A stretch of 52,008 nt of DNA from Fimbriimonadia bacterium. GTDB lineage: Bacteria > Armatimonadota > Fimbriimonadia > Fimbriimonadales > JABRVX01. The notes under the pieces were generated by a model. It was not told the origin of the DNA. It did no database searches and saw nothing but the letters and a program-made list of their open reading frames with translations. The translations under genes were made by a program, and so were the position numbers. Below, in pieces: positions 1-52,008 of this stretch (its first letter is position 1; every line of letters starts with the position of its first letter). Where the stretch lies: positions 1-52,008 of the forward strand of contig JBGPGO010000022.1 of NCBI GenBank assembly GCA_041483895.1. The letters are read 5' to 3'.

Positions 1-1
1 A

Positions 2-238
2 GTCCCCGGCCAGATCGCGTTTGCCTGCAACCATCGCCTGCGCCGGGCGCTCTGGATGCCTGGACTCGTCGCAACCAAGCACTGTCCGGGCTGCGCGGCC
101 TTCGCCGACCGACTCCGCAAAGCCGGCAAAGCAAAAAAGCACGTCAACATCGCCGTCATGCGCAAACTCGCCAGCGCAATCGCGGCAGTCCTGAAGACAA
201 AGACACCCTATGACCACAAATTGCTATTTTCCCCTTGA
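2..238 (+). CDS. IS110-family transposase/recombinase, C-terminal fragment
   Basis: Frame open from base 2: NHRLRRALWMPGLVATKHCP..FADRLRKAGKAKKHVNIAVMRKL..VLKTKTPYD, the typical IS110/IS116 C-terminal pattern. Confidence 0.85.
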   Translation, partial: VPGQIAFACNHRLRRALWMPGLVATKHCPGCAAFADRLRKAGKAKKHVNIAVMRKLASAIAAVLKTKTPYDHKLLFSP

Positions 239-240
239 CA
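235..240 (+). promoter_or_regulatory. -35 hexamer (TTGACA) in the IS110 right end
   Basis: Perfect TTGACA 14 nt before the CT core. IS110 circles form a junction promoter from the right-end -35 and the left-end -10. Confidence 0.6.
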
Positions 241-254
241 AATCAAGACAGCAT

Positions 255-3074
255 CTACCCGTCTTTGTCGGAATCGTGCCGCTTCCGCTTCGCCTCCAAC
301 AGCCGCGATGACGCCGACCCGGACGGAGTAGGCCTGATTTCGGGCCGACGCTCAGGTCGCGGGATAGATATCGGCCCTCCGCCATCACCCGGCGCCGGCC
401 CCTTCGGAATCCGCTCTTTGGCCTTCCGCAGCCGGTCAACTCGCTCCAGCTGCTCCACCGGCCTCTCGCGCAACGCGGCCTTCCTTCGCCGGAGCCAGAG
501 AACCAGCCGCTGCAACCCTTCGATCAGCGGGATCGCGACCCGGCGCGAAGCCACGTCGAACGGCAGCAGCACCGCCGCGAACAATAGAAAGCTCGGCCAC
601 AGACGCGAAATCGAGAATCCTGGATTGCTGACCGGCCGGGCGGCTTCGGCGGGACCGGACAGCTCCCGCCCGCCCGCCGCACGGCTCACCCGTTCCATGA
701 GCGGACGATTGGCCCGATACCGTTTGTATTCCGGCGGGTAGGGAACCGCGAATCCCGAAGTGCTGATGCGCTTTCCCCCGCCCGCGGCGTCTTCCGAAAC
801 GGTTACAACATACGATCCCAACTCCGCCGCATCGAACGAACCCTCGTAGGCCCCCGGACTTCGCTGGCTGAGGTTAATCGGGCGCGACTCGCCGCTCGGC
901 GTCGTGATCCGCACCTCGGCGCCAAGGGAATTGATGGGGTTGCCGACCGAGTCATACGCCTTGAGGTCTAGCACTGCCTTCGACCCATCGTGCCGAGTGG
1001 TGACCTGATACTGATTGGTGGTCGCCCGGCGGGAGATGGCCCGCGTAGCCTGCGCCCAAAACGGTCCAAACCCGTCCCAGCCGATCCACTGCCGGGCCCA
1101 TCGCGGCTGCGCGTCGGAAGTAAAGGCGAGACTTGTGCCCAGCCCATACTGCCAGGTCGCGAGAAGCGGGTCGTCCTTCCCCGTCTTCATATCCACGTGC
1201 GACAACGGTTTGGAATCTGTTAGGCAGTAGGCATAGAGCGCCGGCATAGCTGGAATTCCGCGCAAGATGTCCGACCCGGCGTACACCTTGGGCAGAAAGG
1301 CCCCCTCTTCGATGGCCGACCGGGACATGACCGATGCGTCTTGGGTGAAGATGGCCGGAAGCTGCCCCGCCCGTTTTGCCAAATAGAATCGGCCGCCGCC
1401 CGCCGCCGCAAGACCGCGCAGAAACAAGACATCTTTCCCGTCGCCGATTGAAACGACGGAAACCGTGATCCGGTTGCGCCGCATCCGTTGGGCCACCTCG
1501 ATGCAGCCGTCCTGATCGTCGCAGTCGTTCCCATCGGCGAGAAGAATGAAATGGCGAACTTTGGACGGCTCCGCGTTCAGCACCTCCTCGGCAAAATCCA
1601 TGGAGGGCTTCACATAGATGCCGCCGCCGCCCACGTCCAACTTGCGAATCTGGCTGATGATGGATGCCTTGTCGCTCGCCACCTGCATTCTTGCGACGAA
1701 CTCTATGCCGTCCGTGCTTCCCGCGACGCCCACGCGATCGATGGGCGACATCAACTGAACGGTCGACTCGGCGGCCTTCGCCGCCAGCCGGATTTTGGGG
1801 AAGCCATCCTCAATCATCCCCATGCTTCCCGATGCATCCGCGACGATAAGGATGGAAGTTGACGGGAAGGTTTTGCGTTGCCGAATGTTCAGATCGACCG
1901 GCAGCACATCCGCAATCGGCGTCGCATAGTAACCTCCGGGGAGGAACGAATTCTCGCCGCCTATCATCGCATAGCCGACGCCGCTGTCCCGCACCGCCGC
2001 CTGGACCAGCTTCATCTGCCGTTCGGTCATCGTCGCCGCATTGATGTCGTTGAAAAGCACAGCGTCGTAGTTTTGAAGCTGCTCCGGCCGGACCGGCACC
2101 CCTTCGGGTCCATACAAATCTGCCTGCAGGCCCTGTTCACGAAGGGCGCTGGCCAACTGGCTGCGAGAAGGATCGCTCTGGAGAATTAAGACCTTGGGCT
2201 TGCCTCGAACGACGACGAACCCCGCGCCAACATTGTTGCGATTGTCGGTATCTTGGTTTACAAGCAGCGTGGCTCGGTATCGATGAAAGCCCGGCTCGTC
2301 CATCGTATCGGTGGCAACGATGGCGTTCTTCCCGCGCGTCAAGTGCACACCCAGCTTCTTAACCGTCACACTGTCCCTGTCGATCGTCAGAATTCCATCC
2401 GTCTCGACCGTAGAATCCACAACGACACGAATATCGATCGGTTGGCCCACGCGGGCGTCGCTCGGTACCTCGGTGGCGAGCACCGCCACCTCCGCCGCGC
2501 GATCCTTTAGTCCCAGCGGCACGTGGTCAATCTGAATGTTCTCTCCCGACGCCACCGTTGCGGCCTCCACTGCATCGCCGAGAGTCTCATTGCCGTCGGA
2601 CACCATGACTATCCGCCTCGCCTTGCCGTCTGGAAACGACGCGCTGGCCAATCGGATGGCTCCCGCCAAGTTGGTGCCCGAACCATCAACCACGGAAAGA
2701 ATTCGATTCAGTCGCCGCGCGTTGCCGGGCGCGACGTCGATCACGGAGCTTCGGCCAAACGCGACCACCGCAGCCTCATCTTTCGACCCCAGCGATTTGA
2801 GCGCCTCATCGATGAACTGTTCGCCCGCCTTTCTGTCAACATCGCTGATGCTGTCCGAGCGGTCGAGCAGAAAGATCGTGCAGATGCCCTCGTTGGGCCG
2901 ATGAGCCTCCGGTCCCGCCAAGGCGACGACAATGGCCGACATCAAAAGGCCTCGCAGCGTGAAGGACACCCATTTCCGGCTGCGCATCATGCCGTGCACG
3001 TGACGAAAACTGATCCACAAGCCGACGGCGACAGGCAAGAGGAGAAGCAGATACAGAGGGTCGGAAAAGCGCAC
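255..3074 (-). CDS. Membrane protein with two VWA domains and a glutamine-amidotransferase-like domain
   Basis: N-terminal BatA-like TMs, MIDAS motifs DRSDS and DASGS, central GATase-like region (GGENSF), C-terminal TM. Confidence 0.85.
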   Translation of the reverse strand: MRFSDPLYLLLLLPVAVGLWISFRHVHGMMRSRKWVSFTLRGLLMSAIVVALAGPEAHRPNEGICTIFLLDRSDSISDVDRKAGEQFIDEALKSLGSKDEAAVVAFGRSSVIDVAPGNARRLNRILSVVDGSGTNLAGAIRLASASFPDGKARRIVMVSDGNETLGDAVEAATVASGENIQIDHVPLGLKDRAAEVAVLATEVPSDARVGQPIDIRVVVDSTVETDGILTIDRDSVTVKKLGVHLTRGKNAIVATDTMDEPGFHRYRATLLVNQDTDNRNNVGAGFVVVRGKPKVLILQSDPSRSQLASALREQGLQADLYGPEGVPVRPEQLQNYDAVLFNDINAATMTERQMKLVQAAVRDSGVGYAMIGGENSFLPGGYYATPIADVLPVDLNIRQRKTFPSTSILIVADASGSMGMIEDGFPKIRLAAKAAESTVQLMSPIDRVGVAGSTDGIEFVARMQVASDKASIISQIRKLDVGGGGIYVKPSMDFAEEVLNAEPSKVRHFILLADGNDCDDQDGCIEVAQRMRRNRITVSVVSIGDGKDVLFLRGLAAAGGGRFYLAKRAGQLPAIFTQDASVMSRSAIEEGAFLPKVYAGSDILRGIPAMPALYAYCLTDSKPLSHVDMKTGKDDPLLATWQYGLGTSLAFTSDAQPRWARQWIGWDGFGPFWAQATRAISRRATTNQYQVTTRHDGSKAVLDLKAYDSVGNPINSLGAEVRITTPSGESRPINLSQRSPGAYEGSFDAAELGSYVVTVSEDAAGGGKRISTSGFAVPYPPEYKRYRANRPLMERVSRAAGGRELSGPAEAARPVSNPGFSISRLWPSFLLFAAVLLPFDVASRRVAIPLIEGLQRLVLWLRRRKAALRERPVEQLERVDRLRKAKERIPKGPAPGDGGGPISIPRPERRPEIRPTPSGSASSRLLEAKRKRHDSDKDG

Positions 3075-4913
3075 CTACGATCGCCTCGCAAACAGCCACC
3101 ACTCGCCTGCCAGGACGAGCAGCGCAAGAAGGAGAAGCGGCCTCCAAAAATCCGTAATCCGCAGAGAAGTGCCGCTGGCCTTGGCCTCACCGGACCCCAA
3201 CTTCAGCTTGCTGACGGGCGCGATGTTGGATTCGGTGTCGCTCAAAAGGCTGGCGTACATGCGCTTCGTCTCCTTGCCGACCGTCAACCTATACTCACCC
3301 GCGATGCGCACGTCCCGCAATGTGTAGCTGCCGTCGGTGGGACGGATGGTCCGTTTGCCGCCGTTCGGCATGGCCAGGGTTGCGGGGCTGTCGTCTTTCG
3401 CGGCGACGGTGTATGTCTTCCCGGTCTGGATCGCGACGATGCGCGCGGTCTGCTTGGCCGCTAGGAACTCCAGCGCGTTGGCGATGAAAATCGGAAAGCC
3501 GACCTGAAGCGGGAAATCGGAATCGAGCGGTTTGAAGGCGACGTATATCTGCCGCTTCCTGCCCTCCGCGGCGACGATCAGCGGCCCCTCTTTCGTCTCG
3601 GCCAGGACCTGCCCCGTCGCCTTCGCCTGGACTTTTTGCATTGAGTCAATGTACACATCGCGCATATCCACGTATCGCATCAGTGGATGCTGCTCGCTGG
3701 AGACAAACTTGGGATTCTTCGCGCTGCCATTTGCGCTAACCGGGGAGGCAGGGCCCGCCACGCCGAAGGCCAAAACTCCGCGGGCCTTGGTCGGCTCTTC
3801 TGGGACGCCGTCAAAGACGACAACGTCGTACTTGCCCGCGCTGGGGCCGTTTTCTCGCTCCGTGTCCGGCAGCTTGGCCGCACGGTCCAGCGTTACGCGG
3901 GGGTCGAGCGTCATCGCCCGCTCGATAAACGGGTCCTCGCCGCCCACGAGCAGCACCCGGATCGAGGCGTTGGGATCGGCAAGGGCTGCGGCATAGTTAT
4001 CAGATTTCAACAGATCGTCACCCTCAAACTTGGCCTCGATCACCTGCGTCCCTGTCGGCACGGCGTCGGTCCAGCCGCCATCGCTTTTCGGGTTCAAGAC
4101 AACGCGGCGCGAGTTGAACAGCTTGCTGTCCCCGAAGAGCGACAACATGCCGTCCGCCGACTTCTTGCCGTAGTTTCGCAGGCCGCAAAATACCTGCCGG
4201 CCTTCCGACGTCTCGGCCGCGCCCAACGCGATGATGGCGACGTTTTCGGATGACGTTCCCAGTTGGCGAAAAACCAACCGCGCTTTTCCGGCAGAAAAAT
4301 CATTCACTTCGCCAAACGCTCCATCGGATAGCAACAGTATCCGGCCCCGCTCCTCCTGCCCGACCAGCGCAGCCGCCAACCTAAGAGCCTCCCCCACATC
4401 GTTTTGCGCGTCGCTGGGAGCGAGGCTGTCCAAGGCGGTCCTCATCCGGCCGGAATCGTTGGAGAGTGGAAAAACGACGCGGGGCGTGGGACCGGCTTCG
4501 ATCAAACTGATCCGGTCGCTGGGCCGAGCGGAATCGATCAGATTCCGGCAGATGCGCAGCGCCTCCTGATATCGGGACCCGGGCAGGTCTGTCGCGTTCA
4601 TGCTGGCGGAAGTATCGAGGACGATGACGGTGATCTCGCCCGGCAGCCCTTTCTGCTGTGTCTGGGGCCGCGCCAGCGCGACGACCAAAAATATCAGCGC
4701 CAGAATTTGGAGCACGAGGAGCCAGTTGAAACGCAGGCGCTGGAACAGCGAATTCGCGCGCACCTCGGTTGTCAGGTTGGGCCATAGGAAGGTGGCCGGA
4801 ACGGTCAGGTCCCTTCGCCGCATCTTCAGCAGATAGAGCAGCACAATCGTCCCGCCAAGCGGCAGCAGCCACAACAGCATGCCGGGGTTCTGAAAGCTCA
4901 AGAGGTCACCCAT
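3075..4913 (-). CDS. BatA/VWA domain-containing membrane protein
   Basis: SFQNPGMLLWLLPL..LLYLLK BatA-like N-terminus, MIDAS DTSASM, C-terminal EWWLF TM. Start is probably ATG 4913 or TTG 4901 rather than the ORF-track 5021. Confidence 0.85.
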   Translation of the reverse strand: MGDLLSFQNPGMLLWLLPLGGTIVLLYLLKMRRRDLTVPATFLWPNLTTEVRANSLFQRLRFNWLLVLQILALIFLVVALARPQTQQKGLPGEITVIVLDTSASMNATDLPGSRYQEALRICRNLIDSARPSDRISLIEAGPTPRVVFPLSNDSGRMRTALDSLAPSDAQNDVGEALRLAAALVGQEERGRILLLSDGAFGEVNDFSAGKARLVFRQLGTSSENVAIIALGAAETSEGRQVFCGLRNYGKKSADGMLSLFGDSKLFNSRRVVLNPKSDGGWTDAVPTGTQVIEAKFEGDDLLKSDNYAAALADPNASIRVLLVGGEDPFIERAMTLDPRVTLDRAAKLPDTERENGPSAGKYDVVVFDGVPEEPTKARGVLAFGVAGPASPVSANGSAKNPKFVSSEQHPLMRYVDMRDVYIDSMQKVQAKATGQVLAETKEGPLIVAAEGRKRQIYVAFKPLDSDFPLQVGFPIFIANALEFLAAKQTARIVAIQTGKTYTVAAKDDSPATLAMPNGGKRTIRPTDGSYTLRDVRIAGEYRLTVGKETKRMYASLLSDTESNIAPVSKLKLGSGEAKASGTSLRITDFWRPLLLLALLVLAGEWWLFARRS

Positions 4914-5773
4914 CCCCCGCGCTTGAGCCCGTCGCGCAAAAACGTCTCCAATGAATCGCCGTTGGTCGTCCGCAAATACCGTCCGCCGACCCGACGGCAC
5001 TCCTCCGCAATCGACTGGCAATGTTCCGCCAACCTCGATCGATACTCCCTGAGCGCATGCCCCGTCGCCGTGATCTCGACCATCGACTCGGTCTCCACAT
5101 CCAGCAGCCGAAGGTCCCCCTCGATGTCCGGATCAAGCTCTTCCCTGCTCAAAATCTGAACGAACCCAACCTCATGGCCGCGTCCCCCCAACAACCGAAT
5201 CGCTGCCCCGATGGAAGGGTCCAATCCATCACTGATCACCACCGCCAGCCCCGGCCGCGCGGTGCTCACAGCAAACTCCCGTAGAGTCTCGGCGATGCCG
5301 CGTTTCGAATCCGCCACCGCCTCGCTCGCCCATGCGGCCAGCCGGTGATAGCCGACACGGCCCCGCAGCGCCGCCATCGGCTCCTGGCGCCGACCCAGCG
5401 CCCGAGGAAAAGCCGCATCCTGCCCGCACAAAGATATGTAGCCGACCGCGCAGGCAATCCGCCGCGCCACCTCGAACTTGGTCGGCTCCCCAAACCCCAT
5501 CGATAGGCTGCAATCCAAAAGCAGATGAGCCGCCAAATCCTCTTCGTCCTGGTAGGTCTTGATGACCGGGCTCTGCAAGCGGGCGAGCACATTCCAATCC
5601 AGATGGCGCAGGTCGTCGCCATCCACATAATCGCGGTAGTCGGCGAACTCGATGCTGATGCCTTTGCGCCGGGTCAGCCGCTCTCCACGCACCCGGCCCG
5701 CCATGGTCTTGCGTGGAGCGAGGCGCAGTCCTTCCAGCAATCGGAAATGCGGGGCCTCCAAAACAAAGGACAT
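4898..5773 (-). CDS. DUF58 domain protein (MoxR partner)
   Basis: EFADYRDYVDGDDLRHLDWN motif, LDCSLSM. Confidence 0.9.
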   Translation of the reverse strand: MSFVLEAPHFRLLEGLRLAPRKTMAGRVRGERLTRRKGISIEFADYRDYVDGDDLRHLDWNVLARLQSPVIKTYQDEEDLAAHLLLDCSLSMGFGEPTKFEVARRIACAVGYISLCGQDAAFPRALGRRQEPMAALRGRVGYHRLAAWASEAVADSKRGIAETLREFAVSTARPGLAVVISDGLDPSIGAAIRLLGGRGHEVGFVQILSREELDPDIEGDLRLLDVETESMVEITATGHALREYRSRLAEHCQSIAEECRRVGGRYLRTTNGDSLETFLRDGLKRGGWVTS

Positions 5774-5776
5774 CCG

Positions 5777-6781
5777 CTACACCTGGATCGGGTCTTTGTC
5801 GCGGCTATCGACGAACGAGAGCACCTCATCGATCACTTTGTCCGGCGTCTGCCCATCCGCCTCGGCCTCGAAGTTCAGCAGCACGCGGTGTCGCAGAGCG
5901 GGTTTGGCGGCCCGTCGGAGATCGTCTTTCGACACATTGTAGCGTCCCGCCAGGAGCGCGAACACTTTGCCGGCAGTGATGATAGCCTGCGCGCCGCGCG
6001 GACTCGATCCGAATCGGATGTAGCGGTTCGCGATCGGCGCGCCTCCCTCCGTCTCCGGATGGGTCCCGACCACCATTGATAGGCCATAGTCCAGCACGTT
6101 TGCGGCAATCGGAACCTCTCGCACGATCCTGCGCATCTGCAAAATATCGTCCTTGTGCGCGACCGGCTTGATATCCGCCGCCAAGGTTCCCGTCGTACGG
6201 TTCACGATATCCGCCAGCTCCTCTTTGCTCGGATAGGTCACCAGCAATTTGAGCATGAACCGATCCAGCTGGGCCTCCGGCAGCGGGTAGGTGCCTTCCT
6301 GCTCAATGGGGTTCTGCGTCGCCATCACCAAGAAGGGCTCGTCCAGTTCGTGCCGCTTTCCGCCGGCGGTGACGGACAGTTCCTGCATCGCCTCCAGCGT
6401 GGCGGACTGGGTCTTTGGCGTCGCCCGGTTGATCTCGTCCGCCAGGACGATGTTGGCGAAGATCGGCCCCCGGCGAAACTCGAAACCGCGAGAACCGGAT
6501 TCAGAATGGGACAGAATGTTCGTTCCTGTCACGTCGGCCGGCATCAGGTCCGGCGTAAACTGAATGCGGCTGAAGGCGAGATCGACCGATGAAGAAAGCG
6601 ATCGCACAAGCAGGGTTTTCCCGAGTCCCGGCACGCCTTCCAAAAGAATATGGCCACCGGATGCCAAGCCGACCAATACGCCTTCGACGATCTCCTCTTG
6701 CCCGACAATCGCTTTGGCTATCTCCGACCGAATCGAGTTGAATCGCTCACGGAACCATGCCGCGGCTTCCTCCCCATGCAC
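5777..6781 (-). CDS. MoxR-family AAA+ ATPase
   Basis: GVPGLGKT Walker A, RIQFTPDLMPAD, LADEINRA, TQNPIEQEGTYPLPEAQLDRF. Confidence 0.95.
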   Translation of the reverse strand: MHGEEAAAWFRERFNSIRSEIAKAIVGQEEIVEGVLVGLASGGHILLEGVPGLGKTLLVRSLSSSVDLAFSRIQFTPDLMPADVTGTNILSHSESGSRGFEFRRGPIFANIVLADEINRATPKTQSATLEAMQELSVTAGGKRHELDEPFLVMATQNPIEQEGTYPLPEAQLDRFMLKLLVTYPSKEELADIVNRTTGTLAADIKPVAHKDDILQMRRIVREVPIAANVLDYGLSMVVGTHPETEGGAPIANRYIRFGSSPRGAQAIITAGKVFALLAGRYNVSKDDLRRAAKPALRHRVLLNFEAEADGQTPDKVIDEVLSFVDSRDKDPIQV

Positions 6782-8619
6782 TATTTGCCACTCTCCAATG
6801 AGTCGAAGTAGTCCTTCACGCGCTTCTGTTGGTCCTTCGGAATCTCGTCCCGCTTGACCGCCTTCTCCGCCCGTTTCTTGTACTTCGGCAATAGGTTCAC
6901 ATACGGCGTTTTTGATCGCTGTCCCAGCCCGCTCGGTCCCCGAATCTCCACGTACGTCTCCGATCCGCGATCCGATCTCTGTCCAATCGCGATGCTGGGC
7001 GTCGCCGTCCCCTTGCTATCCTGAGGATCCTTACTCGTGTTGATCCGTCCCGTGTTTGCGAAGAACATATCCTTGCTAGGCGCTCCCGGCCCGCTGTTCA
7101 GCCCCATCGCGGACAGCAAACTGCTGCCCAAACCGCAGCCCTCTCAGCCACCCTTTGCCTCTTTCATGGATTCCCGGAGCTTCTTGAGGAATTCGTCCAT
7201 CGCCTTTTGATCCTTGAGCTGCTTTGCCAGGTCTTCCAACTGCTTCATCATCTCCTTGACCTGGTCCGCGGTCAGATTCGGCATGCCCTGCTTGCCGCTT
7301 TGATTGAGCTGCTTCATCTGCCGCATCATCTCGCGGATCTTCTGCATTTCGGGGCTGTTGGCCATCCGCTTCAGCATCTCTTGCGCCTGCTGCGATAGCT
7401 TCAGGTCCTTGAGCTCTTTCTCCAACTTCTCCAGCTGCTTGGCAAGCTCTTCCTGCTGCTCCTTGCTCAATTGCGAGCCTTTCCCGCTCATACCCAAGGA
7501 TGGCAGCTTCTCCGCCAGCTTTTGCAACTGGTCCTGGAGCTTTTTGGACAACGCCTGCATTCCCGCAAGCTGCTCTTCCATCTGCTTTTTCTGGGCGTCA
7601 GACATGCCCTGCTGAGTCAACTGGTTGCGAAGGTTTTGGATGCGCTGGGCCATCTCCTCCAATTTGCCCTGGAGCTGCTTCCGGGCCTGCAGGTTGTCCG
7701 CCGCCGCCTGATTTCCCTGCGTGAGCTGATTCTTCAGCTTGTTGATCTGATTTTGCAGGTCCTGGCTTTTCGCGTCGCGCTCGTCCGGCGTCATCTGGAG
7801 CATCTGCGGGTCGATATCCTTCAGCCCCGCCTCGTCGAGCTTGGCCTGCTCCAGCTTGGATAGCGCGGTCTCGGCCTGCAAGAGCTGCTGGTCCGAGTTC
7901 GCAAATCGCTGCTTTGCCAACTCCTCCGCCTGCTTGGCCAGCTCGTTGGCCTTCGCGAGCGCCTCTTCCTTCGGCACCCGTCCTTTTTCCAATTCCTGAT
8001 GTAGCTGTTGAAGCTGCTTGGCGAGCTCCTTTTCCTGCTGCGTCGCCTCGTCTTTTCGGACCTTCTCCAGCAGCGGCTTGGCGACGCGCTCCACCTCCGG
8101 CGCCGCCTGCTGCATGTCCATGCGGTCCATCTTCTTTTGGCCGTTCATCAGAATCGGCGAGTTGCCGAGCAGGAACAACGCGGCGGCAACAATGGAGAGC
8201 AGAACCAGCGCGCCGTGCCACCGGCTGAAGTGAAACGGAAAGGCGACCGGCGGCTTCACATCGCCCAATCGCGCAAGGGCGTCGTCCACCAGCGCCTCGT
8301 CGAACTCACCCGATTCCGATGCCCGCTCGAACGCGGTGCCGATCCGGTTCTCCAACCCAGCCCGCCGATCGATGCTGTCGGCCAGGTGTGCCGATGTCAG
8401 CCGCCGGAACAACCCAAACAGAAACCCACCGATCAGGCCAACCCCGACAGGGATCAGAAGCTGCCACCACTCGGCATAGCGGATCCGGAAGAAATCCAGC
8501 GCGGCCCAAATGAGGCTAAGGCAGGACCCAGCCGCCCCGCCGATCGCCAGCCAGCGCCAGGCCGATAGGAACCGGACCCGCCGCTCGAAACCCCGCATCT
8601 TCTGTGATAGGCCGTTCAT
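6781..8619 (-). CDS. Membrane-anchored Q/K-rich coiled-coil protein, one gene read through an in-frame TGA at 7144-7146 (putative selenocysteine, UxxC); otherwise two ORFs or a nonsense allele
   Basis: Minus strand reads GGT GGC TGA GAG GGC TGC GGT TTG, so the 491-aa and 116-aa ORFs are in frame (612 aa fused). N-terminal TMs, long coiled coil, C-terminal IP..QKRVKDYF tail. Confidence 0.7.
7111..7129 (-). promoter_or_regulatory. Candidate bacterial SECIS hairpin
   Basis: mRNA GGGCAGCA-GUU-UGCUGUCC: 8-bp stem, apical loop starting with G, 22 nt between the UGA and the loop. Confidence 0.55.
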
Positions 8620-10199
8620 CGGTACACTTCCACTCTCTCAGATATCCTACTATAATTCATTTCGGCCAGCCACGCAACCAAACCCCCAACAATCGCCATG
8701 CCTATCCCTATTACGGCCACATTCGCGTCCACGTCCCCGTGGGTCATGGGCGTGAGCACATAAAAGCTCCAAAATGGCGAATGCGCCCCCGACGAGAAGT
8801 ACATGGCGGCGTCGGAAGCCACGATAACTGGCCACGGAAGTACAATGGTGGCGAGGACGATTACAAAGTGCAGAGCCCGCGCAGCGCTAAGCTGCAGCCG
8901 GTAGGACGAGACCAACCTGCCTGCGGACCAGTATAGGACCAGAAATCCCAGCGTCCAAACCGCGCACTCCAAAAACACATCCGATGCCAGGCCGCTCCCC
9001 CGCCCATCGATCCACCACCCGCGTATCAACAGCGTCCCAAACACCACCGCCCATAGCAAGATGATATACGGCAGCGCCCCAGACGCCGTGCCCCGCAGAA
9101 CATTGCGGAATCGAAAGACCCCATCTTGCCGAAATCGCCGGTCCGCGTCCCGCGAATGGCAGGTGACATGCGGGATGAACCAGACGAACAGAATCAGCAT
9201 CCACGCCCCGATCATCCCGTACACCTTCCAGATGTCCAGCCCCGCGCGAGTGCCCGGTATCGCCGAAAAGGACGGCGCCAAGAGATAGGCGGTCAGTCCC
9301 ATATAGATCAGGCCATGCACGCGCAGGCTCTTCGTGTCCACCGCATCGTAGGGAGACATCGACGACGCTGCTCCCAAAAGCAGCAGTTTCGAGATGAGCG
9401 CAGCAACCAGCAAGACGATAAACGCATTTGACACGTTCACTCCGAATAGGACGGTGTACGTGGGCGCGGCGAACACGGCCATGAACGGATTGAGCGCTAT
9501 CCCGAACGGCGCTTCTGCCGGCTGCGGCGTGCCGTTAAAAATGGTCCTCCCAATCATCGGTCCGGCGGATGCAAACCCGATCGACACCGTGATAATCATG
9601 TAGAAGGCGATGATGAAGTAGCTCCACGCGATGGCGGAGATAGGCTTCGGCGCCATCGCGCTGCATACAAGTCCGATTGCCGAGAAGATCAGACCATGCG
9701 CCGATAGCAGAAGATACAGATAGGCGACATCGACCCACGTCGCGCCACCAAGCAGCACGCAGGTGGCCGTGACCGGCAGCGACAAAATCAACAGCATCCA
9801 CGTGTACCGATAGCTGCTCAACAATTTGCCAACCAAATAAGACCGATACTCCATCGGTGTGGTGAAAACCAGATCCAGCGACCTCCGCAGCCTTTCGGAG
9901 ACAATACTGGTAGCCGTAAGCGCCGGCGATATCAGCGATACCACAATGGCCAGAATAATCGCGATGGTGGTGTAATAGACCGTCATGGAGGACTGTATGG
10001 AGGCAAGGGAACCGGTTCCGGACTGAGTGGCTGTCGCGTACCCTATCATCGAAATGCTGATGAAGATGAACAGATAGACCGCCCACAGCCACATCGCCTT
10101 GCTGCCACGCAACTGCGCGCGATAATCACGCACCGCCGTGGGGTTGCCGACGTAGGCCTCATATGTCCCGCGCAGCCACCGTCCAACCATCGCGCTCAT
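8616..10199 (-). CDS. ABC-2-type transporter permease-like membrane protein
   Basis: NPTAVRDYRAQLRG, SIVSERLRRSLDLV..GKLL motif, many TMs. Confidence 0.85.
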   Translation of the reverse strand: MSAMVGRWLRGTYEAYVGNPTAVRDYRAQLRGSKAMWLWAVYLFIFISISMIGYATATQSGTGSLASIQSSMTVYYTTIAIILAIVVSLISPALTATSIVSERLRRSLDLVFTTPMEYRSYLVGKLLSSYRYTWMLLILSLPVTATCVLLGGATWVDVAYLYLLLSAHGLIFSAIGLVCSAMAPKPISAIAWSYFIIAFYMIITVSIGFASAGPMIGRTIFNGTPQPAEAPFGIALNPFMAVFAAPTYTVLFGVNVSNAFIVLLVAALISKLLLLGAASSMSPYDAVDTKSLRVHGLIYMGLTAYLLAPSFSAIPGTRAGLDIWKVYGMIGAWMLILFVWFIPHVTCHSRDADRRFRQDGVFRFRNVLRGTASGALPYIILLWAVVFGTLLIRGWWIDGRGSGLASDVFLECAVWTLGFLVLYWSAGRLVSSYRLQLSAARALHFVIVLATIVLPWPVIVASDAAMYFSSGAHSPFWSFYVLTPMTHGDVDANVAVIGIGMAIVGGLVAWLAEMNYSRISERVEVYR

Positions 10200-11128
10200 C
10201 AGTTGATCGCCCCCGTGGTGATCGATAGGAACACGTCCTCCAAATCCACTTCTTCCTCGCGGAAATCCACTACCCGCAATCCGTCCCTTATCAGCGCCGC
10301 AAGCAGTTCCGCCTGATCCTCCAATTCGCCCGAGAACTCAACTTTCACGGAATGCTCATTGAGCGGTTCCGCCGAGAGCACATGCTCCCGATTCTGAAGA
10401 TGAGAAGCGACCGCGCCCGATTCCGCGAGCGCGCGAATGACGAGAACTCTCGACTTCTGGATGCCCTTCACGATCTCCGATACGGGTCCCATGGCCAGCA
10501 TCTTGCCCTGCTCGATAATCCCCACGGTGTTGCAAAAGTCCGCCAACTCCGGCAAAATGTGGGACGAGACGATCACGATTTTCCCCATTCGTCCAAGCTC
10601 CGCGATCAGCTCTTTCAGCTCCGCCCGCGCGCGCGGATCCAGGCCGCTCGCCGGCTCGTCCAACAGCAGGAGCGAAGGGTCATGGACCAGGCATTTGGCC
10701 AAACAAAGTCGCTGCTGCATGCCGCGAGAAAGCGACTGCACGTATGCATCCCGTTTTGCCGTGAGGTCCGTCAGCTCCAACACGTTGCCGATGATCTGTG
10801 GCCGCTGCATGCGGGGGATCTTATACGCCGACGCGAAAAAATCCAGATACTCCCACACTTTGATATCATCATACAGGCCAAAGAAATCCGGCATATATCC
10901 GATCTGCCGCCGCACATCCATCTGATTGCGATGTATATCCGCGCCGTTGATGGTAGCAGTGCCGGATGTCGGTTCGAGCAGGGTGGCCACCATCTTGATG
11001 GTGGTAGTTTTGCCCGCGCCATTCGGGCCGATAAATCCGAACACATCACCAGGCTGCAAGCGGAAGCTGAGATCGTGCACGGCGACCAGATTGCCATACA
11101 CTTTGCGTAGGTGTTTAACTTCCAGCAT
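10199..11128 (-). CDS. ABC transporter ATP-binding protein
   Basis: GPNGAGKTT, LSRGMQQR signature, LLLDEPASGLDP. Confidence 0.95.
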   Translation of the reverse strand: MLEVKHLRKVYGNLVAVHDLSFRLQPGDVFGFIGPNGAGKTTTIKMVATLLEPTSGTATINGADIHRNQMDVRRQIGYMPDFFGLYDDIKVWEYLDFFASAYKIPRMQRPQIIGNVLELTDLTAKRDAYVQSLSRGMQQRLCLAKCLVHDPSLLLLDEPASGLDPRARAELKELIAELGRMGKIVIVSSHILPELADFCNTVGIIEQGKMLAMGPVSEIVKGIQKSRVLVIRALAESGAVASHLQNREHVLSAEPLNEHSVKVEFSGELEDQAELLAALIRDGLRVVDFREEEVDLEDVFLSITTGAIN

Positions 11129-12026
11129 CGTGGGACCTCGGGATAAATGCGGCTTCGGATTCCGGGAAGTGAAGGGTCTTTTCCGCCCATATCAGGAAGA
11201 TGGCGACAAAACACAGATATACCAATGCTTGCGGAATGCCATGCCACGCCGATAACACATTGTCCGCAGGATTAGACGAATTATACATATTATAGGTGTA
11301 TTGGTCCTGCTCAATCGCGGTGTACGGATGAAGATACATGAATGGCGCGGCCGCGTTTGCATCCGGGATCAGCATTCCCAAAATCGCCGGCGCGACGACA
11401 AGGCCGAGGATCAGAAACGCGTAGGTGACTGCGAGCGCGGTAATGCTCTTGCGACTGCGCGACGATGCCAACAGCGTAAATGCTACCAATGCCAGCCCGT
11501 AGGCGACGCACACCACTTCGACCCGGATCATCTCCTCTAGCTTGGTCGGCAATGGAGGCGGTTCAGGTTGGTCAGGCTGCGAACCGTATGTAGTCGGTAT
11601 TTGGGCTATATCGTATGAGTATCCTGTCTGCGCCATCATCATCGGAACCGCCATCAATGCGCATATCGCCCCGACAGCAGCCGCGCCGGAGAGAAACTTC
11701 CCAATCACAATCTGCGCCTTCGTGATGGGAGCGCAGATCAGCATCTCCCAACTCCGCCGCTCCCGCTCGCCCGCGACGGACCCTTGCATAATCGTGGGAA
11801 CAACAAAGCTCAGCAAAACGAACAGAAAAATCCCCAGCCCCTTGATCGTCACTCCGGTATCGAAAACGGAAACGAGCGCAAGAATGAGCAGATAGATCAA
11901 GATGACAATGATCAGCGTCGCGACATTGAGCACGCTTGTCTGGCTGATGCCGAGGAAGCGCCGGATGAACCGCTTCATCTCGATCAGCATCGGGTTCTCG
12001 CTCACAAGGTCCTGGAAAACGCTCAT
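11115..12026 (-). CDS. ABC-2-type transporter permease
   Basis: SVAGERERRSWEML..IVIGKF motif, about 6 TMs. Confidence 0.85.
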   Translation of the reverse strand: MSVFQDLVSENPMLIEMKRFIRRFLGISQTSVLNVATLIIVILIYLLILALVSVFDTGVTIKGLGIFLFVLLSFVVPTIMQGSVAGERERRSWEMLICAPITKAQIVIGKFLSGAAAVGAICALMAVPMMMAQTGYSYDIAQIPTTYGSQPDQPEPPPLPTKLEEMIRVEVVCVAYGLALVAFTLLASSRSRKSITALAVTYAFLILGLVVAPAILGMLIPDANAAAPFMYLHPYTAIEQDQYTYNMYNSSNPADNVLSAWHGIPQALVYLCFVAIFLIWAEKTLHFPESEAAFIPRSHDAGS

Positions 12027-13909
12027 TGATTGCCTCGATCACTCAGAAAATAGACAAGGTCAACATTGGAGCCGTCGGTAATCCCACGCCCAATCTGCGG
12101 TCCCGGCCGAAATCCTACGAGCTTCCCGCGAATGGCAATCGCATTGAGGGGAACGGTCTGGCCGGCTTCACCCTCATGGTTGTCTTGCTCCCCCGTTGCA
12201 ATTCGTCCGTTCACTTTGATTCTCTTGCCCGGCGGCAGATCGCCGAGTTTCACGACCGCCTGGGTGCCAATGCTTGCATCGTTGATCGTGAACGGACTAT
12301 TGTTTATGATCGTGCCGGAGAGCCGCGCCGAACTGCTGGTAATGTACTTCATCCGCAGCCCCTCTGTTCGGATCATCTCCTTCAACGGAATCCGCTGGCT
12401 GAACCAAAACTCCCGAAAACTGAGGTTGGAAACCGGCATCTCCGGAACCAATATCTCACCCACATCCACCGCATCGAATTTCGGCTGGTTCTGACCGCCG
12501 CGATAACGGCGATAGGGCGTGTACAAGGTGGTGTCTTCGGTCATGCTGCGCGCTTGCAGCGAATCCACGCCGGAAAGCTGCAAATCGTACCGGCCCCCGC
12601 GCGGGAAAAACAGTTGCGATCGCCCTATGAAGTATGCATCCTCGACCCTTGGATCGACAAGCAATATCCCAGTGGTCTCCGTTGAGAGATCGAACGAATA
12701 GAGATTGCCCGACAGCGCGAACAGCAGCGCAGCAAATCCGACGCTGATGATCGGCGCGGTGATCCAGGCCTTTTCTCCCGCGCGAAATTTTCGCAAGATC
12801 AAAAAATTCACGGGGACGACCACTACCAAATAGCCGAGCAGGATTAGAAACACCTTGCCGGAAGACGGCATCTCGACGTTGAACGGACCCTCCCCCTGAT
12901 TCATGACATCCGTGACCGACTGCAAAAGCTGCGTCCGTTTTCGCAGTCCGGACTCCGTTTGCAGGAAATTGGCAAACAGTTTCCGCCGGCCCTTCCATGT
13001 ATCGAGCGGCGGCTCGAACGGGTTGAAAGCCAAATACGAGACGGTGCCCAAGCCGACGCTGTGCTGCACGATCAGCGGCCCGCCGGAGGCGAACAGAACC
13101 TTCGCGTCCCGCGTCGGATCCCCAATCAAAACCGACATCGGCTTGGCAGGGGGCGCGGTGCCGCCGAACACAGCGAAAGAGGCCGGGGCAATCATCGTCT
13201 GCGGCTTGACGTTCTGAATCGGCAAAATGGGCCGCCATCTGGGATCGGCAAGGATCGGCGACGAAGCCCCGCCGACAAACACCAAATGCCCGCCCGAAAG
13301 CAGCCAGGTCTTGAGAGCCGAAATCTCTGTGTCCATGAGCCGTTCCGATCCCTCCCCAAAGATGACCGCCGAAATGCCCTCATACGCGGACGGGCGGTCG
13401 GGCAGCATGCCGGGCCGCCCGTACAGGTCGGAACCCGCCGGCCGCTCCTCGTTGCCTTGCCTCCGGAAAAAGGTCATCAGTCCCGACGTGTCGCTGATCA
13501 GAAGAAACGATTTGGCCCCATACTCCGACATGCCGTAGGTGGGTGGCAGCCGCTTTTGCGCGTTGCCGTTCGATGTGTTCAGCGTCACCGTTAGGTCGGA
13601 CATCATGAGGGCTTCGCCGGGCGTGTAGGCGATGATCCGCTTGTTGGCCCCGCGAGGCAGGTCCACCGGGTAGGTCATCTCAAAGTCGGAGCCCTCGACG
13701 CGCACAACCCCGCGGGCGTTCCCCCCGGAATTCTGGATATCGATGGCTAGCGGATAGGTGCCGCCCATCGGACTGGCGCCCTCGAACAGCGGCTGGACGC
13801 TCAGCGTAAAGTCAGCGTCGGACGCAAAACCGGCGCAGGCAAGCCCAATCCCCACCGCGAACCCCGCAATAGCTCTCAATGTACTTACCGATACACCTCT
13901 CCCCAGCAA
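12023..13909 (-). CDS. Exported/membrane protein with GATase-like domain, first gene of the MoxR-ABC operon
   Basis: Signal-peptide-like N-terminus, WLLSGGHLVFVGG, TM pair (YLVVVVPVNF..AWITAPIIS). Exact start uncertain. Confidence 0.7.
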   Translation of the reverse strand: MLGRGVSVSTLRAIAGFAVGIGLACAGFASDADFTLSVQPLFEGASPMGGTYPLAIDIQNSGGNARGVVRVEGSDFEMTYPVDLPRGANKRIIAYTPGEALMMSDLTVTLNTSNGNAQKRLPPTYGMSEYGAKSFLLISDTSGLMTFFRRQGNEERPAGSDLYGRPGMLPDRPSAYEGISAVIFGEGSERLMDTEISALKTWLLSGGHLVFVGGASSPILADPRWRPILPIQNVKPQTMIAPASFAVFGGTAPPAKPMSVLIGDPTRDAKVLFASGGPLIVQHSVGLGTVSYLAFNPFEPPLDTWKGRRKLFANFLQTESGLRKRTQLLQSVTDVMNQGEGPFNVEMPSSGKVFLILLGYLVVVVPVNFLILRKFRAGEKAWITAPIISVGFAALLFALSGNLYSFDLSTETTGILLVDPRVEDAYFIGRSQLFFPRGGRYDLQLSGVDSLQARSMTEDTTLYTPYRRYRGGQNQPKFDAVDVGEILVPEMPVSNLSFREFWFSQRIPLKEMIRTEGLRMKYITSSSARLSGTIINNSPFTINDASIGTQAVVKLGDLPPGKRIKVNGRIATGEQDNHEGEAGQTVPLNAIAIRGKLVGFRPGPQIGRGITDGSNVDLVYFLSDRGNQ

Positions 13910-13981
13910 TGGGTTTCACCGTCAGGACCAAAACCCTCTTTTGCCTGTTAGTCGTATCGAAGGTGCCAAATGGTTTGCAAG

Positions 13982-14536
13982 CTATGGTTGCCTTAGCAAG
14001 AATCCAAGGACCTCGGCGTTGTGGCCACTCGCCCCTGCCTCGATCCACCTAACGACATCTTCGTCGATTTCAGGATTGGCCCAACAAATCGAATCGATCG
14101 ACCTCCACTTTTCGCAGAGTTTCCTGAATGAAACTCTCGCTGTCTTATCACAGGAGATGATGATCTTGTCTGTTTTCGCTGCGGCGGCAACCAGGTGACA
14201 GTCTCTGATAGCTCGTACTCTGTCATTTTGCAAAAGGTGCTTTGTAGACATGTCGCAGCAACGACTGCTGCTTACCGAACCAAGATGAAGAGTTCTCTTT
14301 CGGCTCTTCATAGTTGCCATCCATTGCAAACCATATCCCCGTAATCGATTCCACTGGACTTCAATATCATTTGAGAGCACAACTGTGTGCCCAGATTTCT
14401 CTACGGCTTCCAGAGCATCGTAACACCGCAGTTTTTCGACGGGATCGCCGAAGCTTGGTGGTCTTACCAACCTGCCACCCACATCGGCATCAATGACCAA
14501 TCGTCTCCCAATTGATATTGTCTTGCCACTGGCCAA
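13982..14536 (-). CDS. Hypothetical protein, PIN-like fold suspected
   Basis: LVIDAD..RDCHLVAAA..IIISCD acidic pattern; sits 9 nt downstream of the AAA ATPase gene. Confidence 0.55.
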   Translation of the reverse strand: MASGKTISIGRRLVIDADVGGRLVRPPSFGDPVEKLRCYDALEAVEKSGHTVVLSNDIEVQWNRLRGYGLQWMATMKSRKRTLHLGSVSSSRCCDMSTKHLLQNDRVRAIRDCHLVAAAAKTDKIIISCDKTARVSFRKLCEKWRSIDSICWANPEIDEDVVRWIEAGASGHNAEVLGFLLRQP

Positions 14537-14545
14537 GGTGGACTG

Positions 14546-15955
14546 CTAGTCCCTTACCTGTGCGGACAAATAGTCTCGTGCCGCTTGGCCTTGAACCACG
14601 TCGAAATCAACTGGCCAGTCCCCGTAAGCGCCGTTCTTGTCCGGCTCCACGCTATCGATCTTAGTAGCGCCTGTTTTCCGGTTTTGCGAGAACCAATGAA
14701 ATATTACGTCTTCTGGTTCGATCTCGCCTTTTGCAACGAGCGTCTGGATGCCCTGCAGAATCAGCGGGCTGTGCGTTTCGATCACAATTCTTGCCCCCCG
14801 CTTTGCCGCATCCCGCATCACCTGCGCCAAGCCATATTGCGCTCTGGGGTGGAGATGAATTTCCGGTTGCTCGATAAAGACCAACTGACCAGGCTCTGCC
14901 GCGACCAAAGCGATTGCGATTGGCAGCGCCTGCGATACACCGAATCCTGCGTAAGCAATATTAATTAGGTCGTCTCCGCCATTGCTTCTTATCGGGCTGT
15001 GAATTCGTCCGACCTGCAACTCAACTTGTGTGTCCGTAATTCGTTTTGCATGAATTGTCCAGTTGATATGCATCTGTTGGAGCGAGTGCCGCAGCGCATG
15101 GAGGTTCTCTTGGTCGCGCTCTGACCAATCGGTTACGAAACTTGCCACATAGTGCTCGAAGCTGCCGGGGAATGACCTGCCGGTACCCGCAACATTGTAC
15201 GCGAGCTCCGGATTGCCGCGGATGCCGCGAATGTAAATTACCCTAGAGAGCGCAGCGACAAACAGATGGATTGGCAATTTTTCCCACCAAAGCAGGGTCC
15301 TGTGAACAGCTTCCACTCTTTGCTTCCTGCCAGCCTCTCCTAGGCCAACAGCAGTGTTTGCGACTGGAACCTGGGTAAGCGAGAGGAAGCACCGGTCCGT
15401 TTTCACCTCTGTTGTCCATCCGGGTTCCTTGCTTTGTTCAGCAAATATATCTGGCCCAAGCCATTGTCGCATTAGGGAGCTAGGATCGCTATTGGGGGTT
15501 AACCGTATCTCCTCGAGATTCACCTTTGCGACCTGTAGAGAAACCTCAAACCCGCGGCTTCGACGGCCAAGACGATAATCAATAGCTATCGAAGGTCCGC
15601 CGATATCCGTGGATGATGATTCCAGACGCATGCCGCAGCAAAACGTATCTGGGACCCGATCGATGACAATTCTGGACAGCAAGTCCGTTGACCTTGAAAA
15701 CTTCACGTCCGGGCCATCGAGTTTCAGGACCCCCGGATCATATTCTGATAACAGCGTCTGCCGCTGCAACAAGAGTGGCTGTATCATGCTGGACTTGCCA
15801 GAACTATTCGCCCCAACCAAAATGGTAATTGGCTTTACATCAATCGTTCTCTCATCTGCAATTGACTTGAAGCCATGCACAGTTATACTTTGGATGGCAG
15901 GTATCTGTTCAGAGCGGTCCTTCTTTGCATCTTGCTGTGAAGTTCGTCGGGGCAT
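14546..15955 (-). CDS. AAA/ABC-type ATPase (AAA_15/AAA_21, DUF3696-like C-terminus)
   Basis: GFKSI, GANSSGKSS Walker A, GFGVSQALP signature, IEQPEIHLHPRAQ, IETHS. Confidence 0.85.
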   Translation of the reverse strand: MPRRTSQQDAKKDRSEQIPAIQSITVHGFKSIADERTIDVKPITILVGANSSGKSSMIQPLLLQRQTLLSEYDPGVLKLDGPDVKFSRSTDLLSRIVIDRVPDTFCCGMRLESSSTDIGGPSIAIDYRLGRRSRGFEVSLQVAKVNLEEIRLTPNSDPSSLMRQWLGPDIFAEQSKEPGWTTEVKTDRCFLSLTQVPVANTAVGLGEAGRKQRVEAVHRTLLWWEKLPIHLFVAALSRVIYIRGIRGNPELAYNVAGTGRSFPGSFEHYVASFVTDWSERDQENLHALRHSLQQMHINWTIHAKRITDTQVELQVGRIHSPIRSNGGDDLINIAYAGFGVSQALPIAIALVAAEPGQLVFIEQPEIHLHPRAQYGLAQVMRDAAKRGARIVIETHSPLILQGIQTLVAKGEIEPEDVIFHWFSQNRKTGATKIDSVEPDKNGAYGDWPVDFDVVQGQAARDYLSAQVRD

Positions 15956-16063
15956 GGTTGTCTCAAGTAGAATTGTACCGTCTTGGTAATCCCTCCACAG
16001 GGCAGCCCGGGGGTACCCTTTGCCGATAATTGCTTTTGAGATTGGCTACAAGGACGGTTTTCT

Positions 16064-17377
16064 ATGCGAATTTCTGTTTTTGGCCTCGGCTACGTCGGGG
16101 CGGTCTCCTCGGCCTGCTTCGCCCGTAACGGCCACACGGTCATCGGCGTCGACCCGGACGAGCATAAGCTGGCCCCCATCCGCGAGGGCCGCTCCCCCAT
16201 CGTTGAGAAGGACCTAGACGCCACATTGGCCGAAGCCGTCCGCTCCGGCCTCTTATCAGTCGGCGCGACCGCCGAGCAGGCCGTCCACGATACGGACCTC
16301 TCCCTCATCTGCGTCGGCACCCCAAGCCGGGAAAACGGCGACCTGAAAACCGACTTCGTGGAGCGCGTCTCCCACGAGATCGGCGAGGCCATGCGCTCCA
16401 AGAGCGGCTACCACTGCGTCGTCGTCCGAAGCACCGTCCTGCCCGGCACTACCGAGGGCAAGGTGCTACCGATTTTGGAGAAGTCCAGCGGCAAAAAGTG
16501 CGGCGAGCAGTTCGGCCTCGCCATGAACCCCGAATTTTTGCGGGAGGGGACCGCAATCAAAGATTTCGACAAGCCCCCGTTCACGGTCATCGGCGCCTTA
16601 CACGATAGGGATCGGGAGCTGGTCGCCAAGGCATACGCGGAGGTGGACGGGCCGGTCGTGCAGACCGCCGTCAAAGAGGCGGAGATGATCAAATACATCT
16701 GCAACTGCTTCCACGCGCTAAAGATCACCTTCGCCAACGAGGTCGGGATGCTCAGCAAGGCGATGGGTGTGGACGGGACGCGGGTGATGGAGATCGCCTG
16801 CATGGACACCAAGCTCAACGTCTCCGCCGCCTATCTCAAGCCCGGCTTCGCCTTCGGGGGCTCCTGCCTGCCCAAAGACGTGCGCGCCGCCGCCTTCCGG
16901 GGCCGGGACCTGGATGTCCCCACACCACTGATGAGCAGCCTCCTCGCCAGCAATCAAGCGCAGATCGACCGGGTGGTCTCCCGTCTGAAGGCCACGGGCA
17001 AGCGGACGGTGGCCCTGCTCGGTCTCAGCTTCAAGCCCGGTACCGACGATCTGCGGGAAAGTCCGCTCGTCACCCTCGCCGAGCAGCTCATCGGCAAAGG
17101 CTTCAAGCTCAAGATATACGACCCGAACGTCTCCTACGCCGCACTACACGGCTCCAACCGGGCCTATATTGAGAAGGAGATCCCCCACCTGGCGGAGATC
17201 CTGTCGGAAGATGCCGAGAGGGTGATGGCGGACGCGGAGATCGTGATCTTCGGGCACAACGCGCCGGAATTCACGGCCCTCCTCGCCAAGACCCAGCCCG
17301 GTCAGTACTGCCTGGACCTCGCGCGGGTAGGCAAGCCAACGGATACCCAAGGGGTGTATGACGGCCTCTACTGGTAG
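16064..17377 (+). CDS. GDP-mannose/UDP-glucose 6-dehydrogenase family protein (AlgD-like)
   Basis: GLGYVG, ICVGTP, NPEFLREG, FGGSCLPKD, LSFKPGTDDLRESP; ends YDGLYW. Confidence 0.93.
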   Translation: MRISVFGLGYVGAVSSACFARNGHTVIGVDPDEHKLAPIREGRSPIVEKDLDATLAEAVRSGLLSVGATAEQAVHDTDLSLICVGTPSRENGDLKTDFVERVSHEIGEAMRSKSGYHCVVVRSTVLPGTTEGKVLPILEKSSGKKCGEQFGLAMNPEFLREGTAIKDFDKPPFTVIGALHDRDRELVAKAYAEVDGPVVQTAVKEAEMIKYICNCFHALKITFANEVGMLSKAMGVDGTRVMEIACMDTKLNVSAAYLKPGFAFGGSCLPKDVRAAAFRGRDLDVPTPLMSSLLASNQAQIDRVVSRLKATGKRTVALLGLSFKPGTDDLRESPLVTLAEQLIGKGFKLKIYDPNVSYAALHGSNRAYIEKEIPHLAEILSEDAERVMADAEIVIFGHNAPEFTALLAKTQPGQYCLDLARVGKPTDTQGVYDGLYW

Positions 17378-18590
17378 CCGCGGGAAAATCCTGATCCTGG
17401 TCGAAAACCTCCCCGTCCCCTTTGACAGGCGCGTGTGGATGGAATCGCTGGCCCTTCGCGATGCAGGGTACACGGTTTCCGTCATCTCCCCCTGCCCGCC
17501 GAACGAGCTGAACGAGCCCCATAAAGTGATCGAGGGCATCCACGTATATCGGTACAAAATGCCGCCGCCGACCCAAAGCAAGGCCAGCTTCGTCTACGAA
17601 TTCGCCTACTGTTGGCTGAAGACGTGGCGGCTGGTGCGAAAGGTGGACGAGGAGGTCGGTTTCGACGTATTGCAGGCCTGCAACCCGCCGGACACGTTCT
17701 GGCTCATCGGCGCCTACTACAAGAGGCTCGGCAAGCGGTTTGTGTTCGACCACCACGACCTGTGTCCGGAACTCTACATCTCCAAGTTCAATCGCGAGGA
17801 CATCTTTCTGAAGTCCCAATACTGGCTGGAGCGCAAGACATTCCAGACCGCCGACATGGTGATGTGCACGAACGAGAGCTACCGGGACGTCGCCATCCAA
17901 CGCGGAGGAAAAAAACCGGAAGACACCGTCGTCGTCCGCTCCGGCCCGCTGCTTTCCCGCTTCGTCCGCTGCGAGCCGGATGAATCGCTGAAACATGGCC
18001 GCAAGCACCTGGTTGTCTATCTGGGTGTGATGGGGCCGCAGGACGGAGTGGACTATGCCCTCCGCGCTGTAAAAATCCTGGTCCACGACCTTGGCTACAA
18101 GGATGCCTACTATGCGTTCATCGGGGCCGGTGACAGTTGGCGGGACTTGCGGGACCTGGCGCAGAGCCTGGACCTATGCGACCATGTGGAATTCCCCGGC
18201 CGCATCTCAGATGAGGACCTCAAGCGCTATCTCAGCACCGCCTCTCTCGGCATGGCGCCCGACCCCATGAACCCGCTGAACGACGTTTCCACGATGAACA
18301 AGATCATCGAGTACATGGCGATGAACCTGCCGGTGGTCTCCTTCGACCTCAAAGAGGCCCGCTATTCCGCCGGGGACGCCGCAATCTACGTTCCTCCAAA
18401 TGATGAGCGGCTCTTTGCGGAAGCTATGCTCGAACTGCTCCAAGACGACGACCGACGCCGGCAAATGGGCCAGCTCGGCCGCCAAAGAGTCGAAGAGCAG
18501 CTAGCCTGGGACCATAGCCGCAAAGTGCTCGTCGCAGTCTACGACAGGCTGTTCGAACGCTACTTCGACGTCAATCGCCAGACGAAATAG
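17358..18590 (+). CDS. Glycosyltransferase family 4
   Basis: ENLPVPFDRRVW N-terminus, GVMGPQDGVD, NKIIEYMA motif. Confidence 0.9.
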   Translation: MTASTGSRGKILILVENLPVPFDRRVWMESLALRDAGYTVSVISPCPPNELNEPHKVIEGIHVYRYKMPPPTQSKASFVYEFAYCWLKTWRLVRKVDEEVGFDVLQACNPPDTFWLIGAYYKRLGKRFVFDHHDLCPELYISKFNREDIFLKSQYWLERKTFQTADMVMCTNESYRDVAIQRGGKKPEDTVVVRSGPLLSRFVRCEPDESLKHGRKHLVVYLGVMGPQDGVDYALRAVKILVHDLGYKDAYYAFIGAGDSWRDLRDLAQSLDLCDHVEFPGRISDEDLKRYLSTASLGMAPDPMNPLNDVSTMNKIIEYMAMNLPVVSFDLKEARYSAGDAAIYVPPNDERLFAEAMLELLQDDDRRRQMGQLGRQRVEEQLAWDHSRKVLVAVYDRLFERYFDVNRQTK

Positions 18591-19012
18591 GCGCCGAAAG
18601 CGAACGTGAGCACCATCGTGAAGATCGCGATCCCCATCGCCATTGTCTGCATCATCTGACCCGTTTGGGCCGTCGCCGCCGGTTGGGCGGCCTGCGCCTT
18701 CACCATAGCTTCCGCAAACTGACCGGTGGCGATCGCGTAACCCGCGTATACAAGGGTGATAGCAGAAAGAACAGCCCCGAGAAGAAAGCCCCAACGAGCA
18801 GCCATGAATACGCCGATCCCGGCTGCGATCGTCGCTACGCCAGACAGCACCGACAGGATCATCGGGGGTCCGCCGGATGCCTGCGCCGCTTCGCTCGAAG
18901 TACCAGCCACCTGAGTTGCAACACCCGACATTGCGGCGCCAATCAACGAGCACGCCCCAAATAGCGCGAAGATGATGCCGACCACTTTGTCCATGGTTGT
19001 CGAACGGTTCAT
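18560..19012 (-). CDS. Hypothetical 4-TM membrane protein
   Basis: Hydrophobic segments; GGAGG RBS before ATG 19012. Confidence 0.65.
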   Translation of the reverse strand: MNRSTTMDKVVGIIFALFGACSLIGAAMSGVATQVAGTSSEAAQASGGPPMILSVLSGVATIAAGIGVFMAARWGFLLGAVLSAITLVYAGYAIATGQFAEAMVKAQAAQPAATAQTGQMMQTMAMGIAIFTMVLTFAFGAYFVWRLTSK

Positions 19013-19058
19013 AACCCCACCTCCGGCAACCAATTCGTAGTTCAACCTGCAATTCCTG

Positions 19059-19517
19059 CTAGGATCGCCGGGATGCCGCGATCTGCCAGAAGCGGCGGGA
19101 AAGGTATCCGGCAAATATCACGGGCGGTATCAGCCCGAGCGCCCAAAGCGGTTCATTGCCGATGACCGGTAGAGTGACCAGGATCAGCGTGACGCAGGAA
19201 AGCGCCGCTAACCCGTACCCCCACCACTTCGACTGCAAAATCTGGATTCCGGACAGCATCCCGACGCCCGAGGCGAGCCCCGCGAGCAGCCAGATGGAGG
19301 GTGATAGAATGACAGGCTCGGATCCCTCTTCCCCGGCAACCGACAGGGAGATAGTGCCGCCCGCAATCAAGAACGCAACGACCAGCGAAGCGGCGCACGA
19401 TATCGTCAGCGCCACGCCGGCAATTCGATCCGTGCGATTAGCTGATTCTAATGCAATCTGGACCACCCTCCGTTCTTTCACCAGTATCCCTGACATCGAG
19501 CCGCCGAATCCATGCAT
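19059..19517 (-). CDS. Hypothetical 4-TM membrane protein
   Basis: Hydrophobic segments; start may be ATG 19496. Confidence 0.6.
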   Translation of the reverse strand: MHGFGGSMSGILVKERRVVQIALESANRTDRIAGVALTISCAASLVVAFLIAGGTISLSVAGEEGSEPVILSPSIWLLAGLASGVGMLSGIQILQSKWWGYGLAALSCVTLILVTLPVIGNEPLWALGLIPPVIFAGYLSRRFWQIAASRRS

Positions 19518-19610
19518 CTTATGTCAGGCCGCAACCAGATTTGAATTGCTCGCTCCTGCGACATTTGCCAGATGTTCGCTCGTTGCTAGGTTGATTTGCG
19601 GCTCAAAAGG

Positions 19611-19639
19611 TTGCGCGCCAACAAACCGTGCGGTAGAAT
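19611..19639 (+). promoter_or_regulatory. Putative sigma-70 promoter for the 19756 gene
   Basis: TTGCGC-N17-TAGAAT. Confidence 0.45.
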
Positions 19640-19755
19640 GGTCTCGAACAGAGTCTGCGAGTATTTTGTGAGACCGGTTTCGGCCTCTTGATCTGAGGGA
19701 GTAGCGCAAGAGACACGACGATACCCCGTCGGTGAGAAAGGAAGTTGACCTATCT

Positions 19756-21507
19756 ATGAAACCCATTTGGCGACACATTGCGACCGCCACGTGCGCCATG
19801 ATACTTGCTAGTGGTGTCAATGCGGGCATAACGCAAAAATTTCAGGTTTTTTATGGCGGCAACGGGACGCAGGATGGCGTGACCGATATGGCCGTCACGT
19901 CCTCGGGCATTGCATACGTTGTCGGTTCCACCGAAGCGGGACTTAACCTCAATATGCTCGTCGTGAAGTACAACGACGCTGGAACGCCGCTTGCGGCAAA
20001 GACGTTCGATCGGGCGGCCAGAGATGATGAAGCGGTCGCCGTCAAGATTGATTCAAATGGCAACGTATATGTTCTGGGCTACACCAAGCAGGCGAATTTC
20101 AATCAAGACATCACGTTGCTGAAGTACGATGCGAACCTCACTTTCCAGTGGGCGAAGCATTACGACAACAATACGCAAACGGATGATCCGATTGGTCTGG
20201 TAATTGACGCGTCAAACAATATCTACGTCGTCGGCAACACAACCAATACGACCAAGGATATTGTTATCCTCAAGTACGATACCACCGGAGCTTTGCTGAT
20301 GACCAAGATGTTCAATGGCGCCGGCAACTCTACCGATGAAGCGCGTGCGATCGCGTACGCACCGACCCTGAATGCCATTTATGTCTGCGGCTACGAGCGA
20401 GTGCTTGGCGACCAAGAAGACTTCCTAATCGCAAAGTTTGCTACTTCGAATTTGGCATTGCAATGGGAAAAATCCATCGATGGCGGCTTCGGCGCAACAG
20501 ATGTCGCAAATTGCATCACAGTTAATCCTGCCGGCGAGCCGATCGCTGCAGGCGGCAGCTCCGGCGCGGGTACCGATACCGATATCGAGGTCTGCAAATT
20601 GACCACTGCCGGAGCGATTTCGTTCAACATTTACAAGGATGGCGGCTTTGCAGGCGCCGACAACGCGAACGCGATTGCCATGGGTCCCGGCGGAGACATT
20701 TACGTGGGTGGGCGGCTCTACACGGCGTCTAAATCTGACATGGCTGTCATCAAATATAATTCTTCAGGCGCCGAGCAATGGGTGCGCACATACACATCCA
20801 GTTTCGGTACCGATGTTGAGGAAGTGCGGAGTCTAACTGTCGATTCCAGCGGCATCGTTTACGCGACCGGCGTCAGCCTCGCCATAACGACGCTGATTTA
20901 CACTCCGTCCGGTGTCAATATCGCCTCGATTCAGCCGTCACCGGCTCACTCGGTACTCGACCGTGGAGTGTCTGTCGGTGTGGCGAGTGGTGGCCGGATA
21001 TTCGTCGCCGGCAACTGGTACAAGAGCGTCACCGACGATGATATCACCCTCTTCGGTTTTCGACTCAAAACCACTGTCACCGGTCAGCTCAATCTCGACG
21101 CCTTGGCGGCGACAGGACATTACCCGAGCAGCTTGACCGTCGACCTCCGATCTCCGGGAACCCAGACGGTTGTCGATACTGCCACATTTGCAATCAATAC
21201 GGTCAGCGGCGCCCTCTCCGGTGAACTGCCGGTAGGCAACTATGATCTGTCGGTGAAGTATCGAAGCTGGTTGCGAAGGACGCAGGCGGTTAGCACGACG
21301 GGTGTTCCGACGTCGCTCACGATCAGCATGAATAACGGCGATGCATCCACGAACAACGCAGTCGATCTATTCGACCTAAATCAGATATTTGGTGATTTCG
21401 CGACTACGCCCGGCATGGACTTTTCGGACGTGGACGGCAATGGGACTGTCGACCTGAAAGACCTCACCACCATTTTCGTCCGCTTTGGAAATGTCGGCGA
21501 TCAGTAA
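19756..21507 (+). CDS. Secreted SBBP-type beta-propeller protein with C-terminal dockerin-like domain
   Basis: Signal peptide; repeats D-x-x-GN-x-YV-x-G...D-x-x-x-x-KY; C-terminal NGD..VDLFDL / DVDGNGTVDLKDL. Confidence 0.8.
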   Translation: MKPIWRHIATATCAMILASGVNAGITQKFQVFYGGNGTQDGVTDMAVTSSGIAYVVGSTEAGLNLNMLVVKYNDAGTPLAAKTFDRAARDDEAVAVKIDSNGNVYVLGYTKQANFNQDITLLKYDANLTFQWAKHYDNNTQTDDPIGLVIDASNNIYVVGNTTNTTKDIVILKYDTTGALLMTKMFNGAGNSTDEARAIAYAPTLNAIYVCGYERVLGDQEDFLIAKFATSNLALQWEKSIDGGFGATDVANCITVNPAGEPIAAGGSSGAGTDTDIEVCKLTTAGAISFNIYKDGGFAGADNANAIAMGPGGDIYVGGRLYTASKSDMAVIKYNSSGAEQWVRTYTSSFGTDVEEVRSLTVDSSGIVYATGVSLAITTLIYTPSGVNIASIQPSPAHSVLDRGVSVGVASGGRIFVAGNWYKSVTDDDITLFGFRLKTTVTGQLNLDALAATGHYPSSLTVDLRSPGTQTVVDTATFAINTVSGALSGELPVGNYDLSVKYRSWLRRTQAVSTTGVPTSLTISMNNGDASTNNAVDLFDLNQIFGDFATTPGMDFSDVDGNGTVDLKDLTTIFVRFGNVGDQ

Positions 21508-21533
21508 TGTTCCCTGTGCGATAATTTGCAAAT

Positions 21534-21559
21534 CGGGGTCCCGGATTTCCGGGACCCCG
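21534..21559. terminator. Hairpin between convergent genes, probable intrinsic terminator
   Basis: CGGGGTCCCGGA-TT-TCCGGGACCCCG followed by TTCTTATTTTT. Confidence 0.75.
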
Positions 21560-21562
21560 TTC

Positions 21563-22840
21563 TTATTTTTGGATGGAGGTCGGAAGCGGTTTGGCGGGCG
21601 TCTTGCACTCCACCTTCTCTGAGTCGAACTCCATCATCTTGCGGCTTCGGTAGCTGTCAACCGATAGGCTGATCGCCACCATCGTCCGAAAGGCGAGTTC
21701 AACGTCGCAGTGCGGCCTTTGGCGCGTCCGGACGCAATCCAAGAAGTTGTGCATGTGATCCAGCCTCGGTCTCTCCTTCACCGTCATCTTCTGATGCTTA
21801 TCCTTGAACTCCTCCTCAGGCTCTACCCGGAAGCCGTCGCCTTGCATGTAGAGTGTGGCTTCGTGGCCGCAGATGGTCTCTTCCAGGGAAAGCCGGTTCG
21901 CCATCGAAGAGCACAGCAACACCGTGTGCCCCGACGGGTAGTCGATCAGCACTTGGAAGGTGTCAGGCACTTCTCGGTCGTTTTGGACATATATCCCGCC
22001 GTGGGCGCTGACATACTTCGGAAACTCCGGACCCAGCGCAACCTGCAAATGGGCAAGTTGGTGATAGAACAGGTCGGTCGCAATTCCGCCGGAATAGTCC
22101 CAGTATTTGCGGAACCGAAAATATCGATCCGGATCGAACGGCCGCTTCGGCGCGTTGCCCAGCCAGCGAGGCCAGTCGATGTTTTTTGGACCCGCATCCT
22201 TATCGATGCCCCAATTCCATTCTCCCTCGCGAGAGTTGCGGCTGTAACTGGTTTTTGTCCAAAGCAGCTTTCCAATCTGGCCGGTCTCGATCCAGTTGCG
22301 GGCGCGCCACCAGCGGTCCTCGGAAGTGGACTGAACGCCGACCTGAAAGACCCGTCCGGTCGAATGCACAACGTCCCGCACGCCTTTCGCTTCCTGCCAT
22401 GTGTGCGTCATCGGCTTTTCGCAGTACACATCCTTGCCGGCCTTCATGGCCGCTATCGAAATCGGTGCGTGCCAATGGTCCGGGGTCGCGATCAGCACGG
22501 CGTCCACATCCGGCCGTGCCAGCACTTCCTCGAACTCATGATGGACCCGTGCCTGACTGATGTTCCTTGCCCGCTCCTTGCGCGCATCGTAGACATCACA
22601 GACCCCGACGACGGATACACCCTCATTCGGGTCCTTGGACATGTTGACCAAGTTCTGAAGATGTCCTGTGCCCTGGCCGCCACAGCCTATAACCGCCATC
22701 TGAATCCGGTCATTCGCCGCGAACGCCTTGCTTGCCCGGCCCAACGCCGGCAGGCCCGCCAACCCGGCAACGCCATAGGCCGCCCCTTTCAGAAACCCTC
22801 TCCGAGTCAAATCCCCGTCATTATTTCCCATCGCTGCCAC
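21563..22840 (-). CDS. Gfo/Idh/MocA oxidoreductase with Tat signal
   Basis: TRRGFLK twin-arginine motif, IGCGGQG, IATPDHWH, YCEKPM. Confidence 0.92.
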   Translation of the reverse strand: MAAMGNNDGDLTRRGFLKGAAYGVAGLAGLPALGRASKAFAANDRIQMAVIGCGGQGTGHLQNLVNMSKDPNEGVSVVGVCDVYDARKERARNISQARVHHEFEEVLARPDVDAVLIATPDHWHAPISIAAMKAGKDVYCEKPMTHTWQEAKGVRDVVHSTGRVFQVGVQSTSEDRWWRARNWIETGQIGKLLWTKTSYSRNSREGEWNWGIDKDAGPKNIDWPRWLGNAPKRPFDPDRYFRFRKYWDYSGGIATDLFYHQLAHLQVALGPEFPKYVSAHGGIYVQNDREVPDTFQVLIDYPSGHTVLLCSSMANRLSLEETICGHEATLYMQGDGFRVEPEEEFKDKHQKMTVKERPRLDHMHNFLDCVRTRQRPHCDVELAFRTMVAISLSVDSYRSRKMMEFDSEKVECKTPAKPLPTSIQK

Positions 22841-22986
22841 CTCACCTCTCTTGCGATTGACTCACATTTCGCGACCGCCCGGTGGAACTCCTTGTTTGTC
22901 GATAAACCTAGAAATCCTAGATTGGCACTATGGCAAGTTTCCCTGTAGGATGGAACCGGACGAGCTTCAACCCAGCTGGGCCCCTC

Positions 22987-23015
22987 ATCCCTTCACAGTC
23001 TTACTGTGAAGGGAT
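22987..23015. repeat. Palindromic repeat family C, copy 1
   Basis: ATCCCTTCACAGT-CTT-ACTGTGAAGGGAT; the same stem recurs at 47090 and 47176. Confidence 0.85.
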
Positions 23016-23030
23016 AGAAGCGGAGAAGAG

Positions 23031-24725
23031 ATGAGATTTTGGTTTGCCGCTGCCTGCGGATGCGCTTTCATACCATCATTTGCCCAGACCATTACGGTGG
23101 GTCCGAACCTGCGCGTGTACCAGAGCGGTTCGGCGCAAAATGAAACAGCTATAGCCGCGAGCAGCTCGGTGTTGGTCGGCGCCTGGAACGACTATTCCGC
23201 TCCCTCACCAAATGTCGTGGGATGCGGGCTGGGCTGGAGTCTGGACGGGGGAGCGAGTTGGAATCGTCTCTGGTTGGCAAATCCCGATACCAGCACCTTT
23301 ACCGCCCAAGGCGACCCGGCCGTCGCTGTCGGGCCGAACGGCGAGCTGTACTATGCCCTCATCGCGTTCAATTACTCGCTCACGTATGGCAAGAGCGGCG
23401 TTTATGTCTACTCTTCGAAGGACAGCGGCCAGACTTGGACGATGAGCGAAGTCGTCTATAGCCCGGCCGACGCGTTCCATGACAAAGAGATCATTGCTGT
23501 CGATCCCGCAAACGGAAACGTGTACGTCGCTTGGATGCGGCTCAACAGTTCGGGAGCAAACCAGCTCGTGTACAGCTACTCCACAAACGGCGGGTCGTCC
23601 TGGAGCGCCGCCAAGGTCATCATCGCGGGCGGTCAACATCCCGACTTGGTGGTCGATAAGAACGGAGCGCTATTCGTGGCGTACGCTCTGACCAGCACGT
23701 CCACCACGGGTTTGCTCAAAGTGGCCAAGATTGCAAACCCCGCAACGACGTCCCCCACCATTACGCAAGCCACCGTCTCGTCCTATACCGTCGTTGGACA
23801 AAACGGCAAGATCAACGGATCCGGGATTCGGTGCTTTACAATCCCCTGCCTCAAATACCACGCCGGAACAGGACGGTTTGTAGTGACATGGGCGAACGGG
23901 GTCTCGTTTGGCTACAGCGGCATCCTGGCCAGCGGTTCCACCGACGGCGCCAATTGGACGGCCCCGAAGAGGATCGATACCGCGACGAACAGGGATCGCT
24001 ATTTCCCCTGGCTTGCGTTTGCTCCCAATGGCTCCCTGTGTGCGGCATGGTGCGACCAACGGAACGACGCGGGCAACGTAAAACTGGATGTCTATGCGGC
24101 GATCAGCCAGGACGGCGGTCAGACATGGCTCCCGGATTTCGCGGTCACCAGCCAACCGTCCGACCCGCGCTTTCAGTTTGGCGGCGGATTCTATGGGGAC
24201 TATATCGGCGTGGCGGCGGATGGCGCAGGCGTGTTTCACGTTCTTTGGACAGACGCGCGCTCGCCAAAATTCGAACAGGAGATTTACACGGCCAGTGTCG
24301 TCTGCGTGCCGCCGCTGAAGATCCAGGTCTCGCTCCAAGGATATCTGCCTGGTCCCACGGGATATCCCTTGACGCTGGAACTGTGGAAGAACGGCGCGAT
24401 CAGTTACACCACGACGCTGCTTCCCGACTCCGCCGGCCTGGCGACGATCAACTTGCCGCAGGGCGTTTACGGCTTCGACTCCGTGTCTGTCGCTGGCCCG
24501 AGATTTCTCCGCCAAAAACTCCCATACGCCGAAGGACAGTTGATGAGCTTCGACCTTGTGAATGGAGACTGCTTCCCCACTAACAGTATCGACCTGAAGG
24601 ACCTAAATGCCTGGTTTGGTACGTTCGGATTGTTGGGCGGGCTGGAAGATCTCAACGGTTCGGGCGTCGTCGACCTCCAGGACGCAAATCTCATCTTTAC
24701 GAACTTTGGTTTGGTAGGCGACTAA
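23031..24725 (+). CDS. Secreted BNR/Asp-box (sialidase-like) protein with C-terminal dockerin-like domain
   Basis: Asp-boxes SLDGGASW, SKDSGQTW, STNGGSSW, STDGANW, SQDGGQTW; GDY motif; tail DLNGSGVVDLQD..NFGLVGD. Confidence 0.8.
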   Translation: MRFWFAAACGCAFIPSFAQTITVGPNLRVYQSGSAQNETAIAASSSVLVGAWNDYSAPSPNVVGCGLGWSLDGGASWNRLWLANPDTSTFTAQGDPAVAVGPNGELYYALIAFNYSLTYGKSGVYVYSSKDSGQTWTMSEVVYSPADAFHDKEIIAVDPANGNVYVAWMRLNSSGANQLVYSYSTNGGSSWSAAKVIIAGGQHPDLVVDKNGALFVAYALTSTSTTGLLKVAKIANPATTSPTITQATVSSYTVVGQNGKINGSGIRCFTIPCLKYHAGTGRFVVTWANGVSFGYSGILASGSTDGANWTAPKRIDTATNRDRYFPWLAFAPNGSLCAAWCDQRNDAGNVKLDVYAAISQDGGQTWLPDFAVTSQPSDPRFQFGGGFYGDYIGVAADGAGVFHVLWTDARSPKFEQEIYTASVVCVPPLKIQVSLQGYLPGPTGYPLTLELWKNGAISYTTTLLPDSAGLATINLPQGVYGFDSVSVAGPRFLRQKLPYAEGQLMSFDLVNGDCFPTNSIDLKDLNAWFGTFGLLGGLEDLNGSGVVDLQDANLIFTNFGLVGD

Positions 24726-25552
24726 GCGGATTCGAGGAACGCGGTCATGATCTCGTCGTCAACATACTCGAGTGCAAGCTTGTCCACATCTTCCGCCGTC
24801 CGGGTTGGGCGCAGTCCAGACATATCGGTGGAGAGTTCCCGCGCCCGGTCATCCGCTTCGCGCCGGCGCGCCTCCTGAACTTCGGCGGCCACGTCTTGGA
24901 TTACCATTTGCAAGATGCGCCGGGACTGACTGCCGACCTTGATGAACCGGAGCCCGACTTCGTACCCTTTGTTAATCATCGTCGTCGTGCTGACGGTTCG
25001 TGCCACGCGGCCCAGCACGGAGACCTGCTCCGGCGGGTCGCCAATGGGAAACGTCAAGAGGATAACATCTCCCTGCTTAAGAAGTACCCGGCTCCGTATC
25101 CGGGCCCCCGTCATGCTGATGTTGGTAACAACTGTCGGCAGCGGACGAGCGCCTGCACGTGCGACATCCTCTTTGCGGAGAAACCCCGCGTCGAACGAGA
25201 TGGGTACGCGCACTGAAGGACGGAACATCTTGATCTCCCAAGCCTTCGGAGATGTGAACGCAAACGCAAGTCCTCGTCGGGTCAGTTTCACCCGCGCGAT
25301 TCTCGTAAGACAGGTTTTCGCGACGTGGCTGCTGGGGATAGTGATCTCGACCTCCTGGCCGGGGGTCGGTCTGTGTTGGATGCCTTTGCATTGCGACGTG
25401 CTGCACCAGACGACGTCATCCTGCTCGCCGATCACCACACATTCAAGCGTTTCTCCAATGCTGTTGCGCGCATCGGCGTCGGAATTCCATGCCCGGAAAC
25501 GAACATAGACCAGCTCCCCTGGGTCGGGGCTTCCGTGATCCAAGTCCTCCAA
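24722..25552 (-). CDS. PilZ domain protein (YcgR-like)
   Basis: RPSVR (RxxxR) and NISMTG motifs. Confidence 0.75.
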   Translation of the reverse strand: MEDLDHGSPDPGELVYVRFRAWNSDADARNSIGETLECVVIGEQDDVVWCSTSQCKGIQHRPTPGQEVEITIPSSHVAKTCLTRIARVKLTRRGLAFAFTSPKAWEIKMFRPSVRVPISFDAGFLRKEDVARAGARPLPTVVTNISMTGARIRSRVLLKQGDVILLTFPIGDPPEQVSVLGRVARTVSTTTMINKGYEVGLRFIKVGSQSRRILQMVIQDVAAEVQEARRREADDRARELSTDMSGLRPTRTAEDVDKLALEYVDDEIMTAFLESA

Positions 25553-25569
25553 GAATTGTCCTTCCGCGC

Positions 25570-26028
25570 TTATGCCGCACTCTCCAATCTAGGATGCGAC
25601 CGGTCTCCCGACCGAGTCGCAAGTGCGTTTTCGATGCAGCTTGCCAAGAACCGCCGCACCTCATCGTCTTGCTGGATGAGGCGAATTCCGATTTCATAGT
25701 GCGATTCCGGCGTGGTCTGAGACGACCGAACCGCTTGGCCGAGCATTACCAGTTCTCCACACGAACTGGACGAGGAAACCCGCAGGGTAAGAAACGCGCC
25801 CTGGGGAACTTCCCGTGACGCCAATAGGCGGCATCCAGAGGCGCTGACGTCCAGAATTCGGACGCGGAGCGTCTCCATCCGGCCCTCTCGTCTGCGGTCG
25901 GGAAACGCCAGGTCGGCTCGCAGCTCTACCGGGACTCGCTCGGATGTCCGCCGAATCTGACGAATCCAGGCGGAACCGATGTCGATTGCTCCACCCGTAT
26001 CCAGGCTTAGTTCTGTATGTTGATTCAC
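25570..26028 (-). CDS. Single-domain PilZ protein
   Basis: RTSER and DVSASG motifs; GTG 26028 preceded by AAGGA, so the ORF-track start at 26235 is unlikely. Confidence 0.75.
   Translation of the reverse strand: MNQHTELSLDTGGAIDIGSAWIRQIRRTSERVPVELRADLAFPDRRREGRMETLRVRILDVSASGCRLLASREVPQGAFLTLRVSSSSSCGELVMLGQAVRSSQTTPESHYEIGIRLIQQDDEVRRFLASCIENALATRSGDRSHPRLESAA
25587..25624 (+). repeat. REP-like palindrome family A, copy inside the PilZ gene 3' end
   Basis: GGATGCGACCGGTCTCCCGACCGAGTCGCAAGT; 36/38 identical to 30377-30414. Confidence 0.85.
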
Positions 26029-26053
26029 AATGCCGTGTCCTTTGGCGTCCCAG

Positions 26054-26728
26054 TCATGCCGTTTGCTCGGCCTGAGTTTCCCCTCCGTCTGCGGGCCGGA
26101 GCCCCGTCCGAAGCCATTCCTCAATCGCCGATTTGGCCTTGTCTTCGAAGCGCAAGAAACGTATTCCATAGTCTGGGGTGATCCGGCCCTGTGATTGCGC
26201 TTGGCGCATAACGTTGCCGGAAAGCACGATATCACCCTCGTTTCCTGGGGGGCTAAGCTGGAGGATGACCGCTATTCCTACCGGAATGCTCGTACGAAGG
26301 CGAACCTGGCAGCCGGTTGTGCTGATGTCCATCAATCGGCCCAGCACCCGCTTCGTCTGTCCCTTCGGACCGCCCAGCCGGAAGTGGCACATGACCGGGA
26401 GGTCGCAGCGGACCCGCTTCGCGCTCCGATCTGGCAGCTTCTGCCACTCCTCGGTGATTTCGATGCCGAACAGCGGGTGGTCGAAATGGGGTTTCAGCTC
26501 GGCAAGCCGGCCGGTGCCGCTCCAATTGGCATCTTCCGTTTCCAGGAACATCCGGACCTCGCAGCCAACTTTCGGAAGCGCCTCTTGGGCCCCCCCTGAC
26601 TGCGCCTGGACCCATATCCGAGTGTCTTCTTTGCGAACTACTCGGCAGGGAATGATGCCATCTTGGGAGCCCGACGCCATCCAGATGACGGAAACAGCGG
26701 ATTCCACGTCCAATACGGGCTGTTGCAT
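26054..26728 (-). CDS. PilZ domain protein (flagellar brake YcgR-like)
   Basis: RSAKR and DISTTG motifs after an N-terminal beta domain. Confidence 0.8.
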   Translation of the reverse strand: MQQPVLDVESAVSVIWMASGSQDGIIPCRVVRKEDTRIWVQAQSGGAQEALPKVGCEVRMFLETEDANWSGTGRLAELKPHFDHPLFGIEITEEWQKLPDRSAKRVRCDLPVMCHFRLGGPKGQTKRVLGRLMDISTTGCQVRLRTSIPVGIAVILQLSPPGNEGDIVLSGNVMRQAQSQGRITPDYGIRFLRFEDKAKSAIEEWLRTGLRPADGGETQAEQTA

Positions 26729-26869
26729 ACGGTAGTAATCATTGGTGCATGCGCCAAATCGGCAAGATAATCTTAGAAACTTCTAAGGCATTCCCGTCAA
26801 TTTGCCTGGCACTTGTGGCCTTCCTAACAATAGGCAGGACCGTCCGGACAAAAAGGCGAAATCGCACCC

Positions 26870-28323
26870 ATGGCAAAGGCCCGCATCGCCGCGATCGCAC
26901 TGGTCGCGGTCGCCGTCGCCGTCGGACTGTTTCTGTCTCATCGCAATCAGACCATTCGAGACGAGACGCTCAGCGGCATCATCGAAACCCGCCAAATCTC
27001 CCTCGGAAGCAAGGTTGGGGGCCGCGTCTCCAAATCCTACCTCCGACAAGGGGATGTGGTCCGAGCCGGAGACCCGATCGTCGAGTTCGAGGCAAACGAG
27101 CTCCAATCGGCTGTTCAGGCGCAGCAGGCGGCGGTGCAAGCGGCAACGGCCAAGCTCGATCTGCTGCTTGCCGGGACGCGGCCGGAAGAGATAGACCGGC
27201 TCCGGGCGGCGGCGGAAGAGGCAAGAACCCAACGGGACAAAGCGATGCGGGGCAGCCGTCCGCAGGAGATCGTGCAGGCGGAAGCCGCCTTCTACGAGGC
27301 CCAGGCCCAGCTCCAAAAGCTGAAGTCCGGCAACAGGCCGGAAGAGATCGCCCAATCAAACCAAGCCTACGAGGCGGCGAAGGCGGACTATCTTCGGCTG
27401 GTCAACGGATCGCGCCCGGAGGAGGTCGCGCAGGCGGAAGCGGCCTTGGCCGTCGCCCGCTCGCAACGGGAGGACGCCGAGCGGGAATCCGGACGATTCC
27501 GAGATCTGTTCGCGGCCGGGGCCATCTCCCGTCAGCAATATGATCAGGCCGAAACGAAGAGACAGGTCGCCATCGCCAACGAAGAGCTTGCGGGACAGCG
27601 GCTCGAACAACTGAGGCATGGCGCAAGGCAGGAGGAGATCGATGCCGCGGCCGCTAGGATGAAGCAGGCGGAGGCGGCTCTCAAGCTGTCCAAACAGGGC
27701 GCCCGCAAGGAGGACATTCGGGCCGCAGAAGAGAGGGTGAAGCAGGCGGGGGCGGTGTTCTCGATGGTCCGGGCGGGTCCGCGAAAAGAGGATGTCGCGG
27801 CGGCGGCCCGGCGGTATGACGCGGCGTTGGCGGTGCTTGCTGAAGCCGTTCATGGCGCGCGAAAGCAGGACGTCCATGCCGCGCTGTCCGCGCTGGCACA
27901 AGCGAAGGCGATGTTGGCGGAGGCCCAGGGCCGCGCGAAGGAGGCCGTGGTCACAGCGCCATCGGCAGGGATTATCCAGAAGTTCGATCTGCGGCCGGGG
28001 GATCTGGTGCAGCCGGGCCAAGAGGTCGCGGTCTTGCAGCCCGTGGACGATCTCTGGGTCAATCTCTACATTCCGGAAAACCGCCTAAATCTCGTAAAGG
28101 TCGGGACACGTCTGCGACTGCATGCCGACGGCTTTCCGGATCGCCGCTTTGAAGGGACTGTGGAGTTCATCAGCAGCATTGCCGAGTTCACGCCGCGCAA
28201 CGTCCAAACCCCGGAGGAGCGAGTCAGCAAAGTGTTTGCCGTGCGGGCGCGGATTCGAGACCCCGAGGGACGGCTCCGAGCCGGGATGTCGGTGGACACC
28301 AGGCTCCCGGAGATCGCCGCCAA

Positions 28324-28327
<4 letters not shown>
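26870..28327 (+). CDS. HlyD-family membrane fusion protein with extended coiled coil
   Basis: N-terminal TM, SKVGGRV, AEFTPRNVQTPEER motif. Confidence 0.9.
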
Positions 28328-29262
<935 letters not shown>

Positions 29263-29263
29263 C

Positions 29264-30358
29264 ATGCTCCTTCGCGGGTTCACCGCCGTGCTGTATAAGG
29301 AGTTCCTGCATCTGCGGCGCGATCCGTTGGCCATCTTCTTTGCGCTCTTAATCCCGATGGTGCAACTGACAATTTTTGGGTACGCAATTGATATGGACGT
29401 GAAGAACATCCCGATGGCGATTGTCGATTTCGATCACTCCCAAGAAAGCCGCGCGTTTGTTCAGGCGTTGGAAAACACGCAGTACGCGACGCTGCGATAT
29501 GTAGCCCGATCCCATGATGAGCTGTTGGGTCTCATCCGGGCGGGGAAAGCTTCGATCGGTTTGGAGTTCCCGCCTGGATTTGGAAGGGGCGTTCGGCAGG
29601 GGTCGGGCCAGCAGCTCTTGGTGCTGGTTGACGGCTCCGATTCGCAAGTTGCCTTTCGAGCGCAGGCGGTCACCAGCCAGTTGGGAGTAATGTTCCGCAA
29701 CTCCCAGGAACGACCGCCCGTCGACGTGCGCACGACCGTTCTATTCAATCCTGACTCCCGTAGCGCCAACTTCATGGTGCCGGGCCTTATCGGTATCATC
29801 TTGCAGATCGTTACGGTGGCGCTGACGGCGTTTTCGCTCGTGCGGGAGCGGGAAAAGGGAACGCTCGAGCAGCTCATGGTTTCGCCCGTTGGGAAACTGG
29901 GTCTCCTGCTCGGCAAACTGCTGCCGTACGCTCTCGTGGGCCTCGTCGAAGTGGCCACCGTTCTCATCGTCGGCCGCCTGCTGTTTGGGGTGCCGATCCA
30001 TGGCAGCGTGACATTGCTGTTCCTGATGGCAATCCCATTTCTTCTCGCGGCGCTCGGATTCGGACTGCTCATTTCGACGGTGGCGCGCACACAGGCGCAG
30101 GCGTTGCAGGGCGTGATGTTGGTGATGCTGCCGTCGGTATTGCTCTCCGGCTTCATGTTCCCTCGGGCTTCGATGCCGCTCCTCATCTACTACATCACCT
30201 TCGCCATCCCGGCTACGCATTTCTTGGAGATTCTGCGCGGCATCATCGTCCGCGGCGCGGGCTTTTCCGACCTCTGGCCCTGGTTCGTTGCGCTCGTCGG
30301 CATCGCCGTGCTGATCCTCACCATCGCCACCGCCCGCTTCCGCAAATCCCTCTCGTAA
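29264..30358 (+). CDS. ABC-2 transporter permease (YbhS-like)
   Basis: KEFLHLRRD, VREREKGTLEQL, LSGFMFP. Confidence 0.92.
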   Translation: MLLRGFTAVLYKEFLHLRRDPLAIFFALLIPMVQLTIFGYAIDMDVKNIPMAIVDFDHSQESRAFVQALENTQYATLRYVARSHDELLGLIRAGKASIGLEFPPGFGRGVRQGSGQQLLVLVDGSDSQVAFRAQAVTSQLGVMFRNSQERPPVDVRTTVLFNPDSRSANFMVPGLIGIILQIVTVALTAFSLVREREKGTLEQLMVSPVGKLGLLLGKLLPYALVGLVEVATVLIVGRLLFGVPIHGSVTLLFLMAIPFLLAALGFGLLISTVARTQAQALQGVMLVMLPSVLLSGFMFPRASMPLLIYYITFAIPATHFLEILRGIIVRGAGFSDLWPWFVALVGIAVLILTIATARFRKSLS

Positions 30359-30458
30359 CGCTGCCTTCCAGGCGGCATCTGGGATGCGACCGGTCTCCTG
30401 ACCGAGTCGCAAGTATGGAATCCCCGAAAAAACATGCCGGCAGGATGCCAGCGTTACG
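30352..30458. repeat. Composite REP cluster: family D copy, nested family A copy, inverted family D copy
   Basis: GTAACGCTGCCTTCCAGGCGGCAT (30355-30378), family A (30382-30414), ATGCCGGCAGGATGCCAGCGTTAC (30434-30457). Confidence 0.8.
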
Positions 30459-30951
30459 CTTCAACCTCGATGCCACACCGGGCGGCCAACTCCTCGATGA
30501 GCAGCGTGAACGGAACCTCGAAGCCGTTGCGCTCCCAGCCGATGGGGACTCGTGTGGGACCGGATTCAATCCATGCCACCGGCGCGATCTTGATCTCCGA
30601 CAGCCCCGTCTTCACGTGGTACCGATGCTTCGTGCCCGGCGCCTTCTTGATGCTCTCCACATCGGAGTAATTGACGGGCGTGTTGCGCATCATGGAGACG
30701 ATTTCAAAATGGTCGGAGTGCAACCGAAACTCCGTCGCCTCGCCTCGCTTACTGGCGATTTCGGCAATCACCGCCTTGCCGGTGCGCATCGCGGCGGACA
30801 CGGCGCTCTTCACGGCCTCGCCCAGATTGCGGTCAGCAAAGTCGGTTTTGGCGCGGATGGCCGTTGCCTTGGCGTCCTGGCGCAGGCCTCCCGCCCCCAT
30901 TTCCAGCCACCGTATGCAGTCCGCCGGTGTGTAGATTATCGTTTCGTCCAA
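30454..30951 (-). CDS. Hypothetical protein
   Basis: 165-aa ORF with plausible globular composition; GAGGA before the TTG start. Confidence 0.6.
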   Translation of the reverse strand: MDETIIYTPADCIRWLEMGAGGLRQDAKATAIRAKTDFADRNLGEAVKSAVSAAMRTGKAVIAEIASKRGEATEFRLHSDHFEIVSMMRNTPVNYSDVESIKKAPGTKHRYHVKTGLSEIKIAPVAWIESGPTRVPIGWERNGFEVPFTLLIEELAARCGIEVEA

Positions 30952-30959
30952 AGTTCTTC

Positions 30960-30986
30960 CTCGTAACGCTGCCTTCCAGGCGGCAT
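30960..30986 (+). repeat. REP-like family D copy, exact 27-bp direct repeat of 30352-30378
   Basis: CTCGTAACGCTGCCTTCCAGGCGGCAT. Confidence 0.85.
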
Positions 30987-31039
30987 TGATCCAGTCACAT
31001 CAGAGTCTGGCAAGTCAAGCAATGGTTTTGCCGCCGCGT

Positions 31040-31075
31040 ATAGGTCGTATAGGTCCAATAAGTCTTATAAGCCCA
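31040..31075 (+). repeat. 9-bp tandem repeat family B, array 1
   Basis: ATAGGTCGT ATAGGTCCA ATAAGTCTT ATAAGCCCA. Confidence 0.85.
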
Positions 31076-31082
31076 TGTACGG

Positions 31083-31865
31083 TTACCCCGTCCGATACCG
31101 CAAGAACAGTTCCCCTTCCTCTTCATATACGGTCATAAGCTGCATCCGTGGCAGGTGGGCTGGGTCGAATGGCTCCGTCGCGACGATTGTAGGGCCGTCC
31201 CCACCGCGCAGCTTCGGCGCCAGGGTCAGGAACAGCTCGTCCACCAAGCCCTCCCGAAACAACTGCCCGTTCAAATGCGCCCCGCCCTCCACCAGCAACG
31301 TCTGAACGCCCCGCTCTTGACGGAGCCACTTCAGCGCTGCGGGCAAATCGGCTTCCACGACGGTCACACCCTCCGGCAAGCCGAGCCCCGACCCGAACAC
31401 CACCACATTCTCCGGATCCTCAGTGAAAAACGAAGACTCCACGGGCAGGTTACCGCTTGCGGAGATGACGCACCGCAAGACCCCTTCCGGATACCGGGAC
31501 TTTGGGTCCGCCCGCAGGGTCGAAGCCCCAATCAGCGCGGCGTTCACCTGCCGCCGAATCCGGTGCATCAGCTCCCGATCCCGCTCGCTTCCCAACCCCC
31601 GCGCGTTCCCATCGTTCACGGTCCGCCCGTCCAGCGGACTGACCATGTTGACGATTACATTCGGGCGCGAGGCAGGTGTGAGACCGGTTCCCATCCGCGA
31701 CTCGGTCGGGAGACCGGTCGCATCGCCGCTCTCTATGATGCGACCGGTCTCCCGACCGAGTCGCACGTCCGAATCGGTCTCCCGACCATCAAAGCGAAGC
31801 TCCTCATAGGGCGTCGGTCCCGCATGGCCGGTATTGTCAAGAAGAAGCCGCAAAGTAACCCTCAC
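31083..31865 (-). CDS. RibD C-terminal (dihydrofolate reductase-like) domain protein with a repeat-derived insertion
   Basis: RPNVIVNMVSPLDG, LIGASTLRAD, LLVEGGAHLN..GLVDELFLTLAP. Confidence 0.85.
   Translation of the reverse strand: MRVTLRLLLDNTGHAGPTPYEELRFDGRETDSDVRLGRETGRIIESGDATGLPTESRMGTGLTPASRPNVIVNMVSPLDGRTVNDGNARGLGSERDRELMHRIRRQVNAALIGASTLRADPKSRYPEGVLRCVISASGNLPVESSFFTEDPENVVVFGSGLGLPEGVTVVEADLPAALKWLRQERGVQTLLVEGGAHLNGQLFREGLVDELFLTLAPKLRGGDGPTIVATEPFDPAHLPRMQLMTVYEEEGELFLRYRTG
31697..31787. repeat. Family A inverted doublet plus a partial copy inside the RibD-C coding sequence
   Basis: 31697-31724 and 31737-31764 are perfect 28-bp inverted repeats with a 12-nt spacer; partial copy at 31775-31787. 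Confidence 0.85.
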
Positions 31866-31876
31866 ACTCCCCCGGC

Positions 31877-31907
31877 TGCGACTCGGTCAGGAGTCCGGTC
31901 GCATCCC
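31877..31907 (-). repeat. REP-like family A copy
   Basis: TGCGACTCGGTCAGGAGTCCGGTCGCATCCC is the reverse complement of the family A consensus. Confidence 0.8.
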
Positions 31908-31924
31908 CACAGGTTTCACCGGGT

Positions 31925-31960
31925 ATAGGTCGTATTGGTCGTATATGTCCTATAGGGCCC
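31925..31960 (+). repeat. 9-bp tandem repeat family B, array 2
   Basis: ATAGGTCGT ATTGGTCGT ATATGTCCT ATAGGGCCC. Confidence 0.85.
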
Positions 31961-32010
31961 ATCGAGTCTAGTCAAGCAAGCAATGGATTGGAACGGTACC
32001 GAAGCAGCGT

Positions 32011-32019
32011 GTGTATAAT
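32011..32019 (+). promoter_or_regulatory. -10 box for a probably leaderless arc transcript
   Basis: TATAAT ends 5 nt before ATG 32025; no Shine-Dalgarno. Confidence 0.55.
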
Positions 32020-32024
32020 CAAGT

Positions 32025-33800
32025 ATGGCTGAGAATTGGTCGAAAGAGGGACCGGACGAGGGAGGCACGCCGCCGTCGTATGGCAACGAGGCGCTGGAGC
32101 TCCTGGAAGAACTGCTGAAGATCGCCCCGCGGGACAACCAGCGGCTCATGACCTACCTGACGCACCTGAAACGCCAGCTCCAGATGGACGGAGAGGATCG
32201 GGAGAAGGCCCGCCAGGCGCTGGCCGAGTTCGAGGAGGCCTACGAAAAGCTCACCTCACCCGCCAACCGCATCTGCACCTATCTGGGGGACAAAGAGGAC
32301 CTCGCCTACATCGCATCCGGTGACACCGAGTTCATCGCGAACCTGGACCCGAAGGGCGAGCTGGACAATATCAAGCCCGGCGCGAAGGTCAGGGTGAACG
32401 ATGCCTACACGATTTTGGAGGACCTCGGCGCGCATCTGGGCGGCCAAGTGGTCAAGGTGTCGGAAGTCTACGACGACAGCCGCTTGCGCGTCTCTATGGA
32501 CGCACAGGGCACGAGCGGGCGAGTCGTCCAACGCGGCCACGCCCTTAAAAAGAAGAAAATCGTTGTTGGGGATGAGGTGCGCATGGACCCGACCTTCCGC
32601 CTGGCCCTGGAGCACTATCCACACGAGGAGGTCCGGGACTACTATCTGGAAGAGGTCCCCGAACTGCCGTGGAGCAAGGTGGGCGGGCAGGAAGACGCCA
32701 TCCGCCTCATCAAAGACACGATCGAATATCCGTTGCTGCACCCTGAAATCTATAAGAAGTTCGACAAGAAGCCAATCAAAGGGATTCTGCTCTTCGGCCC
32801 TCCCGGCTGCGGCAAGACGCTCATCGGCAAAGCGACGGCCTACAACCTGACTCAGGAATACTCCAAGCTGAAGGGTTCGCAGGTCGAGGAGTACTTCATG
32901 TACATCAGCGGCCCCAAAATCCTGAACATGTGGCTTGGCGAGACCGAGCGCATGGTGCGGGAGATTTTCACCATCGCGCGGGAGAAGGCAAAAGAGGGTC
33001 GCCTTGTCTTTATTTTCATAGACGAATGCGAATCGATCCTGCGCACCCGCAGTTCCGGCAGGTGGCTGAACATCTCGAACACGGTGGTCCCGCAGTTCTG
33101 CGCGGAGATGGACGGGCTGGTGGCGTTGGAGAACGTGGTGGTGATGCTCACGTCCAACCGTCCGGACTATATAGACCCCGCGGTGCTGCGGCCGGAGCGC
33201 ATAGATCGGAAAGTGAAGATCGGCCGGCCGGACAAGGCGGCGAGCCGGGACATCCTGCGCATCTATCTGCACGACAACATCCCGGTGACCACGATGGCGC
33301 ACGACGAGATGGCCGAGCAAGCAACGGAATTCCTGTGGCGCAAGGCGCCGGAGACGCAGTTCCTGACCGTCTACCTTCGCAATGGGGGCCGGGAGGTTCT
33401 GCATTGGTCCGACCTGGTTTCCGGCGCGCTGCTGAAATCAGCGGTGGATAGGGCGAAGGATTATGCGATTCGAAGGGCGATCGACGCAACAAATATCGGA
33501 CCGATCGGTCCGACGGGCCAATCGCATAAGGAGGGCCGCATAGGTCGTATAGGTCGTATAGGTCCTATAAGTCCTATGGGTCCAGCGCAAGAACCCCCGG
33601 CAGGTGATGGTCCTATCGGCGTCACGTTGGAAGACCTCACCAACGCCATCCGCGCTGAATATGCGGAGAACGAGATCTTCCCAAAGACGGATTCGCAGGA
33701 GGACTGGCTAAAGCTCCTCGACACCAACGCGGAAGACGTGGCGAGCGTGAAGTCCATCCGGGATTCTGGGAAGGATCCGTTGCGCGGGCAGATTGTATAA
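32025..33800 (+). CDS. arc: Proteasome-associated AAA ATPase (ARC/Mpa family)
   Basis: N-terminal coiled coil plus OB-like domains, LEEVP, GPPGCGKTLIGKA, GPKILNMWLGETER, IFIDECES, VPQFCAEMDG, RPERIDRKVKI, VSGALLKSAVDRAK. Confidence 0.88.
   Translation: MAENWSKEGPDEGGTPPSYGNEALELLEELLKIAPRDNQRLMTYLTHLKRQLQMDGEDREKARQALAEFEEAYEKLTSPANRICTYLGDKEDLAYIASGDTEFIANLDPKGELDNIKPGAKVRVNDAYTILEDLGAHLGGQVVKVSEVYDDSRLRVSMDAQGTSGRVVQRGHALKKKKIVVGDEVRMDPTFRLALEHYPHEEVRDYYLEEVPELPWSKVGGQEDAIRLIKDTIEYPLLHPEIYKKFDKKPIKGILLFGPPGCGKTLIGKATAYNLTQEYSKLKGSQVEEYFMYISGPKILNMWLGETERMVREIFTIAREKAKEGRLVFIFIDECESILRTRSSGRWLNISNTVVPQFCAEMDGLVALENVVVMLTSNRPDYIDPAVLRPERIDRKVKIGRPDKAASRDILRIYLHDNIPVTTMAHDEMAEQATEFLWRKAPETQFLTVYLRNGGREVLHWSDLVSGALLKSAVDRAKDYAIRRAIDATNIGPIGPTGQSHKEGRIGRIGRIGPISPMGPAQEPPAGDGPIGVTLEDLTNAIRAEYAENEIFPKTDSQEDWLKLLDTNAEDVASVKSIRDSGKDPLRGQIV
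33495..33584 (+). repeat. 9-bp tandem repeat family B, in frame within arc
   Basis: ATAGGTCGT x2, ATAGGTCCT, ATAAGTCCT, ATGGGTCCA (33540-33584) encode IGRIGRIGPISPMGP; related units at 33495-33521. Confidence 0.85.
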
Positions 33801-33811
33801 CCGGCAAACAT

Positions 33812-33865
33812 ATAGGTCCTATATGTCCGATCCGTCCGAACTGTCCGAACCGTCCGACCCGCCCG
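33812..33865 (+). repeat. 9-bp tandem repeat family B, array 4
   Basis: ATAGGTCCT ATATGTCCG ATCCGTCCG AACTGTCCG AACCGTCCG ACCCGCCCG. Confidence 0.85.
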
Positions 33866-33893
33866 ACCAACCAGGTGCCATAATCACCTTCGA

Positions 33894-36182
33894 ATGAGCA
33901 CAAAGCCAGTATCCGCAAAGAGAAAGAAGCCGATGACGCCCGGGAGGCGGAAGGCACGCACCGTCTGGTCGCTGATCAAGGCGGTCGTCCTTCTGGGCCT
34001 GCTCCTGTTCTCCGTCTACTTCGGCGTTCTGCTCTATAGGGCCAACGACACGGTGGAGAACATGTCCACCATCATGAGTCAGGCGGCCTCCAAGCCCACC
34101 GTCATCTGGAGCGCCGACGGTGTCAAACTCGCCGAATTCCGCGCCAACATGCAAGAACCCGCGACCCTGGCGGAAATCCCCAAGAACATGGAGAACGCCA
34201 CCATCGCCGCCGAGGACAAGCGGTTCTGGCAGCATTCCGGCATCGACCCCATCGGCATTGCTCGCGCCGGATGGACCAGCCTCACCGGTGGCCAGCTGCA
34301 GGGCGGCAGCACCCTGGCCCAGCAGCTCGCCAAGCGCCTCTTCACCAGCCAGGAGCGGACTGTCAGCCGCAAAGTGCAGGATATGGCGCTCGCGATCCAG
34401 CTGGAGCGCAAGCTGACGAAAGAACAGATTTTGGAGCTGTACCTGAACCAGGTCTATTACGGCTCCGGCGCGTACGGGGTGAAGGCCGCGGCCAGGGTCT
34501 ATTTCGGCAAATCCCTGGAGAAGGTGACGCTCGGCGAGTGCGCCCTCCTCGCCCGCCTTCCCCGCCGCCCATCCGCTGAGAACCCGTTCGTGGATCGCAA
34601 AGCGGCAATAAGGAATCGGGATACAGTCCTGGGCCTCATGCTCGATCAGGAGCTGATCACCAAGACGGAATATGATAATGCGAAAGCCGAGAAGGTGCGC
34701 CTCGCGGAGCGCCGAGCGGTGGCGCAAGGAGATTGGAAGGCCCCGTACGCGGTGTCCGAGGCCGTTCGCGAATTGCGAGGGATATTGGACTCTGACCAGG
34801 TGTACGAGGGCGGATACAAGATAGAACTGACCCTCGACTATCGAATGCAGAAGGCCGCCGAAGACGCCCTGGATCGGGTTATACGGGCCTCGCGCGGTCG
34901 GGGGGTCACGGACGGCGCGGCGTATCTGATGGACCTGCAAGGCCGGACTCTCGTTCTCATCGGGGGGTCCGACTTTCAGCGCGATCAGTTCAACATGATC
35001 ACGCAAGGTCTGCGCCAGCCGGGGTCGTCGTTCAAGCCGCTCATGTACTCGATCGCTTTCGAGCTCGGCGAGCTGACTCCGAATTCCATCGTTTACGACA
35101 CACGCCACACCTACGGCGGCCTTGGAATGCAGCCCTACACGCCGGACGACTCGGACGGCAAGTACATGGGGCATATTACGGTACGGACGGCGCTCAAGCT
35201 GTCCCGCAACGCCGCCGCCGTGTACGCGAACGACAAGGTCGGTCCCGGCCGCGTAGCGCAAGAGATTCAGTCGCGGTTCGGCTTCTCCAACAAAATTCGT
35301 CCGGTGCTCTCGCTGCCGCTCGGCGCGACGGAGGTCCGGCCCATCGAAATGGCATCGGCATTTTCCGTATTTGCCACCGGCGGCAATCGGGTTCAACCGT
35401 ATCTGGTCGCGCGAGTGACGGGGCCGGATGGGACGGTGCTGCACAAGGGCGCGCCGATCATCCGCCGGGAAGTTCTGTCGCGCGACACCGCAGACGCCAT
35501 CGATTCGATTCTTCGCGACGCGGTGCGCAGCGGAACGGGCAGAGCGGCGGCAAGGGTTCCCAACGCACATGGCAAGACCGGCACCACGTCGCTGCACAAG
35601 GACGCATGGTTCGTCGGCTACGCCGGCAACTATGTGGGGCTGGCTTGGGTTGGCAACCCGGTCTTTGACGCCGGCTCGAAACGATGGGTCTATCGTCCCA
35701 TGCACCACGTTTTTGGCGGCGCCGTCCCGATTCTGATTTGGCGCGACATGATGCTGGAGATCGCGAAGCTGCCGGGCGTCGACCTGGAGCAGAGGACAAT
35801 GGACGCTCCGCAAGAGACATCCACGGGCGTGACGGTCAGAGTCTGTTTGGACAGCGGACAACTAGCGACCAGCGCCTGTGCGCATACGGAACGCCAGCGG
35901 TTCGTTCCGGGCACCCAGCCGACTGCCTACTGCCCGCTGCACGTGCCAGACAACGCCGGACCGAATGGGACCGGAAAGTCGCCGGACAATGCCGTTATTG
36001 TCCAACCGCATGAAGAGATCGATTCGCCGGAAGCCTCGACATCAAATGTCGACGACATGGTGACCATCTACATCTGCGCCGATTCGGGACTGCCGGCCAA
36101 CCCATATTGCCCGGAGGCGGTGCCGCGGTCGTTCAAGAAGGGCAAAGTGCCACGCGGGGTCTGCCGTAAGCACGGGCCATGA
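33894..36182 (+). CDS. Class A penicillin-binding protein (PBP1A family)
   Basis: EDKRFWQHSG, GGSTLAQQL, RKVQD, YLNQVYYG; SSFK, SRN, KTG motifs. Confidence 0.93.
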   Translation: MSTKPVSAKRKKPMTPGRRKARTVWSLIKAVVLLGLLLFSVYFGVLLYRANDTVENMSTIMSQAASKPTVIWSADGVKLAEFRANMQEPATLAEIPKNMENATIAAEDKRFWQHSGIDPIGIARAGWTSLTGGQLQGGSTLAQQLAKRLFTSQERTVSRKVQDMALAIQLERKLTKEQILELYLNQVYYGSGAYGVKAAARVYFGKSLEKVTLGECALLARLPRRPSAENPFVDRKAAIRNRDTVLGLMLDQELITKTEYDNAKAEKVRLAERRAVAQGDWKAPYAVSEAVRELRGILDSDQVYEGGYKIELTLDYRMQKAAEDALDRVIRASRGRGVTDGAAYLMDLQGRTLVLIGGSDFQRDQFNMITQGLRQPGSSFKPLMYSIAFELGELTPNSIVYDTRHTYGGLGMQPYTPDDSDGKYMGHITVRTALKLSRNAAAVYANDKVGPGRVAQEIQSRFGFSNKIRPVLSLPLGATEVRPIEMASAFSVFATGGNRVQPYLVARVTGPDGTVLHKGAPIIRREVLSRDTADAIDSILRDAVRSGTGRAAARVPNAHGKTGTTSLHKDAWFVGYAGNYVGLAWVGNPVFDAGSKRWVYRPMHHVFGGAVPILIWRDMMLEIAKLPGVDLEQRTMDAPQETSTGVTVRVCLDSGQLATSACAHTERQRFVPGTQPTAYCPLHVPDNAGPNGTGKSPDNAVIVQPHEEIDSPEASTSNVDDMVTIYICADSGLPANPYCPEAVPRSFKKGKVPRGVCRKHGP

Positions 36183-38011
36183 CGGAATCCTCGCGTAGCC
36201 AGGCCCGCGAGATCGCTCTCTTGTGTCTCGTCGCAGTATCACTTCTCGTAATTTTGGGCCGCATGTGGTATCTCCAGGTGGCAATCGGCGACGACATCAA
36301 GCAGCAGGCGGAACGGACGCGAACGAAAACCGTTCGTCAGATGCCGCTGCGTGGACGCATCTATGATCGGCGCGGAGAACTGATCGCGACGGTCGTGCCG
36401 GAAGATGTCGTGGCAATGGTCCCCAACGAAGTCAAAGGACATCCGGAGGTGTTGCGGTTCGTTTCGGAAATTCTTGATCTCCCCGTGGAGCGAATTCAAA
36501 AGATTTTTGCGAACGCCCCGTCAAAAGACCTGCCGACGCCGATATTCGTGGGAGTGACGCCCGAGCAGGTGGTGCGGCTGTCGGAAGAACGGTACCGGTA
36601 CCCCGGCCTGCGGATTTCGGAGCAGCCGATTCGGTACTACAAATATGGGGACACGTTCAGCCATGCGGTCGGATATGTCGGACCAACATCGGAGGCGGAC
36701 GTAAAGCAGTTTACCGGCGAACAGTTCGACCGTTCGGACTTTGTCGGCAAGGTTGGGATCGAGCGGGAGCATGAGCTGCTCTTGCACGGCTATCCGGGGG
36801 TCGAGGCCATCGAAATCAACGCGCGAGGAAAAATGATTGGTGAGGGTTTGGTGACCGACAAATCCCCGACATCCGGTGATTCGCTGACTTTATCTCTGGA
36901 CGTAAAGCTGCAGCGGACGGCGTTGGATCTCTTGAAGGGTCGGCGTGGCGCGGTTGTCGCCCTGGATCCCGCGACCGGCGAGATTTTGGCATTGGCGGCC
37001 TCGCCCAGCTATGACGCAAACCTGTTCGCGAAGCGCATCCTACCCGACGATTGGGCCTCCCTGCGCGACGATCCCGCCCAACCCTTGCTCAATCGCGCCC
37101 TGCAATCCGCCTATCCACCCGGATCGCCATTCAAGCTGGTCACGGCAATCGCCGGGTTCGAGAGCGGGACGCTGAGCACCGGCGCGACGAACACCTGCAC
37201 CGGGGGAGTGCGGGTCGGGAATCGCGTTTTCAAGTGCCATCGCACGCACGGGTTTGTCGACTTCACGCATGCCATATCGCTTTCTTGCGATTCGTTTTTC
37301 TATCAGGTCGGCATACGGGCGGGCAAGGATGCATTGGTGAAAGCCGCCCTCGATTGCGGTTTTGGAGCTAGGAGCGGCATCGATCTGCCCAGCGAACGGA
37401 TCGGCGTCGTCCCCACCGACGAATGGCTGAAGAAGCGGAAGTTCCGGTGGGTGGGCGGGGACGCCGCGAACAGCGCAATCGGCCAGGGATACCTGATCGC
37501 GACACCCCTCCAAATGGCGGATCTTGCCGCGCTGATTGCCAATCACGGGACGATCTACCGACCGCATCTACTTCGGTCCGCGAAGGATATGGCGAGCGGT
37601 AAGACGACCTTCCAGGGAAGACGAGAGGCGATCCGAACCGTCCCGCTGCAATCCTATCAATGGGACGCCCTAAGTCGCGGAATGGTGCAGTGCATCGAAG
37701 CCGGCACCGCCACAAGAAACGCCTATATTCCCGGCCTTCGCTGGGCGGGCAAGACCGGTTCCGCCGAGCATGGATCGAAGAGCAACCGCACCCACGCCTG
37801 GTTCATCGGCTACGCGCCCGCCGATCATCCCAAGATCGCGGTGGCGGTGCTGGTGGAGCAGGCGGGCCACGGTGGGGATGTCGCCGCGCCCATCGCCAAG
37901 GAGATTGTCAAGAGCTATCTGATGCGACCGGCCTCGCCGTCAGCAAAATTGCCCGCGTCGGATCCCCGGCCTTCAGCGGCCGGCCGGCGGGAACTCGCAT
38001 CAGCGCGGTAG
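36179..38011 (+). CDS. mrdA: Penicillin-binding protein 2
   Basis: RGRIYDRRG, PLLNRALQSAYPPGSPFK, SCD, KTG. Confidence 0.9.
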   Translation: MTESSRSQAREIALLCLVAVSLLVILGRMWYLQVAIGDDIKQQAERTRTKTVRQMPLRGRIYDRRGELIATVVPEDVVAMVPNEVKGHPEVLRFVSEILDLPVERIQKIFANAPSKDLPTPIFVGVTPEQVVRLSEERYRYPGLRISEQPIRYYKYGDTFSHAVGYVGPTSEADVKQFTGEQFDRSDFVGKVGIEREHELLLHGYPGVEAIEINARGKMIGEGLVTDKSPTSGDSLTLSLDVKLQRTALDLLKGRRGAVVALDPATGEILALAASPSYDANLFAKRILPDDWASLRDDPAQPLLNRALQSAYPPGSPFKLVTAIAGFESGTLSTGATNTCTGGVRVGNRVFKCHRTHGFVDFTHAISLSCDSFFYQVGIRAGKDALVKAALDCGFGARSGIDLPSERIGVVPTDEWLKKRKFRWVGGDAANSAIGQGYLIATPLQMADLAALIANHGTIYRPHLLRSAKDMASGKTTFQGRREAIRTVPLQSYQWDALSRGMVQCIEAGTATRNAYIPGLRWAGKTGSAEHGSKSNRTHAWFIGYAPADHPKIAVAVLVEQAGHGGDVAAPIAKEIVKSYLMRPASPSAKLPASDPRPSAAGRRELASAR

Positions 38012-39098
38012 CGAATGCCAAAGACCGCTGACCATGCGAACCCTGCAGCCCCTCCGGCCTTGCGACCAGATTTTCGTCCAAGATGACACGCAGCCATTCC
38101 TCGCGCTTGCCTCCCTGGTATTCCCGATCCGTCGTCACCGGGATCAGCGACGGTAGACAGTCCCGAAATCCCATCAGCCTTCTCAGCGCAGGGCGGACGA
38201 ACAGCTCGAACGTCACCAGGACCGCGCCCGGATTGCCGGGCAGGCCCAACAGCCATTTGTTGTGGATGCGGGCGAACAGGATCGGCTTCCCCGGCTTGAC
38301 TGCCACGCGCCAAAAGATGATCTCCCCATCCTGCTCGGCGACCTGCCGGACGAAATCTCTATCGCCGACCGAGACGCCACCGGCGGTGACAATCAGGTCC
38401 ACGTCGATATCTCGCAGGGCGTCGCGAGTGGCCTGCAAGTCATCATCAAGTTTGCCCGACGCCATTGGTTGGATGCCATTCGACGCTAACAGTCCCATGA
38501 GCAGATGGCCGTTGCTGTCCCGAATCCCGCCGGGCGGCGGAATGATGGATGGGTCATACAGTTCATCGCCGGTAGTGAACCATCCGATCCGAGGTCGCAT
38601 TCCAACGAGCGGGTTGGTCAGCCCGACGGCCGCCAACAGTCCTAGAACCGCCGGCGTGATGTCGCTGCCCAACTCGATAAGCAAATCGCCTCCGCGATAG
38701 TCTTCGCCTCGCCGGCGAATGTGCTGCCCTTTATGCACATGTGTCGTTGCCGTAATCTGCTGCTCGACCACCTGGCAATCCTCCTGCATGATCACTGCAT
38801 CTGTGCTCTCTGGAATTGGCGCGCCTGTGAAAATTCGTACCGCCTCGCCTTCTCCCAACGCCGCAGTAGCGGCGTCGCCGGCCGCCGCCGTGCCAACAAT
38901 TCGAAAATGAACTGAATCCGCTCTGAAACGCACCGCGTAACCGTCCACAGCGGAATTGTCGAAGAAAGGATAGTCCCGATCGGCCAGCACATCTTGCGCC
39001 AGCGCCCGGCCAAGGCAGTCGCCAAGAGGCGTGTGTTCCGCGCTAAGGGGTTCGATCGCTTTCAGCAATATCAACTGGGCTTCGCTTACAGACAGCAT
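37908..39098 (-). CDS. moeA: Molybdopterin molybdenumtransferase
   Basis: FDNSAVDGYA, IFTGAPIP, TGDEL, GGVSVGDRD, VKPGKP, GLPGNP. Confidence 0.93.
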   Translation of the reverse strand: MLSVSEAQLILLKAIEPLSAEHTPLGDCLGRALAQDVLADRDYPFFDNSAVDGYAVRFRADSVHFRIVGTAAAGDAATAALGEGEAVRIFTGAPIPESTDAVIMQEDCQVVEQQITATTHVHKGQHIRRRGEDYRGGDLLIELGSDITPAVLGLLAAVGLTNPLVGMRPRIGWFTTGDELYDPSIIPPPGGIRDSNGHLLMGLLASNGIQPMASGKLDDDLQATRDALRDIDVDLIVTAGGVSVGDRDFVRQVAEQDGEIIFWRVAVKPGKPILFARIHNKWLLGLPGNPGAVLVTFELFVRPALRRLMGFRDCLPSLIPVTTDREYQGGKREEWLRVILDENLVARPEGLQGSHGQRSLAFATALMRVPAGRPLKAGDPTRAILLTARPVASDSS

Positions 39099-39147
39099 CA
39101 ACCAGGATTTTGGCACGGAACGCAGAATCGATCGCATGGAGGTGAAA

Positions 39148-40866
39148 ATGTTGTTCTGGGGAGTTCTTGTGGATATGGACGCGAAGGATTTGACCTTGGC
39201 AAAGGACGGGAAATCGGACTACGTGATCGTAATGCCCGAGAAGCCCACGCCGCCCGAACAGCGCGCGGCAAACGAGCTACAGTCCTTCTTCTTCCAGGCC
39301 ACCGGGGCAAAGCTCCCCATTCAGCCGGACAGCGCCGCCAGACCCAAGCGCGCCATCGCCCTCGGCAATCCCCAGTGCAACCGCCTGACTACCGCAATCC
39401 CCCTTTCGGTAATCGGAGAGGACGGCTTCGTGATCCGGACGGACGGCGACACCGTTATTCTCGGCGCCGGTCGGGGCCGCGGAATTCTCAACGCCGTGTA
39501 CTCTTTTCTGGACCGCGAGCTTGGCTGCCGATGGTACTCGACCACAGTATCCAAAATCCCAAAAAGGCCGACCGTCACAATCGGCCGCAGGAACATCACC
39601 GAATTTCCGGCCTTCGAATACCGCGAACCCTACTATACCGAGGCGTGGGACAAAGATTGGGCCAGCCGCAATCGCTGCAACGGATCGGCCATGAAACTGG
39701 ACGAAACGACCGGCGGCAAAATCGGCTACTACCCGTTCGTCCACACCTTCTACCAAATCCTCCCGCCCGCCCAATACTTCAACGATCATCCGGAGTATTA
39801 CTCCGAGATCAACGGCAAGCGAACGGTGGATAACGCGCAGCTCTGCCTCACCAATCCGGACGTTTTGCGGCTCACCATCGAAAAGGTGAAGCAGTGGATC
39901 AAAGAACACCCGGAGGCGCGCATATTTTCCGTTTCGCAAAACGACTGCTTCAACTGTTGCCAGTGCGCGAACTGTAAGAAGGTGATCGAGGAAGAAGGCG
40001 CGCCGTCGGGCATCACGCTCCGATTTGTGAATGACGTGGCGGACGCAATCGGAAAAGAGTATCCGAATGTGCTGATCGACACGCTGGCCTATCAGTGGAC
40101 CGAGGCGCCGCCGAAACTGGTAAAGCCGCATCGAAACGTGCGGGTCCGCATGGCGCCCATTGACAACTGCTTCGGCCATCCCGTCGATCGCTGCGAAGCG
40201 AACGCGAAGCCATACGCCAACCTGCTGGCGTGGAGCAAGATCACGAACAACCTATATATCTGGAGCTACTGCACCAATTTCGGCAACTACCTCGCGCCGT
40301 TTCCGGACTTCGACGAGCTTGGCGGTTCCACGCTGGTGTATGACAAGTTGGGTGTTAAAGGAGTGTTCTACGAGGGTGCGTATCCAGCTGGTGGTGGCGC
40401 GGAATTTGCTGACCTGCGATCATGGGTGCTTGCCAAACTGCTATGGGATCCAACGCAGGATGTGTGGATGCTAATCAAGGATTTTGTGGACGGATATTAT
40501 GGCGCGGCATCCGAGCCCATGATGCAATATCTTCATCTTCTTCACGACGTGGTGAAAAAAGATAACATACACTTTCGGATCTATGATAATCCGGCGACGG
40601 TGGGCTATTTGCGCCGCGACATTGTAGACCAATCGGAGAAGCTGTTCGAACAGATGGAGGCCCAGGCGGCCTCTGATGCCGCGGTCCTCGATCGGGTGCA
40701 GAAGGCGCGCCTTTCCATAGACTACACACGCCTCGTCCAAGCAACCGGCGCCGCCGAGAAAGCCAAGTACGCAAAGATCGTGGCGGACAAGATCAAGCAC
40801 TACGGCATCACGGAGATCCGCGAAGGCCAGCCAGTCTCCCAATTCCTGGCATCGATTGGGCAATGA
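39148..40866 (+). CDS. DUF4838 domain protein (glycoside-hydrolase-like)
   Basis: LGCRWY, PAFEYRE, HTF..HPEYY, QLCLTNPDV, SVSQND, LAKLLWDP; GGAGG RBS before ATG 39148. Confidence 0.82.
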   Translation: MLFWGVLVDMDAKDLTLAKDGKSDYVIVMPEKPTPPEQRAANELQSFFFQATGAKLPIQPDSAARPKRAIALGNPQCNRLTTAIPLSVIGEDGFVIRTDGDTVILGAGRGRGILNAVYSFLDRELGCRWYSTTVSKIPKRPTVTIGRRNITEFPAFEYREPYYTEAWDKDWASRNRCNGSAMKLDETTGGKIGYYPFVHTFYQILPPAQYFNDHPEYYSEINGKRTVDNAQLCLTNPDVLRLTIEKVKQWIKEHPEARIFSVSQNDCFNCCQCANCKKVIEEEGAPSGITLRFVNDVADAIGKEYPNVLIDTLAYQWTEAPPKLVKPHRNVRVRMAPIDNCFGHPVDRCEANAKPYANLLAWSKITNNLYIWSYCTNFGNYLAPFPDFDELGGSTLVYDKLGVKGVFYEGAYPAGGGAEFADLRSWVLAKLLWDPTQDVWMLIKDFVDGYYGAASEPMMQYLHLLHDVVKKDNIHFRIYDNPATVGYLRRDIVDQSEKLFEQMEAQAASDAAVLDRVQKARLSIDYTRLVQATGAAEKAKYAKIVADKIKHYGITEIREGQPVSQFLASIGQ

Positions 40867-40957
40867 TCGCCCCGATGTGTTGGGGTTCACTACTAGCAAA
40901 CCATGACGCAATCCAACCACCAAGACCCCAACACTAGTACAATGGGAAAACCCAAGC

Positions 40958-41767
40958 ATGAAAAGACGTATCGGATGCGGATTCATCGGACTGCTCCTCG
41001 CCCTCATCGGCGCATACAAATGGCAGCCGTGGGAATACGACTTCTTCCCGCGCACGCCACCAAATCCCAACCCCTGGACCCCGCCTGAACCGGACAAACT
41101 ATTCGCAATTGGCACGCGCGTCGCGGTGATCACGGCGCATCCGGATGATCCGGAATTCTATCTCGGCGGCACGCTCACGAAACTTGGCAAGGTCGGAGCG
41201 CAGATATCTCTCATCATCGTGACCGCAGCAGACAAAGCATACTATCCCTTCACCGACCCAGACAAGCTCCGGGCCGTCCGGCAACGCGAACAGACCGAGG
41301 CAGCCTCCCAATGGGGCGCGAATGAGGTCGTGTTTCTCAACCTTCCGGATGGCCGACTGCGCGCGAACGCACAGACGGTCGCGCGGATAAGAAGAGAGCT
41401 GTATCGGATCAACCCGGAGTACATCTTCTGTTTCGATGGCTCCTACCCGCCACGCCTCAGCCATCAAGATCATCGGCGCGCGGGAGAGGCAGCGGAAATG
41501 GCCGCCAAAGAAATGGGCTTCACGGGCTGGATCTGCCGCTTCTCGACCTCCGCTCCCAACTACGTCATAGATACCACAGAGGAATGGCCGGAAAAAATGC
41601 GACTTCTCGCTATCCACAAGAGCCAATTCCACGACGAGCGGCTTACGAGGATTCGCAACATGGTCTCCGGCCGCGGCAGGGAAGATGGAAATCGCATCGG
41701 CGTAAAGTACGGCGAAGGGTTGCGTTCCGAAAAGCGCCTTCATTATTCGAGTACACTAGCACCGTGA
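40958..41767 (+). CDS. PIG-L family deacetylase
   Basis: AHPDD, HQDH, HKSQ motifs; N-terminal TM. Confidence 0.9.
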   Translation: MKRRIGCGFIGLLLALIGAYKWQPWEYDFFPRTPPNPNPWTPPEPDKLFAIGTRVAVITAHPDDPEFYLGGTLTKLGKVGAQISLIIVTAADKAYYPFTDPDKLRAVRQREQTEAASQWGANEVVFLNLPDGRLRANAQTVARIRRELYRINPEYIFCFDGSYPPRLSHQDHRRAGEAAEMAAKEMGFTGWICRFSTSAPNYVIDTTEEWPEKMRLLAIHKSQFHDERLTRIRNMVSGRGREDGNRIGVKYGEGLRSEKRLHYSSTLAP

Positions 41768-42390
41768 ACTCAGAGACAAAGCAGATCCAGTTGATTTTGA
41801 ACGCGCCGGTAGGACCGCTGACCGATGCGCGCAAGCATGCAGTGGCGGAAATCTTAGGACCTACCTTCCAACAGCAGCAGACCCCGCTCGCCAACGCCGT
41901 GGTCTTTGTGAGCCAGTCGATGCGCCAAAACGTCTTCCTCGCCGACGCGCAGCTCAACCTCACCCACGACGGCGACCACCTCCATTTTGAAGCGCCCGAA
42001 TGGTCCAACACGCTGACCGGCCTGCGCGACGCCCTCCTGCTGGACGACAAGTTCAACGTGATGATCCAGATGATTACACACGTGGAATCAAACGCGTCAT
42101 CCACCGAGCAGACCGTGCGATGCTTCGGTCCGCTCCCGGAGGAAGAGATGCGAAATCGATTCGCCGGCCTGCGCGGCATCGGTCTGCGCATCAACTACGA
42201 GCTGGCGCTGTTCACCTGCGACCTGCGCGTGGAGCCGTTCTTCCAAGACCCGGGCCGTTTCTTCCTACAGCTCAACGCAGCCGGCCGGAATCCGGTCAAC
42301 TTGGAACGCATCGTGGAGGACGCGAACGGGTTTCATGAATTTATGACAAACGAAGCCGTGCAATTTCTGGAAAAAACTCTGACCGATTAG
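41764..42390 (+). CDS. Hypothetical protein
   Basis: GTGA overlap with the PIG-L stop; GC3-rich codons. Confidence 0.65.
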   Translation: MNSETKQIQLILNAPVGPLTDARKHAVAEILGPTFQQQQTPLANAVVFVSQSMRQNVFLADAQLNLTHDGDHLHFEAPEWSNTLTGLRDALLLDDKFNVMIQMITHVESNASSTEQTVRCFGPLPEEEMRNRFAGLRGIGLRINYELALFTCDLRVEPFFQDPGRFFLQLNAAGRNPVNLERIVEDANGFHEFMTNEAVQFLEKTLTD

Positions 42391-44972
42391 CTCGCGACGA
42401 TATTTACGAGCCTACCTGGCACCACGATCACCTTGCGCACGGTGAGTCCATCGGTGTGTTGCACGACCTTCTGATCAGCAAGCGCCAGTCTCTCCAGCTC
42501 CGGTCCGACTGTTTCGGCGGGGACTTCCAGCGTGCTGCGCAGCTTGCCGTTGACCTGCACGGCGATCGTAACCGTATCGGCCTTTGCAACGGCAGGATCT
42601 GGATCAATGAGTCGATCGCCGAGCAGAAAACCCGAAAACCCCAGCCGTTCCCACATCTCGTCGGCCAGATGCGGCGCCATCGGCGACAAAGCCCGTACGA
42701 AGCACTCGATGGCCTCGCTCTCCGCCGCCGAGGAACCGCCGGAGCTCTGAAAATCCTGCAATTCGTTCAGCCATTCCATCATCGCGGCCACGGCGGTGTT
42801 GAATCGGAAACCCGATATGTCTTCATATACCTTCGCCAGCGAGCTGTGGGTCTTTTGCCGCAACGATTTGGCTTTGCCATCGAACGGCTGCTCCAATTTC
42901 GATCGCCACTCCCGGTCGAATTTCGCGCCCAGAACCGCTCGCCACACACGATTCAGGAATCGGTTCGCACCCTGCATCCCCTCGCTCGACCATTGGATGT
43001 TCATCTCAAACGGCGCGACAAACAGCTCATAGATTCGCAGAGAATCGGCCCCAAAATCCTCCACCATCTCGTCTGGGGTTACCACATTTCCCTTAGATTT
43101 TGACATCCGCTCCCATCGCCAAAAAACCTGGTCTTGCGGGATGCTCGGCACATCTTCCGGCCGCACTAAAATACCCTCTTGCCCTACGCTCAGCGTTTCG
43201 TTTTCGCGTGGTTTCCTGAACGGCGTCAGGCCCAAAACCGACCCCTGATTCATCAGTTTCAGGAACGGTTCGCCAAACGTGATATATCCCGCGTCCTGAA
43301 GAACCTTCGTCCAAAACCGCGCATACAGCAGGTGGCCCACGGCGTGCTCTGTCCCGCCCACATAGCAATCTACCGGCAGCCAGTAGGCGGCCTTCGCCGG
43401 GTCGAACGCCGCCTGATCATTTTTTGGATCGGCGTAGCGCAAAAAGTACCAACTGGAGCATGCGCTGCCCGCCATCGTGTCCGTCTCCCGCCGCGCCGCT
43501 CCTCCGCACGATGGACAATTAACATTGATGAATTCCGGTATCGCCGCAAGCGGCGATTCGCCGGTGCCGGTCGGTTGATAGTTGTCCACGTCCGGCAGCA
43601 GCACGGGCAGGTCGGTATCCGGTACTGGGACCATTCCACAAGACGGGCAGTGAATCATCGGGATGGGACATCCCCAATATCGCTGCCGTGAGATCAGCCA
43701 GTCGCGCAGGCGGTAGTTAACTTTCCGTTCACCGGTCCTCTGCGCCTCGAACCATTCGCCCAGCCGTCTTTGCCCTTCGTCGCACGCAACGCCGCTGTAT
43801 TCGCCTGCGTTGACCATCACGCCATACGCCGGCTCCGCTTTCTCCAGCGGCACATCGGCCAGCGAAGAGTTATCAGCGATGACCCGCCGGATCTCCAACC
43901 CGTACTTCTTTGCAAATTCGAAATCGCGCTCGTCATGTCCAGGCACCGCCATGATCGCGCCGGTGCCGTAGCCCATCAGCACGTAGTCCGCGACCCAGAT
44001 CGGCACGCGTGCGCCATTCGCCGGATTGATCGCGTACGCGCCCGTGAAAACGCCGGACTTCTCCCGCTCCGTCGCCATACGGTCGATTTCGCTCAGCGCC
44101 TGCGCCCTCTTGGCATACACCTCCACCTCGGCCCGACGCTCATCGGTCGTTATCCGCACGACCAACGGATGCTCCGGCGCGAAAACGCAGAATGTCATGC
44201 CGAAGACCGTGTCGATGCGCGTGGTGAAGACCCGGAATGAATGCTCCGTCCCATCCACCTTCATCTCAAACTCCACGCCCTCGCTTCGCCCGATCCAGTT
44301 CCGCTGCATCATCTTCAGGCCTTCGGACCATTCGAGGCCGTCCAAATCATGAAGCAGTCGTTCCGCGTAGTCCGTAATTTTCAAGAACCATTGCGGCAGG
44401 TCGCGCTTCTCCACCCTCGAACCGCATCGCCAGCAGAGGCCGCCCTGCACCTCCTCGTTTGCCAAAACCGTTTTCTCTTGTGGGCACCAGTTGGCCGGCG
44501 CCATCGAGCGGTACGCCAGCCCGCGCTTGTATAGCAGCAAGAATATCCATTGCGTCCATTTGTAGTAGTCCGGCTCGCTGGAATTGAACTCCCGCGACCA
44601 GTCGAAGCTGATGCCGACTAAATTCAGCTGGCGCTTGTAGTTGGCAACGTACTTGGGCACGGTCTCGCGCGGGTGGCTGCCTCGCTTGATCGCCTCCGTC
44701 TCAGCCGGCTGCCCAAATGCGTCCCACCCCATCGGGTGCAGCACGTTGTTGCCCCGCATGCGCATGAAACGGGCGTAGCAGTCGGACGGGATATAGTTGC
44801 GGCAGTGCCCGACGGAGATCCCCGCCCCGCTGGGGTACGGGAACATGTCCAGGACGTAGCTCTTCGGCCCCGTCGCATCCTCGGTGACTTTGAACAGCTC
44901 CGCCTCCCGCCACCTCTTCTGCCACTTGGCATCGATCTCTTTATGGTCGAATTTGTCGATTGGTTCTGACAA
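42387..44972 (-). CDS. leuS: Leucine--tRNA ligase
   Basis: MFPYPSG, HPMGWDAFG, MQRNWIGRSEG, GTGAIMAVP, ISRQRYWG, RMSKS. Confidence 0.97.
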   Translation of the reverse strand: MSEPIDKFDHKEIDAKWQKRWREAELFKVTEDATGPKSYVLDMFPYPSGAGISVGHCRNYIPSDCYARFMRMRGNNVLHPMGWDAFGQPAETEAIKRGSHPRETVPKYVANYKRQLNLVGISFDWSREFNSSEPDYYKWTQWIFLLLYKRGLAYRSMAPANWCPQEKTVLANEEVQGGLCWRCGSRVEKRDLPQWFLKITDYAERLLHDLDGLEWSEGLKMMQRNWIGRSEGVEFEMKVDGTEHSFRVFTTRIDTVFGMTFCVFAPEHPLVVRITTDERRAEVEVYAKRAQALSEIDRMATEREKSGVFTGAYAINPANGARVPIWVADYVLMGYGTGAIMAVPGHDERDFEFAKKYGLEIRRVIADNSSLADVPLEKAEPAYGVMVNAGEYSGVACDEGQRRLGEWFEAQRTGERKVNYRLRDWLISRQRYWGCPIPMIHCPSCGMVPVPDTDLPVLLPDVDNYQPTGTGESPLAAIPEFINVNCPSCGGAARRETDTMAGSACSSWYFLRYADPKNDQAAFDPAKAAYWLPVDCYVGGTEHAVGHLLYARFWTKVLQDAGYITFGEPFLKLMNQGSVLGLTPFRKPRENETLSVGQEGILVRPEDVPSIPQDQVFWRWERMSKSKGNVVTPDEMVEDFGADSLRIYELFVAPFEMNIQWSSEGMQGANRFLNRVWRAVLGAKFDREWRSKLEQPFDGKAKSLRQKTHSSLAKVYEDISGFRFNTAVAAMMEWLNELQDFQSSGGSSAAESEAIECFVRALSPMAPHLADEMWERLGFSGFLLGDRLIDPDPAVAKADTVTIAVQVNGKLRSTLEVPAETVGPELERLALADQKVVQHTDGLTVRKVIVVPGRLVNIVAS

Positions 44973-45100
44973 TGAAGGTTTCCTCGATATGATTTTGGCG
45001 CATCGGGGGGAATTCTTGCTGGTGGGGACTTAGTACCCGGTCTTGCGTTGGTATAGTGTATGATAGGAACTGAATCAACAAGCAAATAGGAGTCCCAGAA

Positions 45101-45784
45101 ATGGTGCAGGACGTCAAAGAAACACCGTCGCTCGGTACCGGAGCTTACACAATTCCGGAAGCGGCGCAGCTTCTGAAATCCACAGTCAGGCAGGTTAGGG
45201 GTTGGGTCGATGGGTATACCTATCGGAAGAAAAGCGGGCCAGCACGCTCGAAATCCATTCTCGGAGCTGATAACAGAGAACGAAGTCTGCTGACATTCAG
45301 AGATCTTGTCGAGCTGTTCTTTGTGGGACGCTTTCGATCTGTCGGCGTTTCCCTGCCGGATATTCGGTACGCCGCAGATCTTCTAAGGAGAGAATGGAAG
45401 ACGCCCTGTCCATTTGCGCGCGGCGACATATATTCGGACGGAAAGCAGTTGCTTCTTGAGCGCAACGGTCAATACACGAATATTGTGCGGCACCAAGAGG
45501 TATTCGGCTATGCCGAAGAGTTTTTTAGGAACATTGATGTCGATCCGAAGACTCAGTTGGCCGAAAAATGGTGGCCGCTCGGTAAAGACAAGCTCATCGT
45601 TTTGGATCGCACTCGATCGTACGGCGCCCCGATCGAAGTTCGTACGGGAATCAGAACAGACGTCCTTTATCGTGCCTACAAGACGATGGGGGGCATTGAG
45701 GCGGTTGCCGATTGGTATGAGGTACCGTCACAAGCTGTTGAGCAGGCAATCGAATTTGAAGAGAATTGGAAAGCGGCCGCATAA
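45101..45784 (+). CDS. DUF433-containing antitoxin with N-terminal HTH (VapB45-like)
   Basis: YTIPEAAQLL..VRGW, LLTFRDLVEL, YGAPI..GIRTDVL..VADWYEV..VEQAIEFE. Confidence 0.8.
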   Translation: MVQDVKETPSLGTGAYTIPEAAQLLKSTVRQVRGWVDGYTYRKKSGPARSKSILGADNRERSLLTFRDLVELFFVGRFRSVGVSLPDIRYAADLLRREWKTPCPFARGDIYSDGKQLLLERNGQYTNIVRHQEVFGYAEEFFRNIDVDPKTQLAEKWWPLGKDKLIVLDRTRSYGAPIEVRTGIRTDVLYRAYKTMGGIEAVADWYEVPSQAVEQAIEFEENWKAAA

Positions 45785-46179
45785 AATTCCTCACCGATGA
45801 GAACATCTCGCCTAAAATTGCCCGAATACTGCGGATGCTAGAAGCGGGTGAGGTTCATAGTATTCCCGACGCGGACCGAGGTGCCCCCGATCTGGAACTC
45901 ATTGGAAAGTGGTCCGCCAGAGGCTTTGTCGTTATATCACTGGACCGGAAGGTACTGCGAACTCAAGAGATCCTGAATTCTATATCTAGCGTCGGAGCAA
46001 GAATGATATTCTTGCCGCAATCCTTTGCCGATAGTAAGCCTTTTTATCAGGTTCGATGGTTGCTCAACCGTTGGATTAAAATTCTGGAAGCGGCAATTGG
46101 CATGGCGCCCGGCGACATGTTATTTGTTCAATCGTCCGGCGCAATTAAGAAACTTAGAAGTGGGTTCCCAGCTCGGTAG
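45766..46179 (+). CDS. PIN-domain toxin (VapC45/DUF5615-like)
   Basis: KFLTDENIS, PDLELI, VVISLDRK; coupled to the antitoxin stop. Confidence 0.75.
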   Translation: MESGRIKFLTDENISPKIARILRMLEAGEVHSIPDADRGAPDLELIGKWSARGFVVISLDRKVLRTQEILNSISSVGARMIFLPQSFADSKPFYQVRWLLNRWIKILEAAIGMAPGDMLFVQSSGAIKKLRSGFPAR

Positions 46180-46199
46180 CAAAGGGTCTAGTTTGGCCT

Positions 46200-47048
46200 T
46201 CATCTCGGCAACTGGAACGCCAGCACCGCCACAACCAGGGCCACACCAACAAGCGCCCCGCTCATGATCTTCTCCTGCCGAGTCATCGTAAAGCAACGAC
46301 GGTTTACAAGCAGTATGACCGCCGCCATCGGCAGCAGCGCAGGCAGGTTGTCCAACAAAATCGGTCCGATATGCCGGTCCCCAAAAAACTCCACAACCAG
46401 CATATAGCCCACCAGAGTCGGCAGCAGCCACAAGAAGGTCTCCCGCGCCCGAAAACCGGCCCGATGGATCACCGCGAAGAACATTGCCAGAAACAGCACG
46501 TCGGCGGGACCCATGAACAGGTGCTGGATAGTCGGATGCCCCTGCGCTGTCCGAGCGAATTGAGGCACAGAAACGGCGATCGACGGCAAGACATTGGGCG
46601 CGCGCTCGATCACGGTCTTTGCAATTCCGATGGGCGACAGCACGGTAATAATGTCCACGATGGCGAGCACCGGCGCGATGGGCGCCAGCAGGTTGGGGTC
46701 CCGGATAGCAGCCGCCACAAGCATCCCAAGCGACGTCGCCCCCAGGATCACCGCAATCTGCCGCACCGCCCCCACACCCGCCGACTGAGGCGCCAATATC
46801 GCAAGAACCAACAAAGCGATCGACCCAACCAGCAGCAGGGCATGAACCTGTGGCCGCCAACCCGACCGCGACCATTGATAGGTGAACGCCATAGGGAGGC
46901 CAAGGAAGAGGAATGTGGCAATCGCGTTCGCAACCGGCATCCACGCGGCAGAAGGTGACAACAGCGGAGTGAGCCAGGTCAGCAGAAACAGACCGGCGAG
47001 AATTGCGGCCGCTATCTCGATACCCTTGCCCTTCGGCTCCTTCTCCAT
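46200..47048 (-). CDS. Polytopic membrane protein, presenilin/signal-peptide-peptidase-like
   Basis: About 9 TMs with intramembrane VD, MGPAD and LPALLP motifs in the expected order. ATG 47048 follows TGC-TATACT by 7 nt. Confidence 0.6.
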   Translation of the reverse strand: MEKEPKGKGIEIAAAILAGLFLLTWLTPLLSPSAAWMPVANAIATFLFLGLPMAFTYQWSRSGWRPQVHALLLVGSIALLVLAILAPQSAGVGAVRQIAVILGATSLGMLVAAAIRDPNLLAPIAPVLAIVDIITVLSPIGIAKTVIERAPNVLPSIAVSVPQFARTAQGHPTIQHLFMGPADVLFLAMFFAVIHRAGFRARETFLWLLPTLVGYMLVVEFFGDRHIGPILLDNLPALLPMAAVILLVNRRCFTMTRQEKIMSGALVGVALVVAVLAFQLPR

Positions 47049-47055
47049 ACCGGCA

Positions 47056-47064
47056 AGTATAGCA
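47056..47064 (-). promoter_or_regulatory. Extended -10 promoter, probably leaderless transcript
   Basis: TGCTATACT, 7 nt upstream of ATG 47048. Confidence 0.5.
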
Positions 47065-47089
47065 GCGACGAGAATCCAGAAAAGCAAAG

Positions 47090-47203
47090 TCCCTTCACAG
47101 TGCGACTGTGAAGGGATGCACGCTGTTCTTCTAGACAGTGAATGGATTGTTGCGCTACTTCCTGATTATGGAGAAATCCCTTCACAGTCGCACTGTGAAG
47201 GGA
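47090..47203. repeat. Family C inverted doublet (REPIN/MITE-like, 114 bp)
   Basis: 47090-47117 and 47176-47203 are perfect 28-bp inverted repeats, each itself a hairpin, with a 58-nt spacer. Confidence 0.85.
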
Positions 47204-47208
47204 AACCC

Positions 47209-48036
47209 CTACCGTCGGCGTCGCCGAAGGCCGAGAACGCCGAACAGACCCGTAGCGATCGCCACGTACGTACTCGGTTCGGGGACCGCCTCGAACCGCC
47301 AGCCAAAGTTGGCTTTTGGTTGACCACCGAAGTTGAATAGCTGGCCGGCGGGGTTCGCGATCGTGAAGAACGAACCCGCTGCAGTCGTCTGGAACGCCAC
47401 ATCCGCGCTCGAACCGACGACCGGCGGATCGAAGATCCCCTGGCCCAGGTTGTTGAGCTGCGCCGCGGTGATGCCGGTACCGCCGGTGTTGTTATCGAAG
47501 GTGATGCCGGCCCAGAACGTGCCGCTCGGCATCTTGAACGTGTTGGCGGCAAGGTCGGTGTAAAAAACGCTGACCGAACTGGCGCCAAACAAGATGGGGT
47601 TGAACGTGAACCCGATGGCCCCAGGGTTGCTGTAATAGCTCCCGGGCGCGCCAGCGGTGCCGTCAGCGTTCCAGAACCGAACTCTGGCGCGGGCGGTTAC
47701 GGCAGCCGCATTGAAGTTCACAACGCTGAAATAGAACCGCGTGATGTCCTGGCCTCCAAGCGATCCGGCGGGAGTGATGTCATCGGCCACCAACGTGGTA
47801 ATCGTGTTGCCTGCCAGATTGGCAGCCCCGCCATTCGCGTAGCCGAATCCCGTGAAGTTCGTGACATTGTCGTAGGTCACCACTCCGGGCACCTTTGGCA
47901 AGGTGATCGTGCCGGCCTCATTGACCGACTGGCTGACGACCAGATGGGCGTTCGCGCCTGTGGTATCAGTCTGCGCAATCGCGGCAGAGGTGGCCGCAAT
48001 TGCCGCGAGAACGAAATATCCAAAATGCATTCGCAT
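47209..48036 (-). CDS. PEP-CTERM sorting domain protein
   Basis: Signal peptide; VPEPSTY-TM-RRRRR tail. Confidence 0.93.
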   Translation of the reverse strand: MRMHFGYFVLAAIAATSAAIAQTDTTGANAHLVVSQSVNEAGTITLPKVPGVVTYDNVTNFTGFGYANGGAANLAGNTITTLVADDITPAGSLGGQDITRFYFSVVNFNAAAVTARARVRFWNADGTAGAPGSYYSNPGAIGFTFNPILFGASSVSVFYTDLAANTFKMPSGTFWAGITFDNNTGGTGITAAQLNNLGQGIFDPPVVGSSADVAFQTTAAGSFFTIANPAGQLFNFGGQPKANFGWRFEAVPEPSTYVAIATGLFGVLGLRRRRR

Positions 48037-48095
48037 TGGTTTTGCTCCCTTGGTTGTGCGTATCAAGGGCTAGCCGCCCGCCACCAAAAAAGTAG

Positions 48096-48118
48096 AAGGG
48101 ACCGTGTGCCGGTCCCTT
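48096..48118 (-). terminator. Intrinsic terminator after the PEP-CTERM gene 48127-48849
   Basis: AAGGGACCG-N5-CGGTCCCTT followed by CTACTTTTTT on the minus strand. Confidence 0.7.
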
Positions 48119-48126
48119 GCAATCAC

Positions 48127-48849
48127 TTACTTCCGTCGGCGACGAAGGCCGAGGATGCCGAAGAGGCCGGTCGCCATGGCCGCATACGTGCTCGGCTCAG
48201 GCGTTAGCCTCATGTAAAAGTTTGCCAGGTTTGGCGGGCCGTTGAAGAAGCGGGCCTCGCCTGGATCGTATTGGCCGTTGCCATTGACGTCACGGGCATA
48301 CGCATCGACGCTCGACCCCACGGTCGGACCGCCACCGGCGAAAAGAACGGTTGTCGTGGTGCTCAGAGCGCCGGCGGCGTTGAAGAAGATCAGGTCAACG
48401 CCAAGGTTTCCATCGGCGACGGTGATGCCACCGGGGATGACGCCCGTAAAGTCGATCAGCCCCGAGGTATAGCTACCGCCCGCACCGATCGGTGAGAAGC
48501 TGACTAAGAAAGCACCGAGAAACCCGGTGTTTAGGGTCCCTACCGCGGCGCCATAGTTGACCGTCTCGAAAAAACCCACCGATACCGACAGGGCGGCGTC
48601 GGCAGCGCTCAGATTCATACCGAACTCTATGCAGGTGAAATTGGTCGAGCCCGCTGTGAGCACGGCGTCGTCAAGCGCGCGCGGCGGTCGAACGCCGGAC
48701 GTGAAATACGGACTGACACGATTGTCATAAACAGAACCGCCGCTTTGAATGCTGACTTTTTTTTCCAAAGCAATCGCAGTGACGTTCATAATCTGACCAA
48801 AGCTCATTGCGCCTGCCGCAAGGGCTACAAGAGCGAAGTGAGTGCGCAT
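48127..48849 (-). CDS. PEP-CTERM sorting domain protein
   Basis: Signal peptide; TPEPSTY-TM-RRRRK tail; AAGGAG RBS. Confidence 0.93.
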   Translation of the reverse strand: MRTHFALVALAAGAMSFGQIMNVTAIALEKKVSIQSGGSVYDNRVSPYFTSGVRPPRALDDAVLTAGSTNFTCIEFGMNLSAADAALSVSVGFFETVNYGAAVGTLNTGFLGAFLVSFSPIGAGGSYTSGLIDFTGVIPGGITVADGNLGVDLIFFNAAGALSTTTTVLFAGGGPTVGSSVDAYARDVNGNGQYDPGEARFFNGPPNLANFYMRLTPEPSTYAAMATGLFGILGLRRRRK

Positions 48850-48917
48850 CGATATGCTCCTTTTTCGATGGAGAATTCAGCCGATATCAGGAAAGCCAAT
48901 CAGCCAACGGGGATGGA

Positions 48918-48933
48918 TGCAAATTCAGGGCCA
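48918..48933 (-). promoter_or_regulatory. Sigma-54 (-24/-12) promoter
   Basis: TGGCCCTGAATTTGCA fits GG-N10-GC and TGGCAC-N5-TTGCA with one mismatch. Confidence 0.65.
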
Positions 48934-48967
48934 TATCGCGGGAGCCGTTTGCTAGGAGGGTACGAGA

Positions 48968-49630
48968 TTATCGTTTGCGGCGCGCAAATCCCACTAATGC
49001 GGCGAGGCCGCCTGCCAGCGCCGCCGCTGTCTGTGGTTCCGGTACGGCGGCGACGGTTGCATAGAAACTGCCTGCAGGCTGTCCGCCGAACCAATACCGC
49101 CCGCCTTGCCCGAGCCAAAACCCGTCGAGGCTGGATCCAATCTGCGGTTGACCGGCGGCGAGCCATCCTGCCGTACCGCGGCTGAAGGAGACTTGCATCA
49201 CAAGGTCCTGCCCGGAGTTGAATTCATATCCGGTCCCGGTCAAGTCGGTAGTGACCACGAACGCCGTCTTCGAATCCGTCATAAGACCGGCATAGCCAAA
49301 CGACGCGAGGGCAGGACCTCCTGCCGAAGAAAAAAAGCTCAGTGATGCGTCCACTTGACCGAATGGTCCAGAATCATAGTAGGCGAACGAAAAGCCCGTA
49401 ATCTTCCCGCCCTTTGACAGGTGCAGATCGTCCGCGACGGCGACCCCAGCGCCCGCCGGCAGGTAGTACCCGGTTAGTAGCGTGTTGACATATACGGCCT
49501 CACCGGACTGAATATTTTCTGATCCGGAAATGAACTGGGCGAAATGGGTCTGCGTCGGAGAGATCAATATCTGCGCGAACGTGGAACCCGCAAATAAGAT
49601 CAGGTTGATGATGAGAATCGGTCGCTTCAT
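48968..49630 (-). CDS. PEP-CTERM sorting domain protein
   Basis: Signal peptide MKRPILII..; VPEPQT-TM-RRKR tail. Confidence 0.92.
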   Translation of the reverse strand: MKRPILIINLILFAGSTFAQILISPTQTHFAQFISGSENIQSGEAVYVNTLLTGYYLPAGAGVAVADDLHLSKGGKITGFSFAYYDSGPFGQVDASLSFFSSAGGPALASFGYAGLMTDSKTAFVVTTDLTGTGYEFNSGQDLVMQVSFSRGTAGWLAAGQPQIGSSLDGFWLGQGGRYWFGGQPAGSFYATVAAVPEPQTAAALAGGLAALVGFARRKR

Positions 49631-49676
49631 TGTTTGCCCCCTGCGCCCTTCCGAGGCGCTTTCACTTACGTAGGCG

Positions 49677-49692
49677 GCAACCTGCGTGCCAA
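49677..49692 (-). promoter_or_regulatory. Sigma-54 (-24/-12) promoter
   Basis: TTGGCACGCAGGTTGC, a perfect TGGCAC-N5-TTGC, 46 nt upstream of ATG 49630. Confidence 0.75.
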
Positions 49693-49721
49693 ATCGCAAT
49701 GCGACAGGGAAATTGTGCCGG

Positions 49722-50720
49722 TTACTTGAGGCTATCGGCGATAGACCGGATCTGATCGACAGGCAGACGGCCCATCACAACCGCAAAAATATCATCCACC
49801 TGGCGACTCACCATTTGGAAATCCGCCGCCTTATGCTTTGCGATCTGCTCGCGTGGCAGATTGCCTCGCACTTCGAAGATCGAAACCGGCACCATCGCGG
49901 TGCTATCCTCAAACACGAGATGAGCGCCACGATTCGGCCCGACCTGGAAAATCTTGGCTCCGACGAGCGTGTAGCCGGCAGGCATACGGGGCTTCAGAAT
50001 CCGAAAATCCAGTTCCCGCTGAACCTCTTCCACAGGCTGATATTCGTCATGAACGATCTTGGCCCCATTCTTGACAATCTCGAAATCCTGATCGTCGACC
50101 TTGACGTCGAAATCGATGGTCGCAATCTCAAACCCTCCGATGACCCGCTTATCATTCGTAGGATCATAAATCTCCTGCTTGAGGAGAAGAAACTTCTCCG
50201 AATCCACGCCCAGAGTCCATACCAGCATGTCGTCTTTGCGGCGAATTTCGTAGTTGCGGCATTCTCGACCGGCAATGCGGCTGGTTCCGGCGGCTTTTAC
50301 TCGCAGGTCGCCTTTTCGAATCCCTTCGAGAACTCGCGGGAACTGGCCCGTCAGTCGCTCCTGCCGCCGCGCCGGTCCCTCAAAGATCGTATTCTTGCGA
50401 GGCACCCAATGCTTTCGCATCCGTCCGTTCTCCACAACGACCTCGCCATGCCTGGGATCGTCGCGGTCGGGAAACTCAACGCGAGACCGGGTGCCGTCCC
50501 GCAACACCTGCTCGACCCGATTGTGCCGCTTGCCGTCCTGGATGCTAAACGTCTTGCGAGTGGCGGAATATCGGGCGGACATTTCCGATCGGATAAGGCG
50601 GGGGAAGAACCGCGCTTCCGACGGCAGATTGTCGAGACCATGCTGGCGCTCGCCTCTTTGGGCGACGCCAGCCTGGACCAAGGCGGAAATGGCGAGTAGA
50701 GAGATGCCAATTCTGTTCAC
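49722..50720 (-). CDS. MucB/RseB-like periplasmic regulator (LolA-like fold)
   Basis: Signal peptide, IAGREC..WTLGVDSEKFLLLKQE, PRMPAGYTL; follows the anti-sigma gene. Confidence 0.75.
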   Translation of the reverse strand: MNRIGISLLAISALVQAGVAQRGERQHGLDNLPSEARFFPRLIRSEMSARYSATRKTFSIQDGKRHNRVEQVLRDGTRSRVEFPDRDDPRHGEVVVENGRMRKHWVPRKNTIFEGPARRQERLTGQFPRVLEGIRKGDLRVKAAGTSRIAGRECRNYEIRRKDDMLVWTLGVDSEKFLLLKQEIYDPTNDKRVIGGFEIATIDFDVKVDDQDFEIVKNGAKIVHDEYQPVEEVQRELDFRILKPRMPAGYTLVGAKIFQVGPNRGAHLVFEDSTAMVPVSIFEVRGNLPREQIAKHKAADFQMVSRQVDDIFAVVMGRLPVDQIRSIADSLK

Positions 50721-50723
50721 AGG

Positions 50724-51230
50724 CTACATCCCCTCGACGCTGTATAGGTCACCGTACTCGTCTTTCGCCGGCTTCTCAGAAGCGGCGGGGATGGCAGCGG
50801 TCGGCGAATCGGCCGGCACCACGTAGGCCAAGTTCGTTTCCGTGTGCAATTTCGTCATCGTGTCGAAAGTTGCATCGGCCTCGAGCATCGGCACCGCATC
50901 AGCAGAATCTCTGGGAACGAAGATCAAGACGCCCAAGGCCGCGGCCACCACCGCTCCGACCGTTAGCGCGTTTCTCATCGTCAAAGCCGCCTGCAATCGA
51001 ACAAGGAGACCAGGCTTCGGCTGCGATTCCAAAGTTCGCATGACGCGCTCCCGGAACCCCACCGGTGCGGCATCGCCAAGCTCCGCAAAACTCAGGGCCG
51101 CCTGAGACAACTGTTCCACTCGCGCAAGGCAGGATTCACACTTCCCCAAGTGCTTCGCAACCCATTCGGCGCGATCGCAGCGGCCACTTACGAAATCTTC
51201 CAAATACGGTGTAATTTTTTCGCAACTCAT
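50724..51230 (-). CDS. Anti-sigma factor (zinc-binding ZAS domain, one TM)
   Basis: HLGKCESC (HxxxCxxC); single TM; coupled to the ECF sigma gene. Confidence 0.85.
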   Translation of the reverse strand: MSCEKITPYLEDFVSGRCDRAEWVAKHLGKCESCLARVEQLSQAALSFAELGDAAPVGFRERVMRTLESQPKPGLLVRLQAALTMRNALTVGAVVAAALGVLIFVPRDSADAVPMLEADATFDTMTKLHTETNLAYVVPADSPTAAIPAASEKPAKDEYGDLYSVEGM

Positions 51231-51874
51231 ACGTTTGCATCCCCATTTAGATACCGGCGAAGCGCCTTTTGCAATTGGCCCCTCGCTAAGAACAGACGCG
51301 ACTTCACAGTCCCCACAGGCAATCGCAAGGTCTCGGCGATTTCCTGATACGATAAATTGTTCATGTCGTGGAGCAAAAGAACGCTCCTCAATTTGTCGGA
51401 AAGGTTCTGGACAGCAATCGCGAGCACCGTCCGCATCTCCCCCGCGATGACCGATTGGTGCGGATCGAACCGCTCATCCGGCACATCCAACTGATGATCT
51501 TCCTCGTTCATCTGCTGGGTCATCGACAGGGCGTCGATCCGTCGGGATTTCTTTCGAGAATAGTCCACGCATAGGTTCGAGGCGATGCGGAACAGCCACG
51601 TGCTGAGGCTGGCGCGCCCGTCAAAGCTCCGAATCCCTTGGAATGCCTTGACGAACACCTCTTGGGCTACGTCCTCGGCATCTCCCGGATCCCGCACCAT
51701 TCGCCGCACAAAGCTATATATCCGGTCCTGGTAGCGGCTTACAATCGCGTCAAAAGCCGCGACTTCGTTTGCCTGGCACCGGCGAATTAAGGCCGCTTCT
51801 ACCGCCTGTTCAGCGGGCACGGTCTCCGCCAAGGGCAGAACTCCTTGATAGATTAATGCGGTTTCCCCGTTCAT
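51227..51874 (-). CDS. ECF RNA polymerase sigma factor (RpoE/SigW-like)
   Basis: DAEDVAQEVF, STWLFRIASN, LSYQEIAETL..GTVKSRLFLAR. Confidence 0.95.
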   Translation of the reverse strand: MNGETALIYQGVLPLAETVPAEQAVEAALIRRCQANEVAAFDAIVSRYQDRIYSFVRRMVRDPGDAEDVAQEVFVKAFQGIRSFDGRASLSTWLFRIASNLCVDYSRKKSRRIDALSMTQQMNEEDHQLDVPDERFDPHQSVIAGEMRTVLAIAVQNLSDKLRSVLLLHDMNNLSYQEIAETLRLPVGTVKSRLFLARGQLQKALRRYLNGDANV

Positions 51875-52008
51875 CTCTGCTTTTTCTGACGTTCGCCGCT
51901 CGGCGATGTTCAGTGAGCAGGACCTCAGAAGTGTACCGGCTTGACATCATCTTCATGTAGACGCGGGCCGTCTTACCGCTACCCTTCCAGTTACAACTAC
52001 CTAGGGCC

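Follow-up and report, generated by a model that had tools for sequence, protein, structure and literature searches.

The locus analysed here raises the question of whether a single in-frame TGA ends a gene or encodes selenocysteine (Sec). In the window, that is, the whole stretch of 52,008 nucleotides of a Fimbriimonadia bacterium that was analysed, two minus-strand open reading frames (ORFs) lie in one frame, at 7144-8619 (491 aa) and 6781-7131 (116 aa), and our ORF reading confirms the statement of an earlier sequence-only reading that nothing but one TGA (7146-7144 in minus-strand reading) separates them. Read through, they give a product of 612 aa, ...KEAKGG-U-EG-C-GLGSS..., with U492 at 7144..7146 and C495 at 7135..7137. 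The whole gene would then occupy 6781..8619 on the minus strand, with 612 codons and a TAG stop (6781-6783), an extent which is in accordance with full-length single-protein orthologues. Immediately upstream lies a gene for a 527-aa permease-like protein, which uses TGA as an ordinary stop; this TGA and the ATG of the selenoprotein gene (8619-8617) overlap. On the whole, it is highly probable that the TGA at 7144-7146 is a Sec codon, and that one 612-aa protein founds an undescribed selenoprotein family in a Bat-type operon; nearly every check proposed with the sequence-only reading supports the 612-aa selenoprotein.

We then present an overall view of the orthologues. It had been predicted that homologues would cover both halves and carry Cys or TGA at the site, and they indeed do: the orthologues are single proteins of 520-620 aa covering both halves, and the database homologues likewise run through the site as single proteins, six of the eight having Cys at this column. 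TGA is present at a common G-G-[TG]-U site in 40 verified orthologues, of which 21 belong to the window's class and 19 to other parts of the phylum. Among the 42 class-level loci, 21 have TGA, 15 have Cys and 6 have neither at the Sec column, where two of the 23 matches flagged with one TGA (G134 and G111) lack it at the site and are counted as non-Sec. Beyond the class, 19 of the 20 loci fetched have TGA at the site; the remaining locus, G497, is counted as non-Sec, and several one-TGA matches ending near model position 400-460 (e.g. G240, G253, G290 and G324) are left out of this count. Seven of the 19 carry a second TGA 15 codons on (U-x14-U). Neither TAA nor TAG, which the sequence-only reading had named as contrary evidence, occurs at the site in any of the relatives examined. 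On the family tree, Sec and Cys have interchanged at least four times. Since both Sec and Cys are lacking there in 6 of the 42 class-level orthologues, the residue at the site is dispensable for the basic role of the protein.

Directly 3' of the TGA lies a bacterial SECIS-type hairpin (7111..7129, minus strand) of 8 bp with a GUU loop, recognised from covariation and the bSECIS criteria. Its arms are GGGCAGCA (7129-7122) and TGCTGTCC (7118-7111), enclosing the GTT loop (7121-7119), and the hairpin described previously is thus recovered as it was described, with a loop that begins with G, 22 nt from TGA to loop, and a dG of -12.8 kcal/mol. The four-criterion bSECIS model that section 5 of PMC13188914 gives after Zhang and Gladyshev calls for a loop of 3-9 nt with G within its two initial positions, a stem of 4-16 bp, a spacing of 16-37 nt and dG <= -7.5. 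The window hairpin lies within all four limits, as do those of 19 of the 21 class-level UGAs. The literal limits hold for only 17 of the 26 UGAs in the phylum set; six have a spacing of 15 nt where 16 is required, and three have a weaker hairpin. RNAalifold, unaided, recovers the identical 8-bp hairpin in the TGA alleles, with compensatory changes at seven of the eight pairs. The proportion of hairpin cells that pair is 92.9%, compared with 33-54% when the controls are slid, and none of 500 shuffles reaches the hairpin score. The expected association of the hairpin with TGA alleles also holds: in the 21 Sec alleles the best hairpin has a mean of -11.7 kcal/mol and a fixed offset, while in the 15 Cys alleles it has a mean of -8.1 kcal/mol and scattered offsets. 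A match to the Rfam family DUF3800-VI is below threshold (17.4 vs 35 bits) and is regarded as chance.

These results bear on the reading in which the TGA is a true stop, so that a 491-aa stalk protein is followed by a separately initiated tail protein of ~116 aa, with the hairpin having its role in coupling or mRNA stability. Gene callers do split the locus in this way (P0002 has 491 aa), pieces of 92-132 aa starting just past the site are present in the protein library, and TTG and CTG codons are common in the Gly/Leu-rich stretch after the TGA. We nevertheless consider a true stop very improbable, for the two parts share one frame in all 40 verified TGA alleles, all seven alleles with two in-frame TGAs 15 codons apart have a hairpin for each, fused single ORFs carry Cys in place of TGA, the hairpin loop and spacing match the SelB-type model, and the TGA alleles track SelA, as reported below.

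The window's genome encodes SelA (448.8 bits), a SelD which is itself Sec-containing (364.4 bits; ...VACAGUASKLG...) and a tRNA-SeC (tca) on C5. Of the four genes proposed as a check, selA, selC and selD are therefore present, while selB is not found in the assembly (G000, 95% complete, 43 contigs) with TIGR00475, PF09106, PF09107 or a tblastn search with the SelB of the nearest relative. A synteny search for selB, made around the gene in G000 that corresponds to a neighbour gene from G001, shows no conserved neighbourhood. All five relatives tested, one of the same family among them, have SelB above cut-off. In the class, 20 of the 21 TGA-allele genomes have SelA vs 39 of the 69 genomes without such an allele; in the phylum set the proportions are 19 of 19 vs 5-7 of 18. 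Thus 39 of the 40 TGA alleles reside in SelA-bearing genomes, and the one genome in which SelA is not seen, G053, is 92% complete in 440 contigs. Cys alleles are found both with and without SelA.

That SelB is not found in the assembly leaves some room for a UGA decoded without Sec, where a near-cognate Trp or Cys tRNA would read it through and the hairpin would stimulate this read-through; Sec at 492 is a predicted residue. Such read-through would hardly account for the distribution of SelA, which accompanies TGA alleles and is indifferent to Cys alleles, nor for SelB in every relative tested; the non-TGA alleles align Cys, the usual counterpart of Sec, and the genome's own SelD requires Sec decoding. 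We therefore give it only a slight chance. In the preferred reading, the UGA would be recoded by SelB and tRNA-Sec, aided by the hairpin 14-32 nt downstream.

The TGA itself is reproduced in contigs from three sediment runs that were filed separately (X1, X2 and X3), which show no differences over 7144-7146, at a low depth of 3.8-4.3 and with one run possibly being the window's own source. Downstream of the TGA, dN/dS is 0.05-0.47 in Sec-Sec pairs, and the G145/G144 pair has pS of 0.90 vs pN of 0.06; purifying selection thus acts on this part of the frame. A pseudogene or assembly error, in which a TGC/TGT codon has become TGA in the window's genome only, takes but one base change and is favoured by the low read depth and by an additional in-frame TAA in the G060 copy, yet its probability is practically negligible in view of the agreement of the three runs, the same TGA in 40 orthologues across many genera with diverged flanks, and the selection on the downstream frame.

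The Sec-containing product would consist of three membrane segments, a coiled-coil-like stalk of about 330 residues, a Gly-rich hinge bearing Cys495 next to Sec492, and a short helical tail that is conserved. A hydropathy scan places the N-terminal anchor at 8164..8550 (minus strand, as are all features here), with hydrophobic segments at residues ~24-40, 54-70 and 136-152, and the alignment shows a conserved loop, LADSIDRRAGLE, within it. Residues ~160-490 (7150..8142) form a long, low-complexity, coiled-coil-like region with weak matches to coiled-coil proteins only. This region is free of Cys, as had been noticed; C495 is the sole Cys that lies beyond the membrane segments, and C33 sits in TM1. 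A cytosolic location, as assumed earlier for the coiled coil, finds no support: the three hydrophobic segments and the K/R-rich N-terminus hint weakly that it is located outside. The conserved C-terminal two-helix tail (…AEKA…IPK…KRVKDYFDSL; 6793..6903, alignment A3) is modelled by AF2, within a 120-aa tail, as helices 81-97 and 103-117, the remainder having low confidence; the tail has a pLDDT of 62, and therefore no fold-based function is assigned to it. A complex prediction for MoxR (alignment A4) with this tail (A3) has a score of 0.00 and gives no verdict either way.

The UxxC motif proposed for the hinge is indeed read in the window's protein, but the family does not conserve it; this spacing is particular to the window's genome and G141. 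Across the family the partner Cys follows CxxU, UxxC, Ux4-9C, Cx5U or Ux14U, or is missing. Thioredoxin-like CxxC oxidoreductases have a fixed two-residue spacing in a folded site; the present site is not of this type, because the spacing is variable or the partner absent, and the region around Sec is Gly-rich with an AF2 pLDDT of about 50.

The neighbouring genes, identified by domain search and all on the minus strand, show the setting of the family. Downstream are a MoxR AAA+ ATPase (AAA_3 + lid; 5777..6781), whose start overlaps the stop of the selenoprotein gene, a DUF58 protein (4898..5773), a BatA-N + VWA membrane protein (3075..5021) and a protein that combines two VWA domains with a GATase1-like one (255..3074). 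Upstream are ABC-2 type transporter genes (8616..12026) for a 303-aa permease, a 309-aa ATPase and the 527-aa permease-like protein. The MoxR gene lies downstream in 29 of 30 orthologous loci and the 527-aa gene upstream in 27 of 30. With MoxR (AAA_3), DUF58 and BatA-N/VWA neighbours in conserved order, the operon is of the Bat type, and the selenoprotein family would be a fixed gene of this MoxR/DUF58/BatA-VWA operon, coupled to the ABC-2 transporter, throughout the phylum. A part in oxidative-stress handling was once proposed for the MoxR–VWA operon type. The function of Bat/MoxR-DUF58-VWA operons is described as still elusive in PMC3557215.

As to function, the hinge Sec (or Cys) may be a redox-active or metal-binding residue, so that the Bat-type MoxR/DUF58/VWA system would have a hinge site for redox chemistry or a metal. 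It might pair with a nearby Cys, a second Sec, or the same residue of a second chain, and would thereby control the tail's state with respect to the stalk; with scarce selenium, UGA termination would leave a tail-less 491-aa product. A bolder proposal, which we regard as rather unlikely, is that the hinge selenol of an envelope-spanning stalk is the missing redox element of Bat "aerotolerance" systems, where a reversible selenylsulfide or diselenide, within or between chains and triggered by oxidants or metal, would gate MoxR/DUF58/VWA, and lineages with the Sec trait would upgrade a Cys sensor to Sec, some of them to two Sec. The bacterial selenoproteome probably gains a family of unusual build, with Sec in the flexible hinge of a membrane-anchored coiled coil and with single-Sec and double-Sec forms, and the Bat/MoxR-DUF58-VWA operons gain their first candidate redox or metal-reactive residue. 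Since the gene is split into two ORF calls in TGA-bearing genomes, its annotation can be corrected.

Finally, we compare the protein with known families and systems. The read-through protein (P0001) matches no Pfam family at E<=0.01, and in NCBIfam at E<=0.1 only chance coiled-coil models of 11-12 bits. Table 1 of PMC13188914 (2026), with 119 prokaryotic selenoprotein families, contains no entry associated with coiled coils, MoxR or VWA, and P0001 matches none of these families in a comparison through Pfam, TIGRFAM and NCBIfam models, which covers all but a few that have cd or PTHR identifiers. By these model searches, the protein belongs to no catalogued selenoprotein family and would found a new one. 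As a separate lead, the Cys-form homologue P0004 matches unnamed clusters of ~580 aa, mostly labelled Planctomycetota and with no Pfam family. Like the catalogued "hypothetical" selenoprotein families (deep-Sep DG/DW/DF; NCBIfam NF04xxxx), the present family is lineage-restricted and recognised only by Sec/Cys pairs and SECIS, although P0001 matches none of their models. As in bacterial selenoproteins with an intragenic bSECIS, the in-frame UGA aligns to Cys in homologues, the hairpin is directly 3' with a 3-5 nt loop starting with G then U/G, a spacing of 18-22 nt and dG below -7.5, and the UGA alleles co-occur with SelA, SelD and tRNA-Sec; unlike in those known, there is no thioredoxin-like or other known fold around Sec, which lies in a flexible hinge, rich in Gly, within a long membrane protein with a coiled coil, and the spacing to the partner Cys is not fixed. 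The operon shares MoxR AAA_3, DUF58, BatA-N+VWA and a further VWA protein with the Bat (Bacteroides aerotolerance) operons, which, as far as the descriptions in PMC3557215 and PMC5700661 go, have BatC, BatD and BatE in place of the stalk protein and include no selenoprotein or Cys-pair component; unlike the operons described there, the one found here is joined to an ABC-2 transporter.

On comparative evidence, the in-frame UGA of the gene under study is shown to be recoded as selenocysteine (Sec) by means of a predicted SelB-type hairpin. Two ORFs on the minus strand, of 491 aa (7144-8619) and 116 aa (6781-7131), are in the same frame and parted by a single TGA (7146-7144), as the sequence-only reading had described. 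Reading through this codon gives a 612-aa protein with the context ...KEAKGG-U-EG-C-GLGSS.... The TGA itself held when sequencing was checked, with 0 differences at 7144-7146 in contigs from three sediment runs that were filed separately; depth is low, and one of the runs is possibly the window's own source. The gene just upstream terminates at a TGA overlapping the ATG of the selenoprotein gene, and TGA is therefore an ordinary stop in this genome.

The expectation that homologues should span both halves with Cys or TGA at the site is borne out. A word-index search with query residues 380-612 returned single proteins of 411-575 aa covering both halves, 6 of 8 with Cys at the TGA column. A profile search matched 129 of the 228 class genomes, with 23 matches flagged for one TGA; this tally and the class-level SelA tally below include one unpublished genome, G013, on which no claim depends. 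We took 42 class-level loci for inspection and positioned their stops with an HMM. Overall, TGA stands at the common G-G-[TG]-U site in 21 and Cys in 15, while the other six have K, G, M or a gap and hence neither Cys nor Sec; two genomes flagged for TGA, G134 and G111, have none at the site of U492, the residue encoded by the window's TGA. One copy (locus L018, genome G060) has an extra in-frame TAA in the coiled-coil region besides its Sec TGA, and is possibly a pseudogene or else reflects a sequencing error. A quick maximum-likelihood tree built from the 42 class-level proteins shows Sec and Cys alleles intermixed, with at least 4 switches forced by well-supported branches and a parsimony count of 7. 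In a phylum sample of 401 genomes the profile search gave many further TGA-flagged matches, and TGA occupies the site in 19 of 20 retrieved loci. Seven of these 19, all in one genus, show a double-TGA form, GGT-U-[EK]GSGRGHRPHFGFG-U, with two UGAs and one hairpin each (loci L057-L063, in genomes G393, G409, G299, G369, G353, G361 and G377), and in the two sister genomes G287 and G430 the first site is Cys and the second Sec. Another group of phylum TGA alleles has U-x9-C inside ...ALGQCG.

The hairpin noticed from the sequence, GGGCAGCA/GUU/UGCUGUCC (7129-7111, minus strand), is confirmed, with a G-first loop 22 nt from the TGA and a dG of -12.8 kcal/mol. An alignment of the 21 class-level TGA alleles was made that runs from 9 nt ahead of the TGA to 60 nt beyond it. 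The one helix that RNAalifold predicts on it pairs columns 27-34 with 38-45 and is the same hairpin. Compensatory double changes occur in 7 of its 8 pairs, standard pairs fill 92.9% of the cells versus 33-54% after the 3' arm is shifted by 1-3 columns, and none of 500 shuffles reached the covariation score; the loop is nearly always GGUCU, (A)GUU(U) or GUC. As had been predicted, conservation is a property of the TGA alleles and not of the Cys alleles: in the 21 Sec alleles the strongest local hairpin within 60 nt has a mean of -11.7 kcal/mol and a fixed offset, and in the 15 Cys alleles the mean is -8.1 kcal/mol and the offsets are scattered (Mann-Whitney p = 4e-5, overstated since the sequences are related). 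The bSECIS model, as excerpted from PMC13188914, specifies a loop 3-9 nt long that carries G in its two opening positions, a stem of 4-16 bp, a spacing of 16-37 nt and dG <= -7.5. The lowest-energy hairpin agrees with all four in 19 of 21 class alleles; in the two others the aligned hairpin is present, and is not the lowest-energy one in G145 and scores -7.4 in G135. Taken literally, the model covers 17 of the 26 UGAs of the phylum set. Six fall outside it solely for a spacing of 15 nt, one short of the range; each of the six is the first UGA of a double-Sec gene, and the hairpin there is GGGGCGG-GGUCA-CCGCCCC; the remaining three have a homologous, weaker stem, CGCACU-N5-AGUGCG.

The region after the TGA evolves as translated sequence, with dN/dS of 0.05-0.47 in Sec-Sec pairs (pS 0.90 and pN 0.06 for G145/G144) and, in every allele, a frame that stays open as far as the conserved ...RVKxYFxSL end. 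Searching with a tail profile gives 670 cluster representatives at E <= 1e-3, mostly of 520-600 aa. Several matches are 92-132-aa pieces starting right after the Sec site, which is the product expected of gene callers on TGA alleles. Alleles in which two TGAs stand in frame at a distance of 15 codons, and each TGA has a hairpin, are hard to square with a reading as separate genes.

A search for the Sec genes in the window's genome found SelA (448.8 bits), a tRNA-SeC with anticodon tca, and SelD, whose catalytic loop VACAG-U-ASKLG makes it a selenoprotein itself (contig C8:71482-72399), with a GUG-loop hairpin 33 nt past the UGA that is comparable to that of U492. No SelB was recovered from this assembly (95% complete, 43 contigs) by TIGR00475, PF09106, PF09107 or tblastn with the nearest relative's SelB, the best matches being EF-Tu and IF2. 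SelB is above cut-off in all five relatives tested, one from the same family, and an assembly gap probably accounts for the missing selB. At class level, 20 of the 21 genomes carrying a TGA allele have SelA, versus 39 of 69 with a full-length non-TGA allele (Fisher p = 6e-4, kinship uncorrected); the sole exception, G053, is 92% complete and comprises 440 contigs. All 19 TGA-allele genomes of the phylum set have SelA, and the 18 genomes without a TGA allele give 5 strong and 2 weak partial matches.

We consider the protein to represent a genuine, previously uncatalogued selenoprotein family, with an unusual architecture and an unusual genomic context. Full-text searches on selenoproteins or selenocysteine in Armatimonadetes/Armatimonadota or with MoxR brought up no mention of this gene; the phylum name is taken from the source label of one homologue, P0009 (Fimbriimonadaceae). 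Armatimonad, coiled, von Willebrand and MoxR do not occur in the main texts of deep-Sep (PMC12013277) and BSepDB (PMC13326102), and none of the 119 families in Table 1 of the 2026 review PMC13188914 is like it. The 612-aa protein matches no Pfam family, and NCBIfam gives chance coiled-coil matches only (11-12 bits). Three hydrophobic segments, at residues about 24-40, 54-70 and 136-152, are followed by a low-complexity coiled-coil-like stretch of ~330 residues, a Gly-rich hinge around U492 and a tail of ~120 residues, for which a model from 39 sequences predicts two confident helices only, at the end (pLDDT 62 overall). The coiled coil had been taken as cytosolic, a placement that the positive-inside rule disfavours: it points weakly to a long C-terminal part outside the cytoplasm, with 4-7 K/R in 15 residues at the N-terminus across the family and a short, K/R-poor first loop; what weakens it is that K/R counts are alike on both sides of the third segment.

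The gene overlaps its neighbours' starts or stops on both sides. Upstream lies an ABC-2 transporter set of a 303-aa permease, a 309-aa ATPase and a 527-aa permease-like protein (8616-10199, minus strand; weak ABC2_membrane_3 and GldF matches only), and downstream are MoxR (AAA_3), DUF58, a BatA-N/VWA protein and a protein with two VWA and a GATase1-like domain. Of 30 orthologous loci, 29 have MoxR next downstream and 27 have the 527-aa gene directly upstream. The ABC/MoxR gene string is headed by a 628-aa ORF (12023-13909, minus strand) without a Pfam or NCBIfam match, and a 469-aa AAA_15/AAA_21 (OLD/AbiEii-like) ATPase is encoded upstream of the operon (14546-15955, minus strand).

Cys in the soluble part is confined to the hinge in 40 of 41 orthologues scanned, the exception, L035, having two more. 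We infer that the hinge residue is chemically active and not structural, because it is the sole conserved Cys/Sec of the soluble part, has repeatedly been upgraded to Sec in organisms with the Sec trait, and occurs twice in one lineage, beside two His residues. The proposed UxxC motif stands for the 612-aa protein (U492/C495) and does not extend to the family: 20 of 21 Sec alleles, and 10 of 15 Cys alleles, have a partner Cys no more than 8 residues away, in the arrangements CxxU, CxxxU, Cx5U, UxxC and Ux4-6C. Since this spacing is variable and the setting Gly-rich and flexible, we favour a reversible selenylsulfide/diselenide, or a metal ligand, as the putative role of the hinge. In single-Cys or single-Sec alleles, pairing would be possible only between chains, as a putative dimer with parallel coiled coils and both anchors in one membrane would permit.

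Passages of PMC3557215 describe a Bacteroides bat mutant partially rescued by reducing agents, Bat proteins being proposed to supply or use periplasmic reducing power; the Leptospira data there leave a direct protective role unsupported, and its authors call Bat function "elusive". A Borrelia BatA-like protein is described in part of PMC5700661 as having three helices in the inner membrane and its VWA domain toward the periplasm. A selenol/thiol hinge in a partner protein may fit a redox-sensing role of such a Bat-type system. A rigid CxxC-type catalytic site is disfavoured by the varying distance to the partner Cys and by the flexible, Gly-rich surroundings, two respects in which the present family departs from such a site.
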